Positions 1 to 64,000 of a stretch of 64,000 nt of DNA are shown in pieces. The DNA is from Roseivirga sp. (GTDB lineage: Bacteria > Bacteroidota > Bacteroidia > Cytophagales > Cyclobacteriaceae). The position numbers and the translations under genes were made by a program. Within the stretch, counting starts at the first letter, position 1. Each line of letters starts with the position of its first letter. Below the pieces are notes generated by a model that was not told the origin of the DNA, made no database searches, and saw only the letters and a list, made by a program, of their open reading frames with translations. The stretch is taken from assembly GCF_049099775.1 (NCBI RefSeq), contig NZ_JAGDZM010000009.1, forward strand, positions 74,643 through 138,642, in the 5' to 3' direction.

Positions 1-309
1 TTAAACGAACAAGAAACTCCAGCTGAAGATATTACTGAAGAAGTGGCTGAAGAAGATGATGAGCACCAAGTATTTTATGTAGCGACTGCTGGTTTAAACT
101 TTACTTTCGCATACACTGACCAGGACGGTGACGGCAACCCACTAGGTTTAGCAGGAACTGCAACTACTGGAGCGGCAAGTACTGGAAGTGTAACTGTTAG
201 CCTAATCCATGAGCCAACTAAAACAGGAGCCGGCGTTAGCGATGGTGACCCAACTAATGCTAATGGAGAAACTGACGTTGAAGTTACATTTACTACAACT
301 ATTCAGTAA
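1..309 (+). CDS. 5'-truncated conserved Bacteroidota (lipo)protein, 'type 1 periplasmic binding fold'-like
   Basis: Frame 1 open from window start (LNEQETPAEDITEEVAEEDDEHQVFY...); motifs DEHQVFY, DGNPLGL, LIHEP, GETDVEVTF recalled from this family. Confidence 0.6.
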   Translation, partial: LNEQETPAEDITEEVAEEDDEHQVFYVATAGLNFTFAYTDQDGDGNPLGLAGTATTGAASTGSVTVSLIHEPTKTGAGVSDGDPTNANGETDVEVTFTTTIQ

Positions 310-370
310 AAAAGGGCTTAGCCTTTTGAAGGAATCTTTCTCTTAGTAATTTCCGTATGTTAGCAATTGT

Positions 371-1000
371 ATGCTAACAGTTAGATCTTTTCGAAAGGCC
401 TTTGGCGAATACCTTATTCTCGATATTCCTGAATTATCATTTGCCCCCGGTATTCATTGGGTAAAAGGCAAAAACGGATCAGGAAAATCTACCTTATTTA
501 ATTGTCTTGCAGGACTATCTCCCTTTAATGGTGAGGTAGTCCTGAATGACATTAGCTTAAGTAAGTCTCCACAAGCTTTCAAAATCCTGCTAAACTACAG
601 CCAATCAGAACCAACCTTCCCAGAATTTCTTACCGGAAGCGAATTAATCGAATACTTCGCTAAGCTGAAGAAAGCAGCACCCCAACAAGTAAAAGCACTA
701 AAAGAAAACCTCGGTGTTGAAAGTTATGCCGACCAACCCTGTGGTACTTATTCAAGCGGGATGATGAAGAAGTTATCCTTAGTAATCGCTTTTCTTGGCA
801 ATCCTGACTGGATCATTCTTGATGAACCTTTGATTACTTTAGATAAAGAGGCGCAAGACTTAGTTGCGCAACTGATCTCAAAAGAATCGCAGACAGGTAC
901 TTCCTTTATTTTTGCTACACATCAAGACTTTGAAAATACTCGAATAAAAGCCGATCGGGTATATGAAGTATCAAACCGAACCATAAGCCTTTTAGCATGA
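371..1000 (+). CDS. ABC transporter ATP-binding protein
   Basis: Walker A GKNGSGKS, signature YSSGM, Walker B IILDEP, H-loop FATH. Confidence 0.9.
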   Translation: MLTVRSFRKAFGEYLILDIPELSFAPGIHWVKGKNGSGKSTLFNCLAGLSPFNGEVVLNDISLSKSPQAFKILLNYSQSEPTFPEFLTGSELIEYFAKLKKAAPQQVKALKENLGVESYADQPCGTYSSGMMKKLSLVIAFLGNPDWIILDEPLITLDKEAQDLVAQLISKESQTGTSFIFATHQDFENTRIKADRVYEVSNRTISLLA

Positions 1001-2091
1001 AGGTGATTCGGCAAGTTTTAACAAGAACTCTTGTGAAAGAGTTTTATAAAGAAAACGCTGGCTTTCTCTTATTGACAATGGGCCTTGTTTTTGGGTTCTT
1101 AAAAACACCAGAACACATTGCCATCGCCTCAGCCCTTGCGTTTAATCCTCTTTATTACTTAGTAGTACTTGTTCTCTGGGCATTTTATACATTTAAAACA
1201 TATCACTTTTGTTCCTCTGCTAAGCTATATGCTGATAACTGGTTTCTCACTGAGGTGGTATTAATAAGTCCACACAAGCGTCGATTAATCTCTATTTATC
1301 TGCAGGGCTTAATGCTTGCTCCTATTCTAGGTTATGGTTTGTTTCTTTTCTATCAAGCCATTCTCCTTGGTCAAATAAGTTCTGCAATAATGGTAGGGCT
1401 AGGAAACCTGGTGTTGTTGATATTTTCAGCTACCCTACTCGATAAAAAGCTCATAAAGCCCAATGATTCCTCTGCTTCAACTAATTTGAATAAGTGGTGG
1501 CGTTTTTTGCCGAAAGTTTATCCATTCTATTTCATACATCATCTTTTTCATCGCCACGGTTTCTCTCTATTATTAACAAAGATCTTTTCAATCAGTCTGA
1601 TTTTTGGTGCTACTGCCATTTTCCATGTTGAAGGTATAGATTTAAGGTATTTAGGCTTAGGTATGCTACTCACATCGGCAGCAAATTCAAGCTTTACATT
1701 GAAGCATAAACTATTTGATGCTAACGATCTGAAGCTATTCAGAAACCTTCCATTGTCGAACATAAACATCTATGGAAAAGACTCAATTACATACCTTATT
1801 TTAGCTATTCCTGAGATACTTGTTCTTTTAGGTAATAATATTTCATCAGTACCAATGATTGATTTATTGAGACTCGCATTACTATTACCCTGTGTTCTAC
1901 TACTTCATAAAAGTATTTCAATGCTACGAGGAAAGGACATGGAGCAATTCATGAAGTATGTTTTCTTTTCTACTGCTATCATATTCTTTGTAATCTTAGG
2001 ATATGCCGATTTATTCCTAATTGAAGCCGGAGCCATCTTAATAAGTAGTATAATCTACCTTAAGTTTAGGGCTAGTGCATTAGTTGAATAA
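997..2091 (+). CDS. Multi-pass membrane protein, probable ABC permease partner
   Basis: ATGA overlap with ABC ATPase; about 10 hydrophobic segments. Confidence 0.7.
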   Translation: MKVIRQVLTRTLVKEFYKENAGFLLLTMGLVFGFLKTPEHIAIASALAFNPLYYLVVLVLWAFYTFKTYHFCSSAKLYADNWFLTEVVLISPHKRRLISIYLQGLMLAPILGYGLFLFYQAILLGQISSAIMVGLGNLVLLIFSATLLDKKLIKPNDSSASTNLNKWWRFLPKVYPFYFIHHLFHRHGFSLLLTKIFSISLIFGATAIFHVEGIDLRYLGLGMLLTSAANSSFTLKHKLFDANDLKLFRNLPLSNINIYGKDSITYLILAIPEILVLLGNNISSVPMIDLLRLALLLPCVLLLHKSISMLRGKDMEQFMKYVFFSTAIIFFVILGYADLFLIEAGAILISSIIYLKFRASALVE

Positions 2092-2164
2092 TGTTGAAAA
2101 TTGCGATTTTAGAATAAGCGAAAACGTTGAATGATCTAAAGCGTAAGTCAATAAAAGAAGATTT

Positions 2165-2542
2165 ATGTCTACTAATAACCCGAAACTACTTTCTCATTTT
2201 TCACCTGTTTTCCCTGTTAAAAATGTATCAGAAACGCTACTATGGTACGAAGAGCAATTAGATTTTACTACCGATTTTAAATGGCAGAACCCACCGACTT
2301 ACGCGGTAATAAGTCGGGAAGAAATAAAAATTCACTTGACGGAAAAAGAAGATGACTTTGAACCCTCAAAAACACATACTGCGATCTACATTTTTGTACA
2401 CGATGTAGATCTTCTGTTTCAAGAATTCAAAGCTAAAGGCCTTGTGAAAGGTGAGTTAGAAAATGCAGAATATGGTATGCGTGATTTTGATTTAGTCGAT
2501 TTGAATGGCTTCAGGCTAACTTTCGGACAGTCAGTTTCATAA
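2165..2542 (+). CDS. VOC/glyoxalase/bleomycin-resistance family protein
   Basis: PVFPVKNV...WYEEQLDF, IYIFVHDVD, YGMRDFDLVDLNGFRLTFGQ. Confidence 0.85.
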   Translation: MSTNNPKLLSHFSPVFPVKNVSETLLWYEEQLDFTTDFKWQNPPTYAVISREEIKIHLTEKEDDFEPSKTHTAIYIFVHDVDLLFQEFKAKGLVKGELENAEYGMRDFDLVDLNGFRLTFGQSVS

Positions 2543-2544
2543 AT

Positions 2545-3441
2545 TTAAAATTTAAGTGTCAACTCCTTTTGTACCGCTGGAAGTGGTAAATCAAAGCCCA
2601 ATTCATTATTCAATCTATTGATAAAATAAGTCGATAATAATGGCGAAGCTTTTTCAAGATTTTGATGAACAAAAAAGTAAATAGCCTCAATTCCTCCAGT
2701 TTCTATCCAAAATTTAATACGTTCAAACCAGTCATCTAATCGTGAATAATCACTTTTATGATTAGCGCCCACAAAGCGAATAAAAGCCGAAGGTGTGGTT
2801 AACCTCATATGAAGTAAATCCCTCCTTCCCGCCGTATCTGTTATAATATTTATCACCTGATATTTTTCTAGCAGTGCGTAAAATCGATCTGATAACTTAG
2901 GGTCATTCAACCAGTCGGTATGTCTTACTTCTACAGCAAGGGGAATCCCCTTAGGAAAGTTCTCTAGAAATTTTTCAAGCCTCTCCCAGTTCTTAGGCGC
3001 AAAATTATCATGTAATTGAAGAAACACTACGCCCAGTTTTTCACCAAAACCAGCTAGGCTATGACAGAACTCCTCGGTGTATCTTCCAACATCGTCATTG
3101 AGCCTTTTCAAGTGACTAATCATGCGGTTCACTTTCGGAAAAAACTTAAAGTCATCAGGCGTTTTATCGCTCCAAACTTCAAATCGTTCTTTTCCATAGA
3201 AAGTGTAGAAAGTGGCATTTAACTCAATGCTGTTGAATTGGCGAGCATAATACGCTAACTCATCTTTGGTTCCACGTGGGTAAAATCCTTTTAAGGATTG
3301 CCTGCTCCACTTAGCGCAACCAACATAGATACTCGGTCTACTTTTAAAAGCTGAAGCACGAAGAATTCCGCGAGTATCTTGGTGATCAACAGGCAAGGCA
3401 AAATCTACTTTTGAAGGATCTGTAATGCTACCAAACTTCAT
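2545..3441 (-). CDS. DUF72 domain protein
   Basis: YVGCAKW, YARQFNSIELNATFY, FKFFPKV, AVEVRH, FIRFVG. Confidence 0.88.
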   Translation of the reverse strand: MKFGSITDPSKVDFALPVDHQDTRGILRASAFKSRPSIYVGCAKWSRQSLKGFYPRGTKDELAYYARQFNSIELNATFYTFYGKERFEVWSDKTPDDFKFFPKVNRMISHLKRLNDDVGRYTEEFCHSLAGFGEKLGVVFLQLHDNFAPKNWERLEKFLENFPKGIPLAVEVRHTDWLNDPKLSDRFYALLEKYQVINIITDTAGRRDLLHMRLTTPSAFIRFVGANHKSDYSRLDDWFERIKFWIETGGIEAIYFFVHQNLEKASPLLSTYFINRLNNELGFDLPLPAVQKELTLKF

Positions 3442-3482
3442 ATGATGGACAACCTCAGAAACAAGCTAAGTGTTTGTGTAAA

Positions 3483-3510
3483 ATAAAAAAGCCTCGACGT
3501 GTCGAGGCTT
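3483..3510 (-). terminator. Intrinsic terminator for a minus-strand transcript
   Basis: Stem AAGCCTCGA/TCGAGGCTT; A-run on + strand gives U-tract on - strand. Confidence 0.8.
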
Positions 3511-3514
3511 GCAA

Positions 3515-3616
3515 GCAAAGAGTTAGGTTTCATCCTTTTTAATGATCGTACTTAGGATGAGTCAGTACGACCAGTTTTCATTAAATTCGCATCAAATCTA
3601 AAAAGCAGAACTACTT
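3515..3616 (-). ncRNA. Structured ncRNA resembling the 6S-Flavo RNA motif
   Basis: Minus strand ...TTAATGAAAACTGGTCGTACT-gactcatccta-AGTACGATCATTAAAAAGGATGAAACCTAACTC: apical stem, internal bubble, closing stem, then the terminator above; family assignment from recall of the motif, boundaries approximate. Confidence 0.6.
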
Positions 3617-3652
3617 AAAAAAATTATTTTCAAGAATTCTTGAAAAAATAAC

Positions 3653-4393
3653 GTGATAGGCAAGCTCATTCAATATATCTATACAGGCTGGTGCGGCATA
3701 ATGTTCGTTATTCCCATGGTCATTTTTAGTCCTTTCATGGTAATCCCACTTTTGATTTCCAGAAAACTGGAAGGCATTACCTTCTTTTTTATCAGGTGTT
3801 GGGTTTACATGTTTAGCCTTACTACAGGAATTTGGTTTGTAGGGCACAACAAAAAATCAGTTGACACTAAAAAATCATTCATCTTCCTTATTAATCATAC
3901 CTCTTTTTTAGATGCCTGTGCTATTCCAGTCGCCATACCATCGAGTTTAGTGGGGCTTGGCAAAAAAGAGCTTTCTAAAATTCCTGTTTTTGGCTGGGTT
4001 ACCAGCAGATTTGCAGTGTGGGTAGATAGATCCAGTCCAGAAAGTCGGAAAGAAGGAATTACAAGAATGAAAGAACTATTAAGTGGAGGCACTTCTGTAT
4101 TGGTGGCACCAGAAGGCACAAGAAACAATACCGAAGAAACGCTTTTACCATTTAGGCATGGTCCGTTCCGATTGGCAATAGAATCCAACATCAATATTAT
4201 TCCCGTAGTGATACATCGCGCTTCAAAACTGATGAAACGAGGAAGCCTTCTTTTAAAACCGGGTGTAGTTCACTCATACGTCTTACCAGAAGTTTCTGTT
4301 GAAGGAATGACAGAGAGTGATGTTGAACGCCTAGCAGGCGATGTTTTTAAAATGATGAAAGATAAGATTGTTGCCCTAGACGAAAGCGTCTAA
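3653..4393 (+). CDS. plsC: 1-acyl-sn-glycerol-3-phosphate acyltransferase (PlsC family)
   Basis: NHTSFLD (HX4D), VDRS, APEGTRN, PFRHGPF. Confidence 0.85.
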   Translation: MIGKLIQYIYTGWCGIMFVIPMVIFSPFMVIPLLISRKLEGITFFFIRCWVYMFSLTTGIWFVGHNKKSVDTKKSFIFLINHTSFLDACAIPVAIPSSLVGLGKKELSKIPVFGWVTSRFAVWVDRSSPESRKEGITRMKELLSGGTSVLVAPEGTRNNTEETLLPFRHGPFRLAIESNINIIPVVIHRASKLMKRGSLLLKPGVVHSYVLPEVSVEGMTESDVERLAGDVFKMMKDKIVALDESV

Positions 4394-4447
4394 TTTTGTT
4401 TGGCATCATTTTTTCAATAACAGAATTACAACCAAACGATAAAGCTT

Positions 4448-5596
4448 ATGAACACGCTCTACAAAAACATATTATTAGGTGCATTGGCCTTTTGCGTAGC
4501 AGCATGTGCAACAGGTAAAAATGCTTTTGATAAAGGCGATTACAATACTGCACTCGATCGAGCAGTCAAAAGACTACAATCCAACCCAAATAATAAAAAA
4601 GCACAAGATGTGCTAATGGATGGTTATAGCGTAGCCTCAGATTTCCGTCTAAAAAGAATACAACAGTTTAAGAGAAGTCAAAACGATTTTAAATGGGAAT
4701 CTATTTATCGTGAATATGCTCAATTGAATAACTATTACAGAGATATTCAAAGGTGTCCTTCTTGTATGAGTTTAGTATCTCCAAAAGAATACTTGATAGA
4801 ACAAGAGGAAGCAGCATCGAAAGCCGCCACAGTACAAGTAGATATTGGTAAGGAGAGTTTAAGCCTTAATACTATTGAAACTGCCAGACAAGCTTATAGC
4901 CATTTCGAGATGGCACTTCGCTTCAATAATGATATTCCAGGTATTGATTCATTGCTAACACAGGCCCGATTAATTGGTACTGTCCGTGTCTTAATTGAAC
5001 CTATTCCTATTCATTCTAGAAGTTTAAAATTGACGAATGAGTATTTAGAAAATAAGATGTTCGAATACTTAGATGCTTACAGCAGAGATAGATTTGTTCA
5101 GTTCTTTAATGCACAAGAATCTGAAGAAAGAGGTGTTGAGCCTGATCATATTTTAAGCTTAGAATTCGATGATTTTGTTTTAGGACAAGCAAAAATCGTT
5201 TCGAAAACCGTAGAAATAAAGCGGGATAGCGTGATTGTAGGACAGTATACTGATGATAACGGAAAAAAATTCGATGTCTACAATACGGTTAAAGCTGATT
5301 TTACATCAAATGAAAAGTCACTTTTCTCGGCAGGCGTTTTGAATTTTGAAATTCGAGATGCCTATACCAACAAAGTGCTCACGCAACGAAAACTAAGAAG
5401 TGAGGATGTTTGGAAACATAGCTGGGCATCTTTCAATGGCGATTCTCGCGCTTTGGATAAAGACGAAATTAGAATGTCGAAACGTAAAGAATTACCTCCG
5501 CCAGATCCTCAAACGCTCTTTATTAGCTTTATAGACCGTGTTTATGGCCAAGTAGAAGGCAACATCCGACAGTTCTATCGTAATACAGAATTATAA
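4448..5596 (+). CDS. Hypothetical lipoprotein
   Basis: Lipobox-like VAAC after a hydrophobic signal; helical N-terminal half. Confidence 0.7.
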   Translation: MNTLYKNILLGALAFCVAACATGKNAFDKGDYNTALDRAVKRLQSNPNNKKAQDVLMDGYSVASDFRLKRIQQFKRSQNDFKWESIYREYAQLNNYYRDIQRCPSCMSLVSPKEYLIEQEEAASKAATVQVDIGKESLSLNTIETARQAYSHFEMALRFNNDIPGIDSLLTQARLIGTVRVLIEPIPIHSRSLKLTNEYLENKMFEYLDAYSRDRFVQFFNAQESEERGVEPDHILSLEFDDFVLGQAKIVSKTVEIKRDSVIVGQYTDDNGKKFDVYNTVKADFTSNEKSLFSAGVLNFEIRDAYTNKVLTQRKLRSEDVWKHSWASFNGDSRALDKDEIRMSKRKELPPPDPQTLFISFIDRVYGQVEGNIRQFYRNTEL

Positions 5597-5600
5597 TTCT

Positions 5601-5645
5601 AAACCCTGAAGTAATTTGGCCAAAGGCAAGACTACTTCAGGGTTT
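5601..5645 (+). terminator. Long hairpin / probable terminator
   Basis: 13-bp inverted repeat AAACCCTGAAGTA/TACTTCAGGGTTT right after the stop codon. Confidence 0.65.
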
Positions 5646-5697
5646 CTCTATTCACTGACCTCTTAGATTTTACTATCTTACTTAAAATCGTTGGCCA

Positions 5698-6693
5698 ATG
5701 AAACAGCAATTCCTCGCACTTTCCATTATCCTTATCCTTACTAGCTCATGTTTATCTTCTGATAATAAAACTCCTGTAGAGCTCCCCGAAGATCCAAAAG
5801 CAACATGGCAGATAGTTCAAAATATTGATGTGAATGAAATCAATAATGACCTTGTTGACGGTAAAATGACCATTGATGTCGGCATCTATTTTCCATCGAA
5901 CTTTGATTCAAACTTTGAGAAAGTCACGCTCGATAAAATGATGACGAGCTTTTTAGCAGCTAAAGAAATTTATGCCCCCACTGATGTTCAATTAAAACTA
6001 CTTTGGGTAAAAACCGGAGAAGTAAACCCAAAATACTTTTCCATCGAATCTAACAAAGTACCTACTGTACCCAGAACAGAATATGCCAATATGTATGTAC
6101 ATAGCAAAAGACACCCTTCTATCCCAACTGAAAGAACTTTGAATGCTTTTGATCACATCATAGAACCAGATGAAAGTAATTCAAGAACCATCTATTTAGT
6201 CGTACTTCAAGAAGTATTCTATCCGTTTTTAGCTGTTTCGGAGGGGAGAAATTGGATGACTAAGGCCGTAAGAACGGGAGGTATGTCATTTCCCACATAC
6301 TCCTTTGTGAACACTCTTCCTGAGCGATTCCGAGGGGTAATGACTATAACTAACCTGAGCCGAACAGATCGTTTGAGAAGTACTATTGCTCATGAAATAG
6401 GGCACAAAGCCATGAATGTAAGCCATGAATACATGGATACGGACCCCGAAAATGAAATCTTTGCAGAAGGTGGGCTTATGCTTTATGGAGCTGGGGAGGA
6501 AATACCCTCTGGTGAGGCAGGACGCTGGCATTTAGAACGTTTACACCTATCTCCTTTTATTTATCGCTTAAACAGTGAAGGTGTAAAAATATGGAATGAG
6601 GATTACCTTGAAGGAGGGCACTATTACGACCCTATTTATGGCGATAAAGTAAGGCACTTCAATAGCAAACCACCTATTAAAGAAGACTGGTGA
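5698..6693 (+). CDS. Lipoprotein, putative zinc metallopeptidase
   Basis: Lipobox LTSSC; AHEIGHKAMNVSH zinc motif; GGLM Met-turn-like. Confidence 0.65.
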   Translation: MKQQFLALSIILILTSSCLSSDNKTPVELPEDPKATWQIVQNIDVNEINNDLVDGKMTIDVGIYFPSNFDSNFEKVTLDKMMTSFLAAKEIYAPTDVQLKLLWVKTGEVNPKYFSIESNKVPTVPRTEYANMYVHSKRHPSIPTERTLNAFDHIIEPDESNSRTIYLVVLQEVFYPFLAVSEGRNWMTKAVRTGGMSFPTYSFVNTLPERFRGVMTITNLSRTDRLRSTIAHEIGHKAMNVSHEYMDTDPENEIFAEGGLMLYGAGEEIPSGEAGRWHLERLHLSPFIYRLNSEGVKIWNEDYLEGGHYYDPIYGDKVRHFNSKPPIKEDW

Positions 6694-6737
6694 ATTAACA
6701 AAATGCTAGAAGAGATGTTATGATATAAAACTAGACC

Positions 6738-7502
6738 ATGACTACTCCTCGCACTAAATTCTGGGCTGTAGCAAACGCAATAATTTTAGCGCTTGTTGTT
6801 TATTGGAATTACTATGCCAATGCTCAAGGCATCAATGACAATTCTGTCGGATCGCTTAGCAATCGCTACGATAATTATTTCACCCCTTCCAGTTATGCCT
6901 TTTCCATATGGGGCCTTATATACATTGCCTTAACAATCAATGCAGTTTACCTTATCCGATCAGCTTTTAGCACACAAGACAACTCTTTTATTGCAAAATT
7001 AGGGCCAGCACTTATACTAGCTAACATAGGAAATGCCGCGTGGATATGGCTTTGGTTGACAGAAAGAACTGGAGAAAGCGTAATCGTAATGGCTGCTATT
7101 TTAATAGCACTCATAGGAGCCGTCGTAAGACTAAAGATCGGCACATCAAAAACTACCCTTCCCATAAAAAGATGGGTTTGGTGGCCCACTTCCCTTTATG
7201 CTGGCTGGATTACAGTAGCAATTGTAGCCAATATATCAGCCTATCTGGCCAAAATCGATTGGCAAATTGGTTTAGGTGAAATCAATTGGGCGATTACCAT
7301 GATCGTTATTGCCACGATAGTCTACACCTTAGTTTTGCAAAAGAGAGGTATGCTTACATTTGCCCTAGTCGGCGCTTGGGCCATTCTCGCTATTTCCATG
7401 AAACAATGGGGAGTACAACCTACCATTCAATGGGTTGCACTTACCTGCGCTGTGCTTTTGGTCTTTCAGGTACTTTTGAAGAAAATTTCTTCTGCAAGGT
7501 AG
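6738..7502 (+). CDS. Tryptophan-rich sensory protein (TspO/MBR-like membrane protein)
   Basis: FTPSSYAFSIWGLIY, NAAWIWLW, SLYAGWITVA; about 8 TM segments. Confidence 0.75.
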   Translation: MTTPRTKFWAVANAIILALVVYWNYYANAQGINDNSVGSLSNRYDNYFTPSSYAFSIWGLIYIALTINAVYLIRSAFSTQDNSFIAKLGPALILANIGNAAWIWLWLTERTGESVIVMAAILIALIGAVVRLKIGTSKTTLPIKRWVWWPTSLYAGWITVAIVANISAYLAKIDWQIGLGEINWAITMIVIATIVYTLVLQKRGMLTFALVGAWAILAISMKQWGVQPTIQWVALTCAVLLVFQVLLKKISSAR

Positions 7503-7588
7503 CTTTTGGTTTGTAACTTTAACCTGAAAAAGCGTTAGGAATACACGGATAACTCACTTGTGTATCCTTACCCTGTAAACAAGTTTTA

Positions 7589-10387
7589 ATGAAGGCCAAA
7601 GTTAGAATCTCCATCATTGGTGCTGTACTCATCATCAGCGCGTTTTTCCTTATTTTTTCGAACAAAACTGTCGACAAGAGAGAGGCTTATGAAGCCTTTC
7701 TGAAAGCGGAGTATGCCAAATTTAATACCAGTCATCCCGCTTCTGAAGATGAATCCGAAAGACCGGATCAACCCGACCACGCCTATTTCCTAAACCATCT
7801 TCAAACGCTAGACCCAGCGATTGGTCACGTTCCTTTAGATGGTTTAAATGAAGCCTCAGAAGAAGTGCTTTCTATGAGAAACAGTGCCAATTTGGCCATG
7901 AGCGTGGCAGAAACAAATTCAGATTTAGAATGGAATAACGTACCCGCTGATATTGCCGGGCGTGTAAGAGGAATTGTGATTGATCCTGAAAGACCAACGA
8001 TAGACGACAGAGAAACGACAAGACTATGGGCAGGTTCGGTTACTGGTGGTTTATGGGTAAATGATGATGCAGGTAACCCAGAATCTTCATGGACGCCAGT
8101 TGATGGTTTGAGAGATAACTTAGGGGTTAGCGTTATACGATTCGATCCTGAAAATGACGACGCTATCTACGTAGGAACGGGTGAATCTTATACAGCAGTA
8201 AATATCTACAGGGAATCCTCTTCCGTAGGCAATGGAATTTGGCGATCTACCGATCATGGTGACAGTTGGGAGCAGCTTCAATCAACAACAGATTTTCAAT
8301 ACATTAATGACATTGAAATTCGCATGGAAGGGGAAACGAAAGTTATTTATGTGGCCGTGGTTTCAGGAATTTACAAAGGAGCAACATTCGATTCGACTCC
8401 TTCTGACGGACTTTTCAGATCAGTAGATAATGGGGAAACATGGACGCAAGTTTTACCAAACATACCAAATACAGATTCGCCTTATTCGCCTTCTGATATT
8501 GAAGTAGACGGCATTGGAAGAATGTTTGTTGGTACCATGAGAAACAATGATTTACTAGGTGCTGGAGTAATTCTTTATTCTGACGATGGTTTAGAATGGA
8601 CAGTATTTGATGAAATTACCGAAGCCACTTTCGATCCAGCTAACCAATATTATCCGGGTAGAGTTATTATAAAATCGGCACCCTCTGATCCTAACAGAGT
8701 ATATGCAATTATTAGTGGTGGGTTAACAGAGGCAAAAACTGGTTGGATAAGAGATGCTGGCAGTAACTCTATTATTATACAATCTTTCGATCAAGGCGAT
8801 AGTTGGACACAGTTTGCTTTACCTGATCCATCACTCGGCACTTGGTCAAATATTACTTGGCATGCCGCTACTATTGCCATAAACCCAACAAACCCTAATG
8901 ACATTATCATAGGCGCTTTAAATGGTTTCAAACTTGAAAATGCAGATGCCGCTTCAATCGTCAGTGGATTGAATTGGACACCTACTAGTTTTTGGAATCC
9001 GCCAAGCGGCTCTAAATATGTTCACGCCGATCAGCACGACATAATTTATGACCCTGAGCGACCTGATACTCTTTATGTTTCCACCGATGGTGGTGTTTTT
9101 ATGGGTACAAATGCTCAGGGAGATGCGCCGGTTTTTAGCGAAATCAATAAAGGCTTTAACACCCTTCAATACTATACGCTTGACATTTCGAATCAACGAG
9201 GAGAAGAATTTTTAATGGCGGGTACGCAAGACAATAATACGACTCAGCTATCTAACAGCGTTGTTAGTTTTTTTCCAGGAGCTGGCGGCGACGGGGCGTA
9301 TACTTTTATTGATAAAAATCAACCTGACTTGGTTATTCATTCCTCGCAATACAATCGTTTCAATATAGTTTATGATCGAAATGTACCTTCGAATACAACA
9401 ACAATTGCCAACAGGAGCACAGGGCTATTTATTAATCCCGCAGACTATGACTCTGACAACAACTTATTGTATGCCAACAGAATAGGAATAGACATTAACA
9501 ATAACGAAAACAACACAACGCCACTTTTGAGAGTTCGCGTGGGTAATCAGAGCATTACTGAAACGATCCTTGATCTTGGCGTGGAAATCAACTCTCCTAT
9601 TTCTACCATTAAAGTTTCGCCTTACTCTACCGCGACGAGTTCAAATTTGTTCTTTGGAACACAATCAGGCCGACTTTACCGAACACTGAATGGCGGCCAA
9701 AGTCCATTAACTAGAGAACGGACTGGAACAGAATTCCCTACTTCAAGTATTTCAAGTATTGACGTGGGCCGCTCCGAATCAGAACTATTGGTGACATTTT
9801 CTAACTATGGCGTCAATTCTGTATGGTACTCAAACGATGCCGGGGATACTTGGGAGTCAATCGAAGGCAACTTACCCGATATGCCTGTTAGACAAGGCCT
9901 TTTTAACCCACTAAACAGAGACCAAATTTACTTAGCCACAGAATTAGGCATTTGGTTTTTAGACAGAACTGAGGGTGATGGTTTGACTTGGAGACAAGAA
10001 CAAGTTGGTATTGGCGATATTCGAGTTGACATGATTAAAATTCGTAAAAGCGATGGTTGGTTTGTAGCCGCTACGCACGGAAGAGGCATCTACGAAAGTC
10101 AAATCAATGTAGATGATTTTATTACTTCCACTCCAGAATTGCCGGAGTTAGCGGTAGAAGCTTTTCCTAACCCAGCTACAGAAATTCTTAGGGTAAGATT
10201 GAATGAAAATTGGCAAGGAGAAACCAATATCACCCTAACCGATCTTCAAGGAAGAGACTTTGTGCAACAACAATTCTCTTCATCTGACCTAACGGTGAAT
10301 GTATCTACTTTACCGCGAGGTATCTATTTACTTCGTGTATGGTCGGATAAGTTCAGAAGTAAAACCAAACGAATCTTGCTTCAATAG
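7589..10387 (+). CDS. T9SS-secreted BNR/Vps10-like beta-propeller protein
   Basis: Repeated SxDxGxTW Asp-boxes (STDHGDSW, SVDNGETW, SFDQGDSW, SNDAGDTW), HADQH, ATHGRG; C-terminal type A CTD (FPNPA...LPRGIYLLRV). Confidence 0.85.
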   Translation: MKAKVRISIIGAVLIISAFFLIFSNKTVDKREAYEAFLKAEYAKFNTSHPASEDESERPDQPDHAYFLNHLQTLDPAIGHVPLDGLNEASEEVLSMRNSANLAMSVAETNSDLEWNNVPADIAGRVRGIVIDPERPTIDDRETTRLWAGSVTGGLWVNDDAGNPESSWTPVDGLRDNLGVSVIRFDPENDDAIYVGTGESYTAVNIYRESSSVGNGIWRSTDHGDSWEQLQSTTDFQYINDIEIRMEGETKVIYVAVVSGIYKGATFDSTPSDGLFRSVDNGETWTQVLPNIPNTDSPYSPSDIEVDGIGRMFVGTMRNNDLLGAGVILYSDDGLEWTVFDEITEATFDPANQYYPGRVIIKSAPSDPNRVYAIISGGLTEAKTGWIRDAGSNSIIIQSFDQGDSWTQFALPDPSLGTWSNITWHAATIAINPTNPNDIIIGALNGFKLENADAASIVSGLNWTPTSFWNPPSGSKYVHADQHDIIYDPERPDTLYVSTDGGVFMGTNAQGDAPVFSEINKGFNTLQYYTLDISNQRGEEFLMAGTQDNNTTQLSNSVVSFFPGAGGDGAYTFIDKNQPDLVIHSSQYNRFNIVYDRNVPSNTTTIANRSTGLFINPADYDSDNNLLYANRIGIDINNNENNTTPLLRVRVGNQSITETILDLGVEINSPISTIKVSPYSTATSSNLFFGTQSGRLYRTLNGGQSPLTRERTGTEFPTSSISSIDVGRSESELLVTFSNYGVNSVWYSNDAGDTWESIEGNLPDMPVRQGLFNPLNRDQIYLATELGIWFLDRTEGDGLTWRQEQVGIGDIRVDMIKIRKSDGWFVAATHGRGIYESQINVDDFITSTPELPELAVEAFPNPATEILRVRLNENWQGETNITLTDLQGRDFVQQQFSSSDLTVNVSTLPRGIYLLRVWSDKFRSKTKRILLQ

Positions 10388-10471
10388 GCTTTGAACAGCC
10401 ATTTGAAAAAATATTTCCGCTCCGTGTAAGTTTCTCTTTCCCTTTAGCAACCTATAGGGAAAGAGAACATT

Positions 10472-11842
10472 ATGCACCTTCCTTACTTTACTTTTCGTTT
10501 TGCCTTTGCGATAGCCCTATTATTAGTCTTGAACCAATTCGGGTTTGGACAAAATGGAAATAACCAACGCTTACAAAATTATTTAGAGTACCTCCACAGC
10601 GAGAAAGGGTTTAGCGGTGAAATATTAATAGCCCAAAATGAAGATGTGCAGTTTCATGAAGCAATCGGATTTGCTTCACGATCACTAAAAGTGCCATTAG
10701 CAAAAGGCAGTAAATATAATATCGCATCCATCTCAAAAACCTTTACCGGAGCCCTTATCAAGATTGCGGAGAAAGAGGAGAAAATATCTTTGGATGACTT
10801 GGCTCAAAAGTATTTGGAGCATCTAGGAAATCAATTCAAACAAGTCACGATTGAGCAATTACTAACCCATACATCAGGAATCCCTCATAATGAAGCCATC
10901 GAAAATTATTGGCAAGAGAAATCAAGGCTAAGCTTGCCAACGGAAAAAGTGATTCACGAAATCAATCAGCTAGAATTACTATTTCGACCGGGAACGAAAA
11001 TGAAGTATTCAAGCCTAGGGTATTATTTACTCGCCAGTATTCTGGAAAAGACTTATCAAAAACCATTTCAACAACTCCTCGATGAGAAAATATATGCTAA
11101 AGCAGGCATGTCAAATACCAGCAGCGCCAATACGCTAGCTATTATTGAAGGTCGCGTCAATGGATATCATCAATTACCCAATGATAGCATTGTACAGGCT
11201 CCGTACCGCAACTATAGTATGTTGAAAGGTGCTGGTGATCAAGTGAGCACTGCTATAGATCTACTTAAATGGAATAATAGTTTTCGGAAAGAGACACTAT
11301 TCAATCAAGCGGATCAGGTCAAAATATTCAACGATCAGTTCAGAGATAAAAACTATGGCTACGGATGGTATACTGATTATTCGGGTAAGGACGTGAATTA
11401 CTATCACGGAGGTGGAACTTGGGGCTATAGTAGTTACAATGCCTTCTTCCCGGCATCAGGTGTGAGTATAATCGTGTTGAGTAACCTTTCTACTTTGCCC
11501 ATGAATGCGATTGCCAAACAAATAGAGACCATCCTCAACGGTGAAAAACTTCAATTGACAACAAGCCATAGCAAAAAAGTATTACCTGAAATAGCATTGC
11601 AAGCTTATGAAGGAACATATGCCTCATCAACTAGTCCTATGCAAATGAATGTAATGTTCCGTGATAAGCAGTTATTTGCTCAAATTCAAGGAAGACCAGG
11701 TTTTCTTCTGACGCCAACAGGAAAACATAAATTTCTTGGAAAGAAAATCGATATTGAGTTAGAATTCAACGTTGTAAACGGGCAAACTCAAGGCATAATT
11801 GCCAAAAGGATGGGCCAGACATATGAGTTCAAGAAGCAATAA
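10472..11842 (+). CDS. Serine hydrolase (beta-lactamase/AmpC family) with C-terminal extension
   Basis: SxxK (SISK), LLTHTSG, YSSLGY, HGGG. Confidence 0.88.
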   Translation: MHLPYFTFRFAFAIALLLVLNQFGFGQNGNNQRLQNYLEYLHSEKGFSGEILIAQNEDVQFHEAIGFASRSLKVPLAKGSKYNIASISKTFTGALIKIAEKEEKISLDDLAQKYLEHLGNQFKQVTIEQLLTHTSGIPHNEAIENYWQEKSRLSLPTEKVIHEINQLELLFRPGTKMKYSSLGYYLLASILEKTYQKPFQQLLDEKIYAKAGMSNTSSANTLAIIEGRVNGYHQLPNDSIVQAPYRNYSMLKGAGDQVSTAIDLLKWNNSFRKETLFNQADQVKIFNDQFRDKNYGYGWYTDYSGKDVNYYHGGGTWGYSSYNAFFPASGVSIIVLSNLSTLPMNAIAKQIETILNGEKLQLTTSHSKKVLPEIALQAYEGTYASSTSPMQMNVMFRDKQLFAQIQGRPGFLLTPTGKHKFLGKKIDIELEFNVVNGQTQGIIAKRMGQTYEFKKQ

Positions 11843-11843
11843 T

Positions 11844-12332
11844 ATGAAGGATTCTTTCCTAAGGCTAGTTGATGAGCATCAGCGCATCATTCACAAAGTA
11901 TCGCGTATGTATCGTGATAATATTGAGGATGAAAAGGACCTTTTCCAAGACATTGTCTTACAACTCTGGAAGTCGTACCCAAACTTCAGAGGAGAATCCA
12001 AAGCTAGTACATGGATATATAGGATCGCACTGAATACGGCGATGGCATTCTATCGAAAAAAAGCTCCTGATGTAGCCTTAACGCCCGACCTCCCAGATAC
12101 TTTGGACAAAAGTAGGCCGGATGAAAAATCGGAACAGGAAGAGCTTCTCTATGACGCACTTCACCGACTAGAAGTAACTGATCGAGCCATTATTTCCTTA
12201 TTCCTAGATGAATACTCTTATTCAGAAATTGCCAAAATCATTGGGATAAGCGAAAACTACGTTGGGGTAAAAATTAATCGAATTAAAAAAAGACTTAAAG
12301 AACTATTAACCGAGAATCATGGAAATAGATGA
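11844..12332 (+). CDS. ECF RNA polymerase sigma factor
   Basis: DLFQDIVLQLW, STWIYRIALN, YSEIAKIIGIS; start moved to ATG 11844 (MKDSF). Confidence 0.9.
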   Translation: MKDSFLRLVDEHQRIIHKVSRMYRDNIEDEKDLFQDIVLQLWKSYPNFRGESKASTWIYRIALNTAMAFYRKKAPDVALTPDLPDTLDKSRPDEKSEQEELLYDALHRLEVTDRAIISLFLDEYSYSEIAKIIGISENYVGVKINRIKKRLKELLTENHGNR

Positions 12333-12870
12333 CTTAAAAAATACGTGGCAAAATTCCGGCAATCAACATACAGGTGCTGAAGCGTTGAGTTTGATGACTG
12401 AATTAAAAAATAATGGTCGGTTGAAAAGAATGCGCAAGCGACTAATCATAGAATCTACGCTTGTCTTCGTTTTTATTCTACTGTTCTACAACGGACTAGA
12501 TGGAGCAGAAAAGCCACTCTGGACAAATATAATCCTCGTGCTAAGCGGGTTAATTTACATTACTAATAGACTGATAGGTCTTAGAATAGTTAACCTTCCG
12601 AATACCGATTTAGATGTAAAGACAATGTCGATTCAACTATTAAAGAAGCTGAAGAATTTGTCTTTCACCTCATGTGGAAGTGCCTTCTTTTTCGGTGGAT
12701 CAATGCTTCTGTTTATGACAATAAACATTGAGTTTACAACCCATAAATATATTTTTCTTGGCGGGCTCATTCTAGGGCTTTTTGCTTTCACCCTGATCTC
12801 TTACAAAATATGGAATCAACAAATCTCCAGACTAAAAGGCCTTATTAGTCAATTATCTGAAGATTTGTAA
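12319..12870 (+). CDS. Membrane protein, probable anti-sigma factor
   Basis: Overlaps the ECF stop; MEIDDLKNTWQ N-terminus typical of Bacteroidota ECF partners; 4 TM segments. Confidence 0.7.
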   Translation: MEIDDLKNTWQNSGNQHTGAEALSLMTELKNNGRLKRMRKRLIIESTLVFVFILLFYNGLDGAEKPLWTNIILVLSGLIYITNRLIGLRIVNLPNTDLDVKTMSIQLLKKLKNLSFTSCGSAFFFGGSMLLFMTINIEFTTHKYIFLGGLILGLFAFTLISYKIWNQQISRLKGLISQLSEDL

Positions 12871-12881
12871 AAAAGCAACTA

Positions 12882-14258
12882 CTAGTTAGAAGTCATTGCT
12901 TTTAGAATGTCATGCTGAGTAATAATGTGAGGGTTTCTATTTTCATCCCTCACCATTACTGCTGGATTGTCTTTGGTGATCACTGACGATAATACATCGA
13001 GTGTATTATCCAAAGGCACAAACTGGAATGGTTTCTCCATCACTTCAGAAACTGGCTTCGATTGAAGTTCAGCATCATTAATCATTTGAGCCAATAGTTT
13101 AGAATCAATAAGACTACCCACAAAGTTGTCTCCATTCGTTACCGGAAGCTGAGAAATACTATTGGCTGTCATCATTTTGATGGCCTCTGACACCGTAGCG
13201 GTATGTGCTATAGTAGTTAAGTGACCATTTTCGCCTTGACCAGCTAGAATATCGGCTGCCGTTTCAAAGTCTCTTTCTTCAACAAACCCTCGGGCACTCA
13301 TCCAATCATCATTGTAAATTTTACCAAGGTAGCGCGTACCGTGATCAGGAAGAATAATAACCATTACATCGTCATCATTCATGTTTTCTTTGGCCCATTC
13401 GAGCGCACCAGCTACAGCTGATCCACATGACCATCCGCAGAACATACCTTCTTCCCTAGCAAGTCTTCGGGTCATAATGGCGCCGTCTTTATCTGTCACT
13501 TTTACAAAATGATCGATGACGCTGAAATCAACATTTTTAGGTAAGATATCTTCTCCGATACCTTCTGTTAGATAAGGATAAATTTCTTTCTCGTCGAATT
13601 CACCAGTCTCTTTATATTTCTTAAAAACAGATCCGTAAGTATCTATTCCTACTGAAACGATGTCTGCATTTTGTTCTTTTAAATATTTAGAAGTACCGCA
13701 CATAGAACCGCCAGTACCAACACCTGCTGCCCAATGCGTAATTTTTCCTTCCGTATCTCGCCATATTTCAGGACCAGTAGTCTCATAATGGGCTTGAGCG
13801 TTTGACGTATTATCGTATTGGTTAGGGTAGTAAGAGTTAGGAATATCTCTGTTAAGCTTTGATGCCACTGAGTAATAAGATCTTGGATCGTCTGGCTCAA
13901 CATTAGTCGGACAAACAATTACTTCCGCACCTACAGCCTTGAGAATATCCATTTTCTCTTGTGACTGTTTATCGGCAAGGGTGAAAATACATTTGTATCC
14001 TTTGGCGATAGCACCGAGCGCTAAGCCCATTCCGGTATTACCAGAAGTACCTTCAATTATAGTTCCTCCTGGCTTTAAATCGCCGCGCTTTTCAGCATCT
14101 TCAATCATTTTCAAGGCCATTCTGTCTTTCATTGAGTTCCCCGGATTGAAGTACTCAACTTTCACTAAAATAGTACCTGGAACACCCTTATTAACAGCAT
14201 TAAGCTTCACAAGTGGAGTATCCCCAATAGTTTCTATGATTGAATCGTAATAACGCAT
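12882..14258 (-). CDS. cbs: Cystathionine beta-synthase (PLP enzyme with C-terminal CBS domains)
   Basis: NPGNSMKDR, EGTSGNTG, GVGTGGS, EGIG; C-terminal ISQLPV CBS pair. Confidence 0.88.
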   Translation of the reverse strand: MRYYDSIIETIGDTPLVKLNAVNKGVPGTILVKVEYFNPGNSMKDRMALKMIEDAEKRGDLKPGGTIIEGTSGNTGMGLALGAIAKGYKCIFTLADKQSQEKMDILKAVGAEVIVCPTNVEPDDPRSYYSVASKLNRDIPNSYYPNQYDNTSNAQAHYETTGPEIWRDTEGKITHWAAGVGTGGSMCGTSKYLKEQNADIVSVGIDTYGSVFKKYKETGEFDEKEIYPYLTEGIGEDILPKNVDFSVIDHFVKVTDKDGAIMTRRLAREEGMFCGWSCGSAVAGALEWAKENMNDDDVMVIILPDHGTRYLGKIYNDDWMSARGFVEERDFETAADILAGQGENGHLTTIAHTATVSEAIKMMTANSISQLPVTNGDNFVGSLIDSKLLAQMINDAELQSKPVSEVMEKPFQFVPLDNTLDVLSSVITKDNPAVMVRDENRNPHIITQHDILKAMTSN

Positions 14259-14429
14259 TTCCTTTTTCTTAATAGTTTCTGCAAATCTAGGAGTTTCTCA
14301 ATCGTTTGCGCAGTAGAAAGCGTCAAAAATCTCTTCTTCACAAAAAGCTAATATGAATATTGGCTTTACTGTCGCTAAGCAAAATCAATTTATTAGAAAC
14401 AGTTGCTGTAATTACCTGAATGATATGGC

Positions 14430-15404
14430 TTAATCCATTCTTAAGAAACCATCTACCCTATCGGCATATCGGTTTTTAAATTCTGGCTGCGTATAAATCT
14501 GAACGTGGTCAGCGCCTTTAAAGAGGATAGGATAAACATTCATAAGTCCATCTATTTCAGCTTCCAAAATAGGTGCTGGTGTAGTTGCATCACCGTCTCC
14601 ATAAAGCACCAAGGCAGGAACTTTTTTATTAGATAGCAGGTAAGAGAATTTCATGTTCTCACTCCATCCGTCTATTACCTTATCAAAGCCTTTCCAAGAC
14701 GCTTTAAAAATGAAGTAAGGTATGCCCATATCAGCACCAGCTAAACGTGCCGTTTCTCTAATGTTACTTAACGGACTGGCCAAAATAAGCTTAGAAACTT
14801 TTAGCCCTTCATTTTCTTGTAGCTCTACTAAATCAGGTCGATTTATAGCCGTAGCACTGGCCATTGCACCCATTGAAAAGCCCCAAAGCACAAATTCATT
14901 CTGCTGATAAGTATCTTTGAGCATTTTCATGCTGGCCGTTATATCTTCTGCGAATTCGTAACCCATTCCCGTTTTTGCTTCATCGGATTTCCCCGAATTC
15001 CGTAAATCTGGAATAAATACATTGTATAGCGAATCGAGGCCTTTGACCTTCACTATTTCCAAGTATTTCATGGCCTTCAACCTGTTGGAAGTTCTACCAT
15101 GACTGATAATCAATGTTTTTGAAACCTCTGGCTTAGATGAAGGCACATACCAACCATTCAAATTAAGTCCATCGAATAAAGTTTCGAAGTCTATCTCCTC
15201 AAAATCTGGAAAACCATAATCCGCAGGTCCTCGCGCTTCACCGATGGCGTAGTTAGCTAATACCGCCGAATCAGAGATAACATATTCAAAAGTATGTCGG
15301 TCATAGTCAGTGACCATATTGACGGTTTTAGGAATCACCAAAAAATAAAAGGCTATTACAATCACCACAACGACGACTGCTAGTATTTTGAGAAACTTCT
15401 TCAT
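14430..15404 (-). CDS. Alpha/beta hydrolase with N-terminal membrane anchor
   Basis: HGRTSNR, nucleophile GFSMG, DGD...GADH. Confidence 0.8.
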   Translation of the reverse strand: MKKFLKILAVVVVVIVIAFYFLVIPKTVNMVTDYDRHTFEYVISDSAVLANYAIGEARGPADYGFPDFEEIDFETLFDGLNLNGWYVPSSKPEVSKTLIISHGRTSNRLKAMKYLEIVKVKGLDSLYNVFIPDLRNSGKSDEAKTGMGYEFAEDITASMKMLKDTYQQNEFVLWGFSMGAMASATAINRPDLVELQENEGLKVSKLILASPLSNIRETARLAGADMGIPYFIFKASWKGFDKVIDGWSENMKFSYLLSNKKVPALVLYGDGDATTPAPILEAEIDGLMNVYPILFKGADHVQIYTQPEFKNRYADRVDGFLRMD

Positions 15405-15410
15405 GGTTGT

Positions 15411-16337
15411 TTATTTAGATACCGATGCGAGTAGATAAAGCACTGCCATTCTAACGGCAACACCGTTTTCTACCTGATCTAAGATAATGGCATTTTCTGA
15501 ATCTGCCGCATCGCTATTCAATTCTACCCCTCGATTAATTGGACCTGGGTGCATAATCACTACCTCTTTGTCCAGTGAATCGAGTAAAGCCTTGTTAACT
15601 CCATAGTAGAGCGAATATTCTCTTAATGAAGGGAAGTATTTGATGTGTTGACGCTCTAACTGAATCCTCAATATGTTGGCAACATCACACCATTCAAGTG
15701 CTTTGCGTACATCCAACTCTACCTTTACACCAAGGGAACTGATGTATTTGGGTAAGAGTGTATTTGGGCCGCAAACCATTACTTCTGCACCCAGTTTTTG
15801 TAGGGCAAAAATATTACTCAATGCGACTCTAGAATGAAGAATGTCTCCTATAATAGCTACTTTCTTTCCGGCGACATCGCCTAAACGCTCCCGAATGGAA
15901 TAAGTATCTAGCAGTGCTTGTGTTGGATGTTCATGGGTACCATCGCCTGCATTGACAATGTTTGCTTCTATATGCTTAGAAAGGAAATGTGGTGCGCCAG
16001 GGCTGGCATGTCGCATTACAATCATATCCACTTTCATGGATAGAATATTATTGACTGTATCGAGCAAAGTTTCGCCTTTCTTTACAGAGCTATTACTGCT
16101 CGAAAAGTTTACAATATCAGCCGAAAGTCGTTTTTCAGCCAGCTCAAAGCTCAGTTTAGTTCTTGTAGAGTTCTCGAAAAAGACATTTGCAATAGTAATG
16201 TCTCGTAAAGAAGGGACTTTCTTTATTGGACGATTTATAACATCCTTAAACTCGTCTGCAGTTTGGAAAATAAGCTGTATATCCTCTGGTGTAAGGTCTT
16301 TTATGCCGAGAAGATGCTTAGTACTCAACTGCTCCAT
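15411..16337 (-). CDS. pyrB: Aspartate carbamoyltransferase catalytic subunit
   Basis: FENSTRT, KGETL, NAGDGTHEHPTQALLD, HSRV, MHPGPINRG. Confidence 0.97.
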   Translation of the reverse strand: MEQLSTKHLLGIKDLTPEDIQLIFQTADEFKDVINRPIKKVPSLRDITIANVFFENSTRTKLSFELAEKRLSADIVNFSSSNSSVKKGETLLDTVNNILSMKVDMIVMRHASPGAPHFLSKHIEANIVNAGDGTHEHPTQALLDTYSIRERLGDVAGKKVAIIGDILHSRVALSNIFALQKLGAEVMVCGPNTLLPKYISSLGVKVELDVRKALEWCDVANILRIQLERQHIKYFPSLREYSLYYGVNKALLDSLDKEVVIMHPGPINRGVELNSDAADSENAIILDQVENGVAVRMAVLYLLASVSK

Positions 16338-16889
16338 TTATTCTTCCTTATTGATTAGCCATACATTATTTTCGTCAGCATTATCTCCTTCATTTTTCCA
16401 TTCTACCAATACTTTCTGGCTGTCGAGCGTATTTACTTTCTTGCCGACATAGTCAGGGAAAATGGGAACATGCTTGGCGTAATTTCTCACGACGAGTGCG
16501 AGCAGCTCTACTTTTTCTGGTCTGCCAAAGGCCGTCATCGCATCCAAAGCTGCCTTTACTGATCGTCCTGTGTAAAAGACATCATCAATAAGGATGACTT
16601 TCTTTCCTTCAATTAAGAAATTGATTTTGGTGGCATTGGCCCGAACTGGGCTATCTCTTCTTCTAAAATCATCTCGGAAGAAGGTGGCATCTAAATAACC
16701 TAGGTTAATCTGAGTACCTGTAAATGATTCAAGTCTTTCCTTCACACGTTCCGCCAAAAATATTCCTCTAGGTTGGAGGCCTAAAAGCACTGTATTCTCA
16801 AAATCTTGATGGTTTTCTATCAGTTGCTGACAGAGGCGGCCGATGGTGATGGCTAACTGTGGATGACCTAGTAAAAGCCTGTTTTGCAT
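16338..16889 (-). CDS. pyrR: PyrR bifunctional pyrimidine regulator / uracil phosphoribosyltransferase
   Basis: GLQPRG, LDATFFRDD, LIDDVFYTGRS, PIFPDYVG; adjacent to pyrB; start taken at MQNRL. Confidence 0.9.
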   Translation of the reverse strand: MQNRLLLGHPQLAITIGRLCQQLIENHQDFENTVLLGLQPRGIFLAERVKERLESFTGTQINLGYLDATFFRDDFRRRDSPVRANATKINFLIEGKKVILIDDVFYTGRSVKAALDAMTAFGRPEKVELLALVVRNYAKHVPIFPDYVGKKVNTLDSQKVLVEWKNEGDNADENNVWLINKEE

Positions 16890-16943
16890 TTCAGGAAACA
16901 AATATAGTAAAAGGAACTGGTCATAGAAATTAAGCTCCCTTAT

Positions 16944-18530
16944 TTAATCATCATTTGTACTTTCAAATTTTGGCCCTACGGTTATGGCATTGATAAAAAA
17001 CACCTTACGAAGGTTCGGTTTTGTTTCATCCGATCGTACATGTTGAAGGCCATACACTAGATATTTATCGCCATACCATCGTGTGATTCCTCTATATTGG
17101 TCGCGCTCAAATTTGAGTTTGTCGTCTTCATAAACTAAAGCAAGCTCGCTGATATCTCCTTTCTGATTTTCTTTATCATTCAAATATTTTACTACTAACT
17201 CCTTGTCATGATAAAAGGCATAAAAGCCTTGATTATCATACCATTGAAAAGCACCAAAATCTTCTAAAGCCCCATCTACGTTTTCTTCTATTTCAAAGCT
17301 ACTATCCCATTCAACTGTACCCTTTTCATCAAGTACTAAGGCAAAAGCATGAGTAAAGTTGAAATCTGAACGAATTCCATTTTGTCGAAAGGCATTAGGA
17401 TCTCTAGTCAATCCTTGAAAAGTACCAAGCGTCGGGTCCGCAAAATCTGAAAATCGACTAAATTGATTCCTATTCCTCCAATAATTATCGGTGTTAACCG
17501 TCCAAGGTTTAAAGAATTCACCAACAACAATCAGTTTGCCATCTTGCTCAATTATTTCTCTGAAAAGCGCATCGGTCTTATAACGCCAATCTCTATTATT
17601 TTGCCTTGCACTCAATGCCCGTTCTTTCAATTTTTTTGCTCGTTTTTCTCCTGTATGATCTAGAAAGGTCTCAAACTCTCCAAAGAAATAGTACTTCATC
17701 GATTGCTGACCGGTTTTATCAACGTGGTTGACATAAATACCCGATGGATAGGTGCCGGTTTTCATACTGTAAAGCCCAACTATTGTTTGTGTTCGATCTA
17801 TAATGGAAGAAGATATTCCTGATAAAAGTTGATGTCCTTCTTCAGTTTGTAATTGATAATCTCGAACAGCATTTCCTTTATAGTCATAGGTATTCACTAG
17901 AATTGTTCTGTCTTTCACTTCGTTTATTTCAGAAGCGATAACATTGAACGTTAGGCTATCACTATTCACTCTTACCTCTAGTAAATCGGAGTTGTTCTGG
18001 TAAACATTGGGGAGTGTTCGAACATTTCCGCCGGCTAAATCATAGGCAAAAACGGCTGGTCTTCCTTCTATATACCCACCGATTATAGCCGTTTTTTGAA
18101 TCACCTCAAATTCCTGAATATCGAGTTCAACAATCTGTTTTGGTTCATAAGAATCCACCTTTTGATTATCTAAATCGATGGTAACTAACTTAATATAGCG
18201 CTGGCTTGATCTATTCTGAAAAAGCAAATAGGCTACGCCATCTACATAGTGATATCCTTTTAGAAAAAGTCGCCTGGAAACTTCGAAAAAGCCAATCCAT
18301 TGTTCTTCTAAGTTCTTATCGAGGTAGCGGTATTGAATGTCCACATTTTTCGATGTTCCTGGTGTCATTGGTTGTACAAGAAGCACCCCTTTTTCTTCAT
18401 TAGAAATAACAATATGGTCTTGATTATTCCACTCATGCGGAGATTCAAATCGGGCAATGTGTCCTACTTGAGCATATGCAGTAGCTAAGGCAAAAAGAAA
18501 AAAGCAAGAAATGGAAATGCGTTTCATCAT
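16944..18530 (-). CDS. Secreted hypothetical protein
   Basis: 528-aa ORF with signal peptide, beta-rich composition, ATGA-coupled to the EVE gene. Confidence 0.75.
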   Translation of the reverse strand: MMKRISISCFFLFALATAYAQVGHIARFESPHEWNNQDHIVISNEEKGVLLVQPMTPGTSKNVDIQYRYLDKNLEEQWIGFFEVSRRLFLKGYHYVDGVAYLLFQNRSSQRYIKLVTIDLDNQKVDSYEPKQIVELDIQEFEVIQKTAIIGGYIEGRPAVFAYDLAGGNVRTLPNVYQNNSDLLEVRVNSDSLTFNVIASEINEVKDRTILVNTYDYKGNAVRDYQLQTEEGHQLLSGISSSIIDRTQTIVGLYSMKTGTYPSGIYVNHVDKTGQQSMKYYFFGEFETFLDHTGEKRAKKLKERALSARQNNRDWRYKTDALFREIIEQDGKLIVVGEFFKPWTVNTDNYWRNRNQFSRFSDFADPTLGTFQGLTRDPNAFRQNGIRSDFNFTHAFALVLDEKGTVEWDSSFEIEENVDGALEDFGAFQWYDNQGFYAFYHDKELVVKYLNDKENQKGDISELALVYEDDKLKFERDQYRGITRWYGDKYLVYGLQHVRSDETKPNLRKVFFINAITVGPKFESTNDD

Positions 18531-18934
18531 AATTCAGAAATGGCTAAAATGATATCAAACTCTTCTTTCTTCACAGGCTGAACGGATAGTCTGGAATTGT
18601 TAACCAATACCATATCTTGTAAACGAGAATCTGATTTTACTTGTTCGAGCGTTACCGGCTTTTTTAGCTTATTTTTTGGCACAAAATCTACTACAACCCA
18701 ACGTTCATCTTCTGTAGTCGGATCTTGATAAAATTCACTGACACACTCAGCTACACCTACCACCGACTTTTCATTGACGCTATGGTAAAAAAGTGCCAGA
18801 TCTCCCGGTTGCATGGCTTTCATGTTATTCCTAGCCTGATAATTCCTTACACCGTCCCAATGGTCTCTTCCAAGTTTTACCAAATCATCCCAAGAATAGG
18901 CATTTGGTTCAGATTTAATTAGCCAGTAGTTCAT
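18527..18934 (-). CDS. EVE domain protein
   Basis: YWLIKSEP, WDGVRNYQARN, DLALFYHS, RLSVQPV. Confidence 0.93.
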   Translation of the reverse strand: MNYWLIKSEPNAYSWDDLVKLGRDHWDGVRNYQARNNMKAMQPGDLALFYHSVNEKSVVGVAECVSEFYQDPTTEDERWVVVDFVPKNKLKKPVTLEQVKSDSRLQDMVLVNNSRLSVQPVKKEEFDIILAISEL

Positions 18935-19031
18935 AAAGACTTATTTTTAACTTTGTATCTCTGAAATTAATGAAACCATCAAGGGATTAAAAATCCTTGA
19001 AAAACACTTCTCAATTCAAATTATCAAATAA

Positions 19032-20744
19032 TTGGATAACGCTACTATACTTAAACAACTGAAACTACAGGCTTCACTTATGGTGCTGCACGATGAAAAC
19101 AGTTTTAAAATTCGCGGATATCAAAATGCCGTTTTCCATTTAGACAAAATTGACGTTGATTTAGCATCACTTGGCTTACAAGAGCTAGAAAAAATTGAAG
19201 GCGTTGGAAAGGGAATTGCCGCAACCATATTCCAGATTTCAAGTACGGGTATTTCTGAAGCTTTATCTGAGTATTTAGAGGCTACACCCGAAGGCATCGT
19301 AGAACTACTAGACATTAAAGGTATTGGCCCTAAGAAAATTAAAGTGTTGTGGAAAGATTTGGGCATAGAAAGTGGTCATGAACTAAAAGAAGCGGCCAAT
19401 GCAGGGCTTGTGGCTAAATTGAAGGGCTTTGGTGATAAAACGCAGCAAGTAATTATCGATGCGCTTGAATTTAAAGAGGCCAATGCGAATAAACTTCACT
19501 ATGCTGATGCAGAAGCCTTAATTGAGGAAGTAATTGAGAAGTTAAAATCAATTAGTGACATAGAAAATGTACAAGCCATTGGTGGTTTAAGACGAAATCT
19601 CGAAATAATTGATCGTTTAGAATTACTGATCTCTGGGGAAGACTTCGACGACATGGAAACAGCCATTAGTGATTTGCCTGAGTTTACACAAGACTTAAAA
19701 GCGAGTGGTCCCATCACTTGGCGAGGTACTTATATGGAAAACAGAATTCCTTGTGAATTTACTTTTACCGACCCAAGTGCATTTGTAAAAGATCTTTTTC
19801 TTAGATCTGGCAGCGATTTACATCTAGGGACACCCATAACTGATAAACAGACGCTAAGAGATATTGTGAACGCCAAACCTTATGGCTCTGAGGAAGAAAT
19901 ATACGCCGCAGCTGGTATGGAATATATTTTGCCAGAACTGCGCGAAGGAACTTTTGAATTAGAAGCTGCCAAGAAAAACGAGCTACCAAAACTCGTTGAA
20001 ATGGGCGACCTCAAGGGAATTTTACACAATCACTCTACCTATAGTGATGGTAAACATAGCCTTGACCAAATGGCTACTTATTGCAAAGAACTAGGCTATG
20101 AATATCTAGGTATTTGCGACCATAGTAAGTCTGCATTTTATGCCAATGGGCTTAATGAAGATCGCATCATAGCACAGCATGAAGAAATAGATCGGTTGAA
20201 TGAAAAACTTGCCCCATTCAAGATATTGAAAGGCATAGAATCTGATATCCTCTATGATGGACAACTAGACTATGAAGATGATGTACTGGCTAGCTTTGAT
20301 TTTATAGTCGCATCAGTTCATTCCGTGCTTAAAATGAATAAACAAAAAGCCACACAAAGACTTTTAACTGCAATTGAAAATCCATACACCACTATTTTGG
20401 GACACCCAACAGGTCGATTATTGCTGAGAAGAGAAGGATATCCTATTGATCATAAGGCAGTGATTGACCATTGTGCAAAGCACAATGTTGTGATAGAAAT
20501 TAATGCGAATCCTTGGCGGCTAGACCTAGATTGGCGTTGGGCCAATTATGCGCTAGAGCAAGGGGTTATGTTGTCGATCAATCCAGATGCGCATCAAATG
20601 TCCGGCTATCATCATATGAAATATGGATTACTGGTAGGGAGAAAAGGTGGGCTAACTGCAGAAATGACTTATAACGCATTGACGCTTGATGAGATCTCTA
20701 AACACTTCAAAAAGAAAAAGGCACAAGCCAAAACCAATGCCTAA
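19032..20744 (+). CDS. polX: DNA polymerase X / PHP exonuclease
   Basis: HhH motifs EGVGKG, KGIGPKK; PELRE; PHP motifs HNHSTYSDG, CDHS, GHPTGR, EIN, NPDAH. Confidence 0.92.
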   Translation: MDNATILKQLKLQASLMVLHDENSFKIRGYQNAVFHLDKIDVDLASLGLQELEKIEGVGKGIAATIFQISSTGISEALSEYLEATPEGIVELLDIKGIGPKKIKVLWKDLGIESGHELKEAANAGLVAKLKGFGDKTQQVIIDALEFKEANANKLHYADAEALIEEVIEKLKSISDIENVQAIGGLRRNLEIIDRLELLISGEDFDDMETAISDLPEFTQDLKASGPITWRGTYMENRIPCEFTFTDPSAFVKDLFLRSGSDLHLGTPITDKQTLRDIVNAKPYGSEEEIYAAAGMEYILPELREGTFELEAAKKNELPKLVEMGDLKGILHNHSTYSDGKHSLDQMATYCKELGYEYLGICDHSKSAFYANGLNEDRIIAQHEEIDRLNEKLAPFKILKGIESDILYDGQLDYEDDVLASFDFIVASVHSVLKMNKQKATQRLLTAIENPYTTILGHPTGRLLLRREGYPIDHKAVIDHCAKHNVVIEINANPWRLDLDWRWANYALEQGVMLSINPDAHQMSGYHHMKYGLLVGRKGGLTAEMTYNALTLDEISKHFKKKKAQAKTNA

Positions 20745-21750
20745 GAAAATACTCATTATACGGTTTTCGTCAATTGGAGACATTGTTTTGACTACTCCCG
20801 TGATACGGGTTATTAAAAGTCAATTAGACGATGTTGAAGTTCACTACTGTACCAAAAAACAATACCATAGCATTTTAGAGGCCAACCCGTACATAGACAA
20901 ATTTCATTTTCTGGGAGAAGATCTCAATGCGCTGGCGAAAGCATTAAAAGCAGAACAATTCGACTTTGTGGTAGACCTCCACAACAACCTGAGAACAAGA
21001 ATTTTAAAGTCAAAGTTGGGCACTGAAAGCCAGGCGTTTCCAAAATTAAATTGGGAAAAATGGCTTATCGTCAACCTCAAAGTTGACAAGCTTCCTAATA
21101 TTCATATTGTAGATCGGTATTTGGAAGCTGCCAAGCCTTTGGGGGTTAAAAAGGATTTATTAGGACTAGATTATTTCATTCCCGAAAAGGATGAAATTGA
21201 AGACGATTGGCTACCTAAAACTCATCAGAAAAACTTTGTCGCCTTTGCGATAGGAGGGCAACATGAGACAAAAAAACTTCCTTTAGATAGAATGATTGAG
21301 TTGTGTGATAAAATCAACAAACCGATCATATTGCTAGGTGGTAAGGAAGATGCCGAGAATGGCGCTAAAATCGAAGCTTTTTTTGATCGCGAGGGCGAAA
21401 CGGAAGAAAACCGAGAGTCATTAGAAGCGCTTGGCAAGAACGCGGAAATTTATAATGCCTGCGGAAAATTTAACATCAATCAATCTGCCTCAATAATTAA
21501 GAAGGCCTCTTATGTTTTTACGCATGACACTGGCATGATGCACATTGCGGCAGCAATGAATAAAAACATTTTCTCTATTTGGGGCAATACCATTCCAGAA
21601 TTTGGCATGTACCCATATCAAACCAAGTTTACGCTGTTAGAAAATAAGAAACTCTCTTGCAGACCTTGTTCCAAAATTGGCTATGATAAATGCCCTAAAG
21701 GGCACTTTAAATGTATGAACGACATCATTTTTGATTTTTGGTTGCCATGA
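20737..21750 (+). CDS. Glycosyltransferase family 9 (LPS heptosyltransferase-like)
   Basis: IIRFSSIGDIVLTTP, DLHNNLR, THDTGMMHIAAA, CRPCSKIG; start moved to 20737. Confidence 0.9.
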   Translation: MPKKILIIRFSSIGDIVLTTPVIRVIKSQLDDVEVHYCTKKQYHSILEANPYIDKFHFLGEDLNALAKALKAEQFDFVVDLHNNLRTRILKSKLGTESQAFPKLNWEKWLIVNLKVDKLPNIHIVDRYLEAAKPLGVKKDLLGLDYFIPEKDEIEDDWLPKTHQKNFVAFAIGGQHETKKLPLDRMIELCDKINKPIILLGGKEDAENGAKIEAFFDREGETEENRESLEALGKNAEIYNACGKFNINQSASIIKKASYVFTHDTGMMHIAAAMNKNIFSIWGNTIPEFGMYPYQTKFTLLENKKLSCRPCSKIGYDKCPKGHFKCMNDIIFDFWLP

Positions 21751-22016
21751 AACACAAGAGACTCCAACTCATATCTTTCATACTCCTTATCCTTTCCGCA
21801 CTTACTGAATTAAGTGAGAGTCAGGGATGGGTAACTTATCAAAACCCAGATTTTGTATTTGGGCTGTCGCTTGGCTTTATACTTGTATCACTCTCTTTCA
21901 ACATCAAAGTAATTCGGGCGATGGGTATTCCTGAAAAGGACTTGAAACAAAGTAGAAGACTCGCCTTTATTACCGCAGTTTATGCATTTCTAGTCTTTGC
22001 CCTTGAGCTGTTTTAA
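21747..22016 (+). CDS. Small membrane protein (3 TM)
   Basis: ATGA overlap with GT9 stop; hydrophobic. Confidence 0.6.
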   Translation: MKHKRLQLISFILLILSALTELSESQGWVTYQNPDFVFGLSLGFILVSLSFNIKVIRAMGIPEKDLKQSRRLAFITAVYAFLVFALELF

Positions 22017-22954
22017 CGCTTCGATTTCAGATACTTCTTTTTCTGTTTTCGAGACATGTCTTGAGTGATTAATTCATCATTCAAAACAGCGGTATAGGTA
22101 TAGTTACTTTGTAGCTCCTTTACACCTTCTTTTGCCGTACTGAACTTTGGTTTTAAGTAGTGATGTGAATACCACTCATTAGATCTTAATGCTTTTGTAT
22201 ATGTAAATTTCAAATAGCGCACGCTAAACCTAAAATTAGGACCCATTTGATAATTTTCTCCAGTGAACAATGCCAATGGGTCACCCGCTAAAACCTCATC
22301 TCCTTCTTTAACCTGAGCAGAATTTATTTTGAAAACTTCATATCGCGCTATCGTGCCATCCGCATGCTTAATGTGCATGTAGTTCTTAACATTTGAGAAG
22401 ACCACGTTTTCACCTTCCGTCTCTTGATCTTGAACAATTTTTTGGACGACTCCTCCACGAGCTGCATGGATAGTATCACCTTCATTGCCCAAAAATGCCA
22501 ACCCATAAAAAACATTCTCTGCCGAAGAGCCACCAAAAGATAAACGCGCATCCGTTAATTTTCGAACTGAAACTTCATTGCCGGCCGAAACAGGTAGCAC
22601 ATAGTCTACATATTTAATATCTGGATTTGCAACGCCTGGGTATACATAATACTGGTATTGAAAAGTACCTTCACTCGTTAATTCATCCCTTTTCATTTCA
22701 AAGATTTTACTTCTACCAGGCTCAACATTGACTGCTGGAGGGATGCCTAGCGAAGGAGTATAACCGACAAGGTCCATAAATACAACTACAACATGCTGAT
22801 CTGTACCAGTGGGGTTGTTGGCATAAATATTATAGTCCTCAGGATTATGCCTATCCTGCTCTCTACTAAGCCTAACCCTAGACTGGGCGTCTACTGTTGT
22901 AGTGCCTAGAGAAACCAAAAGACTAAGAACAAGAACATTAAAAAGTATCTTCAT
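22013..22954 (-). CDS. M23 family peptidase-like secreted protein
   Basis: IHAARGGVV, NYMHIKHADG, VKEGDEV; zinc ligands look degenerate; start taken at MKILF. Confidence 0.7.
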   Translation of the reverse strand: MKILFNVLVLSLLVSLGTTTVDAQSRVRLSREQDRHNPEDYNIYANNPTGTDQHVVVVFMDLVGYTPSLGIPPAVNVEPGRSKIFEMKRDELTSEGTFQYQYYVYPGVANPDIKYVDYVLPVSAGNEVSVRKLTDARLSFGGSSAENVFYGLAFLGNEGDTIHAARGGVVQKIVQDQETEGENVVFSNVKNYMHIKHADGTIARYEVFKINSAQVKEGDEVLAGDPLALFTGENYQMGPNFRFSVRYLKFTYTKALRSNEWYSHHYLKPKFSTAKEGVKELQSNYTYTAVLNDELITQDMSRKQKKKYLKSKR

Positions 22955-23034
22955 TAGTGTGGGTTTTATCGTTCTTGAAAATACATAAATAACCTTATAA
23001 GACAATATTTAATAGTTTTATTTATTAAATATTG

Positions 23035-24369
23035 TTACACCGAAACAAGATCTTTGGTTTTCACATTCCATTTATCAAAATCGAACTGTTGCATGGCTTG
23101 AGACATTTGCTCTTGTATTTCAGATAAATTCAATTGTCCTATACTTCCTTCATGGCTATGATTCACCTGCTTTTCAGGGTTAAAGTCATCGTTTTCAATG
23201 GCCAGGCCTATTTGCTTATATGCGTCTCGAAATGGCACGCCGTTTAGTACCAATTTGTTCGTTTCCTCAACGCTAAATAGGTATTTATACTTTTCCTTTT
23301 CGACCAGATCCGTACTGATTGCTACTTTTTGAAGCATGAAATCACACATAAATAAGCAGTCTTTCAAATCTTGAATCGCCGGAAAAAGTACCTCTTTAAT
23401 CAATTGCATCTCTCGGTGATACCCTACCGGTAAATTGGCTGTAACCAGAGCAATGTCATTAGGTAAAGCTTGTATTCGATTACACTTACCGCGCATTAGC
23501 TCAAAGACATCCGGGTTCTTCTTGTGCGGCATAATGCTAGAGCCTGTCGTGAGTTCATCTGGGAAGGAAAGAAACCCAAAATCTTGCCCCATATATAGGC
23601 ATACGTCCATAGCAAATTTGGCGAGCGAAGTCGCAATAGCAGCCATACCAGTTGCTAAAGATTTTTCAGCCTTGCCACGTCCCATCATGGCATAAACAAC
23701 ATTATAATTCAAATCGTCAAAACCGAGTAAATCAGTCGTCAATCGACGGTTTAAAGGAAATGATGAGCCGTATCCAGCCCCTGAACCAAGCGGGTTCTTA
23801 TTCACGATTTTATAAGCCGCATATAGCATATGTAAATCGTCGACCAAGCTTTCGGCGTAAGCACCAAACCATAAACCAAAGGATGAAGGCATAGCCACTT
23901 GCATATGAGTATAGCCTGGCATAAGGGCTTCCTTATGTTCATCGCTCAGTGAAATCAATCGATCGAAAAGGGTAGAAACGCCATCAGTTATCTCCTGAAT
24001 TTCTTGCCGCATAAAAAGCTTCAAGTCCACTAAAACTTGATCATTTCGAGATCGGCCACTGTGTATCTTCTTGCCAACATCGCCCAAACGATCGGTCAGT
24101 AAAAGCTCAATTTGAGAGTGTATATCTTCCACGCCTGCCTGAATCTCAAAATCGCCACTCATAATATCCCGATAGATAGCCTTCAATTCTTTATGAATAA
24201 GAACTTTCTCTTCTTTTTCCAGTAAATCGATAGAAGCCAACATTTCCGTATGAGCCAGCGAACCTAATACATCATATGGGGCCAATTGTATATCAAATTC
24301 TAAATCGCGACCAACCGTATAGCGTTCCACAATTTCAGATACGTTCGTTTCTTTTTGCCAGAGTTTCAT
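23035..24369 (-). CDS. argH: Argininosuccinate lyase
   Basis: HSGRSRNDQV, PGYTHMQ, GSSIMPHKKNPD. Confidence 0.97.
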   Translation of the reverse strand: MKLWQKETNVSEIVERYTVGRDLEFDIQLAPYDVLGSLAHTEMLASIDLLEKEEKVLIHKELKAIYRDIMSGDFEIQAGVEDIHSQIELLLTDRLGDVGKKIHSGRSRNDQVLVDLKLFMRQEIQEITDGVSTLFDRLISLSDEHKEALMPGYTHMQVAMPSSFGLWFGAYAESLVDDLHMLYAAYKIVNKNPLGSGAGYGSSFPLNRRLTTDLLGFDDLNYNVVYAMMGRGKAEKSLATGMAAIATSLAKFAMDVCLYMGQDFGFLSFPDELTTGSSIMPHKKNPDVFELMRGKCNRIQALPNDIALVTANLPVGYHREMQLIKEVLFPAIQDLKDCLFMCDFMLQKVAISTDLVEKEKYKYLFSVEETNKLVLNGVPFRDAYKQIGLAIENDDFNPEKQVNHSHEGSIGQLNLSEIQEQMSQAMQQFDFDKWNVKTKDLVSV

Positions 24370-24414
24370 AGTGCGTTTTAAGTAGTTTTTCTTCGATTTG
24401 GGATAATGGAAATG

Positions 24415-25476
24415 CTATAGCATTTTTTCAAGCAGCTGGATATAATCTTTAATGCCATTTTCAATTTCTGATATATAAATATACTCATCGGCAGCGTGTG
24501 ATCTTGCAGAATCGCCAGGACCCATTTTTAAAGATGGAAAGGGCATTAAAGCCTGATCGGAAAGTGTTGGCGACCCATAGGTTTCTTTGCCTAATTCAAG
24601 ACCTGCTTTCACAATTGGGTGATCTTTTGGTATACCTGATGGATTCAAACGGGTGGATCGAGCCGTTACTTGGCAGTTTACATGAGCCTGAATAATTTGA
24701 AGTGTTTCTTGATTGGAATGAGCATCGGTCGTTCGAACGTCCACCACAAATTTGCATTCATCAGGCACTACATTGTGTTGCTCACCTGCTTCAATCACGG
24801 TTACGCTCATTTTAATAGGCCCTAATGATTCGGACACTTTTTCAAATGCATAATTTTTAAACCAATGAATATCTTCCAACGCCTTATAAATGGCATTTTC
24901 ACCTTCATTTCTGGCGGCATGCCCTGATTTTCCCTTGGCCACACAGTCCAACACCATCAACCCCTTTTCAGCAATGGCCAAATTCATTTGTGTGGGTTCT
25001 CCAACTATCGCAAAATCAATCGCCGGTAAATGGGGCACAAGATTTTCCATTCCTCCTTTTCCTGAAATTTCTTCCTCGGCCGAAGCGGCCAATACCAAAT
25101 TGAAGGTTAAATTTTCTTGTGAATAAAAATGTAGAAAAGTGGCGATTAAAGACACCAAACATCCCCCAGCATCATTACTTCCTAAGCCATAGAGTTTTCC
25201 ATTGTCAGTTTTAGCATCAAACGGATCATTTGTGTAGCCGGCATTGGGTTTTACTGTATCATGATGCGAATTCAAAAGAATGGTTTGCTTTGCGGATTCG
25301 AAGTGTAAGTTCTTAGCCCAAACATTATTGCCAATTCGGCTCGTCTCTACTCCATTTCGTTGTAAGAATTGAGCAATTTCATTAGCCGTCACCTTTTCTT
25401 CCTTACTGAAGGAAGGTGTTTGTATCAGTTTCTTCAGCAATTCAATTGCATCGGATGTTAACGCCTCTATACTCAT
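24415..25476 (-). CDS. argE: M20 deacylase (ArgE-like; probably N-succinylcitrulline/acetylornithine deacylase)
   Basis: NSHHDTV, GLGSNDAGG, SAEEE, VGEPT, SHAADE; inside arg operon. Confidence 0.85.
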   Translation of the reverse strand: MSIEALTSDAIELLKKLIQTPSFSKEEKVTANEIAQFLQRNGVETSRIGNNVWAKNLHFESAKQTILLNSHHDTVKPNAGYTNDPFDAKTDNGKLYGLGSNDAGGCLVSLIATFLHFYSQENLTFNLVLAASAEEEISGKGGMENLVPHLPAIDFAIVGEPTQMNLAIAEKGLMVLDCVAKGKSGHAARNEGENAIYKALEDIHWFKNYAFEKVSESLGPIKMSVTVIEAGEQHNVVPDECKFVVDVRTTDAHSNQETLQIIQAHVNCQVTARSTRLNPSGIPKDHPIVKAGLELGKETYGSPTLSDQALMPFPSLKMGPGDSARSHAADEYIYISEIENGIKDYIQLLEKML

Positions 25477-26264
25477 TAACTTAGTGTAATTTTTGTGCCT
25501 GACTTTCCTTTTACTAACGTTTGAACAGATTGAAAAGAACCAATCTTTACAGTATCTACTCCACCTTTTATAGCATCGAAAGCATTATCCATTTTCGGGA
25601 TCATACCCGCCTGAATAACCCCCTCAGTTTTTAACTTATCGTACTGATCGTATGTTATTGTCGCTATAACTTTATTCTTCGCAAAATCTTCTAAGACACC
25701 ATCCTGTTCGAAACAGTAGATCAAGTTAACACGAAATTTTTCTGTCATGGCCGTTGCTAGTACACTCGCAATTGTATCAGCATTTGTATTGAGTAAGTTG
25801 CCATTGCCATCATGCGTAAGTGGGCACAAAACTGGAACCAAACCTGCATCGATAAAATTCGATATCATAGCAGTGTTAACGTCAGTTCTTGACACATCTC
25901 CCACATATCCATAATCTATCGCGCTTACTTGTCTTTTATTGGCCGAAATCACATTCGCATCGGCACCCGTTAAACCTATCGCATTTTCGCCTCTTTCTTG
26001 CAGTTGTGCTACAATATTCTTATTGACTAACCCACCATAAACCATGGTTACTAGCTCTAAAGTAGGTTTATCGGTAATTCTTCTTCCATTTATGAGTTGA
26101 GGCGTTATTCCTAATCGATTTCCAAAATCAGAGGCGATTTTTCCACCACCATGAACGAGTATTTTCGCACCGGAAACCTCCACAAACGAATCTAGAAAAC
26201 GCTTAAGTGCTTCCGGATCATCGATGACTTTTCCGCCAACTTTTATAACTGTTAATTCCTTCAT
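25476..26264 (-). CDS. argB: Acyl-glutamate kinase
   Basis: VIKVGG, VHGGGK, GRRITD, LNTNADT, GMIPK. Confidence 0.95.
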   Translation of the reverse strand: MKELTVIKVGGKVIDDPEALKRFLDSFVEVSGAKILVHGGGKIASDFGNRLGITPQLINGRRITDKPTLELVTMVYGGLVNKNIVAQLQERGENAIGLTGADANVISANKRQVSAIDYGYVGDVSRTDVNTAMISNFIDAGLVPVLCPLTHDGNGNLLNTNADTIASVLATAMTEKFRVNLIYCFEQDGVLEDFAKNKVIATITYDQYDKLKTEGVIQAGMIPKMDNAFDAIKGGVDTVKIGSFQSVQTLVKGKSGTKITLS

Positions 26265-27202
26265 TTCAACAACTCATTTAAAACAGACTGAGCAGCATAA
26301 ACCCGGTTTTCGGCTTGGTCCAAATGGATTGCATTAGCACTGTCGAGCACTTCATCCTTAATCACCAAGCCTCGTCTTACGGGCAAGCAATGCATTACTT
26401 TTGCATTGTTAGTAAGTGCCAACTGATCATTCCCAAAACTCCAACTTTCATCTTGAGAAAGCACTTGCCCATATGCCTCATAGGCCGACCAATTCTTAAC
26501 ATAGACAAAGTCAGCACCTGCAAGTCCAGCTGCTTGATCATGATAAACTGAAACTCCTTCACGGAACTCTGGGGCTAAATTGTAGCCTTCTGGATTTGTG
26601 ATTGAAAAATCTACGTCTGCATGCATCATCCATTCAGCGAATGAATTCGGCACTGCCTGGGGAAGCGCCTTTATATGCGGTGCCCAAGTCAAGACGACTT
26701 TTGGTTTCCGATCCTTTGTCCAATGTTCTTTGATCGTCATCAAATCGGCCAAACTTTGCAGGGGATGTCTCGTTCCGCTCTCTAAACTCAACACAGGAAT
26801 TCCTGCATGCTTTAAAAATGACTGTAGTAAGGTTTCTGAATAGTCGGTTGCTTTATCGGTGAGACTAGGAAATGTACGAACACCTAATACGTCAAAGTAT
26901 CGACCCATAACGGCAGCTGCTTCACGAATATGCTCTGCCTTGTCACCGTTCATGATTTTTCCATCTTCGAATTCCAAAGCCCATCCGTCTTTCCCGATGT
27001 CAAGTACAATGGCCTCTGCCCCTAAATTTTGTGCCGCCACTTGGGTACTTAATCTTGTTCTAAGGCTCGGATTCAGAAATACTAAGCCCACTTTCTTTCC
27101 TTTTCTCAATTCAGGTTGGAAAGCATTTGCCTTGAAGGAAATGGCTTGTTCAACTAATTGGTTGACATCATTAACATCCGCTATGCTGGTAAAATGCTTC
27201 AT
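26261..27202 (-). CDS. argF: N-succinyl/N-acetyl-ornithine transcarbamylase (ArgF')
   Basis: SLRTR rather than STRT, HPLQSLAD, LTWAPH, HCLPVRR. Confidence 0.9.
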   Translation of the reverse strand: MKHFTSIADVNDVNQLVEQAISFKANAFQPELRKGKKVGLVFLNPSLRTRLSTQVAAQNLGAEAIVLDIGKDGWALEFEDGKIMNGDKAEHIREAAAVMGRYFDVLGVRTFPSLTDKATDYSETLLQSFLKHAGIPVLSLESGTRHPLQSLADLMTIKEHWTKDRKPKVVLTWAPHIKALPQAVPNSFAEWMMHADVDFSITNPEGYNLAPEFREGVSVYHDQAAGLAGADFVYVKNWSAYEAYGQVLSQDESWSFGNDQLALTNNAKVMHCLPVRRGLVIKDEVLDSANAIHLDQAENRVYAAQSVLNELLK

Positions 27203-28320
27203 ATCTCTTTTTTCAATGCGTCGAAAAATTGATCAAGTTCTGACTGGCTCACAGCGAGAGAAGGCAATAAACGCAGCGTTTGTTTGTCTGCAGCGGCACC
27301 GGTAAAAATATGGTGATCGAATAAAAGCTTCTTTCTGAGTTCGGCAATCGGAAAATCAAATGCCGCACCGACCATTAGGCCTTTACCTCTGATTTCTTTC
27401 ACCCCAGAAATAGATTTCAATTGCTCTACTATATAGTCACCCATCACTGAAGCATTTTTCATTAAGGCTTCTTTTGAAAGTACGTCTAAAACGGCCAGCG
27501 ACGCAGCACAAGCCAAGTGGTTCCCTCCAAAAGTAGTCCCTAACATGCCATGCCATGGTTCTAATTTGGGATTAATGAGTACACTGGCTACGGGAAAACC
27601 ATTCCCCATTCCTTTGGCTAGGGTAATAATATCAGGACGGATATTCGAGTATTGGTGCGCAAAAAACTTTCCTGTACGTCCTGCACCGGATTGGACTTCA
27701 TCTACTATAAAAACAGCTTCAAATTTTTCACACAGATCCTGTGCCTTTTGAAGAAACTGATTAGTTGCCTCAAAGAGACCTGCAACTCCTTGAATCGGTT
27801 CTATAATAAAACCAGCTACCTCCTCATCGAAGGCCAATTCAAGGGCATCGCAATCATTCATCGGCACAAACTCTACCTGATGATCGGCATTAAAAGGCGC
27901 TACTATTTTGGGATTATGTGTAGCGGCAACTGCACCTGAAGTTCGTCCATGAAAGGCATTTTCAACTGCAATAATCTTTTTTCTACCCGTATGGAAAGAG
28001 GCAAGTTTTAAAGCGTTTTCGTTGGCTTCAGCGCCCGTACTACATAAGAACAGTTTGTAGTCATAGTAGCCAGAAATCTTCCCAAGCTTCAAGGCCAATT
28101 CTCCTTGCAGACTATTTTGAACCGCGTTAGAATAGAAACCAATTTTTGTGAGTTGGTCAGAAATATTCTTCACATAAGTAGGATGGCTATGCCCAATTGA
28201 AATAACAGCATGACCACCATAAAGGTCTAAATATTCAGTTCCTTTTTTATCCCATAGCTTTGATCCTAAGGCTTTTACAGGTTCAATAGGGTAAAGCGGA
28301 TATACGTCGAACATTTCCAT
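27199..28320 (-). CDS. argD: Acyl-ornithine aminotransferase
   Basis: YLDLYGG, FHGRT, EPIQG, DEVQSG, LAKGMGNG. Confidence 0.93.
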   Translation of the reverse strand: MEMFDVYPLYPIEPVKALGSKLWDKKGTEYLDLYGGHAVISIGHSHPTYVKNISDQLTKIGFYSNAVQNSLQGELALKLGKISGYYDYKLFLCSTGAEANENALKLASFHTGRKKIIAVENAFHGRTSGAVAATHNPKIVAPFNADHQVEFVPMNDCDALELAFDEEVAGFIIEPIQGVAGLFEATNQFLQKAQDLCEKFEAVFIVDEVQSGAGRTGKFFAHQYSNIRPDIITLAKGMGNGFPVASVLINPKLEPWHGMLGTTFGGNHLACAASLAVLDVLSKEALMKNASVMGDYIVEQLKSISGVKEIRGKGLMVGAAFDFPIAELRKKLLFDHHIFTGAAADKQTLRLLPSLAVSQSELDQFFDALKKEI

Positions 28321-29273
28321 TAGAAAGCCCCTCCTTTTAATTTTAGCCCAGTCGTTTCTTCAAGACCATGCATCAAGTTCATGTTTTGAACAGCTTGTCC
28401 AGAAGCACCCTTCAATAAATTATCGATTACGGTCTGTACCATTAAATAGCCATTATGCATGGTAATGTTGACGAAACACTTATTCGTGTTCACAACTTGT
28501 TTCACATCTACAGGTTGCTGACTTACGCTTACAAATGGGTGCTCTTGGTAATATTCTTTATATACCCTGATGGCTTCTTCTAAAGGCCATTCGCAATATT
28601 GATAGGCAGTTACGAGAATCCCTCGGGTGAAATTGCCTCGATATGGAATAAAGTTCAGCGGCTGATCGAACCAAGGTTGATATTGCATCAGGCTCCTTGT
28701 GACTTCTGCCATATGCTGATGATCGAATGCTTTATAGCTAGAAACATTGCTATCGCGCCAGCTAAAATGTGTTGTTTTAGAGGGCTGAAACCCTGCACCG
28801 GTCGATCCGGTAATTCCGGAAATATGAACTTCTTTTAACGCGCCGTTATGTGCCATTGGTAATAGGGCTAATTGAATTGCCGTAGCAAAACAACCTGGAT
28901 TGGCTACAAAATTAGCCGACCGGATGGCTTCTTTGTTTAATTCTGGTAGCCCATACACCTTTTCGGTGTCCATCCGAAAATCTTGACTCAAATCGATGAT
29001 TTTAACGTGCTCAGGTAGCGAATGCTGACTTATAAACTCCGAAGACGCACCATGCCCCATACATAAGAAAAGTACTTCCACATTAAAATTCATTTCATCG
29101 GTAAAGCCGATTTCTGTTTCGCCGAGAAGATCAGCGTGAACTGTATGAAGTGGTTCTCCCGCTTGGCTTCTACTTTGAACGAAAATTATTTCTGCTGATG
29201 GATGGTTTAGCAACAGACGAATCAGTTCGCCACCTGTATAACCCGCGCCACCAACTATTCCTACTTTAATCAT
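28320..29273 (-). CDS. argC: N-acyl-gamma-glutamyl-phosphate reductase
   Basis: GGAGYTG, NPGCF, DNLLKGASGQAVQN. Confidence 0.96.
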   Translation of the reverse strand: MIKVGIVGGAGYTGGELIRLLLNHPSAEIIFVQSRSQAGEPLHTVHADLLGETEIGFTDEMNFNVEVLFLCMGHGASSEFISQHSLPEHVKIIDLSQDFRMDTEKVYGLPELNKEAIRSANFVANPGCFATAIQLALLPMAHNGALKEVHISGITGSTGAGFQPSKTTHFSWRDSNVSSYKAFDHQHMAEVTRSLMQYQPWFDQPLNFIPYRGNFTRGILVTAYQYCEWPLEEAIRVYKEYYQEHPFVSVSQQPVDVKQVVNTNKCFVNITMHNGYLMVQTVIDNLLKGASGQAVQNMNLMHGLEETTGLKLKGGAF

Positions 29274-30466
29274 GATTCTGAGTTTACTTGGTGATAAATC
29301 GCATTTTGATTGCCAAAGATTTTTGCAAATCCCTTCACATCATCTCCAGACCAAGCCTTGTTCATTTCACCATAATGGCCAAACTTGGCAGACATTAAAT
29401 CATGATCAGATTCAATGCCATTGACTTGATATCGGTAGGGCAAGAGTGAAATAAAAACTTTACCCGTTACATGCTGCTGAGTATTTTCCATCATTGCTTC
29501 CATATCGCGCATTACCGGGTCCATAAACTGACCTTCGTGCAACCAATTGCCATAGAATGCAGCGATTTGATCCTTCCAATAAATCTGCCATTTGGTTAAA
29601 ACATGCTTTTCTAAGGCCTGATGAGCTTTAATAGTCAAAACAGCCGCTGCAGCTTCAAAACCTACGCGACCTTTTATTCCGATAATTGTATCACCAACAT
29701 GAATATCACGTCCAATGCCAAATGGACCTGCCAAGGCTTCTAAATATTGAATGGCCTCATGTGATTTCTCAAAAGGCTTATCATTAATAGACTTCAATTG
29801 TCCTTTTTTAAAGCCCAGTATTAATTCCTCCTGTTCTTCTTTTTTTACTTGTGTTGGGAAGGCACTTTCTGGTAAAAAGCCATTAGAAGTGAGCGTTTCT
29901 TTTCCTCCTACAGATGTTCCCCACAAACCTTTATTCACAGAATATGCTGCCTTTTCAAAATCCATCTCAACCCCTTTTTCCTTTAGGTATTCTATTTCCT
30001 CTTCTCTCGACAATTGTAAATCGCGAATTGGTGTAATGATTTCTGCCTCTGGAAGGAAGCTCTGGAAAATCATATCGAAACGCACTTGATCGTTTCCAGC
30101 ACCTGTGCTTCCATGTGCGATGTAATCTGCATTAAGTCCTTTAGCGTGTTTCGCTATGGCAATCGCTTGGCTTACTCTTTCAGCACTTACCGAAAGCGGA
30201 TAGGTACTGTTTTTTAAGATATTCCCATAAACCAGGTACTTTACTACACTTTGATAGTAGTTCTCGGTTTCTTCGATCGTTGTATGGGTTTTTACACCCA
30301 ATTCGTAGGCTCTTTTCTCCACCTCAACGAGTTCTTCACTTGTAAAACCACCTGTATTTACCAATACAGAATGTACATCTAAACCTTTCTCGTCTTTAAG
30401 ATATTTGACGCAGTAAGATGTATCTAGTCCGCCACTATATGCTAATACAACTTTCTTATTTTCCAT
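29270..30466 (-). CDS. argG: Argininosuccinate synthase
   Basis: AYSGGLDTS, HGSTGAGNDQVRF, GRVGFEA. Confidence 0.97.
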   Translation of the reverse strand: MENKKVVLAYSGGLDTSYCVKYLKDEKGLDVHSVLVNTGGFTSEELVEVEKRAYELGVKTHTTIEETENYYQSVVKYLVYGNILKNSTYPLSVSAERVSQAIAIAKHAKGLNADYIAHGSTGAGNDQVRFDMIFQSFLPEAEIITPIRDLQLSREEEIEYLKEKGVEMDFEKAAYSVNKGLWGTSVGGKETLTSNGFLPESAFPTQVKKEEQEELILGFKKGQLKSINDKPFEKSHEAIQYLEALAGPFGIGRDIHVGDTIIGIKGRVGFEAAAAVLTIKAHQALEKHVLTKWQIYWKDQIAAFYGNWLHEGQFMDPVMRDMEAMMENTQQHVTGKVFISLLPYRYQVNGIESDHDLMSAKFGHYGEMNKAWSGDDVKGFAKIFGNQNAIYHQVNSES

Positions 30467-31133
30467 TTTTATTCTTTTTAGCTTCTCGTTTGAGTAAGAC
30501 TGTTTTCTTAAATTTTAACCAGCGTTCGAAGAGTTTTAAGTCCTTATCGAGTTCTCTTCCTTTCCATTGCGTCCGTTTCGGTTTTTGATCTTTTTCCCAA
30601 GCTGGATTATACAGCATTGCTGTACAGATACAGTTTTGCCTTTTCTTAGCCGTAAGAATATCAAAGTTGATACAGCTTTGGCAACCTTTCCAAAATTCTT
30701 CGTCCTGGGTGAGCTCACCGTAGACAACTGGTTTATAGCCCAGTTCCGAATTAATCTTAAGCACCGCAGCACCCGTTGTTAAACCAAAGATTTTAGCCTC
30801 GGGGTACTTTTCGCCAGACAGATTAAATGTTGCCTCTTTAATTTTTTTGGCTAGCCCTTCTCCTCTGAATTTTTGGGATACGATTAGGCCTGAATTGGCA
30901 ACGAATTGACCGTGGCTCCAAACTTCGATGTAACAGAAACCTGCCCATTCGCCACTTTTCGTAGTCGCTATAATAGCCTTACCTTCCTCGATCTTCTTAG
31001 ATACATATTCAGGCGTTCGTTTCGCGATGCCCGTACCACGAACTTTGGCTGAATCAGCGATCTCTTGTACGATCTCTTGGGCATAGTTCACGTCGGAAGA
31101 ATCAGCAGCTCTTATGATAAAATTCTTTTTCAT
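30456..31133 (-). CDS. GNAT N-acyltransferase, first gene of arg operon (ArgA-like acyl-glutamate synthase)
   Basis: GFCYIE, NSGLIV, FRGEGLAK; Cys-rich tail CQSC...CICT; position in operon. Confidence 0.8.
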   Translation of the reverse strand: MKKNFIIRAADSSDVNYAQEIVQEIADSAKVRGTGIAKRTPEYVSKKIEEGKAIIATTKSGEWAGFCYIEVWSHGQFVANSGLIVSQKFRGEGLAKKIKEATFNLSGEKYPEAKIFGLTTGAAVLKINSELGYKPVVYGELTQDEEFWKGCQSCINFDILTAKKRQNCICTAMLYNPAWEKDQKPKRTQWKGRELDKDLKLFERWLKFKKTVLLKREAKKNKNGK

Positions 31134-31268
31134 TTTTATAAAAACCTCTCAACGCGACAATTAGAGAAACCAGTTTGACGCATCGAATGATGAGTTTGAG
31201 ATAATTGAAATAAATACAGTTTGAGGAATTGATGACCACCACATAGGCAGTCGGTATGATATCGAGGC

Positions 31269-31364
31269 TTAGCGCCTCCTATTCCTTACCCTTAATGCAA
31301 CAGCTTCCATGGCTACTTGAGGTAGCTGAATGGTTTGGAAATATGTAGAAGCGTTTGTTTGCAT
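31269..31364 (-). CDS. Putative arginine leader peptide (31 aa, MQTNASTYFQTIQLPQVAMEAVALRVRNRRR)
   Basis: Open frame from ATG 31364 to TAA 31269; 5 of the last 7 codons are Arg, none earlier; 135 nt upstream of the first arg gene, same strand. Confidence 0.75.
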   Translation of the reverse strand: MQTNASTYFQTIQLPQVAMEAVALRVRNRRR

Positions 31365-31525
31365 TTCTTTATTGAGATAACAAAGGAAGCGAAAAGTTTA
31401 GAAATGGCAAGATGATGCTAAATAATTAATCAAATAATATCTAATTTAACGATGATAAATTTGAACTATTACTATATTTAATAAACAGTGGCCCATTTGT
31501 CAACCCTCCTTAAAGAATAAACACT

Positions 31526-32506
31526 ATGAATAAAATACTTTCTATAATTACGCTGATTTGTGTATCTCAATTAACATTTGGACAAAATACATTTCCAACA
31601 ACCGGTAGTGTCGGTATTGGCACTACTTCGCCTGAAGCTAGATTACATGTTTCCGGTGGAAGTATACAGGTTGGAAACTATACACAGAATGGAATGGTTT
31701 ACCTCGGTGGGGGTAAAGCATACGCAGGAATTGGTTCAACAAGATCGGATGGAGGCCTCATTTTGGGCAAAAACATATATGCTCGATACGATAACGCTAC
31801 TTACAACTATAAGGCTCTGGTAGGCTCTACAAGCTCAAGAGGGTTCTCAGGTCTCAAATTTGGCTTAGATGGGAAAATTGACTTATTCAGTGCAAACGGT
31901 AGCGTTACTGAGGATGAGGTAGCAAATTCGGATCAAAACATAAGAATGAGTATCAATTCTCAAGGCAATGTCGGGATTGGCACTGCTTCACCTGGAACAA
32001 CTTTGGATATAAATAATGGAACTCTAAGGTTGAAAGGAAGTTCCGCGCTTGGTCAAGAAGCTGCAAGGTTCGTCGTAGATACTGGTGCATCTAGTGGTCA
32101 TACACTAATGATCTTAAGAAATACATCTAATGGTGAAATTCTAAGAGTTAATGGCGGTGGTTCAATGATTCTGAATGGAGACTTGGAATCCAAGAAAGTA
32201 AAAGTCACTCAAACCCCTGGTAACTGGCCAGACTATGTCTTCTCTCCAAACTATAAGCTCAAATCCCTCCATGAATTAGAAGCTTACATTCAATCCAACC
32301 AACATTTACCTGAAGTACCAACTGCCAAAGAGGTTGAAAAAAAAGGACAAGATTTGGGAGATATTCAGGCAACGCTTTTAAAGAAAGTAGAGGAGTTGAC
32401 GCTATACATGATAGAACAAAATAAAAAGACCAGTGCTCAAGAAGAGCGAATCAAGGCCTTAGAAAAGGAGAACCAGATTTTAAAAAAGCTGATTCAAAAG
32501 AAGTAG
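31526..32506 (+). CDS. Secreted tail-fibre-like protein with C-terminal coiled coil / chaperone-like domain
   Basis: Signal peptide; G(S/N)VGIGT(T/A)SP twice; WPDYVF...HLPEVP...[14 protein letters not shown]. Confidence 0.65.
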
Positions 32507-32511
32507 GTATG

Positions 32512-32536
32512 AAAGCCTGTCTCAGGGACAGGCTTT
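32512..32536. terminator. Bidirectional terminator
   Basis: AAAGCCTGTC/GACAGGCTTT between convergent genes. Confidence 0.8.
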
Positions 32537-32572
32537 ATTATCTAGAATAGTCTATAGTATGAGCTATTTTAA

Positions 32573-33640
32573 TCAAAAAGGATTTCTCACATACGTGGCC
32601 AGCAAGCCAATGATCTTTTGCGGCGGACAATTAAGCCCATTTGAAATAAAGGTCAATGCGATATCTGAATTAGGAAAGTAGGTAGGCTGCGCCAAAAAAC
32701 CGTCAATCTGACCTCCATGAGAAACAGCCTTCTCAGTAGTTATTGAAGGGGGTACTTCAAAGCCATTAATGCCCCTACCTCGACCTTCTTCAAAGTCAGT
32801 CATTTTTTCCAATGATGCTTTAGACATTAGCTTTCCTTGCATCAAAGCCCTTAAGAATTGATTCAATTCATCAGCTGTGGAAACAATTGCTCCCGCACCT
32901 CTAGGTAAATTCATACTTGTTGAAGGAATCTCATTCCAGCTATCTTCGTAGTAATATCCTCGGGCCGTTTTATCTAATACTCCAGGGTCGGCAGCATAAA
33001 ACGTATGGCTTAAGTTTAGCTTATCTGTGATACGTTCTGACAGGTTTTTTCCATACGAGATACCTGTGATTTTTTCGATGATGTAACTTAGTAAGATATA
33101 GTTAGTATTTGAGTACTCGTATTGACTTCCTGGTTCAAACTTACTGTCAAAGGATGCAATTTTCTTTAGTTGTTCTTCTGCCGTTAGGCCTTTCACCCGA
33201 TAACTGCCAAAATCATTGTCCTGAATCATCTCAAAAATTCCGCTTTTATGCCTCAACATTTGAGAGATTGTGATTTTGCCAGCATTCTTCAATTCAGGGT
33301 GAAAGTCACTTAGTTTGGTGTCTAGGGTTATTTTTCCTTCATCTATAAGCTGAAAGATCATTGTGGCTGTAAAAACCTTAGTGTTTGAGCCTATTTTCAT
33401 AATAGTGTTGGGTGTAAGTTTAGTACCCTTCTCCACATTGGAAAAACCAATCGCTTTACTGTACACTACCTTGCCATTCTTTGATATTGAGAGAATCCCC
33501 ATTGCCTCATCATTGGCTTCCAGCTCATCCATATACTTATCAAGTTGGGCTATAACTTCTGATTTATTCTGACTATAAAGAATTCCAGTACTAAAAGCCA
33601 ATAGAAAAAGTGAAGCCAAAAGGTGTTTAATGCTACGCAT
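32573..33640 (-). CDS. Serine hydrolase (beta-lactamase family)
   Basis: GSNTK, LRHKSG, YSNTNY, SHGG. Confidence 0.88.
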   Translation of the reverse strand: MRSIKHLLASLFLLAFSTGILYSQNKSEVIAQLDKYMDELEANDEAMGILSISKNGKVVYSKAIGFSNVEKGTKLTPNTIMKIGSNTKVFTATMIFQLIDEGKITLDTKLSDFHPELKNAGKITISQMLRHKSGIFEMIQDNDFGSYRVKGLTAEEQLKKIASFDSKFEPGSQYEYSNTNYILLSYIIEKITGISYGKNLSERITDKLNLSHTFYAADPGVLDKTARGYYYEDSWNEIPSTSMNLPRGAGAIVSTADELNQFLRALMQGKLMSKASLEKMTDFEEGRGRGINGFEVPPSITTEKAVSHGGQIDGFLAQPTYFPNSDIALTFISNGLNCPPQKIIGLLATYVRNPF

Positions 33641-33747
33641 ATGCTTGTTTTTTTGTTTAAAACTTGGTTATGAACCCATCTGGAAGAGTAGTCAAAAGAC
33701 CTACAATACCATATAGGAATTAATTATGGAAACATTAGGAAGGCACT

Positions 33748-34149
33748 CTACTTATTTGGTTGCAATGATGTCAATACAACCGAAACGCCCTTGTTAACAA
33801 GAAATATGAAGCAGCCTAGTACGGTAGACAGTATTGTGAATTTCAATCCCATAGCCAATTGGTTAACAGAAGCTTCTATATCAGAACTGAATTGGTCTAA
33901 TACTTCAACCAATCCAAGCAGCTGACCAAAAATTCCATAGACCAATGCAAACAGGCCCAAAGAGTTCAGCAGTTTTATACTTTTATCCGAATACTCCTTA
34001 CCCTTTTTAACTTGGATAAAACTCCTGACAGAAAGCAGCAAACATACCGCAAATATCAATAGCAAGGGTATCATAATGAATGGTCCTCCCTCATTTACCT
34101 TATCTAAGACAAAAGACTTAACCGTAAGTTGTTGTAAAATAAACACCAC
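33748..34149 (-). CDS. MotA/TolQ/ExbB-like small membrane protein
   Basis: EGGPFIM, GIFGQLLGL; 3 TM segments. Confidence 0.6.
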   Translation of the reverse strand: MVFILQQLTVKSFVLDKVNEGGPFIMIPLLLIFAVCLLLSVRSFIQVKKGKEYSDKSIKLLNSLGLFALVYGIFGQLLGLVEVLDQFSSDIEASVNQLAMGLKFTILSTVLGCFIFLVNKGVSVVLTSLQPNK

Positions 34150-34368
34150 TACAAAATAGGTAACTTTCCTAATTGTTATCCTGATACGATGATAAAAGAA
34201 GATATCTGATTAAACAGAAATATGCGACCTATTGAAGGTCAAGTAAGACGTTTGACCAGTTTTACCCGGTTGATCGAACAGTGTGAAAACTTATGTTAAA
34301 GGCCTACACAAATCGGTAATTCGTCGCATAAACATTGCCTTTAAAAAGAAAGATTGTTTATTCGAGTC

Positions 34369-35430
34369 ATGATCATTACCAGAAAGACAGTTTTGGAAAA
34401 AACCATGGAATCTGGAATCCACCTTCTTTTCTGGTTATCCGTATTTCTATTCTACCTATATGTTTTCGGGTTTAATAATAGTAACATGAAGATTAACATA
34501 GCATTTTCTTCATTCTTGATGCCAATCACAATTGCCTCTTGTTATGTAATGGTATACTATTTAATCCCTAAATACCTCTTGCTCAAAAAGTATTCTAGTT
34601 TCTTGTTATATGGGTTGTATACTTTCATACTCACAGCCTTTGCAGTTGTACTATCCGTTTTTTATGCCCTCATTTTCATCCTAGACTTAAAAATAGTAGA
34701 GCTACCCATCGCTAGGAGTTTTCCATTTATTCTTATTGCTGTTTACTTGATCATATTTCTGGCCAGTGGAATAACACTATTAAGACATTACTATGGTTCT
34801 AAAACGAATAATGACAAGCTTTTAACTAAGGTTCTAGAAACTCAGCTAAAGCTAAAAGAGCAAGAGTTGAAATACCTCAAAATGCAGATTCACCCTCATT
34901 TTCTCTTTAACACATTAAATACGCTTTATGGTTTTGCCTTGTCCAAGGCGGAAGAAACTCCAGATTTGATTCTGAAGCTTTCCAATTTATTGGACTATCT
35001 ACTCTATCAAGTGGATAAACCTATGGTGGATTTGTCGAGCGAAATGAACCATATTCAAGACTACATTGATTTAGAAAAAACAAGGTTTAGCGATAGCCTA
35101 GACATACGAATGAAACTGGAAGATTTTCCGGCCGAACTTCAAGTGGCACCTATGCTTTTTATTCCCTTTGTCGAAAACAGTTTTAAGCATGGCGGATCTA
35201 CGGAAGGCAAACTGCAAATTGATATTAATGTGAAAGCAGAATTGGGCAAGGTAAATTTCTCAATTTCAAATACGTTGAGAGAAAGCCTTCCTTTTGAAAA
35301 GGGAGAGGGAATTGGCCTTGAAAACATTAAAAAAAGACTATCCATGCTCTATGCCGATAGGCACGAGCTTCGGATAGAAAAAACACCCAACAGGTTTAAT
35401 GTCGAACTGATAATTGACACAAATGGCTGA
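34369..35430 (+). CDS. LytS-type membrane histidine kinase
   Basis: LKMQIHPHFLFNTLN, PFVENSFKHG, GIGLENI; start taken at MIITR. Confidence 0.92.
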   Translation: MIITRKTVLEKTMESGIHLLFWLSVFLFYLYVFGFNNSNMKINIAFSSFLMPITIASCYVMVYYLIPKYLLLKKYSSFLLYGLYTFILTAFAVVLSVFYALIFILDLKIVELPIARSFPFILIAVYLIIFLASGITLLRHYYGSKTNNDKLLTKVLETQLKLKEQELKYLKMQIHPHFLFNTLNTLYGFALSKAEETPDLILKLSNLLDYLLYQVDKPMVDLSSEMNHIQDYIDLEKTRFSDSLDIRMKLEDFPAELQVAPMLFIPFVENSFKHGGSTEGKLQIDINVKAELGKVNFSISNTLRESLPFEKGEGIGLENIKKRLSMLYADRHELRIEKTPNRFNVELIIDTNG

Positions 35431-36145
35431 TAAAAAAGCAATTGTAAATTGTCTTGTCGTAGATGATGAGAAAGTGGCGAGGGATATTATTTGTAATCAT
35501 CTTGCACAAATCGCAAGTATCAAATTAGCAGGCAGTTGTAGCAGCGCGCTTGAGGCATTTCACGTCATTCATGAACAATCCATTGATCTTGTCTTTCTCG
35601 ACATCAACATGCCTGAGCTATCTGGCTTATCCTTTGCAAAATCTTTGAATAAAGACATAAAGGTGGTTTTCACAACTGCCTATAGGGAATATGCCTTGGA
35701 AGGTTTTGAGCTTCATGCCCTTGATTACCTGATGAAACCTATTTCATTCGAGCGCATATTCAAAGCCGTCAATCGCTACTTTGAGATTTTCATCCAACCG
35801 AAGGAAATTCAAGTGCCCGAAAAGGCTCCAGAAATTAGAAAGTCTTTCTTCGTAAAAGTTGAGCGAAAAATGGTGAAAATCGTGATTAACGAAGTATCAC
35901 ATATCGAAAGCCTTAAAGATTATCTGAAAATACATACTTCAGACGGAACGATAGTAACCCGAGAAACGATCAGCAATATCGAGGCGAGGTTACCTAAATC
36001 TAATTTTCTGAGAATTCATCGCTCTTACATCGTCGCCATCAATCACATCATTTCATACACACAAGAGTATGTGGAGTTAGATGGTACAACCCTACCCATT
36101 AGCCGTAGCTATAAGGCGGAATTAAATAAGCGACTAAAAGGTTAA
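35423..36145 (+). CDS. LytTR response regulator
   Basis: VVDDE, FLDINMP, FTTAY, DYLMKP, FLRIHRSYIV. Confidence 0.93.
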   Translation: MADKKAIVNCLVVDDEKVARDIICNHLAQIASIKLAGSCSSALEAFHVIHEQSIDLVFLDINMPELSGLSFAKSLNKDIKVVFTTAYREYALEGFELHALDYLMKPISFERIFKAVNRYFEIFIQPKEIQVPEKAPEIRKSFFVKVERKMVKIVINEVSHIESLKDYLKIHTSDGTIVTRETISNIEARLPKSNFLRIHRSYIVAINHIISYTQEYVELDGTTLPISRSYKAELNKRLKG

Positions 36146-36147
36146 AA

Positions 36148-37254
36148 TCACCCTCCAATCCACTCAGCTACAAAAAGGTTGGTGTCTCTTCCACCACCGT
36201 TATTTCGGTTAGAAGAGAATACTATGTGCTTACCATCATTTGAGAATACTGGGAAGGCATCGAACGTTTCGTCTCTTGTGATACGCGTTAATCCTGTACC
36301 ATCAACATTGATCATGTAGAGGTTAAAAGGGAAACCACGTGTAGCTGTATGGTTCGACGCAAAAATGATTTTTTCTCCTGAAGGGTGGAAGAATGGCGCC
36401 CAGTTTGCCTGCCCTAAGTCTGTCAATTTTCGCAAATCAGAGCCATCCGCATTGCAAATGTAGAGTTCCATGTCCGTTGGCATTACAAGTCCTTCCTTTA
36501 ACAGGTCTTGGTAAATCTTAATATCTTCTTCAGTCTTTGGTCTTGATGATCTGAAAATAAGTTTTGAACCATCAGGAGAGAAAAATGCTCCACCGTCATA
36601 TCCTAACTCATTAGTAATTTGCTTTACATCAGAACCATCAACATTCATAGTAAAGAGTTCTAAATCTCCCGTTCTCATAGAAGTAAACACAATCTTATCA
36701 CCTTGCGGAGAAACTGTAGCTTCAGCGTCATAGCCTTCATTTGTGGTTAACTGATTCAAAATATTACCCTCTAGATCTGCGGTAAAAATGTCATAATCAG
36801 GGTATATAGGCCATACGTATTTTCCATCTTCGCGACGTTCAGGTACAACTGGACAATTCTTATCTCCCAAATGAGTAGAACCGTAGACTATGGTTTTGTT
36901 ATCTGCCAAGAAGTAAGAACAAGTTGTTCTTCCCATTCCGGTACTCACCATTTGAGGTTTGTTATTCTTCAAATCATCGTTTCGCCAATCAGTAATGAAC
37001 ATCTGATCGCAACCCACACCCCATTCAGCATAATCGGACTGAAATACTAAATGCGTATCATCAAAACTCCAATAAGCTTCGGCATTGTTACCACCAAACG
37101 TAAGTTGCTTTATATTCTTGAGGTACTTCATTTCTTCAGGATGAAGCAATAAAGAATCTTGTTCAGATCTCGGTTCAGCAGTTTTAGTCTCGTCACTTTT
37201 TTGTGCCCCACATCCAAAAACTAAAAGGATTAATAAAACAGAAATATATCGCAT
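36148..37254 (-). CDS. TolB-like / PD40 beta-propeller lipoprotein
   Basis: Lipobox VFGC; repeated NAEAYWS, YDAEATVSP, YDGGAFFSP, WAPFFHP, DAFPVFS. Confidence 0.85.
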   Translation of the reverse strand: MRYISVLLILLVFGCGAQKSDETKTAEPRSEQDSLLLHPEEMKYLKNIKQLTFGGNNAEAYWSFDDTHLVFQSDYAEWGVGCDQMFITDWRNDDLKNNKPQMVSTGMGRTTCSYFLADNKTIVYGSTHLGDKNCPVVPERREDGKYVWPIYPDYDIFTADLEGNILNQLTTNEGYDAEATVSPQGDKIVFTSMRTGDLELFTMNVDGSDVKQITNELGYDGGAFFSPDGSKLIFRSSRPKTEEDIKIYQDLLKEGLVMPTDMELYICNADGSDLRKLTDLGQANWAPFFHPSGEKIIFASNHTATRGFPFNLYMINVDGTGLTRITRDETFDAFPVFSNDGKHIVFSSNRNNGGGRDTNLFVAEWIGG

Positions 37255-37322
37255 GGAATTAATGATTCGTTCAATAATGGCGCGAAGATAATCATTATTA
37301 TCTTTGTGCTAAAGTTTCAATT

Positions 37323-38567
37323 ATGAAGAATCTAGTTCCTTTTCTAATAGTCGTTTGCATTGCTTTTTTTACGGTATCGTGTACCGATTTTACAACAGAT
37401 AGAGAGATAAAGGCAGGGCTTACTAAAGACATTAACTTCCTTGCCGATGATGCCCTTGAAGGTAGAGCGATAGGTACTGCTGGAGAGGTTAAGGCAGCAA
37501 ACTATATTGCCAATGCTTTCAAAGAAATTGGTTTAGACCCCAAAGGAACTGAAGGCTACCTACAGCCATTTAAAGTCAAAAAAGCTACTAGCCCTCATGA
37601 ACAAGCTGTAATTGGATCTAATGGTGAAGGAGTAACTGGTCATAATGTCGCTGGCTTTGTTGATAATGATGCGGCTTACACAATCGTAATTGGCGCTCAC
37701 TTCGATCATTTAGGATATGGCGAGGAAGGTTCACTTTTCCGTGGTGAGCCTGAAATTCACAATGGTGCTGATGACAATGCCAGCGGAACGGCAGCAGTCA
37801 TACAACTCGCTAGAATTTTAAAAGAGACAAAGAGTGATTACAATTTCCTGTTCTTAGCATTTTCAGGTGAAGAGAATGGCCTTTGGGGATCGAACTACTT
37901 CTCTAAAAACTCAACGGTTAGTTTAGATAGTGTAAACTTTATGATCAATATGGATATGGTTGGTCGTATGAACGAAGAAAAGACGTTGGCCATAAACGGT
38001 GTTGGAACTAGCCCGATATGGAATGAAGTGTTAGAAGTAGTTAATACTGATAGCTTGAAATTAGTGACCTCGGAATCAGGAGTGGGACCTTCGGATCATA
38101 CTTCTTTCTATTTACAAGACCTCCCAGTACTTCATTTCTTTACAGGACAACATGAAGACTATCATAAGCCGTCTGATGATGCTGACAAAATTAACTATGA
38201 GGGTCTAACTTACGTGATTCGCTATATCGAAAGGCTCATAGATAAGGTAGATGAAAATGAAAAACTTGCCTTCACCAAAACACAAGACAGTTCAGGTGAT
38301 TCACCTCGATTTACAGTTTCTTTGGGTGTCGTTCCAGATTACCTTTACGATGGTTCTGGTATGAGAATAGATGGTGTTACTGATGGAAAACCAGCGGCCG
38401 ATGCCGGTATGAAAAAAGGTGATATCGTCATTAAACTAGGAGATTCAACCATTGTAGATATGATGAGTTACATGCGTGCATTAAGCGGATTTAAGTCTGG
38501 TGAGCAAACAGTTGTAGAATACAAAAGAGGTGAAGAATTGAAAGCCGCAGAAATTAAGTTTAAATGA
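37323..38567 (+). CDS. M28 family aminopeptidase with C-terminal PDZ domain
   Basis: GAHFDHLG, GADDNASG, FSGEE, NMDMVG, SDH, YHKPSD; LGVVPD PDZ. Confidence 0.92.
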   Translation: MKNLVPFLIVVCIAFFTVSCTDFTTDREIKAGLTKDINFLADDALEGRAIGTAGEVKAANYIANAFKEIGLDPKGTEGYLQPFKVKKATSPHEQAVIGSNGEGVTGHNVAGFVDNDAAYTIVIGAHFDHLGYGEEGSLFRGEPEIHNGADDNASGTAAVIQLARILKETKSDYNFLFLAFSGEENGLWGSNYFSKNSTVSLDSVNFMINMDMVGRMNEEKTLAINGVGTSPIWNEVLEVVNTDSLKLVTSESGVGPSDHTSFYLQDLPVLHFFTGQHEDYHKPSDDADKINYEGLTYVIRYIERLIDKVDENEKLAFTKTQDSSGDSPRFTVSLGVVPDYLYDGSGMRIDGVTDGKPAADAGMKKGDIVIKLGDSTIVDMMSYMRALSGFKSGEQTVVEYKRGEELKAAEIKFK

Positions 38568-38878
38568 TCTTTATACGCACCTTACTCTTATTCTTAAAGG
38601 ATCGTGAATATCGAGGCCTGTTAATGGCCTCTGCTTTTATTGTGAGTGTAGGTACCGTTGTTTATCACTATGTGGAAGGCTGGAACTGGCTCGACTCACT
38701 GTACTTCTCGGTAATAGCCTTAACAACCATTGGTTTTGGAGATTTTGCCCCTCAAACAGATCTTGGTAAAGCCTTTACCATCGTTTATATCATTATAGGG
38801 GTCGGATTAATCTTAGCATTTATCAATACCGTCTATCTTCATTTTAGTCGTTTCCGCTCCAATAACGGCGATAAATAA
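38564..38878 (+). CDS. Two-TM potassium channel subunit
   Basis: DSLYFSVIALTTIGFGDFAP pore helix and filter. Confidence 0.88.
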   Translation: MIFIRTLLLFLKDREYRGLLMASAFIVSVGTVVYHYVEGWNWLDSLYFSVIALTTIGFGDFAPQTDLGKAFTIVYIIIGVGLILAFINTVYLHFSRFRSNNGDK

Positions 38879-38917
38879 AATTTCTGAATTCTTTTTTCAA
38901 TTCATTGAACTCTTTTT

Positions 38918-38967
38918 TAGAATGAACGTTCTATTATGGAAATCATAATTCTGGAACAATCATTCTA
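38918..38967. promoter_or_regulatory. Two candidate TetR operators
   Basis: TAGAATGAACGTTCTA (38918-38933) and the reverse complement of 38952-38967 (TAGAATGATTGTTCCA). Confidence 0.7.
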
Positions 38968-38979
38968 ATAAATAAAATA

Positions 38980-39732
38980 ATGACAAAATTAAACAACAAA
39001 GTAGCTGTAATTACTGGCGGAAGTACTGGTATTGGACTGGCAACAGCCAAGACATTCTTATCTGAAGGAGCAAAAGTTATAATCACGGGTAGAACCCAAG
39101 AAACACTTGATGCTGCAGTTGCTGAAATCAACAGCGACAACCTGACTGCTATTCAATCTGATACTTCGAAGCTAGATGAAATAGATGCACTTGCTGCCAC
39201 AATAAAAGCACAATTCGGTACTATAGATATCTTATTCGCCAATGCTGGTATCGCTTGGTTCGCTCCTATTGATCAAGTGGATGAAGCTTTCTTCGATGCA
39301 CACTTTAATACTAACGTAAAAGGACTCTTTTTTACGATTCAAAAACTACTCCCAATCTTTAATGATGGTGGTTCTATTGTATTAAACGCCTCTGCAGTTG
39401 TGCATAAAGGCTTTGAAAACGGAAGTGTTTATTCGGCAACAAAAGGTGCAGTAAGAAATCTTGCAAGAACAATTTCTACTGATTTAGCGCCAAGAAACAT
39501 TCGGGTAAACGTAGTAAGCCCAGGCCCGATTGAAACACCAATCTATGGTAAAATGGGTATGAGCGAAGAGCAATTGGCGGGTATGGCTGAAGGCTTTGCG
39601 GCAATGGTTCCTATGAAAAGATTTGGTGCTTCTGATGAAGTAGCTAAAGCGGTTCTTTTCTTAGCTTCTGATGATTCTTCTTACGTGTTAGGAGAAGAGA
39701 TTCTTGTGGACGGCGGGATTGCAACGATCTAA
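38980..39732 (+). CDS. Short-chain dehydrogenase/reductase
   Basis: TGGSTGIG, ANAG, YSATK, VSPGPIET. Confidence 0.93.
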   Translation: MTKLNNKVAVITGGSTGIGLATAKTFLSEGAKVIITGRTQETLDAAVAEINSDNLTAIQSDTSKLDEIDALAATIKAQFGTIDILFANAGIAWFAPIDQVDEAFFDAHFNTNVKGLFFTIQKLLPIFNDGGSIVLNASAVVHKGFENGSVYSATKGAVRNLARTISTDLAPRNIRVNVVSPGPIETPIYGKMGMSEEQLAGMAEGFAAMVPMKRFGASDEVAKAVLFLASDDSSYVLGEEILVDGGIATI

Positions 39733-39826
39733 GTTGCTAATTCTGGAACGTTCAGTTAAATTTAAATGAAAAGGTGGCCTTAGCGCTTAAATAGTGCTAA
39801 GTCGCCTTTCAAATAATAGTTAGGTT

Positions 39827-40408
39827 ATGGCTAGGACTAAAAATTTTGTTGAAAGTGAAGTGCTTGACAGCGCATTGAATTTATTTTGGCAAAAAGGATA
39901 CCACGCCACTTCTATTCAAGACCTTGTAAACCATCTGGGGATTAATCGCGCAAGTATCTATGATACTTGGGGCGACAAACACGGCCTATATCTTGAAACC
40001 CTTAAACAATACCGGAGACATTCATCCGGAAAGTTTCTAGAAAAATTAAGATCAGAAAAAACGGCAAAAGAAATCATCAAAGACTTCTTGGCAGACATTG
40101 TTCAAGACTCTTCTGAAGATGATTTGAAAAAAGGTTGTTACCTATCTAACTCCGCAACCGAGTTGGCCTATTGTGATGAAAAAGTAAATACAATGTTTAC
40201 TGACAATCGCATTAAAATGGAGGGTGTGTTAAACGAGTTGATCAAAGAAGGTCAGGAAGCAGGTGAGTTTTCTAGCAAGCACACCAGCGAATCTTATGCA
40301 CGTTTTATTTTCAACACCGCCGGAGGCCTTCGACTGTTAGCCAAGGGAGAAATTTCTAAGCAAGAAATGGCGGAAGTGGTAGAAGTGGCTATTTCTGCCT
40401 TGCACTGA
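39827..40408 (+). CDS. TetR/AcrR family regulator (NemR/ComR-like)
   Basis: FWQKGYHATS, LGINRASIYDTWGDK, GCYLSN. Confidence 0.92.
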   Translation: MARTKNFVESEVLDSALNLFWQKGYHATSIQDLVNHLGINRASIYDTWGDKHGLYLETLKQYRRHSSGKFLEKLRSEKTAKEIIKDFLADIVQDSSEDDLKKGCYLSNSATELAYCDEKVNTMFTDNRIKMEGVLNELIKEGQEAGEFSSKHTSESYARFIFNTAGGLRLLAKGEISKQEMAEVVEVAISALH

Positions 40409-40536
40409 TATAAATCTGTGCCAATTACTTCCTTTAAGTTTTGTGCTTTATTGGGCATCAATCCGAAAACCTTCTATTCTTTAGGAACCAATTCTTTACT
40501 TTTTGCTTTATTAGAAGAACGAAATAATCAAGTATT

Positions 40537-41499
40537 TTGAAATACGATCTTGTCATCATCGGGGGCGGGCCAATTGGTCTGAATAGTGCCATTGAAGCTA
40601 AAAAAGCAGGTTTAAGTTATATCGTTTTGGAAAAAGGAGTTCTAGTTAACTCTCTTTATAATTTTCCGACCAACATGACCTTCTTTTCAACTTCTAACTT
40701 GTTGGAAATTGGAGACGTGCCATTTATCGCGCATGGCGACAAACCGACGCGCCGAGAATCTCTAGAATATTTTAGACGCGTACAAGAAAGCTGGGACTTA
40801 CAGGTTAGCCTATACACTGAAGTTTTGAACATGCTTCCTGACACCGATGGATATAGAATAGACACAACTAAGGGTGCATTTCATGGTAAGAATGTGGTTA
40901 TAGCCACTGGTTTTTATGATACCCCAAGAATGCTAGAAATTCCTGGTGAAAATTTACCTAAGGTGAAGCATTATTATGACGACCCTCACCCATATGTAGA
41001 TCAGAAGGTAGTGGTAATTGGAGCGGCAAACTCTGCTTGTGATGTGGCACTTGAAACTTTTTATAAAGGTGCAGAAGTAACAATGGTCATCCGAGAATCA
41101 GAAATCTATCCAAAAGTAAAGTATTGGATTCGCCCCAATATTGAAAACAGAATTAAGGCAGGAGAAATCAAAGCTTACTTTAATAGCACCGTCCAAGAAA
41201 TTAATGAACAGGAAGTAACGATCAGTACTCCTGAAGGTGAGGTTACTATCCCCAATGACTTTGTATTATCGATGACTGGTTATAAACCAAACTATACCCT
41301 TTTCGAAAAATTAGGACTTCATATTTCTGATGACGGTCATAAAACACCAATTCACAATGATTCAACCCTTGAAACACCATTGAAAGGCGTATATGTGGCA
41401 GGTGTGATCAATGCTGGCTTGCAAACCAGTAAGCTATTCATAGAAAATACGAGACAGCATTCCGAAACTATTATTAATTCTATCTTGAGTTCGAAATAG
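40537..41499 (+). CDS. ypdA: YpdA-family putative bacillithiol disulfide reductase
   Basis: GGGPIG, FFSTS, KPTRRESLEYF, ATGFYD, FIEN; no CxxC. Confidence 0.85.
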   Translation: MKYDLVIIGGGPIGLNSAIEAKKAGLSYIVLEKGVLVNSLYNFPTNMTFFSTSNLLEIGDVPFIAHGDKPTRRESLEYFRRVQESWDLQVSLYTEVLNMLPDTDGYRIDTTKGAFHGKNVVIATGFYDTPRMLEIPGENLPKVKHYYDDPHPYVDQKVVVIGAANSACDVALETFYKGAEVTMVIRESEIYPKVKYWIRPNIENRIKAGEIKAYFNSTVQEINEQEVTISTPEGEVTIPNDFVLSMTGYKPNYTLFEKLGLHISDDGHKTPIHNDSTLETPLKGVYVAGVINAGLQTSKLFIENTRQHSETIINSILSSK

Positions 41500-41521
41500 T
41501 AATTAGCCTATGGCTTAGTTT

Positions 41522-41845
41522 TTGATTCTTTCGCAGACTCAAAAACAGGGAATTATTGTGCTACTGAAACTTTCGTTTCTTTTTTATAGAAGGATGTATG
41601 GAATTTTCCTACCGATACATTTCATCCTCTACTATTATAAAGTCTGGGAAAGCCTTTCTTTTTCAACAGGAACAATACTGGTTTTAAAAGTGATCCAATT
41701 CATAGCGACTGGGTTCTACTTTCAGTATTTCAGTTCAAAAACGCTAAACTTTTATAAGAATGCTGGTTACTCACCCAATTCCACATTTGTTGTGCTAGGC
41801 ATAGCCGATAGTCTTTTAACACTCTTAATCCTTAATCTACTTTAA
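41522..41845 (+). CDS. Small membrane protein
   Basis: TTG start, 3 TM segments, abuts the ABC ATPase. Confidence 0.55.
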   Translation: MILSQTQKQGIIVLLKLSFLFYRRMYGIFLPIHFILYYYKVWESLSFSTGTILVLKVIQFIATGFYFQYFSSKTLNFYKNAGYSPNSTFVVLGIADSLLTLLILNLL

Positions 41846-42532
41846 ATGAAACTAGAAGTTGACGGTGTGTTCTATGAGGCTGGTGGCAAAACCATACTAT
41901 CCGACATCTATTTAAACCTGCCCATAGGTGAAACGGTGGGGATTTTAGGTAGAAACGGTTCTGGAAAATCGACGCTTTTTGAGTTAATGTTCTCGGCAAG
42001 GAAGACCAAAAACATATCTCTGAGAATTGATGGTACAAAAGTGAAGAACCTATTTAACAATCGGTTAGTCCAATATCTACCTCAGTACGGTTACTTACCA
42101 GATACTTTGACATTATCTTCAGCTTACAAATACATGGGTTTAGCTTATGCGCCAATCGAAGGATTGTTTCAATCCAATCCAAAAACTAAAATTGGCCATT
42201 TATCCTTTGGTCAAAAGCGGCTGGTAGAAATTGACTTACTACTTGAATCCGCCTCTAAATTCATATTGCTCGATGAGCCTTTTTCTGGTTTATCACCTCT
42301 GAGTATTGAGTTACTCAAAACCAAAATCGAACTGAAGAAAGCGGAAAAGGGAATGCTCATTACCGATCATTTATATGGAGATATACTATCTATAAGCGAT
42401 CGATTATTAATAATGGAATCGGGAGCACTGAAACCAATCTCCAAAAATGCAGATGCACTTGAATTTGCTGGTTACTTAAATTCAAATGATCAGCAGAAGA
42501 ACTTCCAATTAAAAGGAATAGACAACCCTTAA
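41846..42532 (+). CDS. ABC transporter ATP-binding protein
   Basis: GRNGSGKS, LSFGQ, LLDEPF, ITDH. Confidence 0.85.
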   Translation: MKLEVDGVFYEAGGKTILSDIYLNLPIGETVGILGRNGSGKSTLFELMFSARKTKNISLRIDGTKVKNLFNNRLVQYLPQYGYLPDTLTLSSAYKYMGLAYAPIEGLFQSNPKTKIGHLSFGQKRLVEIDLLLESASKFILLDEPFSGLSPLSIELLKTKIELKKAEKGMLITDHLYGDILSISDRLLIMESGALKPISKNADALEFAGYLNSNDQQKNFQLKGIDNP

Positions 42533-43086
42533 GATATCCATTTGATATTACAACCCATACTTGGTATCTGAGGAGTCGTAACGGGTTTCTCAGAGATTAT
42601 CTCGTCTAAAGCAGCACGCATATCTTGTCCAGTCACCGGTTTACCATTTCCGGGTCTAGAATCATCTAATTGGCCTCTATAAACACAATTCAATTCACCA
42701 TCGAATATGTAGAAATCGGGGGTACACGCTGCGTCATATGATTTGGCTACGGCTTGACTTTCATCATAGAGATATGGGAAATTATAGCCTACTTTTTCGG
42801 CTTCTAGCTTCATTAAATGCGGAGCATCTTGCGGATAATTAGCCACATCGTTGGAGCTCATAGCGATAAATGAAACGCCTTGTTTCTTATAATCATTAGC
42901 CAAAACCACTATTCCTTCATCTACGTGCTTTACAAATGGACAATGATTGCAAATAAACATAATCACTGTGGCCTTATCCGACTTGAGGTCTTCAAGTGAA
43001 CACATTTTACCCGAAATAGTATCGAGCAATTCAAAGCTTGGCGCCTTAGTGCCCAAAGGCAACATATTAGAAAGTGTTCTTGCCAT
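42529..43086 (-). CDS. Thioredoxin-like / redoxin family protein
   Basis: FICNHCPFV, YDAACTPDF, GCNIKW. Confidence 0.9.
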   Translation of the reverse strand: MARTLSNMLPLGTKAPSFELLDTISGKMCSLEDLKSDKATVIMFICNHCPFVKHVDEGIVVLANDYKKQGVSFIAMSSNDVANYPQDAPHLMKLEAEKVGYNFPYLYDESQAVAKSYDAACTPDFYIFDGELNCVYRGQLDDSRPGNGKPVTGQDMRAALDEIISEKPVTTPQIPSMGCNIKWIS

Positions 43087-43204
43087 AATCTTATACTTAT
43101 AAGTTGGTAAAGATGGACGTCAAATCATAAAAGACAAAGAATAAAGCCCAAAAACGGTTGAAAAAGCATGCTTTCTTAGTTTAACATCCTTTAACAATTC
43201 TCTT

Positions 43205-43234
43205 CGCAAGTTTTTTCTGAGCCTCAGCATCTAA
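43205..43234 (+). promoter_or_regulatory. Candidate ECF sigma promoter (copy 1)
   Basis: CGCAAGTT-N15-CATCTAA; same motif at 44476. Confidence 0.65.
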
Positions 43235-43274
43235 CAAGGCAAAACATAGAATGAAAATCATAAAAGTTAAAGTC

Positions 43275-43808
43275 ATGAAAACTCAAAATTTAAAAAAATA
43301 CGGATTCGCATTAGCCACTTTAGTGTTCTTAGGCACTTCAGCTCAGGCACAAAGATTTCAGGGTAACGAAAGACCTGATCGTCCGCAACAAGAAATGAAA
43401 CAAGGACAAAAGCTAGCAATGGGAAAACAGCATGGTCCACAAGGCCCGAAAATCCCTAACCTAACAGAAGAGCAAAAAGAGCAGCTACATTCATTCAGAT
43501 TGGAAAGCGAAAAAGCATCTTTACCGATCAAGAATCAGGTAGCGGAAAAAGAAGCAAGGCTCAAAACGTTGGTCACTAGCGAATCTTACAATGAAAAAGC
43601 GGTGAACAAAGTGATCGAAGAAATTGGAGACTTGAAAACCGGCTTAATGAAATTGAAGGTTGCCGAAGGTCAGAAAGTCAAGAATATTCTTAACGAGGAA
43701 CAACTAGTTGCTTTTAACAATCAAATTGCTCAAGGCCTTAAACAAAGAATGGGTAAAGGACCCGGCCAAAAAGGCGGTCAACATAGAGGGCCAAGTCATG
43801 GAAGATAA
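43275..43808 (+). CDS. Spy/CpxP-family periplasmic protein
   Basis: Signal peptide, LTEEQKEQL and LNEEQ motifs, Gly/Pro-rich ends; start taken at MKTQN. Confidence 0.8.
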   Translation: MKTQNLKKYGFALATLVFLGTSAQAQRFQGNERPDRPQQEMKQGQKLAMGKQHGPQGPKIPNLTEEQKEQLHSFRLESEKASLPIKNQVAEKEARLKTLVTSESYNEKAVNKVIEEIGDLKTGLMKLKVAEGQKVKNILNEEQLVAFNNQIAQGLKQRMGKGPGQKGGQHRGPSHGR

Positions 43809-43850
43809 GTACCCTATTTTCAAATAATCATACAATCATTTACATTTAGA

Positions 43851-43878
43851 GTAGCCTCGCATTGAGGCTACCTTTTTT
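43851..43878 (+). terminator. Intrinsic terminator
   Basis: GTAGCCTC/GAGGCTAC plus T-run. Confidence 0.8.
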
Positions 43879-43893
43879 AATTTCACAATATCA

Positions 43894-44475
43894 TTGTCCG
43901 ATCAAGACCTTATTTCTGAACTACAGCAAAGATCTGAAACAGCCTTTCGGACCTTAGTCAGTGAATACCAAGATCGGGTATTTAACACCTGTTTGGGCTT
44001 ACTTCAAAATGCGGAAGAAGCAGAAGAAGCAGCACAAGATGTTTTTATTGAGGTTTATAAATCGGTAGAAAAATTCAGAGGTGAATCAAAATTATCTACT
44101 TGGATATACCGAATCGCTACAACCAAATCTTTGGAAAGAATCAGAAAACGTAAAACTCAAAAACGTTTTGCTTTCCTACAATCATTAACTGGTGGTGATC
44201 AAGACTATGAAAACACCAAAAGTGCCACATTTAACCATCCGGGCGTAATTCTTGAAAACAAAGAACATGCGCAAACCTTGTTTAAGGCTATTAAAGAATT
44301 ACCGGAGAGTCAAAGAGTAGCATTCACACTACACAAGGTAGAAGGACTACCCTATCAAGAAATTTCAGAGGTATTGGAAACGAGTATTTCATCTGTAGAA
44401 TCGCTCATGTTTCGAGCTAGGAAAAATTTACAGAAGAAACTTAAGACTTATTACGAAAAAAATTTAATGGCTTAG
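43894..44475 (+). CDS. ECF RNA polymerase sigma factor
   Basis: TTG start; AQDVFIEVY, STWIYRIA, YQEISEVL, SLMFRARKNL. Confidence 0.92.
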   Translation: MSDQDLISELQQRSETAFRTLVSEYQDRVFNTCLGLLQNAEEAEEAAQDVFIEVYKSVEKFRGESKLSTWIYRIATTKSLERIRKRKTQKRFAFLQSLTGGDQDYENTKSATFNHPGVILENKEHAQTLFKAIKELPESQRVAFTLHKVEGLPYQEISEVLETSISSVESLMFRARKNLQKKLKTYYEKNLMA

Positions 44476-44504
44476 CGCAAGTTAAATCATTGAAAGACAT
44501 CTAA
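44476..44504 (+). promoter_or_regulatory. Candidate ECF sigma promoter (copy 2)
   Basis: CGCAAGTT-N14-CATCTAA immediately after the sigma stop codon. Confidence 0.65.
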
Positions 44505-44522
44505 TTTCAAAGAAACCAAGGT

Positions 44523-44855
44523 ATGAAATCGGAAAAAGACATAGAAGAGAAAATAAATTCGACATTAAATAGCCTAGAGGGGTTGGGTAAAGCTGAGGCA
44601 AGTCCGTTTTTCTATAGCAAGCTGGAAGTAAGGATGCAAGACGAGCTAACTTCTTCTATTGGCAGGTTTGCTTTTATTGGAAACCTTAAAATGAGCATGG
44701 CTGTTCTTAGTGTCGTTTTGATCTTAAATTTTGCCAGTCTTTTTATTCTGAGCAATACAGGTCAGGAAAGTACGGAAGGAGAATCTGATGTGTCGCTCGT
44801 GACGCAAGACTATTTCTCTGGAACGGACGACTACGATTACTTAAATAGCTATTAA
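44523..44855 (+). CDS. Single-pass membrane protein, probable anti-sigma factor
   Basis: Follows the ECF gene; SPFFYSKL, one TM segment. Confidence 0.7.
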   Translation: MKSEKDIEEKINSTLNSLEGLGKAEASPFFYSKLEVRMQDELTSSIGRFAFIGNLKMSMAVLSVVLILNFASLFILSNTGQESTEGESDVSLVTQDYFSGTDDYDYLNSY

Positions 44856-44856
44856 T

Positions 44857-45384
44857 ATGGACACCTTAAGCAATAATAAATACTTAGGCGGGGTGGTCAT
44901 AGCACTAGCTCTGATAAATGTTGTGTTATTAGCATTCCTTTGGAAAGGCTATCAGGCAAATCAAAAAAGTCGCCCAAAAGGAGGGTTAAAAGTTTTAGAA
45001 GAACGACTCAAGTTAGACGAATCACAACTAAAACAACTTGAAGGATATCGTGAAAGTCACTTTGAATTAGTTCAAAAATTAAGAAGAGACTCACAGGAAG
45101 CTAGGAAAGCTCTCCACGACCTTTGGGGAACAACTAATGCTTATGATAAGGTTAATTCGCTAACGCAACGACTTGGTGAATTGCAAGTTTCCATAGAAAA
45201 AGCAACCTATGATCACTTTGCTCAAATAAGAGCAATCTGCTCACCTGAACAACAAGCCATTTTTGATGAACTCATTAAAGATGTTTTAAAACAAGGTGAT
45301 CAGGGCGGTCCTCGGAATGGCCAAAGACCTTTACCGAATGATCGTGGTCGCGGAGGCCCACCTCCACCAAGAGAAGGAAGATAG
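44857..45384 (+). CDS. Periplasmic heavy-metal-sensor / Spy-CpxP-like protein
   Basis: N-terminal TM (LINVVLL), LKLDESQ, HF motifs, CSPEQQAIF, Pro/Gly tail. Confidence 0.75.
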   Translation: MDTLSNNKYLGGVVIALALINVVLLAFLWKGYQANQKSRPKGGLKVLEERLKLDESQLKQLEGYRESHFELVQKLRRDSQEARKALHDLWGTTNAYDKVNSLTQRLGELQVSIEKATYDHFAQIRAICSPEQQAIFDELIKDVLKQGDQGGPRNGQRPLPNDRGRGGPPPPREGR

Positions 45385-45436
45385 ACAATACGCCTAATTC
45401 TCATAACCAGTTTGCGCAAACTAAAAATTACAGGTT

Positions 45437-46588
45437 ATGAAGAAGTATATATTTTTAATTGGCGTATCGCTTATCTTTTTTAGCTGCGACAATTCAGATG
45501 AGATCTCGGAAATAGATGAGAATTTTAATGAAGATATCTCCGATGTAGTAGATCTACCAAGCACATTTTTTAATTACGCCAACCCAGATTTACCAAATCA
45601 TTTTACTGATGGGCAGGTAAGAGGAATAGATAACACACCAAACGACAACCCCGTAACGGATGAGGGTGCTACACTTGGAAGAGTGCTCTTCTATGATAAA
45701 TTACTTTCTGCAAACAACACGATAGCATGTGCATCGTGCCATTTACAAGAAAATGGTTTTGCCGATCCAAGCGCATTTAGTACTGGTTTTGAAGGAGGAC
45801 TTACGGGTAGAAATTCAATGGGTTTAGCCAACGCCAGATATTATGACAATGGTCGATTCTTTTGGGATGAACGAGCCAGCACTTTAGAAGAGCAAGTCTT
45901 AATGCCGATTCAAGACCAAGTTGAAATGGGATTAACATTGAATGAGCTTGTTAGCAAAATTCAACAACAAGATTACTATCAGCCACTTTTTAGAGAGGCC
46001 TTCGGTTCTACTGAAGTCACGACTGACCGAATTGCAGATGCCATGGCACAGTTTGTAAGGTCTATGGTTTCTTATGAGGCAAGTTATGACGTTGGTTTAG
46101 CTGCCGCGAATGGCAATGAAGATGCTAATTTTGGCAACTTCACTGAAATAGAAAATCTCGGGAAAAACCTCTTCTTCAGTGCAAGAACGCAGTGTTCCAA
46201 TTGCCATGAAAGTGCCACTTTTAGTGGAGATCAAGCTAGAAATAATGGTTTAGATGCAGTGCTTACCGACTTAGGTGTTGGCGGTGACAATGGTAATAAT
46301 AATGACAATGGTAAGTTCAAAGTGAACTCCTTAAGAAACATAGCCGTGACTGGTCCTTATATGCACGATGGCCGGTTTAGCACTCTAAGAGAAGTCATTG
46401 AGTTTTATAACACAGGTATTCAAAACAGTCCAAATTTGGATAGAAGATTACGTGGAAATAACGGCGTACCACGCCGGATGAATTTAAATAGTCAGGAGAT
46501 CGACGCTTTGGTTGCTTTTTTGAATACACTCACTGATAATTCTTTCTTATCAGATGATAAATTCAGCGATCCCTTCGTTGATAATTAA
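45437..46588 (+). CDS. Diheme cytochrome c peroxidase family lipoprotein (bCcP/MauG/MbnH-like)
   Basis: Lipobox FFSC; LGRVLFYD, CASCH, FFWDERA, CSNCH, PYMHDG. Confidence 0.9.
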   Translation: MKKYIFLIGVSLIFFSCDNSDEISEIDENFNEDISDVVDLPSTFFNYANPDLPNHFTDGQVRGIDNTPNDNPVTDEGATLGRVLFYDKLLSANNTIACASCHLQENGFADPSAFSTGFEGGLTGRNSMGLANARYYDNGRFFWDERASTLEEQVLMPIQDQVEMGLTLNELVSKIQQQDYYQPLFREAFGSTEVTTDRIADAMAQFVRSMVSYEASYDVGLAAANGNEDANFGNFTEIENLGKNLFFSARTQCSNCHESATFSGDQARNNGLDAVLTDLGVGGDNGNNNDNGKFKVNSLRNIAVTGPYMHDGRFSTLREVIEFYNTGIQNSPNLDRRLRGNNGVPRRMNLNSQEIDALVAFLNTLTDNSFLSDDKFSDPFVDN

Positions 46589-46626
46589 AAGCATTGTAGT
46601 TCATATACTATATATTTTGGTTGAAG

Positions 46627-46654
46627 AAAAGGAGTCCGTACGGGACTCCTTTTT
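46627..46654 (+). terminator. Intrinsic terminator
   Basis: AAAAGGAGTCC/GGACTCCTTTTT. Confidence 0.8.
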
Positions 46655-46662
46655 GCATTTAT

Positions 46663-47838
46663 ATGTTATCTTATCATGTGCTAAGCTCACAAGAACTTCA
46701 AACGCTTACAAATCTTCGGCAAGAATTGCATCGAAATCCTGAGTTGTCTGGCCAGGAAAAGTTCACTGCCAGTCATATTCATGAGTTTCTGGCTAAATAC
46801 AATCCTGATGAAGTCATAACGAATTTGGGTGATACTGGAGTAGCCGCCATTTGGAATAGCAAGAAAGCTGGCAAAACAGTGCTGATACGAGCAGAACTCG
46901 ATGCGCTACCTATACACGAATCAAATACGTTTTTACACCGCTCCAATACGCCAAATACATCACATAAATGTGGCCATGACGGTCATATGAGTATTCTTTG
47001 TGGTTTAGCGGTACTGTTGCAAAATGAGACACTCACATCTGGGCGCGTCGTTTTACTTTTTCAACCAGCCGAAGAAACTGGGCAGGGTGCCAAAGCCGTA
47101 ATTGAAGACGATCGTTTCAAAAAGATCAAACCAGATTATGCTTTTGCACTACACAACTTGCCAAAACATGCTATGGGAACAGTATTCTGCAAAAAGGGAT
47201 CTTTTTGCGCGGCTTCAACAGGGTTGAAAGTGACCTACCACGGCACCACAGCTCATGCAAGTCAACCAAAAAGTGGCAATAACCCAGCAGTAGCCACAGC
47301 CCAACTCATTCATTGTCTTGATAGAATTTTGGAAACAAATGACTTTACAAACAGAACTTTAATTACGCTCACTCATTGTCAAGTGGGTGAAAAGAGTTTC
47401 GGTGTTTCAGCTGGTAAATCTGAGACTTGGCTAACATTGAGGGCTTTTGAAAAACATGATTTCGACCTACTCCTTACTGTATTAAAAGAAGAGGCAACCG
47501 CTATCGGCAAAAGATATGGGCTTGAAGTAGAATTAAGCCTCCACGAGTCTTTCGAGGTCACTGAAAACCATCATGAAGCTGTTGAGCTGATCAAAAAAGC
47601 AGCTGAAACTATTGAGGTTCCATTTACAGAGATGACAGCCCCGAATCCTTGGTCTGAAGATTTTGGATTGATCTTGAAAGAAGGAACTGGCGCTATGTTT
47701 GGCTTAGGTTCTGGTCATGAAACTCCCGACTTACATAATCCCGACTATGACTTTCCTGATCAATTGATCGAGACGGGTGTAAAGATGTTTTGGCAACTTA
47801 TAAAGGACAGCATTCCAAACAAAACGGAAGCCACTTAA
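46663..47838 (+). CDS. M20D amidohydrolase
   Basis: RQELHRNPELS, RAELDAL, HKCGHDGH, FQPAEE, SEDF, LHNPDY; start moved downstream of the terminator. Confidence 0.88.
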   Translation: MLSYHVLSSQELQTLTNLRQELHRNPELSGQEKFTASHIHEFLAKYNPDEVITNLGDTGVAAIWNSKKAGKTVLIRAELDALPIHESNTFLHRSNTPNTSHKCGHDGHMSILCGLAVLLQNETLTSGRVVLLFQPAEETGQGAKAVIEDDRFKKIKPDYAFALHNLPKHAMGTVFCKKGSFCAASTGLKVTYHGTTAHASQPKSGNNPAVATAQLIHCLDRILETNDFTNRTLITLTHCQVGEKSFGVSAGKSETWLTLRAFEKHDFDLLLTVLKEEATAIGKRYGLEVELSLHESFEVTENHHEAVELIKKAAETIEVPFTEMTAPNPWSEDFGLILKEGTGAMFGLGSGHETPDLHNPDYDFPDQLIETGVKMFWQLIKDSIPNKTEAT

Positions 47839-47847
47839 CCTCAAAAT

Positions 47848-47882
47848 AAAAAAGCCATACCCAAAATGGATATGGCTTTTTC
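47848..47882. terminator. Bidirectional terminator
   Basis: AAAAAGCCATA/TATGGCTTTTT between convergent genes. Confidence 0.8.
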
Positions 47883-47900
47883 TATATTATTCAAGTTCGC

Positions 47901-50465
47901 CTATTTATCAGTTGAACCTTCTTCTTTCTTCTTTTTAGGAGCTCTTTTCTTCTTCACTTTCAGCGTCAATTGATCTGACTTACCATCGTGATCAGCACTC
48001 AAAGTATCTCCTTCGTTGATATCTCCTTTCAAGATCTCTTCGGCTATCTGATCTTCAAGATATTTCTGAATCGCTCTATTCAAAGGTCTTGCACCATATT
48101 GTGGATCAAAGCCCTTATCTGATAAGAAGTCTTTTGCCTTCTCCGTCAAAGTTACTTTGTATCCCATAGCCTCAACGCGACTTAAGAGTTTACCAAGAGA
48201 GATATCAATGATATTATGAATGTCTTCTCTACTTAAAGAGTTGAAGATGATTACATCATCCAAACGGTTAAGGAATTCTGGACTGAAAGTCTTTTTCAAG
48301 GCTTTCTGAATTGTATCCTTCATCATTTCTTCCTCACCGTCACGTTTCGTTTGGGTACTGAATCCAATACCTGAACCGAAATCTTTCAAATCTCGAACAC
48401 CAATATTCGATGTCATGATAATGATTGTGTTTCTGAAATCTACTCTTCTTCCTAATCCGTCAGTTAGAATACCATCGTCCAATACTTGAAGTAAGATATT
48501 GAACACATCTGGATGCGCTTTTTCGATTTCATCTAATAAAACGACAGAGTAAGGCTTTCTTCTCACTTTTTCAGTCAGCTGACCACCTTCTTCATAACCT
48601 ACATAACCTGGAGGCGCTCCTACCAACCTAGATACGGAGAACTTCTCCATATATTCACTCATGTCAATTCTAACCAGTGAATCTTCCTTATCGAAAAGGT
48701 AAGTCGAAAGTACTTTCGCTAATTCTGTTTTACCAACTCCTGTTGGGCCTAAAAACACGAATGTTCCGATTGGCTTTGCGGGATCTTTCAAACCGACTCT
48801 TGTTCGTTGAATCGCTTTGGTCAGTTTCATAATTGCCTCATCCTGACCGATTACTCTACCTTTCAACTGCTCGCCCATACCAACTAATTTGGCTTGCTCT
48901 TTCTGAGCTACACGTTTAGTAGGAATACCAGTCATCATAGCAATTACTTCTGCTACGTTGTCTTCATCAACAGTATATCGCTGGAGCTTACTTTCTTCTT
49001 CCCATTTAGATTTAGCTGTATCTAGCTGATCGATCAGCTTTTTCTCGCTATCTCTTAATTGAGCTGCTTCTTCGTATTTCTGACTCTTTACGACTCTATT
49101 TTTTTCTTTCTTGATGTCTTCAATCGCTTCTTCCAACTTCACAATGTCATCAGGAACGTGAATATTATTGATATGAACTCTAGCTCCTGCTTCATCCAAA
49201 ACATCAATCGCCTTGTCTGGCAAAAACCTATCTGAGATATATCTATCTGATAATTTCACACATGCTTCTAAAGCTTCTTGCGTGTAACCAACATGATGAT
49301 GCTCTTCATACTTTTCTTTGATGTTTTCTAGAATCTGTACCGTTTCTTCAGGAGTAGTAGGGTCCACCATTACCTGTTGGAACCTTCTAGCCAAAGCACC
49401 ATCTTTTTCGATGTATTGTCTGTACTCATCAAGTGTAGTTGCACCAATACATTGAATTTCACCCCTCGCTAATGCAGGCTTGAACATATTCGAAGCATCT
49501 AAAGAACCTGATGCGCCACCGGCACCTACTATTGTATGCAGTTCATCAATGAATAAGATCACCTCAGGCGATTTTTCAAGCTCATTCATTACTGCTTTCA
49601 TTCGCTCTTCGAACTGACCACGATATTTCGTGCCAGCTACTAAAGATGCTAAGTCAAGGGTAACCACTCGTTTTCCGAAAAGTACTCTTGATACTTTCTT
49701 CTGAATAATACGTAAGGCCAAACCTTCCGCAATAGCACTTTTACCAACACCCGGTTCACCAATAAGAATTGGGTTATTCTTCTTTCTACGCGACAGGATT
49801 TGGCCTACTCGTTCTATCTCTTTTTCTCTTCCTACTATCGGATCTAGTTTGCCGTCTTCAGCATATTTGGTCAGGTCTCTTCCGAAATTATCCAAAACTG
49901 GTGTTCTAGATTTTTCGCCTCCCTTTCCTGAAGGTCTATCAGACCCTCCTCCAGAACCACCGCTACTTCCAAACATTTTAGAAGAATCTCCTTCTGGATC
50001 ATCTGTATCTGAAGAGGCCAATGGATTGTCAGTCTGGTATTCTAGCATTTCTTTTACTACTTCATAGTTTACGTCGAATTTCTCAAGAATCTGAGTAGCA
50101 ATATTATCCTCATCCCGAAGGATTGAGAGCAATAAGTGCTCAGTTCCAATCAATTGACTTTTGAAAATTTTTGCCTCTAAATAGGTAATTTTGAGCACCT
50201 TTTCAGATTGTCTTGTCAAAGGAATATTGGCTAAATTCTTCACATTGTGATTTGCCGTTCCTTTGGTAGCGCGCTCTATAGCTTCTCTAAGTTCTTCTAA
50301 AGAAGTACCTAGTTTTTTTAGGATGCTTACCGCAACACCTTCTCCTTCTCGAATCATCCCTAGTAAAAGATGTTCGGTCCCGATGTAATCATGCCCCAAT
50401 CGAAGGGCTTCTTCCCTACTTAATGAGATAACTTCCTTTACTCTATTTGAAAATTTTGCTTCCAT
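47901..50465 (-). CDS. clpC: ATP-dependent Clp protease ATP-binding subunit ClpC
   Basis: Two Clp-N repeats, GEPGVGKS, UVR coil, GPTGVGKT, GAPPGYVG. Confidence 0.96.
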   Translation of the reverse strand: MEAKFSNRVKEVISLSREEALRLGHDYIGTEHLLLGMIREGEGVAVSILKKLGTSLEELREAIERATKGTANHNVKNLANIPLTRQSEKVLKITYLEAKIFKSQLIGTEHLLLSILRDEDNIATQILEKFDVNYEVVKEMLEYQTDNPLASSDTDDPEGDSSKMFGSSGGSGGGSDRPSGKGGEKSRTPVLDNFGRDLTKYAEDGKLDPIVGREKEIERVGQILSRRKKNNPILIGEPGVGKSAIAEGLALRIIQKKVSRVLFGKRVVTLDLASLVAGTKYRGQFEERMKAVMNELEKSPEVILFIDELHTIVGAGGASGSLDASNMFKPALARGEIQCIGATTLDEYRQYIEKDGALARRFQQVMVDPTTPEETVQILENIKEKYEEHHHVGYTQEALEACVKLSDRYISDRFLPDKAIDVLDEAGARVHINNIHVPDDIVKLEEAIEDIKKEKNRVVKSQKYEEAAQLRDSEKKLIDQLDTAKSKWEEESKLQRYTVDEDNVAEVIAMMTGIPTKRVAQKEQAKLVGMGEQLKGRVIGQDEAIMKLTKAIQRTRVGLKDPAKPIGTFVFLGPTGVGKTELAKVLSTYLFDKEDSLVRIDMSEYMEKFSVSRLVGAPPGYVGYEEGGQLTEKVRRKPYSVVLLDEIEKAHPDVFNILLQVLDDGILTDGLGRRVDFRNTIIIMTSNIGVRDLKDFGSGIGFSTQTKRDGEEEMMKDTIQKALKKTFSPEFLNRLDDVIIFNSLSREDIHNIIDISLGKLLSRVEAMGYKVTLTEKAKDFLSDKGFDPQYGARPLNRAIQKYLEDQIAEEILKGDINEGDTLSADHDGKSDQLTLKVKKKRAPKKKKEEGSTDK

Positions 50466-50561
50466 TTATTGCCTTTCTCGGTGACTCAAATTTAGCGTTG
50501 AGCCACGATTTCAATATAATAAGATTATACCTTATGATCTACTAGAAACGTAATCAAAAAC

Positions 50562-51200
50562 CTATTTGTTCATTAATCCTGACCCAGATTGATATAAAAT
50601 ATCCAATGCGTCGGGTCCCGTACAAAACAGTAAATCTAAGATGCTCATGTTGGGTACAAAGTCTTTGCCAAAGATCTGATGGTAAGGTTCTGGCCGAAAC
50701 CATGTCAAGCTGTCCAAAGATTTTTTAGGGTGAATACAAGATCTCATGTCAATAACGTCATTAGGAGGCATTTTCTGGTAACTCTCAGTATTTAAGATCT
50801 CCACCTTTGTTCTTAATAGTTTAAGACATAATGTCAGGAGGGTTTGATTGAAATCAAAGAGTTTCCCGGGATTGGTTTCGAAGACATCCTTTATATAGTC
50901 TCCATAAAAATCAAAAAAAGGTGCTTTGCCATAAGCTGATTGAATGGCCCTCCAATGATTATTCATCCACTTTTGTTTGTAGTCGATCGCAAGATCAGTC
51001 ATCAAAATCTTCTTGCCTCCATGATGTACCGGAATACTTAGCGATTGAATTTTATTGGCGCCTATTATATGGCATCTGTTGCGGTAAGATTGCTTCTCAA
51101 AGTACTCGTTTGCTTCAATATATACGGTATTTGCCCTTATTAATAAAGAGAAATAAGCAACTGATGGAAGGTATTGAGATTCTAATAAAACCTTCATCAA
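50562..51200 (-). CDS. WbqC family protein
   Basis: YFEKQSYRNR, AYGKAPFFD, YHQIF, SILDLLF. Confidence 0.9.
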   Translation of the reverse strand: MMKVLLESQYLPSVAYFSLLIRANTVYIEANEYFEKQSYRNRCHIIGANKIQSLSIPVHHGGKKILMTDLAIDYKQKWMNNHWRAIQSAYGKAPFFDFYGDYIKDVFETNPGKLFDFNQTLLTLCLKLLRTKVEILNTESYQKMPPNDVIDMRSCIHPKKSLDSLTWFRPEPYHQIFGKDFVPNMSILDLLFCTGPDALDILYQSGSGLMNK

Positions 51201-51820
51201 AGTAAATCATCAAAATCGCCTAAACCAGATCGAACCAATTCAAGTTCATCATTAGAACAGTCTATCACAGTAGACCCGGTGTTTCCGCCATAACCACCAT
51301 CAATTACGATATCTACCAAGTTTCGATACTTCTCAAAAATCAATTCTGGATCAGTTGAGTACTCAAGAACGGCGTCCTCATCATGTATAGAAGTAGTAAT
51401 AATTGGATTGCCAAGTTGTTTTACGATTTCACGAGGAATATTATTATCAGGCACACGAATACCTACAGTTTTCTTTTTAGCATTCAGCACTTTAGGTACT
51501 CTATTGCTGGCATTTAAAATAAAGGTAAAAGGGCCCGGAAGAACCTTTTTCATCACCTTAAAAATGGGTGTACTCAACCCTTTTGTATAAGCCGAAATCT
51601 CACTCAAATCGTAACAAATGAAAGAAAGGGATTGGGGCTTGGTATTTTTAATTTGGCAGACCCTTTGAACGGCTTTTACATTGCCAAAATCACAACCAAT
51701 TCCATAAACCGTATCTGTTGGGTAAATGATAACACCGCCCGACCTTAATACTTTGACAATTTTGTCAACCTTACTAATCTCTGGATTTTCTTCGTAGAGC
51801 CGTATGAATTCTGCTTCCAT
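51197..51820 (-). CDS. Sua5/YciO/YrdC family (threonylcarbamoyl-AMP synthase-like)
   Basis: YPTDTVYGIGC, LPGPFTFIL, GIRVPD, TTS. Confidence 0.9.
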   Translation of the reverse strand: MEAEFIRLYEENPEISKVDKIVKVLRSGGVIIYPTDTVYGIGCDFGNVKAVQRVCQIKNTKPQSLSFICYDLSEISAYTKGLSTPIFKVMKKVLPGPFTFILNASNRVPKVLNAKKKTVGIRVPDNNIPREIVKQLGNPIITTSIHDEDAVLEYSTDPELIFEKYRNLVDIVIDGGYGGNTGSTVIDCSNDELELVRSGLGDFDDLL

Positions 51821-51871
51821 GACTGTGACTTGGTGTCGAAGTTAGGACAAATTGACTATTTTTGTGCCCTT

Positions 51872-52906
51872 ATGCAGAAAAGAAAGCGTTTTATGATTGG
51901 CTTGGTGATCTTCTCGGTGATCCTAACCTCCTTCTCATTCTATTTCTATCAAGTGTTTTATGGTAGCAATATCTTAAGAGAAGGAACAGCGAGTGCCATG
52001 TTGATTGATAATGATGATACTTTCGATTCGCTAAGAAACAAGTTGTATGATACCAGAATAGTAGATGATATTCTATCCTTTAGCTTCGTTTCAAAAATCT
52101 TGGGTTATCAGGATAATATTAAACCTGGTTTATACTTATTCGAACCAGAAATGACTAATCTGGAAACGGTCAGAAGACTACGTGCAGGCGATCAGATTCC
52201 AATTGACCTTACATTCAACAACATCCGTTTCAAAGAGGAGTTGGCTGATAGAATTACTGAAGATACTGGTATAGATAGATCAGAATTTTTATCTCTCCTG
52301 AACAATGAGGCTTACGTCAATGAGCTTGGTTTTAATAAGGAAACCATCATGGCCATGTTTATTCCAAACACCTATGAAGTTTACTGGACAATTTCGGCTA
52401 AGGGACTTTTTGAAAGAATGAAAAAGGAGTATGACAAATTTTGGAATCCAAGCAGAATTGCAAAAGCAGAAGCCATTGGTCTTACGCCTCAGGAGGTTTC
52501 TACCTTGGCCGCTATTGTTCAAGATGAATGCTCCATAAGTAGTGAAAGTCCAAAAATTGCCGGTCTTTATGTAAACAGGGTAAAACAAAATATGCGACTT
52601 CAAGCAGACCCTACCGTTAAGTTTGCCCTTGGAGATTTTACGATACAACGCGTGCTTTTAGCAGATACTAGAATAGACAGCCCGTACAATACCTATAAGT
52701 ACAGAGGTTTACCTCCCGGGCCGATAAACCTACCCACTATCATGTCTTTAGACGCAGTTCTGAATTACGAAAAGCATAACTATCTTTATATGTGTGCCAA
52801 GGAGGATTTCTCAGGTTATCACCGTTTTGCAGAAACTTTGACTGAACACAACAAAAATGCTCGTCTTTTTCAACAAGAGATGAATAGAAGAAAGATATAC
52901 CGTTAA
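51872..52906 (+). CDS. mltG: Endolytic transglycosylase MltG
   Basis: LAAIVQDE, LQADPTV, SPYNTY...GLPPGPI, YLYMCA; start taken at MQKRK. Confidence 0.93.
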   Translation: MQKRKRFMIGLVIFSVILTSFSFYFYQVFYGSNILREGTASAMLIDNDDTFDSLRNKLYDTRIVDDILSFSFVSKILGYQDNIKPGLYLFEPEMTNLETVRRLRAGDQIPIDLTFNNIRFKEELADRITEDTGIDRSEFLSLLNNEAYVNELGFNKETIMAMFIPNTYEVYWTISAKGLFERMKKEYDKFWNPSRIAKAEAIGLTPQEVSTLAAIVQDECSISSESPKIAGLYVNRVKQNMRLQADPTVKFALGDFTIQRVLLADTRIDSPYNTYKYRGLPPGPINLPTIMSLDAVLNYEKHNYLYMCAKEDFSGYHRFAETLTEHNKNARLFQQEMNRRKIYR

Positions 52907-52908
52907 TT

Positions 52909-53316
52909 ATGTATAGTGCTTCTACCCAAATTAGGGTAAGATATGCTGAAACTGACCAGATGTCCTATGTGTACTATGGCAATTATGCCATGTACTACGA
53001 GGTTGGACGTGTAGAAGCCTTAAGGCAATTAGGCTTTCAATATAAAAGATTAGAAGCGCACGGTATAATGATGCCCGTGCATGATCTTGAATGTAAATAC
53101 CTCGCTCCAGCAAAATATGACGAGTTGCTCACGGTAAAGGTCATCATTAGAGAATTACCAAAAGTGAGAATGATTTTCGAGTATGAAGTTAACAACGAAC
53201 TTGGGGTATTGGTAAATCGAGGTAAAACAACACTGGTGTTTATCAATATGGAAACCAATCGTCCGTGCAGAGCACCCGAAGAACTCACAGATGTACTAAA
53301 TCCATATTTCGGATGA
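52909..53316 (+). CDS. Acyl-CoA thioesterase (YbgC/FadM family)
   Basis: VRYAETDQMSYVYYGNY, YLAPAKYDE. Confidence 0.9.
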   Translation: MYSASTQIRVRYAETDQMSYVYYGNYAMYYEVGRVEALRQLGFQYKRLEAHGIMMPVHDLECKYLAPAKYDELLTVKVIIRELPKVRMIFEYEVNNELGVLVNRGKTTLVFINMETNRPCRAPEELTDVLNPYFG

Positions 53317-54260
53317 AAGGGAAATTTCTAGCAATCATTCTAGAGAATTCACTATACTTGAAATTAGTAGGTCTTTTACAGCATATAAAAGTGGGAAAGG
53401 CCAAGGTGGGTCTTTATGATGCCATCCTTATATTCGTTCAAAAGTTGAGCAATGACAGGTTGTTAGCCAGAGCCAATGGTGTGGCTTTTAGCTTTACTAT
53501 GGCCATATTTCCGGCAATCATTTTTTTGTTTACACTTACCCCATACATCCAGAATTTCTTTCCGGATGTAACGAATGATCAAATTATTGGATTCCTAGAA
53601 AATATATTGCCGGCTAACCTCTATTCGGCGGCTGACTCTACAATTCATGACATCATTAATAAGCAACGTGGTGGACTACTTTCATTTGGTTTTGTGCTTA
53701 CGCTAATCTTATCAACCAATGGTATGAATTCCTTAATGAGTGCTTTCAATGCGAGCTACAAAACGGTAGAAACTCGTGGGTTCTTGAAAATGAGGTTTAT
53801 TGCGACTATTCTCATATTCATTTTAGCGTTGTCCGTATTAATATCGGTTGGCCTTCTTGTAGTAGGTCAGCAACTTTTAGAGAGCAACAGTGTCAGGGAA
53901 ATTATTCAAGAAAAAATCTCTATCGACATCCTTATTTTATTGCGATTTTTGGCGTTATATATTGTATTTCAAATAGCCATCTCCAGTATCTATTACCTTG
54001 CACCCGCAGTACACAAAAGATGGCATTTTATGAGCGTGGGTTCTGTTTTCTCCACCTTCGCCATTATCATCGCCTTTTTTGGGTTTTCATTTTACATCAA
54101 CAACTTTGGCGCTTACAATAGGCTTTATGGTTCCATAGGTGTCCTTTTGGTATTAATGGTTTTGCTATTCATCATTTCGCTCATTCTTTTGGTAGGTTTT
54201 GAAATGAATGCAGCCTTCGACAAGGCAAAAACAAAAAAATTAAAGGCAGAAAAAATTTAA
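53313..54260 (+). CDS. YihY/BrkB family membrane protein
   Basis: GVAFSFTMAIFP, YNRLYGSIG; ATGA overlap gives start 53313. Confidence 0.88.
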   Translation: MKGKFLAIILENSLYLKLVGLLQHIKVGKAKVGLYDAILIFVQKLSNDRLLARANGVAFSFTMAIFPAIIFLFTLTPYIQNFFPDVTNDQIIGFLENILPANLYSAADSTIHDIINKQRGGLLSFGFVLTLILSTNGMNSLMSAFNASYKTVETRGFLKMRFIATILIFILALSVLISVGLLVVGQQLLESNSVREIIQEKISIDILILLRFLALYIVFQIAISSIYYLAPAVHKRWHFMSVGSVFSTFAIIIAFFGFSFYINNFGAYNRLYGSIGVLLVLMVLLFIISLILLVGFEMNAAFDKAKTKKLKAEKI

Positions 54261-54329
54261 TTGGCCTTTACCACTTGCACAAAAAAAAAGTCCCACTATC
54301 TTTGCAGACCCAAACGGGAGATCACACAC

Positions 54330-54414
54330 AGAGGCGTGGCAGAGTGGTCGAATGCGGCAGTCTTGAAAACTGTTGTACCGCGAGGTACCGGGGGTTCGAA
54401 TCCCTCCGCCTCTG
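54330..54414 (+). tRNA. tRNA-Ser (anticodon TGA)
   Basis: Acceptor AGAGGCG/CGCCTCT, anticodon loop CT-TGA-AA, long variable arm, GGTTCGAATCC. Confidence 0.95.
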
Positions 54415-54426
54415 CACATTATGAAT

Positions 54427-54498
54427 GGTCCGTTCGTCTAGGGGTTAGGACGCCAGGTTTTCATCCTGGTAACAGGGGTTCGATTCCCCTACGGACTA
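54427..54498 (+). tRNA. tRNA-Glu (anticodon TTC)
   Basis: Acceptor GGTCCGT/ACGGACT, anticodon stem CCAGG/CCTGG with loop TT-TTC-AT, GGTTCGATTCC. Confidence 0.95.
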
Positions 54499-54657
54499 CT
54501 TCGAAAGAGCTCAGCTAACGCTGGGCTTTTTTTATGCCCTTCGGGGAGCAACCCGACATGCTGGCCCTTCGCTAGATTCTTCCGCAGGAAGATTCTTTAA
54601 CGCGAGGTCCTCCTACGGACTACTTCAAAAACGCTCAGCTAATGCTGGCTTTTTTTA
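54488..54657 (+). repeat. About 46-bp imperfect direct repeat of tRNA-Glu 3' end plus terminator, 124-bp period
   Basis: CCTACGGACTACTTC-gaaagaGCTCAGCTAAcGCTGGgCTTTTTTT (54488) vs CCTACGGACTACTTC-aaaaacGCTCAGCTAAtGCTGGCTTTTTTT (54612). Confidence 0.85.
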
Positions 54658-54868
54658 TTTAAGACCTCTAGAGTATCCTTACCAAAACTTTCCGCTTAAC
54701 GATTTCCCTTTGTTCGAATCCGTTCGAATAACTGATCGATTACGATCAGAAAATCCTGCTTTTATTTCCATTGTTAATTCCAAACGTTCTCTGAAGCGAC
54801 TGAGTGAAGTTTTACTATTTTGGTATCTTGTTTGAATAAGAGCAACCTGCGTTGGCAAAAACCTTTTC

Positions 54869-57229
54869 ATGCTTAAGAACTACTTCAAGATTGCATTCCG
54901 AAACCTGATTAAAAGAAAGATTACCTCTTTTGTGAATTTAATGGGGCTCGGCATCGGCATTACACTTACGGTTCTACTTATTCTTTATGCCAACTATGAG
55001 TTGGAATACGACACTTTTCATAAATCACCCGAAAACACTTATCGCCTTTTAAGAACTGAAGACCTAGGAGACAATGCGCAAATCTTAGCCAAAACGAGTC
55101 CGAGAATCATGCTTTCAGTAAGAGATGAGTTTTCTGAAATTGCAAGCTCAACCTTAATTTTCAAACATTGGGATATTCCATTACTGGGTGAAATTGACAA
55201 TGGTTTTTATGAGGAAGACTTCATTTTTGCTGACTCTTCATTTTTCAATGTTTTCGGGTATGAGTTAGTTTTAGGAGACGTGCATACCGCACTCGTTGAA
55301 CCCAATTCAATTATCCTTACGGAAAGGATGGCTGAAAAATATTTCGGTAATGAAAATCCCATTGGCCAAACTATTCGGTATCAGCTTCAGCATGACTTAA
55401 AAGTTACAGGCGTAGTTAAGAATAAAGGAAAGATTGGCTCGCATTTCGATTTCGACTTTATGGCATCGATGCCAACATTACGCCAGGTGATGGATTATGG
55501 TATATTAAGCGGTAGTTACAATGGTTTCTATAGTTACATTCGACTTTTACCCGGAACAAACATTGATACCTTCAATCAGAAATATCAAGTTTGGCTTACC
55601 GATCGATTTCCAGAGGAGCAAATCGATTTTCAACCGTTACTAGATATTCACTTACATTCCAATGCTATCTCTGAAATAGAACCTCAAAGCGATATTCTAT
55701 TTGTACGCGTAGTGCTGATCATTGCTATTGTCGTGATCATTTTAGCCACTATCAACTACATCAATTCAGCCGTCTCTACTTCCATAGAAAGACTCAAAGA
55801 AATGGGTGTAAGAATGGTTTCGGGAGCATTTGGACCTCAGATACATCTTCAGTTTATATTCGAATCTATACTTACCATTGGCATTGCTATTATCGCCGCT
55901 TTATTTGCCCTCTATTTTCTGATAAGACCATTTAATGAGCTTTTAGATACCAACTTAGTGTTAGACCCATTGGGGCAATGGGAAATTTGGCTAATCATTT
56001 CTGGCCTTATTCTAACCACGGCCATCATTTCTGGAATTGCCCCTGCAATTGTTATCCTGAGAATGAAATTGACGGATGTGTTATTGAATGTGGTGACCAT
56101 TGGCAAGATTGGGTACCTCCGAAAGGGACTTATGGTGTTTCAATTTGTTATTTCAGTAATACTCATTGTAGGTGCTTTCACCATTAACCGACAGGCGGCT
56201 TATGTAAAGACCAAAGATCTCGGTTTTAAACAAGAAGGCGTGATGGTCGTACCCATTAGAGACTTGGGCATTCATACAAGATTTGAAAGTTTCAAAGACA
56301 AAGCATTATCAGTAGCGGGAGTTACTTCGGTTTCTAGAGGAAATTCTATTCCAGGCCGACCATTTGGCTCAGAATACTACAAACCGGACCCGACAACTAC
56401 GGATTCTATTTTAATGAATATTGCGGAAATAAGTGAAGACTATTTCGAGACGCTAGGCATTAGGTTACTTACCGGTATTGAGTTTGAGTATTTAAAAAGC
56501 ACTGATCTAAAACCGATTATCATAAACCAAACTGTGATATCGGCATTTGAACTAGATAACTCAACTGATGCCCTAGGCCGAAGTATCTTTCATATGGGCG
56601 AGAAATATACAATTGTGGGCGTAATCCAGGACTTTAATTACGAAACGCTTCACAACCGAATTCAGCCTTTAGTGATTCATCCTGGCGAGGCCATGGAAGA
56701 TTTTATGGTGATTAGATATGCCGGTACTAATTCGGAAAGCGTGTCGCAAAGGATTTCTGAGTATTGGTACCTTAATTCATATGAACAACCCTTTAGGCAG
56801 TCTAGTCTTACAGAAGATATGGAAACGCTTTACCAAGCCGAAAAAGTATGGGGAGATATTGGTAATATTTCCATGCTTGCCTCCATAGTTATTGGTGCCT
56901 TAGGTGTTTTTGGACTAGTATCATTAGTTGTACAAAAGAGATTCAAGGAAATGGGGCTTAGAAAAGTATTTGGAGCGTCACATCAGAATATTATTGGCAT
57001 AATTTATAGCGAATTTTTCTCCATTCTGGGTATTACATTGCTCGTTTCAGTACCAAGTGGCTACTACCTTTCTCAATTATGGCTACAAGATTTTGCATAC
57101 CGAATCAATGTTCCGGTAGACGCTTTTGTGTTTGCTTTAGTACTTCTTGCTTCAGTCACTTGCATGGCGGTATTGTTTCACACTTTAAGGGCGCTTTCCA
57201 AAAATCCAATCCATGCCCTGAGCGACTAA
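54869..57229 (+). CDS. MacB/FtsX-family ABC transporter permease
   Basis: MLKNYFKIAFRNL, QPLLDIHL, KEMGVRMVSGA, DLGF, KEMGLRKVFGAS. Confidence 0.92.
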   Translation: MLKNYFKIAFRNLIKRKITSFVNLMGLGIGITLTVLLILYANYELEYDTFHKSPENTYRLLRTEDLGDNAQILAKTSPRIMLSVRDEFSEIASSTLIFKHWDIPLLGEIDNGFYEEDFIFADSSFFNVFGYELVLGDVHTALVEPNSIILTERMAEKYFGNENPIGQTIRYQLQHDLKVTGVVKNKGKIGSHFDFDFMASMPTLRQVMDYGILSGSYNGFYSYIRLLPGTNIDTFNQKYQVWLTDRFPEEQIDFQPLLDIHLHSNAISEIEPQSDILFVRVVLIIAIVVIILATINYINSAVSTSIERLKEMGVRMVSGAFGPQIHLQFIFESILTIGIAIIAALFALYFLIRPFNELLDTNLVLDPLGQWEIWLIISGLILTTAIISGIAPAIVILRMKLTDVLLNVVTIGKIGYLRKGLMVFQFVISVILIVGAFTINRQAAYVKTKDLGFKQEGVMVVPIRDLGIHTRFESFKDKALSVAGVTSVSRGNSIPGRPFGSEYYKPDPTTTDSILMNIAEISEDYFETLGIRLLTGIEFEYLKSTDLKPIIINQTVISAFELDNSTDALGRSIFHMGEKYTIVGVIQDFNYETLHNRIQPLVIHPGEAMEDFMVIRYAGTNSESVSQRISEYWYLNSYEQPFRQSSLTEDMETLYQAEKVWGDIGNISMLASIVIGALGVFGLVSLVVQKRFKEMGLRKVFGASHQNIIGIIYSEFFSILGITLLVSVPSGYYLSQLWLQDFAYRINVPVDAFVFALVLLASVTCMAVLFHTLRALSKNPIHALSD

Positions 57230-57323
57230 AGTAGGGTCTATTTTATAATACGGGTAGTATTAATGTCGTAAGCACAAGTCACTAATTATCTTTTTAAAAT
57301 ATTGAGTTTTTTTAGATTAATGG

Positions 57324-57354
57324 CTTGGATAATGCAATCGATTGCATAATTTTG
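57324..57354 (+). promoter_or_regulatory. Sigma-A promoter with embedded LacI-type operator
   Basis: CTTG-N19-TAATTTTG; perfect palindrome ATGCAATCGATTGCAT at 57332-57347. Confidence 0.7.
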
Positions 57355-57419
57355 TGTCAGACTAGACGAGAGAATAAGACTGACAGTTTTTTAAACGTTA
57401 GATTTCAAAGTAAAAAGTA

Positions 57420-57578
57420 ATGGAGGAGTTAAAAACTGCTCGCGTCTCGAATGAATCTTCTAGAGAGGTTAAAACGCATTCGAACGCTAGCGCTAATTCA
57501 CACGGTTCCCAGAATTTCAATCACCAGCGCGTTTCAGTGAGAGATATTATAGAGAACCATTACCGTAAAGGTAAGTAA
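57420..57578 (+). CDS. Unannotated 52-aa small protein
   Basis: MEELKTARVSNESSREVKTHSNASANSHGSQNFNHQRVSVRDIIENHYRKGK; A-rich initiation context, own promoter and terminator. Confidence 0.6.
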   Translation: MEELKTARVSNESSREVKTHSNASANSHGSQNFNHQRVSVRDIIENHYRKGK

Positions 57579-57579
57579 G

Positions 57580-57605
57580 AACGCCCCGAAAGGGGCGTTT
57601 TTTTT
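57580..57605 (+). terminator. Strong intrinsic terminator
   Basis: AACGCCCC-GAAA-GGGGCGTT followed by T-run. Confidence 0.88.
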
Positions 57606-58077
57606 ATCCGCCTACGCAATTATCTTTCCGATTTGTATCTACCAGATGGAAGATCTTCCATCCAGCATCGGTTTTTCGCAATTGAAAAGAGTTCACACCA
57701 CAGTGTGAAAACTTGTCGCCTAAATAAAACTTAAAGGGTACCCATGCTGATGCCATTCGATCATCTACCAAAATAGGACCGAACTCAATGCGCTCATCCC
57801 ATACTAAATCATGCGGTGTACCAACTGCATTTAAAAAATTGGAGAAGTCACTATTTACAATGGCCGAACCATCGGCTTCGATATTACGAACCCTTTGGAA
57901 AATCACCTGATCGGAGAATACAGAGTGAACCATAGCACTATCTCCTGCTCTCATACCATCAAACATGGTCATAATCGCTTTTTTAATATCCGCTTTATCG
58001 TTTTGTGCTTGGCTTTGGGAGCCAAACGATAAGAGCCCAAAAAGGGCTCCGATTACAATTCTATTTTTCATTTTCAA
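57604..58077 (-). CDS. Secreted NTF2/SnoaL-like family protein
   Basis: Signal peptide; FDGMRAGDS, WDERI, SHCGVNSFQL, WKI. Confidence 0.8.
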   Translation of the reverse strand: MKMKNRIVIGALFGLLSFGSQSQAQNDKADIKKAIMTMFDGMRAGDSAMVHSVFSDQVIFQRVRNIEADGSAIVNSDFSNFLNAVGTPHDLVWDERIEFGPILVDDRMASAWVPFKFYLGDKFSHCGVNSFQLRKTDAGWKIFHLVDTNRKDNCVGG

Positions 58078-58133
58078 AGCTTTTACTCAAAGCTATAAGT
58101 ATTGAGAAAACTCTCGCTGTGGAATCTAGCTAT

Positions 58134-58841
58134 TTATCTTGCACGTCGTACTTTTCCGCCTGTATTCGACTTCATATCAATCTGTGGCCGTCCTCTATAA
58201 CTTACAGTCCCTCCTGTGTTGGCGCTTGCTCTTAATCTATCAGTTGCATTAACTCTAACATCAGCACCGGTATTTGCCTTTGCGTAGGCTTCTTCTGCTT
58301 CCACATCATAAGCGTAAATGGTACCGCTAGTTGATGCTTTTGCTTCTATCTCTACGGCTTTACCCCTCACTTCTACTCTACCTGAAGTTGTTGCGCTCAT
58401 ATCCAAATAGGTAACTTCTGCTTTTACATCTACTTTTCCTGAAGTACTAGTGGAAATACGCAATTCTTTTACCTTAATCATATCTTCGAAAATGACCTCA
58501 GACCCTGTGGTAGCCACGATTTCTTCCATTTCCTCAGTGTAGGTAATGTAAGCCTTCACTGTTCTTCGGTTATTTCTTCTGCTATAAGAATTTCTTCTCA
58601 GTTTAATTGTCAAACGATCGCCGCGAACTTCAGTAAGAATACGATCGAGATCAATCCGATCTACTTCTAGTTCTACGCTGTTCGAATTGCCTTTTTTAGC
58701 GATTACCTCAATCCCTTCAGATACTCTGATTTCAGTGAATCGATCAAGATCTCTAGTCTCTTTTTCCTGTGCAAAAGCGACCGAGGCGATTAATAATAAA
58801 ATAATTGTGATTTGAGTTTTGAAGTTGTTTTTCATATCCAT
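58134..58841 (-). CDS. Head GIN domain (DUF2807) protein
   Basis: Repeated A(S/N)TSG/TG beta-helix units; FTEIRVSEGIEV. Confidence 0.82.
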   Translation of the reverse strand: MDMKNNFKTQITIILLLIASVAFAQEKETRDLDRFTEIRVSEGIEVIAKKGNSNSVELEVDRIDLDRILTEVRGDRLTIKLRRNSYSRRNNRRTVKAYITYTEEMEEIVATTGSEVIFEDMIKVKELRISTSTSGKVDVKAEVTYLDMSATTSGRVEVRGKAVEIEAKASTSGTIYAYDVEAEEAYAKANTGADVRVNATDRLRASANTGGTVSYRGRPQIDMKSNTGGKVRRAR

Positions 58842-58895
58842 GACCTTTAATTACAACCAATAGACATCAACTTATACTTTGAGGTTGCATCAAAC

Positions 58896-58928
58896 AAAAA
58901 AGACCGCCATAATATGACGGTCTCTTTT
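58896..58928 (-). terminator. Terminator after the Crp gene
   Basis: AAAAAAGACCG/CGGTCTCTTTT hairpin. Confidence 0.7.
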
Positions 58929-58944
58929 CAATATTTATAACTTG

Positions 58945-59628
58945 TTAAGCGGCCAGTGCGCTAATGTTCGGAATAGTAATTAAGCTCCTGCTATAAAGAA
59001 TAGTCCCTTCTTCCTTCAACTCATTAATAAGCGTAGTTACTGTCTGTCTTGATGAACTTATCAGACTTGCGATTTCATTGTGTGTAAGGTAATTTTTGAT
59101 CACCAAGCCGTCTTCGGCAGGCTTACCTTCTTTATGTGCCCAGTCTACCAAGAAACTTTTCAACCTAGCCTTCACATCTTTAAAGACAAGGTTTGCATAT
59201 CTATGCTCTAGTTTTCTGAGCTTCTCGCCCATTTTCTTTGAAAATGATAGGGCTAAACTAGGGTGCTTCTCCATCAGCTTTTCAAATTCTTCCATCGTAA
59301 AAGTGCAAAGTATCACTTCACTCGAAAGAATTTCGGCAAACTCTTGACTTGGCAACATAGACGTGATTGGGATTTCACCAAAAAGATCACCGGTAAGAAT
59401 TATATCCTTGATCATTTCATTACCAAGACCGTCTACTTCGCTTATTTTAATTTTCCCGTTGATGAGGAAGTAGAGTCTCTTAGACTCGTCATTTGCGAAA
59501 TGAATCGTTTGACTCTTTTTCATTCTCACAAAACGTGAGATTGCACATAGATCGTGAATTTGTTCTTTACTTAGGTTGGCAAAGAGATCATAGTTTCTCA
59601 AGTACCAGTATTTTATTTCTTTCTGCAT
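58945..59628 (-). CDS. Crp/Fnr family transcriptional regulator
   Basis: cNMP domain GDLFGE; HTH LTHNEIASLISSSRQTVT. Confidence 0.92.
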   Translation of the reverse strand: MQKEIKYWYLRNYDLFANLSKEQIHDLCAISRFVRMKKSQTIHFANDESKRLYFLINGKIKISEVDGLGNEMIKDIILTGDLFGEIPITSMLPSQEFAEILSSEVILCTFTMEEFEKLMEKHPSLALSFSKKMGEKLRKLEHRYANLVFKDVKARLKSFLVDWAHKEGKPAEDGLVIKNYLTHNEIASLISSSRQTVTTLINELKEEGTILYSRSLITIPNISALAA

Positions 59629-59631
59629 GAA

Positions 59632-60255
59632 TCATAAGTTTATTACCAATTGAATCAGTGCCATAGCGATTAAAATTCCGCCCAACACCTTATTATAGTT
59701 TTTCGTCAACTTTTTGAAGATGAAATCCCGATTCCTGGTAGTAAGCTCGGCAACAAGCCACTGCAGTAAAAATGCACCCAAGGCCGTTCCTATTACGAAA
59801 GCAACTTGAGATGGTAAAGAATTATTTTCTAAAATAGAATTGCTTCTAAGCAACGTAATTATAAAAAGCCAATAAGGATAAAGTTGTGGATTGAGCATAC
59901 CAAACGTAGCGCCTACCCAAAGTTCTTTTCCTTGCTTGTCTAATTTGTTATTCTGTTTTGTTGAGGCTTTTTGTAAAAACAAATAGACCCCGAAAATAAG
60001 CAGGATTCCAACTGTCAAATACTTGAGGTAGTCGTCGAGTCCTTCGTATTGTGATATAAAATTTGAACTGCCAATGGCCAATCCACAATACAATAACTCA
60101 GGTAAACTACCGCCAAGACCGAAGATGATGGCTGCTTTCTTATTCTTATGAAGGGCCGTATGGATTGTACCCATATTAACCGGTCCTAGTTGCAATGATG
60201 CAACAAAACTAATCGCTGTAGCGACTATCAACGCTTCAATTACCGTCCAAATCAT
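59632..60255 (-). CDS. LysE-family translocator
   Basis: SLQLGPVN, FGMLNPQLYPYW; 6 TM segments. Confidence 0.78.
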   Translation of the reverse strand: MIWTVIEALIVATAISFVASLQLGPVNMGTIHTALHKNKKAAIIFGLGGSLPELLYCGLAIGSSNFISQYEGLDDYLKYLTVGILLIFGVYLFLQKASTKQNNKLDKQGKELWVGATFGMLNPQLYPYWLFIITLLRSNSILENNSLPSQVAFVIGTALGAFLLQWLVAELTTRNRDFIFKKLTKNYNKVLGGILIAMALIQLVINL

Positions 60256-61328
60256 TTGGCAGAAGCAGTTTTAGTTCCGTTCATTTGATTTTGAGATAAT
60301 TCATTGGATGAAAAATGAGTTCTCAATAGTCTGAACATTTCCCAAAAAGGAGTAACCCTAGCGCCTTGCTTCATATTTTCGATACTGACTAAACATGAGG
60401 TTTTCATACTTGTCATGGTATCCTTATATGCTTGAAGCAAGCTATATTTTGGATCGTAGATATGACCTGGTTCCGAAGTCACGCCATTGAGCTCCAATAT
60501 TTTTATGTTTCGCCCAGCGTATAAGTCTTCTATCGAACTTACTTTTAAGTCAAATCTCCCAAAATTAAAACCATCTACATCAGCTGCTATCTCATCGAAA
60601 ACACTCACCAATTTATCATTGATTAGGTGTTGCCCACTTAAAAATTTAGTGCCTAAACAGTGGTTTCCAATAGGCTGCAAATTTTCATATGCACCTTTGG
60701 GTAAAACATCGTTTAAATGCGTTCCAAATTTCTCTTCAAGTACAGGCATCTGGAGTTTTGCTCGTTCGCTTTTTGCCAACAAGGTTCGAATTGTTGAAAC
60801 TCCATCTCCAGTTACACCCAAGAATTCCTTTTGTACAATTGAAGTAATATTACTGGTATTACTAATCGGTAACTTGTGATAAAGTACACCGAGCTCAATT
60901 TCAAAATCAACGAATTCTTGAATGATAAAATCCTGATGGTTTTGGGTAATGTAATGTTCAAGGTTCAGTTGGCTGTCCAACTTTTCTACTTCAGCGCCAC
61001 GTTCACCAACATCGGGTTTGATAATCATCGGGAAGGTCAATCCAGTATTAGTAATTCCTGCTACAACATCTGACAAGCTAGTATTAGCTTCAAAGAATAG
61101 CGTAGTGGGTTTATACTTAGGATTAATCTTTTCTAAGATGTCTATTTTGGACTCGCCAAAAACACCTCCATGAATAATTCCAGGATTGGCAGCGGTAAAG
61201 TATGTTAAAGACTTTGCTCGTGCTGCTAAATAAATCCAATAAGGCACTAGAGGCATAAAAAACAACCAAAAGGGCCAATATTCATAGTAGATTATCTTAA
61301 CCAGAAAAAGTGGTAACCTATGTCTCAT
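60252..61328 (-). CDS. ATP-grasp fold protein (D-Ala-D-Ala-ligase-like, function unknown)
   Basis: IIKPDVGERG, IIQEFV, GRFDL, ILELNG. Confidence 0.8.
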   Translation of the reverse strand: MRHRLPLFLVKIIYYEYWPFWLFFMPLVPYWIYLAARAKSLTYFTAANPGIIHGGVFGESKIDILEKINPKYKPTTLFFEANTSLSDVVAGITNTGLTFPMIIKPDVGERGAEVEKLDSQLNLEHYITQNHQDFIIQEFVDFEIELGVLYHKLPISNTSNITSIVQKEFLGVTGDGVSTIRTLLAKSERAKLQMPVLEEKFGTHLNDVLPKGAYENLQPIGNHCLGTKFLSGQHLINDKLVSVFDEIAADVDGFNFGRFDLKVSSIEDLYAGRNIKILELNGVTSEPGHIYDPKYSLLQAYKDTMTSMKTSCLVSIENMKQGARVTPFWEMFRLLRTHFSSNELSQNQMNGTKTASAK

Positions 61329-61437
61329 AAATCAAAATCGAAAGATAATCAACGCCTGAACATAAACTTAGTTTTGTCAAGAATAAGTGTTAACCAACAC
61401 TTTGTCACTCTGCCGTCTACAGAAGCGTCTGCTTAAT

Positions 61438-61454
61438 GACAACTAGCGTGCCAA
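61438..61454 (-). promoter_or_regulatory. Candidate sigma54 (-24/-12) promoter
   Basis: TTGGCACGCTAGTTGTC vs consensus TGGCAC-N5-TTGC (GT at -12). Confidence 0.65.
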
Positions 61455-61535
61455 GTCGTATTTTATCATTATACTCAATTGATTATCAATAGTTTATATT
61501 CATACAGCTTAAATAATATACTAAATAAAATTACT

Positions 61536-61657
61536 ATATTTCGTGATTTTCACTATTATTCAGGAATAGTGATAACTAATTCAATTATGGGGTATTAGAT
61601 CATTTAGACTGCTTTTTGATCACAAAATTATTGGTATAATTTTTTTCACGAAATATC
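61536..61657. promoter_or_regulatory. Candidate enhancer (UAS) sites for the adjacent activator
   Basis: TCACGAAATAT inverted at 61536-61546 and direct at 61646-61656; third copy at 63641-63651. Confidence 0.6.
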
Positions 61658-61762
61658 AGGAAATAACATAAAATCAATACTCCTTACATTTTTGCCTGCT
61701 CGCATTCATTTAGCTCAACACTATTCCAGACAGAAGGAACAATTGAAACACATGATGAAATT

Positions 61763-63637
61763 CTAACCCGAGACACCGCGCTTTATTTGTAAGCGCTTCA
61801 TTCGAGACTCGAGGGTGGTCGGCTTCATGCCTAAAATTTTTGCTGCTCCCTTATCACCGCTTACTCGCCAGGCTGTTTTCTGGAGCACACTTATGATGTA
61901 CTTTCTTTCGAATTCATGAAGCGTATCAAAATCGCTTGAAAAAGTTTGTGATTCGGTTCGTGGAATCCAATCGCCGAGTTCTAAAGCGCGACCACTACTA
62001 AGAATCACCGATCGCTCAATTACATTTTCCAATTCTCGGATATTACCCGGCCAATGATACCCTTGTAAGGAGTTAATTACGCGCTTTGGAATTGACATTA
62101 CCTTCTTGCCAATCTTGGCCGAATATCGGTTCACAAAGTGCCTTGTCAAAAGCGGAATATCTTCTTTCCGCTCTCGCAATGGCATGCTGTATAACGGAAA
62201 TACATTGAGTCGATAAAACAAATCAGCTCTAAAAGATCCTTCATCTACTTCTTTCTGTAAATCTCTATTCGTTGCTGCAATTACGCGCACATCTACCTTA
62301 ATGGTATTTGTACTACCAAGGCGATCGAATTCACCTTCTTGAAGGGCCCTTAGCAATTTTGATTGCAACTCTAAAGGGAGTTCTCCAATCTCATCTAAGA
62401 ACAAGGTTCCGCCATCGGCCAACTCGAATCGGCCAATTTTCTTCGCAATAGCACCTGTAAACGCCCCTTTTTCATGCCCAAACAACTCACTTTCTATCAG
62501 GTTTGCTGGAAGCACGGCACAGTTTACTTTTACCAAAGGACGGTTGCTTCTTTTACTAATATTATGAATAGCTCGAGCCAGTAACTCTTTCCCCGTTCCA
62601 GATTCACCTAGAATAAGCACCGTTGCATCAGTGGTAGCTACTTGTTCGGAGGAAGACAGTACCGACCTGAATTTGCTGCTTTGGGTAATAATTTCTTGAA
62701 AATTATGTTCGTACTTAATTTCCTCTTGTAGGTAAGTGTTTTCCGCCTCCAGTCTGTCTTTTAGACTTTCAACTTCTTCTACCGCTTCGACTAGTTTCTG
62801 GTTCGCAATTTTTCTTTCTATTTCAACCGCTGCCCGATCTGAAAACAGCTTTAAAATTTCAACCTCCTCTTCAGAAAGCTCCAGTTTAGTGTCATTAAAT
62901 ATTGCAATGTGACCAATACAGTCATTCTCTGAAGAAAGGATTGGCACACCAAAGTAACCTTCTACACCTTTTTCTCTTTCAAACTTATCATGAACCCCTG
63001 TTTCCAGTAACCAGGTTTCGGAATTATCAACCACAAATTTGCAAGGGGTGCCGTGGGTATCGTACTCTACGTTTTCCTGCAGCCTGTTGTCTTTAAAATA
63101 AGCAAGTGTTCTTAATCGAGATTTAGAGGCATCAACACACTCCGTTACAATAGTCATGTGTACCCCCAGCGATCGACAAATGTTCTCTACAAGTGCTACA
63201 AAAAAATCTCCCCCTAAGGTATTGGATGTTGTTTCTGAAACTGAACGCAGTAAACGCTCTTTTCGCTTTCTTTCTGTTATATCTAAGATGAAACTTACAT
63301 TGTAAGCTTCACCTTCAAATTCAATGTGATTTACAAATATCTCAACTGGTATCTCTGTTCCGTCCTTTCTTAAATGCGTTGATTCGAGCCTAACTTTTTT
63401 CTCAATCTTAGATCTTTCCCAAAGCTCAGCATAAGTATCCGCGTTGAAATTTGGGTTTATTCGGGTGATATTTAATTTCTTGAATTCTTCGGCGGTATAG
63501 CCGTAAAGGAATTGAGCAGTTTCATTAGCGAATTTGAGCTGACCAGTCTCGTCCATCCAAAAAATAGAAGCAAGCGCTCTTTCTACGGTAAACTCCGATA
63601 GCTTAGTGTAGTCGATAGAGGGTTCAAATCCTTTCAT
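61763..63637 (-). CDS. Sigma54-dependent enhancer-binding protein (PAS-GAF-AAA+-HTH, FhlA-like)
   Basis: PAS (IFWMD...DITERK), [43 protein letters not shown]. Confidence 0.95.
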
Positions 63638-63765
63638 ATTTCACGAAATATCGTAATATTATATGAGATATGGGTTGAACAAGAATTCTTTATCAAATGT
63701 CAGGAAGCCGCGCTTCTGATACATCCTAATAAATTTGTTCTCCGTTAGAACCCTGAAATAAATAT

Positions 63766-64000
63766 ATGACTATGCGACGATCGCTAATTTTTTCACTGCT
63801 CAGTTTCTCCTTTTTTATGCTGACAATTTCAGCAAAAGGCCAAAATCAGTCTTATGATTTAAAGCATTATAATTTAAAGAAAGGGTTGGCTATTCAGGGT
63901 TATGACCCGGTGGCTTATTTTACTGAAAACAAGGCAGTAGAAGGGTCAGACAAGTTTTCTGCGAAAAAAAATGGCATTACTTATCATTTCTCAACAGAGG
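63766..64000 (+). CDS. YHS domain-containing secreted protein (3'-truncated by window end)
   Basis: MTMRRSLIFSLLSFSFFMLTISAKGQ signal; LAIQGYDPVAYF, GITYHFS. Confidence 0.82.
   Translation, partial: MTMRRSLIFSLLSFSFFMLTISAKGQNQSYDLKHYNLKKGLAIQGYDPVAYFTENKAVEGSDKFSAKKNGITYHFSTE

Follow-up and report, generated by a model that had tools for sequence, protein, structure and literature searches.

Arginine biosynthesis is the textbook case of repressor control by ArgR, and the amino acids for which textbooks give leader-peptide attenuation are Trp, His, Leu, Thr, Ile/Val and Phe, with Arg not among them. ArgR and AhrC serve the same physiological target as the leader peptide of the Bacteroidota arginine (arg) operon that is analysed here, by means of a protein repressor and a DNA operator instead. 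The arg cluster of Bacteroides presumably begins with argR. A peptide that controls arginine synthesis is known from fungi, where the arginine attenuator peptide (the arg-2/CPA1 uORF) senses free arginine via the nascent peptide and stalls at the stop codon. It resembles the arg leader in that a uORF precedes an arginine-biosynthesis gene and exerts an arginine-specific control, but it is eukaryotic and independent of Arg codons.

The classic attenuators (trpL, hisL, leuL, thrL, ilvL and pheL, the Bacteroid-trp leader in Rfam and the predicted ilvE and hisG leaders of Flavobacterium psychrophilum) have, like the arg leader, a translated 5' ORF with cognate codons near its end. In both, the RNA structure starts at the end of the ORF. 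The arg leader differs from them in that it would read arginine, and in that neither a conserved intrinsic terminator nor an exclusive antiterminator was found for it. In its function, the arg leader probably corresponds to the sensing half of such an attenuator, and the terminator/antiterminator half is not supported.

Two bacterial systems with Arg codons in a uORF are described. In Salmonella orf34/speF, pausing at Arg codons acts via Rho, via sequestration of the ribosome-binding site and via RNase G (Ben-Zvi et al. 2019, PMC6386406). The SpeFL leader peptide resembles the arg leader in the consecutive Arg codons of the uORF, in the use of ribosome speed as a report on arginine and in an output that is not a simple terminator/antiterminator. 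It differs in that it controls ornithine decarboxylase in Enterobacteria and senses ornithine too, and it has no sequence or structural similarity to the arg leader. In Staphylococcus aureus rbfL, the rare codons AGG and AGA sense arginine limitation through ribosome pausing (Kohl et al. 2026, PMC13009471). Minor Arg codons in a leader peptide are common to rbfL and the arg leader, whereas in rbfL the uORF and the rbf ribosome-binding site overlap, and low arginine leads to a repression of translation. The stop codon of the arg leader lies 135 nt upstream of the first gene and the expected sign is the opposite, with induction at low arginine.

In the literature, no Arg leader for arginine biosynthesis was found described. 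The transcriptome paper on F. psychrophilum lists ilvE, hisG, aromatic and trp leaders only, the hisG leader ending in a strong stem of 9-10 bp (PMC9723704), and arginine is not mentioned in the survey of Naville and Gautheret (PMC2965389). Rfam 15 searched at E ≤ 10 gave nothing relevant (mgtC_leader reached 15.9 bits against a gathering score of 48), and eight representative leader peptides had no match in Pfam-A or NCBIfam 20 at E ≤ 10. In a collection of 15 billion proteins, seven of these eight peptides were absent and the eighth was unnamed. A preceding sequence-only reading of this DNA had remarked that it knew of no characterised bacterial arg-biosynthesis attenuator of such a form, and none was found in the literature or the family databases. 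It had also stated that the cluster contains no argR. This was borne out by tblastn with E. coli ArgR and B. subtilis AhrC, which gave no ArgR homolog in the window, the whole stretch of 64,000 nucleotides from Roseivirga sp. that was analysed, or in the flanks of 160 loci. The arg operon of many Bacteroidota carries a real and widespread Arg-codon leader peptide, which is apparently undescribed.

With such a leader ahead of the arg operon in three large Bacteroidota orders, a missing amino acid would join the attenuation repertoire, and the control of arginine synthesis would be explained for operons that have no linked argR. The leader would be both a small gene and a cis-regulatory RNA that are invisible to annotation, as there is no model in Rfam, Pfam or NCBIfam and the peptides are uncalled. 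To our knowledge, Bacteroidota do not use Shine-Dalgarno sequences. Combined with the lack of an obvious terminator/antiterminator pair, this would make the arg leader a good entry to translation-transcription coupling in this phylum.

The leader ORF and the arg operon of the Roseivirga window

The leader ORF lies between a putative promoter and the GNAT gene, which is the first gene of the arg operon (23035..31133). The positions in the window are as follows.

31381..31410, minus strand: putative Bacteroidota-type promoter, with TTG at 31410-31408, a 19-nt spacer and the -7-like box TTCCTTTG at 31388-31381
31269..31364, minus strand: leader ORF of 31 aa plus stop, with ATG at 31364 and TAA at 31271-31269; product MQTNASTYFQTIQLPQVAMEAVALRVRNRRR
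31272..31292, minus strand: Arg codon cluster and proposed sensing site, AGG, (GTA), AGG, (AAT), AGG, AGG, CGC
31292-31290, 31286-31284, 31280-31278 and 31277-31275, minus strand: the single AGG codons
31274-31272, minus strand: the CGC codon
31133-30456, minus strand: GNAT (225 aa), first gene of the operon
30466-29270, minus strand: argG
29273-28320, minus strand: argC
28320-27199, minus strand: argD
27202-26261, minus strand: N-acyl-ornithine carbamoyltransferase (argF')
26264-25476, minus strand: argB
25476-24415, minus strand: argE
24369-23035, minus strand: argH

The genes after GNAT have ends that overlap or abut. The GNAT protein of the window is 96% identical to that of Roseivirga misakiensis. 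The leader ORF is unannotated in the window.

Arg is encoded by five of the seven final codons of the leader and by none of the 24 initial codons. When all ATG-ORFs of at least 15 aa were collected from the six frames of the window (n = 573), the leader ORF was the only one with more than three Arg in the last seven residues. Based on the 4.0% of Arg codons in the long ORFs of the window, the binomial probability of at least five Arg in seven codons is 2e-6. The codon AGG is a minor one in this DNA, as it makes up 11% of the Arg codons in the long ORFs compared to 40% for AGA.

The sequence-only reading had described an Arg-rich ORF of 31 codons on the minus strand ahead of the arg operon, and it agrees with the sequence as well as with the ORF list. 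The spacer of 135 nt between the leader stop and the ATG of GNAT (31133) gave the same value on re-reading. The promoter that had been proposed, a TTG followed by N19 and a box, was found at the described place, and the TTCCTTTG box is retained among the Roseivirga relatives. A 13-aa version starting at the internal ATG 31310 had been suggested as well. This codon is GTG in four of five aligned close relatives. What the close relatives retain is the first ATG together with the N-terminal NASTY motif, and it is thus the 31-aa version that is conserved.

Conservation, coding signature and transcription of the leader

The orthologous loci were fetched with a GNAT protein profile and comprised 80 loci of species-representative genomes, 80 metagenome loci and three further close relatives. 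When stop-to-stop frames were inspected, a short Arg-tailed frame was present upstream of GNAT in nearly all of the about 160 loci. A lack of Arg-rich uORFs at orthologous loci had been named beforehand as a refutation of the leader, and this test clearly did not refute it. The frame ends about 90-145 nt before GNAT, a distance that rises to about 190 nt at loci with an inserted palindrome, and the Arg residues are concentrated in the last 10 or so codons. Among the lineages with a leader are Roseivirga, Algoriphagus, Pedobacter, Chitinophaga and Sediminibacterium. A few loci are without a leader, for example L048.

For a control, only ATG-ORFs ending 40-350 nt upstream of GNAT were counted in the genome loci. 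At least three Arg in the last 10 residues were found at 31 of the 80 loci, compared to 3 of 80 on the opposite strand and 3.6% in shuffled sequences. The leader ORF is real and conserved across three orders, and is not a product of chance.

The tails of the peptides fall into the following families.

Roseivirga: ...RxRxRRR, ...RIRQDRR and ...TPKFFRR
Algoriphagus and relatives: ...SPLRRxxFFFRV
Pedobacter: ...TSRQNFTPRI
Chitinophaga: ...FRYLSRRPRI
Other Chitinophagaceae: ...PRPRRGC
Other Cyclobacteriaceae and Roseivirgaceae: ...RRPRPTRFVRI and ...FRRQIRI

Arg is the one feature common to all leader families. The whole design is kept in the close relatives of the window, as exemplified by MQAAASTYYPTLALSQVAMEAIVLRARNRRR (R. 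misakiensis), MQSNASTYSQTIKLPLVAVEAVAFRARTRRR and MTTNASTYFQFIQLPQVAVEAIALRARTIRR. The Chitinophaga-type frames have no ATG. They contain a conserved in-frame UUG in the context AAGUUGGAA, which is also the context of the UUG start of the Chitinophaga-type GNAT, and a perfect TAACTTTG -7 box precedes this leader UUG by about 55 nt.

The Pedobacter-type leaders showed a clear coding signature. In 54 distinct leaders aligned by the stop codon, the mean entropy over the last 19 codons was 0.37, 0.37 and 1.08 at the codon positions 1, 2 and 3, respectively. The penultimate Arg is written CGT, CGG, AGG or CGC, all four codons are in use for Pro at -3, and three codons for Thr at -4. Similarly, the Arg before the final Ile of the Chitinophaga-type leaders is written CGT, CGC, AGA or AGG, whereas the adjoining CGA-CGA upstream is invariant. 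The synonymous codon swaps and the three-fold excess of changes at the third position point to selection on the encoded residues and hence to translation. On this signature and the RNA contigs described below, the leader is translated within the arg operon mRNA. Between the window and the L085 leader, three synonymous and eight non-synonymous differences were counted by hand. This free change of the peptide outside Arg within Roseivirga is the expectation for a leader that is constrained solely in its regulatory codons.

In the family-balanced profile, the Arg frequency was 0.83 at -2 and 0.33-0.47 at -4, -5 and -8, with peaks at -2, -4/-5 and -8/-9 and values of about 0-0.05 beyond -11. Lys was close to 0 over the last 20 leader residues compared to 10% in the adjacent GNAT protein. 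The Arg codons of the tails also differed from those of the adjacent GNAT gene. CGA accounted for 27% versus 10% and AGG for 25% versus 11%, and AGA, CGT and CGC were under-used in the tails. The Arg enrichment in the positional profile and in the tail codon analysis is partly circular, since the frames had been chosen for the number of their Arg residues; this circularity does not extend to the Arg codon bias, the lack of Lys or the controls with the opposite strand and with shuffled sequences.

The transcripts were followed in RNA contigs from two loci of relatives, L025 (Pedobacter miscanthi) and L081 (Roseivirga-like); a search for RNA runs with the sequence of the window itself gave none. 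The contigs begin 12-41 nt upstream of the leader ATG, just downstream of the box equivalent to TTCCTTTG, and extend into GNAT. At L025, the CCTTTG box ends at 2228, the leader ATG is at 2267, its stop at 2399-2401 and the GNAT ATG at 2487. In five of seven RNA or metatranscriptome runs, contigs started at 2241-2255 and crossed the leader and the spacer into GNAT. At L081, where GNAT is 88% identical and the leader ATG is at 914, two contigs from marine metatranscriptomes started at 873 and 893 and spanned the operon. One of these two metatranscriptomes had no coverage over the 200 nt upstream. The RNA contigs of the relatives show that the leader and the operon are co-transcribed.

Hairpins and spacer downstream of the Arg codons

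The RNA between the last Arg codons and the GNAT start contains the following elements in the window.

31264..31278, minus strand: hairpin H1, GAGGC-GCUAA-GCCUC, -7.8 kcal/mol, with the last Arg codons as 5' arm and the stop codon in the loop
31234..31252, minus strand: hairpin H2, GACUGCC-UAUGU-GGUGGUC, with a conserved loop and closing pairs CC-UAYGY-GG
31193..31233, minus strand: pyrimidine-rich, G-poor spacer (10 C and 1 G in the best 40-nt window), a possible Rho loading or termination zone
31140..31192, minus strand: terminator-like element H3 + U5, with an imperfect 50-nt hairpin at 31192-31143 and UUUUU at 31144-31140

A hairpin over the last Arg codons and the stop had been noted before, and it was confirmed as H1, with equivalents in the relatives. 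H1 and H2 recur together in about 20 Cytophagales loci. There, the 5' arm of H1 contains the last AGG, the stop codon is in the loop or in an arm, and the 3' arm follows directly after the stop. H2 has a stem of 7 bp with CC/GG closing the UAYGY loop and starts 16-17 nt past the stop. In an alignment of 17 sequences, 99% of the cells of H2 were paired and six of its seven pairs had changed on both sides; for H1, 82% of the cells were paired and three of five pairs had changed on both sides. The covariation score of the whole structure was reached by none of 500 shuffles, and the pairing fell to about 45% when the partners were slid by 1-3 columns. The conserved loop of H2 is accounted for by none of the models considered here.

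In Pedobacter and the Chitinophagales other hairpins are found, and the stop codon again lies within a stem. One example is GGAUUUGAGU/ACUCAAACCC, where the change of UGA to UAA is compensated by a C-to-U change, and a further one outside the Cytophagales-type loci is CUGAUAGG/CCUAUCAG. In 94 non-redundant loci, the 70-nt stretch from -18 to +52 relative to the stop had a mean folding z of -1.9, compared to -0.7 within the leader and -0.2 in the far upstream sequence, and the last two codons and the stop had a mean pairing probability of 0.66. RNAalifold applied to 26 Pedobacter-type sequences gave a trivial 6-bp helix alone, with the variable hairpins misaligning.

Several other pairings and motifs were considered and discarded. 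Kissing of the H2 loop with a conserved CAUAU in the 5' part of the leader, and pairing of the Arg codons with the 5' arm of H2, showed no consistent covariation by eye. A second uORF starting from the AUG in the H2 loop (MWWSSIPQ...) was rejected because the AUG is ACG in many relatives. The motif CCC[CA]A after the hairpins is not universal, with 37% compared to 27% expected and no significant enrichment overall. A conserved block before the GNAT start in Pedobacter does not fit an ARG box, as the spacing is wrong and the block partly overlaps the coding sequence.

The downstream part of the spacer is less uniform. About 30 nt after H2 are conserved in Roseivirga. In the alignment of the close relatives, the promoter, the leader, H1 and H2 are kept and the 70-110 nt before GNAT are unrelated in sequence. 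The H3 hairpin of the window, with its long, imperfect stem, has a folding energy of about -15.6 to -15.9 kcal/mol and was found in a terminator scan that allowed longer stems. Between the end of the element and the GNAT ATG there are 9 nt. A hairpin with U-tract as strong as H3 + U5 was obtained in none of 80 dinucleotide shuffles of the spacer. H3 is missing in R. misakiensis and other close relatives, and is absent or weak at the loci L161, L162, L163, L081 and L085. Several close relatives have a REP-like palindrome (GTCATTGCGAG...CTCGCAATGAC) in the distal spacer and a weak terminator-like hairpin or none. Across the spacers, terminators of at most -6 kcal/mol were predicted in 19% compared to 10% of the shuffles, and in 42% compared to 29% when longer stems were allowed.

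A possible switch between structures was addressed by constrained equilibrium folding of the window RNA. When a ribosome footprint was masked on each of the Arg codons or on the stop, H2 and H3 were unchanged, and no mutually exclusive antiterminator was predicted; these are equilibrium predictions. In 103 loci, a stalled ribosome had no effect on the accessibility of the GNAT start in partition function calculations (Wilcoxon p = 0.87 and 0.33). These predictions give no support to a classic terminator/antiterminator switch in the arg leader. From the earlier reading of the locus as an attenuator, the conserved and translated Arg-codon leader was retained, but the classic anatomy was not, as H3 is not conserved and no antiterminator switch was predicted.

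The composition of the spacer was considered for Rho. The C/G ratio of the spacers was 1.52 compared to 1.05 in the upstream intergenic DNA, and this composition, taken alone, would be compatible with Rho loading at a C-rich, G-poor rut region as in the Rho-dependent leader attenuators of the tnaC, mgtL and speF orf34 type. For a Rho model, we derived no reason why a ribosome stalled at the leader end should protect the spacer that is left naked.

Proposed arginine sensing and competing explanations

We consider it fairly probable that the leader peptide senses the supply of arginyl-tRNA via ribosome stalling; the arginine dependence, the sign of the regulation and the output step are inferred. 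The transcription start would precede the leader ATG by a few to a few tens of nt, and a single RNA would comprise the leader, about 135 nt of spacer and the operon. With a plentiful supply of Arg-tRNA, the ribosomes would pass the terminal Arg codons and be released at the stop. H1 could then form by pairing of the last Arg codons with the sequence just past the stop, and most transcripts would be lost before GNAT. In the window, the loss may occur at the terminator-like element H3 + U5; relatives without such a hairpin would probably lose the transcripts within the pyrimidine-rich spacer, through processing or Rho-dependent termination. Under a shortage of Arg-tRNA, the ribosome would stall at the minor Arg codons, 0-9 codons ahead of the stop, and remain at the leader end, H1 would stay open, and more transcripts would reach the operon.

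A wider proposal is made more tentatively. The arg leader may define a new class, with a non-canonical output via H1 and H2 that is controlled by ribosome pausing at the terminal Arg codons. The main arginine sensor of Cytophagales, Sphingobacteriales and Chitinophagales would then be this leader in place of ArgR. We regard this as possible but doubtful. Candidate outputs of such a class are Rho loading, RNase access and a peptide-assisted arrest that would also read free arginine.

The stalling might instead be caused by the nascent peptide, as in the fungal arginine attenuator peptide, SpeFL or TnaC, with the peptide in the tunnel and free arginine arresting the ribosome at or near the stop codon. 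The operon expression would then be set by this arrest in place of tRNA charging. The Pedobacter leaders would fit this, since their last 19 or so residues are conserved at the amino acid level with third positions near saturation, and since the conserved residues include the non-Arg positions Q-7, T-4, P-3 and I-1. Pro is 3.3-fold enriched in the tails, the stop codon is always embedded in structure and no RNA switch was predicted, all of which would suit an arrest peptide. However, the tails of the families share Arg alone (RIRQDRR, FFFRV, TPRI, RRPRI, RRGC, RFVRI), the final residue can be R, I, V, A, C, F or M, and within Roseivirga the peptide evolves freely save for the Arg positions. 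The bias for minor Arg codons and the invariant CGA-CGN pair are expected of a decoding-limited sensing instead, and we judge nascent-peptide arrest to be unlikely as the general mechanism. It is also rather unlikely that the leader is translated with no arginine sensing at all, as a constitutive protection from Rho or nucleases or as an aid to ribosome loading, and that the Arg tail is a by-product of purine-rich H1 codons. For such a role speak the sequence AGGCGCTAR, which is the 5' arm of H1 and invariant at the nucleotide level in Roseivirga, and the Salmonella speF uORF, whose translation as such blocks Rho (PMC6386406). A by-product of H1 is difficult to reconcile with stem sequences that differ between the families while Arg is retained, with the interchange of CGN and AGR codons and with the Arg residues that cluster 4-9 codons upstream of H1. 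Moreover, the element is attached specifically to the arg operon in every lineage examined.

The function could also reside in the RNA, with H1 and H2 as a unit whose CC-UAYGY-GG loop is bound by a protein or a ligand, and with the ORF as a secondary feature. The covariation of H2 is very strong, its loop is conserved and its distance from the stop is fixed, and H2 would lie beyond the reach of a ribosome at the stop, so that the leader model leaves the role of H2 unexplained. Yet the CC-UAYGY-GG form of H2 is limited to the Cytophagales-type loci and the second hairpins of Pedobacter and the Chitinophagales are different, whereas the coding signature and the Arg tail are universal. As the unit also matches no Rfam family, we hold this explanation to be improbable. 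A chance ORF in the intergenic region would account for a frame that is short, unannotated and without a database family. The conservation in three orders, the coding signature and its position as the sole outlier in the window effectively refute this by comparative data and leave it a vanishingly small probability.

The proposed sensing of arginyl-tRNA by the leader, with a partial loss of transcripts when the ribosomes are released, can be compared with the contigs of the Pedobacter locus L025. Two metatranscriptomes from soil had one contig over the leader and the spacer (2255-2496) and another one leading on into the operon, and the depth of the former exceeded that of the latter 1.5-1.8 times. 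Contig depth is a poor measure, and the drop fits a partial loss of the transcript before GNAT.

Candidate start codons and −7 box spacing of the leaders

An ATG is absent from the Chitinophaga-type leaders (orthologous loci L015, L026, L027, L037, L041, L049, L051 and L063). These leaders have a conserved in-frame UUG that precedes their stop codon by about 115-120 nt, and the context of this UUG, GAACUGAAGUUGGAAAA, is the same as that of the UUG with which the downstream GNAT gene itself starts (AAGUUGGAAAAU). A perfect −7 box (TAACTTTG) was found ~55 nt upstream of the leader UUG at these loci.

At the Roseivirga loci L002, L003 and L004, a conserved −7-like box (TTCCTTTG) is positioned only ~10 nt before the leader ATG, compared to 16 nt in the window. 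With this short distance, the leader mRNA of these species would be nearly leaderless. At L132:1066-1194, a 42-aa ORF with a GTG start and the end ...FIRTRNNSPAYIRFSNLNFRR was observed, the stop of which is just 3 nt ahead of the predicted GNAT start. This ORF may be a leader variant that is translationally coupled, or the GNAT start may be mis-set.

The region between leader and GNAT

The hairpin H2, located 16-17 nt after the leader stop, has an AUG in its loop that opens a short ORF:

window 31161-31244, minus strand: 27-aa ORF MWWSSIPQTVFISIISNSSFDASNWFL

The start and the first eight residues are shared by the closest relatives only, and other relatives have ACG in the loop. Conservation of the hairpin probably gave rise to this ORF as a side effect.

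Several Roseivirga relatives carry an inserted long REP-like palindrome (GTCATTGCGAG...CTCGCAATGAC) that separates the conserved core of the leader from the start of GNAT; it is present at L081:1085-1190 and also in L085, L086, L162 and L163. The last 70-110 nt ahead of GNAT are unrelated, even when the window is compared with R. misakiensis, which has a 96% identical GNAT.

In Pedobacter, a non-coding block that is conserved at the nucleotide level is found immediately upstream of the GNAT start:

L025:2440-2500 (Pedobacter miscanthi; columns 95-150 of the Pedobacter alignment A3): pre-GNAT block CCAATTAAYMAGAAYAYTTA...TTTTTTCGTTA

The GNAT AUG is located within the loop of a UCGUUA/UAACGA helix, the 3' arm of which comprises GNAT codons 3-5. 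Breaks in metatranscriptome contigs fall in the region of this block.

The GNAT protein and the divergent ORF

The GNAT protein (window 30456-31133, minus strand), encoded first in the operon, gave only sub-threshold matches to curated families. The four cysteines of its C-terminal cluster (C151, C154, C168 and C170 in WKGCQSC...NCxCTAM) are invariant in the GNAT protein alignment A1. In the Bacteroidota pathway, the role of glutamate N-acyltransferase presumably falls to this protein, which carries a Cys-rich extension.

The divergent ORF (window 31526-32506) encodes 326 aa with a signal-peptide-like N-terminus and had no Pfam match. It is followed by a strong terminator:

window 32476-32539, plus strand: hairpin AAAGCCUGUCUCAGGGACAGGCUUU with U-rich tail

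The sub-threshold Rfam matches AbsR25 and OrzO-P arise from this hairpin.

Follow-up and report, generated by a model that had tools for sequence, protein, structure and literature searches.

Metabolism-tuning small proteins have been studied extensively in Enterobacteria and Bacilli, and SgrS/SgrT, AzuCR and Spot 42/SpfP are examples of carbon-regulated dual-function RNAs. To our knowledge, few such small proteins have been described in Bacteroidota, and we know of neither Hfq nor ProQ in this phylum. CcpA, one of the regulators of the Bacillus subtilis RNA SR1, is a LacI-family protein. By our comparison, SR1 with its peptide SR1P is the closest working likeness to the Roseivirga locus described here. 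Transcription of SR1 is repressed under glycolytic conditions by CcpN and CcpA (PMC3526287), and SR1P acts by binding the enzyme GapA (PMC5013986). The layout is the same, namely a short stand-alone transcript (predicted in our case) that has a promoter and a terminator to itself and codes for a small peptide, with conservation of the peptide as well as of the RNA sequence in both systems. They differ in that they share no sequence similarity and belong to different phyla, and SR1 has proven base-pairing (ahrC), whereas what suggests an RNA role in Roseivirga is the freezing of synonymous sites. Control is also arranged differently, since here one perfect operator lies inside the core promoter and the effector may well be a uronate, as opposed to the glycolytic signal of SR1.

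A second group for comparison comprises SgrS/SgrT, VcdRP/VcdP, AzuCR/AzuC and Spot 42/SpfP, in which proteins of 15-43 aa are encoded on small-RNA-sized, carbon- or sugar-responsive transcripts. Small proteins of the VcdRP type bind a transporter, an enzyme or a regulator (PMC8672173; reviewed in PMC12310071, PMC12612679). These gammaproteobacterial RNAs are controlled by SgrR or cAMP-CRP and rely on Hfq, whereas the Roseivirga unit carries a LacI-type operator and shows no homology to them. Because it has neither sequence similarity to these RNAs nor a proven RNA function, the unit falls outside the SR1, VcdRP, SgrS and AzuCR families. An earlier sequence-only reading of this DNA had stated that a sugar-regulated small protein or dual-function RNA of this kind was not recognised as characterised. 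As regards the kind, this statement has to be withdrawn, since sugar-controlled small proteins and dual-function RNAs are known from other phyla (SR1/SR1P, PMC3526287; VcdRP, PMC8672173); what is new is this protein family, its occurrence in this phylum, and its presumed link to uronic acids.

Operators of the LacI family are palindromic motifs with an even length of 16-22 nt and CG at the centre, and the majority of local regulators in this family are autoregulated (PMC4052901). In Bacteroides, the LacI-family regulators UxaR, UxuR and KdgR have been predicted by comparative genomics, and neither of the studies concerned reports a small protein as a member of their regulons (PMC4052901, PMC3878776). 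The gene analysed here encodes a 52-aa protein and lies in a 64-kb stretch of Roseivirga DNA, the whole of which is referred to below as the window. A literature search on small proteins, the transcriptome or glucuronate use of Roseivirga returned nothing relevant.

A self-contained unit between two convergent genes

The unit occupies an intergenic gap of 374 nt (57230-57603). Upstream lies an FtsX/MacB-type permease gene (54869-57229, plus strand); the convergent neighbour, on the minus strand at 57604-58071, encodes a SnoaL/lumazine-binding-like product of 155 aa and has its stop codon at 57604-57606. The sequence-only reading had assigned a promoter, a palindrome, an ORF and a terminator to this gap, and all four were found where it had placed them. 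The -33 element CTTG (57324-57327, plus strand) is separated from the -7 box TAATTTTG (57347-57354, plus strand) by 19 nt, the spacing that had been claimed. Between them lies the perfect 16-bp even palindrome ATGCAATCGATTGCAT (57332-57347), an operator of the LacI-family type with a central CG, whose last base is the first T of the -7 box. The predicted 5'UTR (57359-57419, plus strand) is A-rich before the ATG and has no Shine-Dalgarno sequence. The small-protein gene follows at 57420-57578 on the plus strand, with exactly the translation reported earlier. It is followed by an intrinsic terminator (57577-57605), formed by the stem 57580-57587/57592-57599 with a GAAA loop, an A-rich stretch before it and a T run after it.

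The -33 consensus TTTG of Bacteroidota sigma-A promoters is established knowledge. With an exact match of TAATTTTG to TAnnTTTG, three of the four bases of TTTG present in CTTG, and a 19-nt spacer, the promoter is, as judged from its sequence, a standard Bacteroidota sigma-A promoter. In mapped flavobacterial promoters the -7 box spans -12 to -5 (PMC9723704), which would place the transcription start, inferred in this way, at about 57359 and the operator at about -27 to -12. From this position it follows that a protein bound to the operator would have to exclude RNA polymerase. The predicted transcript, from about 57359 to about 57605, is about 245 nt long.

Conservation is concentrated on these elements. 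Among nine close orthologs, 29 of the 31 columns from CTTG to TAATTTTG are invariant, compared with 17 of 81 directly upstream of the promoter and 11 of 59 in the 5'UTR. The TTG of the -33 element is present in 20 of 22 distinct promoter variants, some of which carry TTTG. The -7 box is kept in all orthologs, its nn positions being variable and three variants departing at one T of TTTG. The operator is preserved more strictly still: its core, TGCAA[A/T]CG[A/T]TTGCA, lies between the -33 and -7 elements in 22 of 22 promoter variants, with changes in these 14 bp confined to the bases flanking the central CG. The full site, ATGCAA[A/T]CG[A/T]TTGCAT, a pattern also written ATGCAAWCGWTTGCAT, occurs in 20 of 22, and the remaining two depart from it at the outermost 5' base alone. 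The operator is centred 80 nt ahead of the ATG; in 12 of 14 metagenome loci the core begins 81-91 nt upstream of it, the exceptions being a variant with a UTR deletion (49 nt) and one unparsable fragment.

The palindrome alone proves nothing, because perfect 16-bp palindromes are not rare in the window, where five occur against a simulated mean of 1.5 and maximum of 5. Two of the other four, those that were checked, sit within long ORFs. The argument from rarity was dropped for this reason, and what raises the palindrome above chance, on sequence grounds, is its conservation together with its genomic company elsewhere. Further operator-like sites in the window (at most three mismatches) are at chance level, with 7 found and 4.0 expected.

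The terminator had been described as a strong GAAA-tetraloop structure just past the stop codon, and its energetics agree: the hairpin AACGCCCC-GAAA-GGGGCGTT at 57580-57599, followed by the T run to 57605, folds at -18.7 kcal/mol (z = -5.2). In six orthologs the corresponding values range from -16.6 to -21.1 kcal/mol, with z from -4.1 to -7.1. Compensatory stem changes are present (ACGCCCC/GGGGCGT versus GTGCCCC/GGGGCAT), and in deeper orthologs the stems are entirely different, the hairpin being kept in every ortholog. That a consensus scanner overlooked this hairpin is due solely to the possible extension of the stem into the T run. With an A-rich stretch ahead of the stem and the convergent stop codon inside the T run, the terminator probably acts in both directions and serves both convergent genes.

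The 5'UTR, by comparison of its alignment columns, is the variable part, and a natural deletion of 36 nt was found there in L001 and L143. A hairpin at 57355-57385 with a T run was considered as an attenuator and rejected, since it folds no better than shuffled sequence (z = +0.4, -0.7), its 5' arm lies upstream of the predicted start, and it is naturally deleted in two independent assemblies. Homologs of the region occur in metatranscriptome assemblies and in presumed RNA runs (X9-X13, X25, X28, X29, X32), whose contigs also include promoter and upstream DNA and, being assembled, carry no strand or end information, so that they could reflect DNA carry-over or read-through. Assembled contigs of runs X34-X36 yielded nothing from this region. 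We infer both transcription from this promoter and translation of the ORF from their conservation.

The first protein search returned eight relatives of the peptide (71-85% identity, 51-53 aa), and only four more were gained from a profile search against 1.84 billion representative proteins. An operator scan of genome contigs led to an ortholog of 46 aa (L133) on the chromosome of a Roseivirga sp., and 13 further orthologous loci came from metagenome contigs. Promoter, operator, ORF and terminator are all kept in about 22 distinct orthologous loci from Roseivirga genomes and marine metagenomes. One member is annotated as a hypothetical protein of Roseivirga pacifica. Homologs are 46-53 aa long, apart from one 72-aa gene call. 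As far as seen, the family seems limited to Roseivirga and close relatives. The 52-aa protein gave a single, chance-level match in Pfam (TCTP, E = 0.15), none in NCBIfam, and none in a PDB profile search with E up to 10. Rfam, searched at the gathering threshold over the whole window and at an E-value threshold over 57200-57650, returned two tRNAs and otherwise only chance-level hits. An antisense ORF (57398-57520) was set aside as not conserved.

The gene is kept upstream of a block encoding SnoaL-like, DUF2807, Crp-type regulator, LysE and ATP-grasp-like proteins. Its upstream flank differs between loci, and the terminator is directly followed by a 2.3-kb insertion in some relatives. The unit had been called self-contained, which is borne out by the orthologs: promoter, ORF and terminator stay together in every one while the flanks change, so that, judging from this comparison, the three travel as one piece.

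The operator and its putative regulon

The two halves of the operator, ATGCAATC and GATTGCAT, make up a perfect 16-mer with a central CG, in agreement with the description of LacI-family operators (PMC4052901). The exact 16-mer was scanned in one genome per species, and at least 120 loci matched; LacI/PurR-family genes were sought in the 8-kb stretch at each listed locus with E. coli LacI and PurR sequences as queries. A LacI/PurR-family gene stands beside the 16-mer in 65 of the 120 matches listed, and two of these regulators were confirmed by Pfam as LacI plus Peripla_BP. The N-terminus of the regulator could be aligned in 62 loci, in 33 of which the site lies 0-150 bp upstream of the regulator start and in another 10 of which it lies 150-400 bp upstream (43 of 62 at 0-400 bp). 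In most of the remaining loci the 16-mer is found just beyond the 3' end of the regulator gene. Judged by position, such an arrangement is typical of a local LacI regulator that controls its own gene, and on every feature testable here the palindrome belongs to the LacI-operator class, which upholds the LacI-type assignment made in the sequence-only reading.

The same reading had noted that the window holds no LacI gene, and none was found in the 64 kb; likewise, neither a LacI gene nor a hexuronate gene was detected in the window or within 6-10 kb of any ortholog. Two protein searches were started from Bacteroidota hexuronate-type regulators, and no LacI protein named Roseivirga appeared among the best 120 of 6200 hits or the best 120 of 3249 hits, with thousands of hits lying beyond the best 120. 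Roseivirga is represented among the 16-mer matches listed by one locus, which is the ortholog itself.

Genes for UxaC, UxaB(-like), UxuA, KduI/KduD or UxaE accompany the 16-mer in at least 15 loci, all of them from Bacteroidota. These hexuronate loci come from Aquimarina, Draconibacterium, Saccharicrinis, Sunxiuqinia, Mucilaginibacter, Chryseobacterium, a Saprospiraceae MAG and others, and 14 of 15 also hold a LacI-family gene whose product is 39-100% identical to the Aquimarina regulator. Prolixibacteraceae show the same fusion of operator and -7 box, the last T of the one being the first T of TAnnTTTG, ahead of GH88 genes. The 16-mer precedes sulfatase genes in Aquimarina, one of them directly downstream of a TRAP-transporter gene. 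The 16-mer-linked regulators of Bacteroidota match the predicted UxaR/UxuR/KdgR branch of Bacteroides.

The 16-mer associated with UxaR/UxuR/KdgR in Bacteroidota is identical to that at the Roseivirga small-protein promoter; the Roseivirga target differs from the members of those regulons in being an orphan small-protein gene far from sugar-acid genes. We consider it possible, at close to an even chance, that the Roseivirga gene belongs to a uronic-acid regulon. This reading is held no higher because the Roseivirga regulator is not among the best hits listed, because the 6-10 kb around the orthologs contain no sugar-acid gene, and because LacI regulators of Proteobacteria share the 16-mer. In Proteobacteria the same 16-mer occurs with distantly related LacI regulators (24-33% identity) and with other neighbour genes, so the operator sequence cannot by itself fix the effector.

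The encoded protein and alternative readings

The protein carries the C-terminal motif NHQRVSVRDIIENHYRK. Over the 15-codon motif xQRVSV[RK][DE]II..H[YF]R, six deep lineages give a pooled pS of 0.74 and pN of 0.18 (pN/pS 0.24), and variability follows the codon, with changes at 15 of 15 third, 7 of 15 first and 5 of 15 second positions. Synonymous use is broad (Arg as CGT/CGA/CGC/AGA/AGG, Ile as ATT/ATC, Tyr as TAC/TAT), and the replacements are conservative (R/K, D/E, I/L, Y/F). The L133 ortholog retains the motif with nearly every codon changed. It had been expected that VSVRDIIENHY would be conserved with synonymous changes, and in the deeper relatives this is what the pN/pS ratio and the varying third positions indicate. 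The variable part of the ORF contains an in-frame 3-nt indel, and the frame of the 52-aa ORF is the sole open frame in 16 of 16 orthologs. In the close clade, the 3' half of the ORF is near-invariant in nucleotides and the N-terminal half has pN about equal to pS. On these codon patterns, the ORF encodes a protein under selection.

The N-terminal part of the protein is polar and predicted to be disordered, with the islands MEELK and VKTHS. In the AlphaFold2 model the chain is disordered except for a single helix at residues 40-49 (pLDDT about 86), in accordance with the disorder and the short amphipathic C-terminal helix proposed from the sequence alone. The invariant residues V40, I43, I44, H47 and Y48 (i, i+3, i+4, i+7, i+8) share one face of this helix, and the variable residues lie opposite. 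The protein most likely docks onto a partner through the conserved helix face.

One property of the locus is unaccounted for by a protein-only model, namely the near-frozen synonymous sites of the close clade, and these raise the question of a function at the RNA level. Among the nine close orthologs, synonymous sites of the neighbour gene are saturated (pS 0.65-0.9, apart from one near-identical pair); at conserved residues the small ORF keeps the same codon in 20 of 23 cases, whereas the neighbour gene varies in 66 of 72 (Fisher P = 2e-12). Codon bias is an unlikely cause, because the frozen codons include ATA and AGA, which in our reading would not be favoured codons. A 1-nt indel before the stop codon changes RKGK-stop to RKR-stop amid invariant nucleotides, the whole transcript folds with z = -2.9, and the start-codon region GUAAUGG (57416-57422) is complementary to CCAUUAC (57558-57564). 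The predicted unit is of small-RNA size (about 245 nt) and encodes a conserved small protein, as dual-function RNAs do, and RNAs of the same layout are known (SR1/SR1P, PMC3526287; VcdRP, PMC8672173). The 3' coding half might act in the RNA as well as in the protein, by base-pairing with target mRNAs from its regulon, by long-range pairing with the start-codon region, or by forming a structure that controls its own translation or stability. Against this, deeper lineages change synonymous sites freely (pS 0.74), which makes any RNA constraint specific to one clade; RNAalifold gives the 3' coding half -2.5 kcal/mol, one covarying pair and no conserved structure; and the 5'UTR, a frequent home of base-pairing regions, is poorly conserved. 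We regard a dual function as possible but unlikely. The most specific version, in which this would be the first LacI-controlled dual-function RNA in Bacteroidota, with a protein tuning a uronate enzyme or transporter and a 3' half pairing with regulon mRNAs, appears distinctly improbable. The reverse extreme, a non-coding small RNA whose ORF is an accident of high nucleotide conservation, could appeal to the close clade, with its N-terminal pN about equal to pS and its 3' half conserved at the nucleotide level, and to the missing Shine-Dalgarno sequence, yet such an absence is normal for this phylum (PMC6847099). It is hardly compatible with the codon signature of the deep lineages (pN/pS 0.24, 15 of 15 third positions variable), the L133 motif with nearly all codons changed, the sole open frame in 16 of 16, the in-frame indel, the conservation along a helix face and the lack of an Rfam match, and we give it almost no credence. 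A small-protein gene thus remains the preferred reading of the ORF.

The palindrome, too, allows another reading, in which it is bound by a regulator outside the LacI family, for example the Crp/Fnr protein encoded 1.4 kb away (58945-59628), or is a mere favoured spacer. Some Crp/Fnr proteins use a 5-N4-5 site geometry. TGCAA-N4-TTGCA has this geometry, the Crp/Fnr-type gene is syntenic in most orthologous loci, and no LacI gene was found near any ortholog. However, the Crp gene is absent from L001-L004 and was not called in the 10 kb around L017, and the operator is intact in all of these; in the 120 listed 16-mer loci, a relative of this Crp protein accompanies only the ortholog, whereas a LacI-family gene is present in 65. 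The central CG never changes and the two flanking bases vary, which is the pattern of LacI sites (PMC4052901) and not that of Crp/Fnr sites, whose centre is free. As for a favoured spacer, 16 invariant bases exceed what the -33 and -7 elements need. The neighbouring Crp-type regulator is not supported as the cognate factor, given the loci that lack it and the company of the 16-mer elsewhere, and binding by any non-LacI protein, or none, is very unlikely. Repression by a LacI-family protein is the reading carried forward below.

Proposed mechanism and significance

Taken as a whole, the locus is best explained as a LacI-repressed, sugar-induced gene for a small protein with a partner-docking helix, an explanation we consider likely. 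The unit would be a monocistronic gene for a 52-residue cytoplasmic protein, driven by a strong Bacteroidota sigma-A promoter; a high-affinity operator would fill the spacer of this promoter, and the LacI-family repressor that recognises it would be encoded at another place in the genome. Bound at about -27 to -12, this repressor would exclude RNA polymerase; on binding its sugar effector it would release the promoter, and the RNA of about 245 nt, from 57359 to about 57605, would be made and translated. The likeliest regulon would be that of uronic-acid (hexuronate) catabolism, the identical 16-mer being the putative UxaR/UxuR/KdgR operator elsewhere in Bacteroidota. The mostly disordered protein would then probably dock the helix face formed by V40, I43, I44, H47 and Y48 onto a partner, for instance an enzyme, a transporter or a regulator belonging to this pathway.

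The reach of the finding is limited, as the family is apparently confined to one genus and its function is not assigned. It nevertheless concerns the phylum chiefly responsible for degrading polysaccharides in the sea and the gut. From a perfect operator of a recognisable class one can predict when the gene is switched on, and from the short conserved helix, which part of the protein is active. The proposed connection with uronic acids, if true, would add a post-translational or RNA layer to a regulon known as a set of enzymes and transporters. Scanning for orphan LacI-type operators can uncover small genes of no known function.

Coding sequence and leader of the small ORF

Among nine close orthologs, the synonymous sites of the distal part of the small ORF (52 aa, window 57420-57578, plus strand) are nearly frozen at window 57507-57578, while those of the neighbouring gene are saturated (P = 2e-12). 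The start-codon region contains GUAAUGG (57416-57422), which is complementary to CCAUUAC at 57558-57564, within the frozen stretch. In two independent assemblies of relatives (L001 and L143), a 36-nt deletion, equivalent to window 57355-57392, takes out the 5'UTR hairpin together with its T run; these two loci encode the same protein as L003, in which the segment is kept. The representative-protein search also returned P0015 (287 aa), which has five tandem repeats, each carrying ASVRDIIGNSHGD; its match to the C-terminal motif of the small protein is weak (E = 7e-4), and P0015 is probably unrelated.

Variable segments on both sides of the gene

Upstream, a segment whose content varies among relatives comes after tRNA-Ser(TGA) and tRNA-Glu(TTC) (window 54330-57229; 2426-3721 in L003 and L004). 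It is occupied by an FtsX/MacB permease in the window, L008, L009, and L016, by a tyrosine integrase and three more genes in L003 and L004, and by neither of these in L001 and L006. The segment adjoining the tRNA genes looks like an integration hot-spot.

Downstream, some relatives carry a 2.3-kb insertion, with genes for a YHS-domain protein and an AraC-type regulator, precisely between the terminator and the convergent SnoaL-like gene, at the point equivalent to after window 57609 (L009, 4509-6714; also assembled contigs of sequencing run X3). The L016 insertion at the same point (5192-8461) is larger and additionally carries a beta-lactamase-fold gene. Further downstream lies a conserved block (window 58945-61328) with genes for a Crp/Fnr-type regulator and a LysE-type exporter, as well as for a protein of 358 aa that weakly resembles ATP-grasp (RimK-like) proteins; the Crp gene is absent from the block in L001-L004.

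The operator palindrome within and beyond the window

Including the operator (57332-57347), the window contains five perfect 16-bp palindromes, exceeding the simulated mean of 1.5. The others are TTCAAGAATTCTTGAA (3629), AAATGCTATAGCATTT (24410), AGCTGATCGATCAGCT (49024, within an 854-aa ORF at 47901-50465), and ATGGAAGATCTTCCAT (57646, within the convergent gene).

Among the genome contigs containing the exact operator 16-mer, it adjoins LacI genes in Xanthomonadales (Stenotrophomonas, Luteimonas, Pseudoxanthomonas), Oxalobacteraceae (Duganella, Undibacterium), and other groups. At the sole such locus examined (L025, Pseudoxanthomonas), the neighbours, as read from the ORFs, resemble an MFS transporter, an oxidoreductase of the Gfo/Idh/MocA type, and a TIM-barrel isomerase rather than hexuronate genes. 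A single operator sequence is thus common to distant LacI subfamilies.

Follow-up and report, generated by a model that had tools for sequence, protein, structure and literature searches.

Outside Proteobacteria and Firmicutes, the binding site and target are known for few sigma-54 activators. The stretch of marine Roseivirga DNA analysed here (the window, 64 kb in full) raises the question of whether both can be assigned for one such protein. A sequence-only reading had placed a complete sigma-54 control architecture next to a PAS-GAF enhancer-binding protein, and had predicted from it the binding site of the activator and its target operon. Every element that it listed was found where it had been placed, and comparative genomics backs the interpretation (Table 1). 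Positions 61426–61661 are very probably the control region of an ATP-grasp ligase–LysE exporter–Crp-family regulator operon that is transcribed by sigma-54 RNA polymerase. More than 20 related genomes share the whole layout, and in relatives that lost the activator it has decayed, which argues that the system is real; it is also of an ordinary kind, a classical enhancer-dependent sigma-54 scheme.

Table 1 Features of the predicted sigma-54 control locus, by position in the window (strand given where one applies)
Feature	Position	Strand	Remarks
Crp/Fnr-family regulator, third operon gene	58945–59628	-	Pfam/NCBIfam: cNMP-binding domain and HTH_Crp_2
LysE-type exporter, second operon gene	59632–60255	-	Pfam LysE; overlaps the ATP-grasp stop codon by 4 nt
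ATP-grasp ligase, first operon gene	60252–61328	-	358 aa; hydrophobic N-terminus
Conserved block CGTTGATTATCTTTCG	61339–61354	-	11 nt 5' of the ATG
Predicted 5' transcript hairpin CUUCUGU-AGACG-GCAGAGU	61407–61425	-	7-bp stem; conserved loop AGACG at 61414–61418
Candidate operator TGTC-ATTAAGCA-GACG	61426–61441		Palindrome; overlaps the -12 element and the predicted start
Predicted sigma-54 promoter TGGCAC-GCTAG-TTGTC	61438–61453	-	GG at 61451–61452, GT at 61439–61440
IHF-like bend element, core TTGATAATCAA	61472–61496		Between the enhancer sites and the promoter
Proximal palindrome P1, minus strand TCACGAAATATAGTAA	61531–61546		Offset -93
Weaker proximal palindrome P2, minus strand TCCTGAATAATAGTGA	61550–61565		19 bp 5' of P1, at -112
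Distal enhancer palindrome TCACGAAATATCAGGA	61646–61661		Offset -208 from the T of TGGCAC
Enhancer-binding protein gene	61763–63637	-	624 aa; Pfam: PAS_9, GAF, Sigma54_activat, AAA_lid, HTH_8
Palindrome O-self TCACGAAATATCGTAA	63641–63656		3 nt 5' of the activator ATG; one mismatch to TCACGAWATWTCGTGA
YHS (seleno)protein family ORF	starts 63766	+	NCBIfam match

The predicted activator protein carries every sequence hallmark of an enhancer-binding protein (bEBP). Pfam places the AAA+ domain (PF00158, E 5e-74) at residues 316–482 and HTH_8 at residues 573–616, and the translation shows the GAFTGA loop and the Walker A motif GESGTGKE. The best NCBIfam matches all score under their curated cut-offs, FhlA with 416 against 830 bits, NifA with 396 against 529 and NorR with 368 against 476, so the protein is not an orthologue of any of the three. 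Its orthologues, 62–87% identical, come from Roseivirga/Cytophagales only and keep the recognition helix. A search with the activator protein independently retrieved the same layout. The comparison set comprised the 23 Roseivirga-type loci with the activator, 21 from genomes and 2 from metagenomes. Cultivable species in which the layout is found include R. ehrenbergii, R. echinicomitans, R. spongicola and R. pacifica. In public runs the locus sequence was present in DNA contigs, and RNA-labelled runs of the same species label gave no match.

The ATP-grasp gene has weak RimK/CPS-like NCBIfam matches, and its profile finds solely ATP-grasp enzymes in the PDB. An AlphaFold model (pLDDT 83) has cyanophycin synthetase, Ddl and glutathione synthetase as its best Foldseek matches. 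The gene calls for the PAS-GAF protein, the ATP-grasp enzyme and the divergent YHS protein thus hold on Pfam, NCBIfam and fold evidence. The LysE gene adjoins the ATP-grasp gene in all Roseivirga loci, and the Crp gene, whose product has the recognition helix SRQTVTT, lies downstream in 21/21 activator-bearing genome loci with long enough sequence; an operon running from the ATP-grasp ligase through the LysE exporter to the Crp-family regulator is supported as the predicted target. No terminator was detected in the interval between the activator gene and the operon, so read-through from the former into the latter is possible.

The minus strand at 61438–61454 reads TTGGCACGCTAGTTGTC, which holds the -24/-12 element with a non-consensus GT that the sequence-only reading had picked out. 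TGGCAC-N5-TTGY is matched exactly at one place in the 64-kb window; with one mismatch there are 7 matches against 6 expected, which makes the string by itself weak evidence. Across the 23 activator-bearing loci TGGCA and TTGTC are 100% conserved while the N5 spacer takes 14 distinct forms and the sixth base is C or T, and TGGCA[CT]-N5-TTGTC stands 115–145 nt 5' of the ATP-grasp ATG in every one of them. At -12 the window has GT where the consensus is GC, as do 23/23 loci, with the G at -13 kept. The proven E. coli pspA promoter has the identical GT at -12, so we regard it as a tolerated variant and not as a disqualifier. From the usual spacing, transcription would start near 61427. Counted against a sigma-54 reading were the non-consensus GT itself and the lack of rpoN, IHF and HU genes in the 64-kb window. 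A sigma-70-type scan also listed TTGATA-18-TAAAAT just 5' of TGGCAC, which was set aside because Bacteroidota housekeeping promoters have a different consensus.

Upstream of this promoter lies the repeated motif, which had been read as inverted at 61536 and direct at 61646 and is indeed found in both orientations. The 11-mer TCACGAAATAT occurs at 61536–61546 on the minus strand and at 61646–61656 and 63641–63651 on the plus strand; these are three exact copies in 64 kb against 0.04 expected, a number reached in 0/100 shuffles. The 14-mer TTTCACGAAATATC is identical at 61644–61657 and 63639–63652, the 14-bp copy that had been reported at the start of the activator gene. Neither the repeat nor the promoter is likely to be due to chance. 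As a proposed binding site the repeat stood in that its sites are conserved, and it was corrected in two respects: the unit is a 16-bp palindrome, TCACGAWATWTCGTGA, and two such units in tandem make up the proximal enhancer. Allowing up to two mismatches, the palindrome occurs 4 times in the window (0.07 expected), in the 21 activator loci solely at three conserved places, and just once in the 567 kb of loci that lack the activator. A fourth palindrome-like match, at 49618, falls within the coding sequence of a Clp-type ATPase (AGTKYRGQFE) and was dismissed as a coincidence.

All activator-bearing loci have the distal palindrome at -200 to -244, and P1 is conserved in them at -91 to -103. P2 forms part of a 23-bp inverted repeat (61550–61572), and L008, L011, L014, L016 and L017 likewise have a second site 19 bp away from P1. 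The variants listed among four close strains spare the promoter, the leader and all three upstream sites, with none in 61641–61677 around the distal palindrome or in 61529–61575 around the proximal pair. A bEBP enhancer would require repeated dyad-symmetric sites some 80–250 bp 5' of the promoter that are inherited with the activator; the sites at -93, -112 and -208 agree with this, and the activator is predicted to bind them. The remaining copy, O-self, has a counterpart 0–15 nt 5' of the activator start in all 22 loci examined, and also in L081. It had been proposed to serve either autorepression or control of the divergent YHS gene. On either strand of this intergenic region, no -24/-12 element facing YHS or the activator gene was found in the 22 loci; because no sigma-54 promoter faces YHS, O-self is most likely a putative autoregulatory operator, and YHS control through sigma-54 finds no support.

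Between enhancer and promoter, the exact IHF consensus WATCAANNNNTTR that had been claimed at 61484–61496 is present as TATCAATAGTTTA on the plus strand. The window contains 6 copies of the consensus where 7.25 are expected, so that a single copy is unremarkable and it is the position that counts. WATCAR-N4-TTR is found in 12/22 loci at fixed offsets, -31 in the sense or -43 in the antisense orientation, where shuffles give 0.49 loci on average and never more than 4 in 1000 trials. Most relatives keep the orientation of the neighbouring copy AATCAATTGAGTA at 61472–61484 on the minus strand, which has one mismatch, and not that of the exact copy. Strain variants hit only the spacer or R-permitted positions of the 61484–61496 copy. 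IHF is poorly defined in Bacteroidota.

Relatives that have lost the activator serve as natural knockouts. In L005 and L006 the sites are mutated or deleted while the downstream leader is nearly unchanged: TGACAA replaces TGGCAC in both, and in L006 the distal site has CTTGA in place of CGTGA and the proximal P1 is deleted. These relatives retain the operon and its leader, and therefore another promoter must be able to express the operon. A sister family of activators, with the HTH helix ...TTLEARMKK... in place of the ...TTLESRMKK... found here, is accompanied by two TCCCAA-N4-TTGGGA palindromes, likewise spaced 19 bp apart and located 112–137 nt 5' of a GGCA(C/T)-N5-TKG element; the palindrome core covaries with the activator HTH and the geometry is unchanged. 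Conservation, co-loss with the activator and this change of core all back the predicted binding site and target operon.

Taken together, a model for control of the operon emerges. The sigma-54 holoenzyme would be held as a closed complex on TGGCAC-N5-TTGTC, and dimers of the PAS-GAF activator would bind the 16-bp palindromes, as a tandem pair roughly 100 bp upstream and at a distal site roughly 210 bp upstream. A bend at 61472–61496, of the IHF/HU type, may deliver the activator oligomer to the promoter; a signal sensed by PAS/GAF would then gate ATP hydrolysis, upon which the complex opens and transcription begins. The palindrome at the activator start codon, the fourth in the window, suggests that the protein most likely limits its own synthesis. 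The transcript is predicted to start with the conserved hairpin, and the TGTC-N8-GAC dyad laid over the -12 box and the start site may let the Crp-family product feed back on its own promoter.

Structure in the leader is supported for this first hairpin alone. It begins 2 nt past the predicted start site, with 95% of cells paired and compensatory changes in 4/7 pairs; this pairing was reached by 0/500 shuffles and slid controls gave 33–60%. RNAalifold predicts it as the sole helix, and its G-U pairs are compatible with the sense strand only. A riboswitch was considered and dropped, since Rfam gave no meaningful match on 61200–63900 even at E up to 10 and the complete leader folds no more stably than shuffled sequence (z = 0.14). 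Closer to the ATG, the block CGTTGATTATCTTTCG is kept throughout the Roseivirga loci, whether or not they have the activator. Within the leader, TATCTTTC resembles the Bacteroidota -7 box TAnnTTTG and might belong to a second promoter.

The activator and Crp genes are missing together in L005, L006 and L018, so co-loss alone cannot tell which of the two proteins binds the palindromes. These could be operators of another regulator, for example the Crp/Fnr-family protein of the operon, with the activator binding elsewhere or not at all in this locus; that the two genes are always co-present or co-absent in Roseivirga agrees with this, as does a site abutting a start codon, a typical position for a repressor. 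We consider it improbable, however, because in Runella, Emticicia and relatives at least 12 loci have a Crp orthologue beside the ATP-grasp gene but neither the activator nor such a palindrome. The palindrome that is tied to the cluster across genera is TGTC-N8-GACA, which has Crp/CooA geometry, while the core of the 16-bp palindrome follows the activator HTH even as the Crp helix remains SRQxV; the tandem 19-bp spacing and the placement near -100 and -200 are enhancer-like. That the palindromes act as RNA hairpins, either terminators or translation-blocking stems, and not as protein-binding DNA, is a very remote prospect. Two copies do abut start codons, of the activator gene here and of a divergent 272-aa gene in L001-type loci, and in the sister locus L083 a palindrome is followed by a terminator-like T-run. 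But half-sites vary independently and are mixed inside one site (TCCTGA...TCGTGA), which leaves mismatched stems with no compensatory change and points to recognition by a protein, not to base pairing; the RNA reading was rejected on this ground. The upstream sites also come in either orientation and lie beyond the predicted transcripts, and in the window it is A-runs, not T-runs, that follow the palindromes in the sense direction.

The promoter itself is open to a different reading, to which we assign slightly less weight than to the binding of the palindromes by another regulator: TGGCAC-N5-TTGTC would not be a working sigma-54 promoter, its conserved letters would have some other role, for instance as a TGTC-N8-GAC operator, and the operon would be expressed from a promoter of the housekeeping sigma type within the conserved leader, or else by transcription running on from the activator gene. 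The non-consensus -12 element is in line with this, and TTGTC and the whole leader are conserved in L005 and L006, which have neither the activator nor the -24 box; the -7-like box TATCTTTC lies close to the ATG, and the activator gene has no terminator after it. Yet the -24 box is invariant only alongside the activator and decays where the activator is lost, and the information pattern of six bases, N5 and five bases is that of the sigma-54 promoter type. The pspA promoter is functional despite its GT at -12, the pattern appears again in the sister loci, and an intact GAFTGA activator with enhancer-like sites next to the promoter has no other known mode of action. We retain the sigma-54 promoter as the preferred reading.

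The second palindrome of the control region, overlapping the -12 element and the predicted start, is a candidate operator for the operon's own Crp-family regulator. Its GTC and GAC are 100% conserved across 21 distinct N8 spacers; the right half-site in the window is GACG, and the full TGTC-N8-GACA dyad is present in eleven relatives. This dyad was counted 67 times in the 789 kb of related loci, where an estimate gave about 12, and about one chance match is expected in the window. A match at 51834, between Sua5-like and MltG-like genes, has the wrong spacing to a -7 box and was discarded. In other genera a TAnnTTTG box follows TGTC-N8-GACA by 21–22 nt, a spacing not seen in Roseivirga; in the sister lineages L086 and L083 this operator takes the class II position before the activator gene itself. 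In the Roseivirga YHS–activator intergenic region the Crp-type operator is reduced to a half-site, AAATGTCAG, with no consistent placement relative to the -7 box. It is possible, though on balance we doubt it, that the promoter is shared by two mutually controlling regulators, the sigma-54 activator and a CooA-like Crp protein, which would govern a Bacteroidota-wide gene set. By covering the start site, the Crp-family protein may shut off or re-route its own sigma-54 transcription, and fusion of the operator with the -12 box would explain the fixed, unusual T at -12. If this holds, a conserved two-regulator loop would govern the set of YHS (secreted), DinB-like, TANGO2, thioredoxin, ATP-grasp and LysE genes, an uncharacterised and widely conserved group whose control would be unusually elaborate and which may have to do with a small thiol, or with a metal-related or amino-acid-derived compound.

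For a Cytophagia activator family, the locus offers a precise 16-bp motif, a predicted target operon and natural loss-of-function variants, together with a sister family in which the putative binding site has changed along with the recognition helix. Direct tests of the family can be designed from it at once.

Among known systems, pspA offers the closest promoter string, TGGCACGCAAATTGTATT being nearly identical to TGGCACGCTAGTTGTCAT here, with GT at -12 in both. Upstream of pspA the activator sites are arranged in tandem, with an IHF site between them and the promoter; the activator gene is adjacent, and the activator sites also limit the activator's own promoter. The Roseivirga locus differs from it in several ways. 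PspF lacks a sensory domain and is regulated by PspA, whereas the activator here has PAS and GAF domains; its gene stands in tandem with the target and not divergent from it; the putative autoregulatory site stands apart as a fourth palindrome, 2.2 kb away from the enhancer; and the target genes are unrelated to those of PspF. In domain order the activator resembles NifA, FhlA and NorR, with a sensor GAF followed by AAA+ with GAFTGA and then HTH_8, and with these proteins, too, multiple palindromic upstream sites are the rule. It departs from them in an additional PAS domain at the N-terminus, in its palindrome, which is TCACGA-N4-TCGTGA (the NifA site is TGT-N10-ACA), and in its predicted targets, which are not nitrogenase, hydrogenlyase or NO reductase. 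The palindrome over the -12 box and the start site resembles the CooA consensus, TGTC-N8-GACA; nothing here points to a CO sensor, and the recognition helix of the Crp-family protein has Q at what we take to be the position of CRP E181. In related genera this operator, 21–22 nt 5' of TAnnTTTG, is at the position of a class II activator; in Roseivirga it sits on the predicted sigma-54 promoter, and a protein bound there would probably block polymerase and not recruit it.

The ATP-grasp operon is preceded by the -24/-12 element, IHF consensus and repeats that a sequence-only reading of the window had proposed; every string that it quoted was found where it had been placed, and its interpretation is supported with corrections to the repeat unit, the arrangement of the proximal sites, the orientation of the IHF site and the control of the YHS gene. 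The activator translation contains both GESGTGKE and GAFTGA, and its matches to the NCBIfam models FhlA, NifA and NorR all fall under the curated cut-offs. The 60252-61328 product has no Pfam match; a profile search with it returned ATP-grasp enzymes only, its AlphaFold model (pLDDT 83) resembles cyanophycin synthetase, Ddl and glutathione synthetase, and it is identified as an ATP-grasp ligase. Among named relatives of this Roseivirga, R. misakiensis stands closest (ATP-grasp protein identity 88%).

Features of the locus and conserved places of the palindrome (offsets from the T of TGGCAC)
Feature	Position	Strand	Description
Crp/Fnr-family regulator	58945-59628	-	Pfam; after LysE exporter gene
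LysE exporter	59632-60255	-	Pfam; 4-nt overlap with ATP-grasp gene
ATP-grasp ligase	60252-61328	-	profile search, AlphaFold model
Leader hairpin	61425-61407	-	loop AGACG; begins 2 nt past predicted transcription start
Second candidate operator, TGTC-N8-GAC	61441-61426		overlaps -12 and predicted start site
-24/-12 element, TTGGCACGCTAGTTGTC	61454-61438	-	
IHF-like copy, sense	61472-61484		one mismatch
IHF-like copy, antisense, TATCAATAGTTTA	61484-61496		exact consensus
11-mer, TCACGAAATAT	61536-61546	-	
	61646-61656	+	
	63641-63651	+	
14-mer, TTTCACGAAATATC	61644-61657, 63639-63652		identical copies
Weaker partner palindrome	61550-61565		19 bp upstream of proximal site
Proximal palindrome	-91 to -103		21 loci, <=2 mismatches
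Distal palindrome	-200 to -244		21 loci, <=2 mismatches
Activator-start palindrome	0-15 nt before activator ATG		21 loci, <=2 mismatches
Activator	61763-63637	-	624 aa; PAS_9, GAF, Sigma54_activat, AAA_lid_14, HTH_8 (Pfam)
YHS (seleno)protein-family gene	start 63766	+	NCBIfam

Across the whole window, TGGCAC-N5-TTGY is matched exactly just once. Scanning the ATP-grasp family at one genome per species gave 80 loci, among which 21 Roseivirga loci carry an activator orthologue upstream on the same strand; in all 21, TGGCA[CT]-N5-TTGTC lies 115-145 nt upstream of the ATP-grasp ATG. When 23 loci are stacked without gaps, three elements are 100% conserved: TGGCA, TTGTC and, eight bases beyond, a GAC. 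The spacers vary (14 forms of N5, 21 of N8). The GT at -12 is thus fixed and no slip.

The repeat noted earlier is present as described (three copies of the 11-mer in the window versus 0.04 expected), yet stacking the loci revealed its true unit to be a 16-bp palindrome, TCACGAWATWTCGTGA, with the half-site TCMYGA, and the proximal sites to be tandem, the weaker partner recurring in many loci. Palindromes with <=2 mismatches are confined to the three conserved places in the 21 activator loci; four occur in the window versus 0.07 expected, and one in 567 kb of activator-less loci. The fourth of these in the window, the palindrome-like CCACGATATTTCGTGC at 49618-49633 within an 854-aa Clp-type ATPase gene, encodes a conserved GTKYRG motif and was set aside as coincidence.

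Half-sites combine freely inside single palindromes, which argues for recognition by a protein and not for RNA pairing. As to which protein, the palindrome is absent from at least 12 loci of Runella, Emticicia and relatives in which a Crp orthologue stands beside the ATP-grasp gene. Retrieval via the activator protein recovered the same layout in two additional contigs. Sister activators (911-924 aa, ~50% identical) read ...TTLEARMKK... where Roseivirga reads ...TTLESRMKK..., and in their loci a thioredoxin(-Crp) operon is preceded by a pair of TCCCAA-N4-TTGGGA palindromes with a spacing of exactly 19 bp, 112-137 nt upstream of (T/C)GGCA(C/T)-N5-T(T/G)G. The core of the palindrome thus varies together with the activator helix, whereas the helix of the Crp protein remains SRQxV; based on three sister loci, this tracking is suggestive and not proof.

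Two close relatives, L005 and L006, have neither activator nor Crp gene and serve as natural knockouts. Alignment with their nearest relatives showed CGTGA changed to CTTGA in the distal site, the proximal site deleted and TGGCAC changed to TGACAA; it follows that the upstream elements are activator-dependent. The stretch from TTGTC to the ATG is near-identical, so the leader is constrained independently of the activator, and the operon can probably be expressed from a different promoter as well. Comparison of four close strains' contigs over 61320-61770 listed 40 variant positions (5 further exist) and 8 indels; among the variants listed, none lies in the promoter and leader (61320-61458), the proximal pair (61529-61575) or the distal site (61641-61677).

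In that comparison, changes in the antisense IHF-like copy were restricted to the N4 spacer or preserved WATCAR. The IHF consensus is not enriched window-wide (6 matches versus 7.25 expected); WATCAR-N4-TTR at a fixed offset (-31 sense or -43 antisense) occurs in 12 of 22 loci, where shuffling gave 0.49 expected and a maximum of 4 (1000 trials). The previously read site is present, with its orientation corrected, and shares the core TTGATAATCAA with the sense copy.

A palindrome abuts the activator ATG in every genome examined, a position that, by analogy with other activators, fits autoregulation, probably repression. The control of YHS that was also proposed is not supported as far as sigma-54 is concerned: neither strand of the YHS-activator intergenic region has a -24/-12 pattern in 22 loci, so this site is no enhancer for either gene. 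Upstream of YHS (63690-63735), the half-site AAATGTCAG is conserved and a TAAATTTG box is retained; in Roseivirga the Crp-type dyad there has a degenerate right half.

In many relatives the activator gene is separated from the distal palindrome by a divergent gene for a secreted protein of 268-272 aa (L001 3844-4662 (-); likewise L002-L004, L007, L008, L015, L016, L022, L033, L080, L081), its ATG 12 nt from the palindrome. The window lacks it and keeps a ...CATGTTATTT... junction (61662-61680) that looks like a deletion scar. Across Bacteroidota families this activator family is accompanied, in varying order, by secreted YHS, 171-aa DinB-like, TANGO2, thioredoxin, ATP-grasp ligase, LysE exporter and Crp-family regulator genes (window 63766-64000, L001 60-1835, L081 4073-5818, L083, L085, L086), sometimes adjoined by metal-related genes (MerT/HMA, ArsR, cation efflux).

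The leader hairpin is the sole helix found by RNAalifold. Its pairing (95% of cells paired, 4/7 pairs altered on both sides) was reached by 0/500 shuffles and slid controls gave only 33-60%; because its G-U pairs fit the sense strand only, the region is read as transcribed in the sense direction. Between hairpin and ATG (61339-61354 and 61372-61400) the leader is near-identical in genomes with ATP-grasp proteins of just 72-77% identity; this stretch contains the block CGTTGATTATCTTTCG and a second small hairpin, AGTGTT-GGTT-AACACT, showing a compensatory change in L003/L004.

A second regulator may share the promoter. TGTC-N8-GACA, the published CooA consensus, has 67 matches in 789 kb of related loci versus an estimated ~12 by chance; in other genera its copies stand in front of LysE, YHS, ATP-grasp and neighbouring genes and beside Crp genes, and 32/69 are followed, at a constant distance of 21-22 nt, by a TAnnTTTG box, the class II activator position. 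It often reads TGTCAGC-N2-GCCGACA in Runella, Emticicia, Arcicella and relatives (L023-L079; for example L025 3986 and 6815, L049 4939). It resembles a regulon operator that would serve the Crp-family factor of the cluster; the Roseivirga TGTC-N8-GAC could explain why the T at -12 is fixed, and it hints at feedback from the Crp-family protein encoded in the operon. In sister lineages L086 (~4890-4975) and L083 (~5905-5960), the activator gene itself follows a TGTC-N8-GACA (or -TACA) dyad that has, 21-22 nt downstream of it, a TAnnTTTG-like box; in these lineages the sigma-54 activator may thus be driven by the Crp-family factor.

The locus offers an unusually complete, testable set of cis-elements. 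These support a classical enhancer-dependent sigma-54 scheme, and for the GT at -12 the proven E. coli pspA promoter, which reads TGGCACGCAAATTGTATT, provides a comparison.
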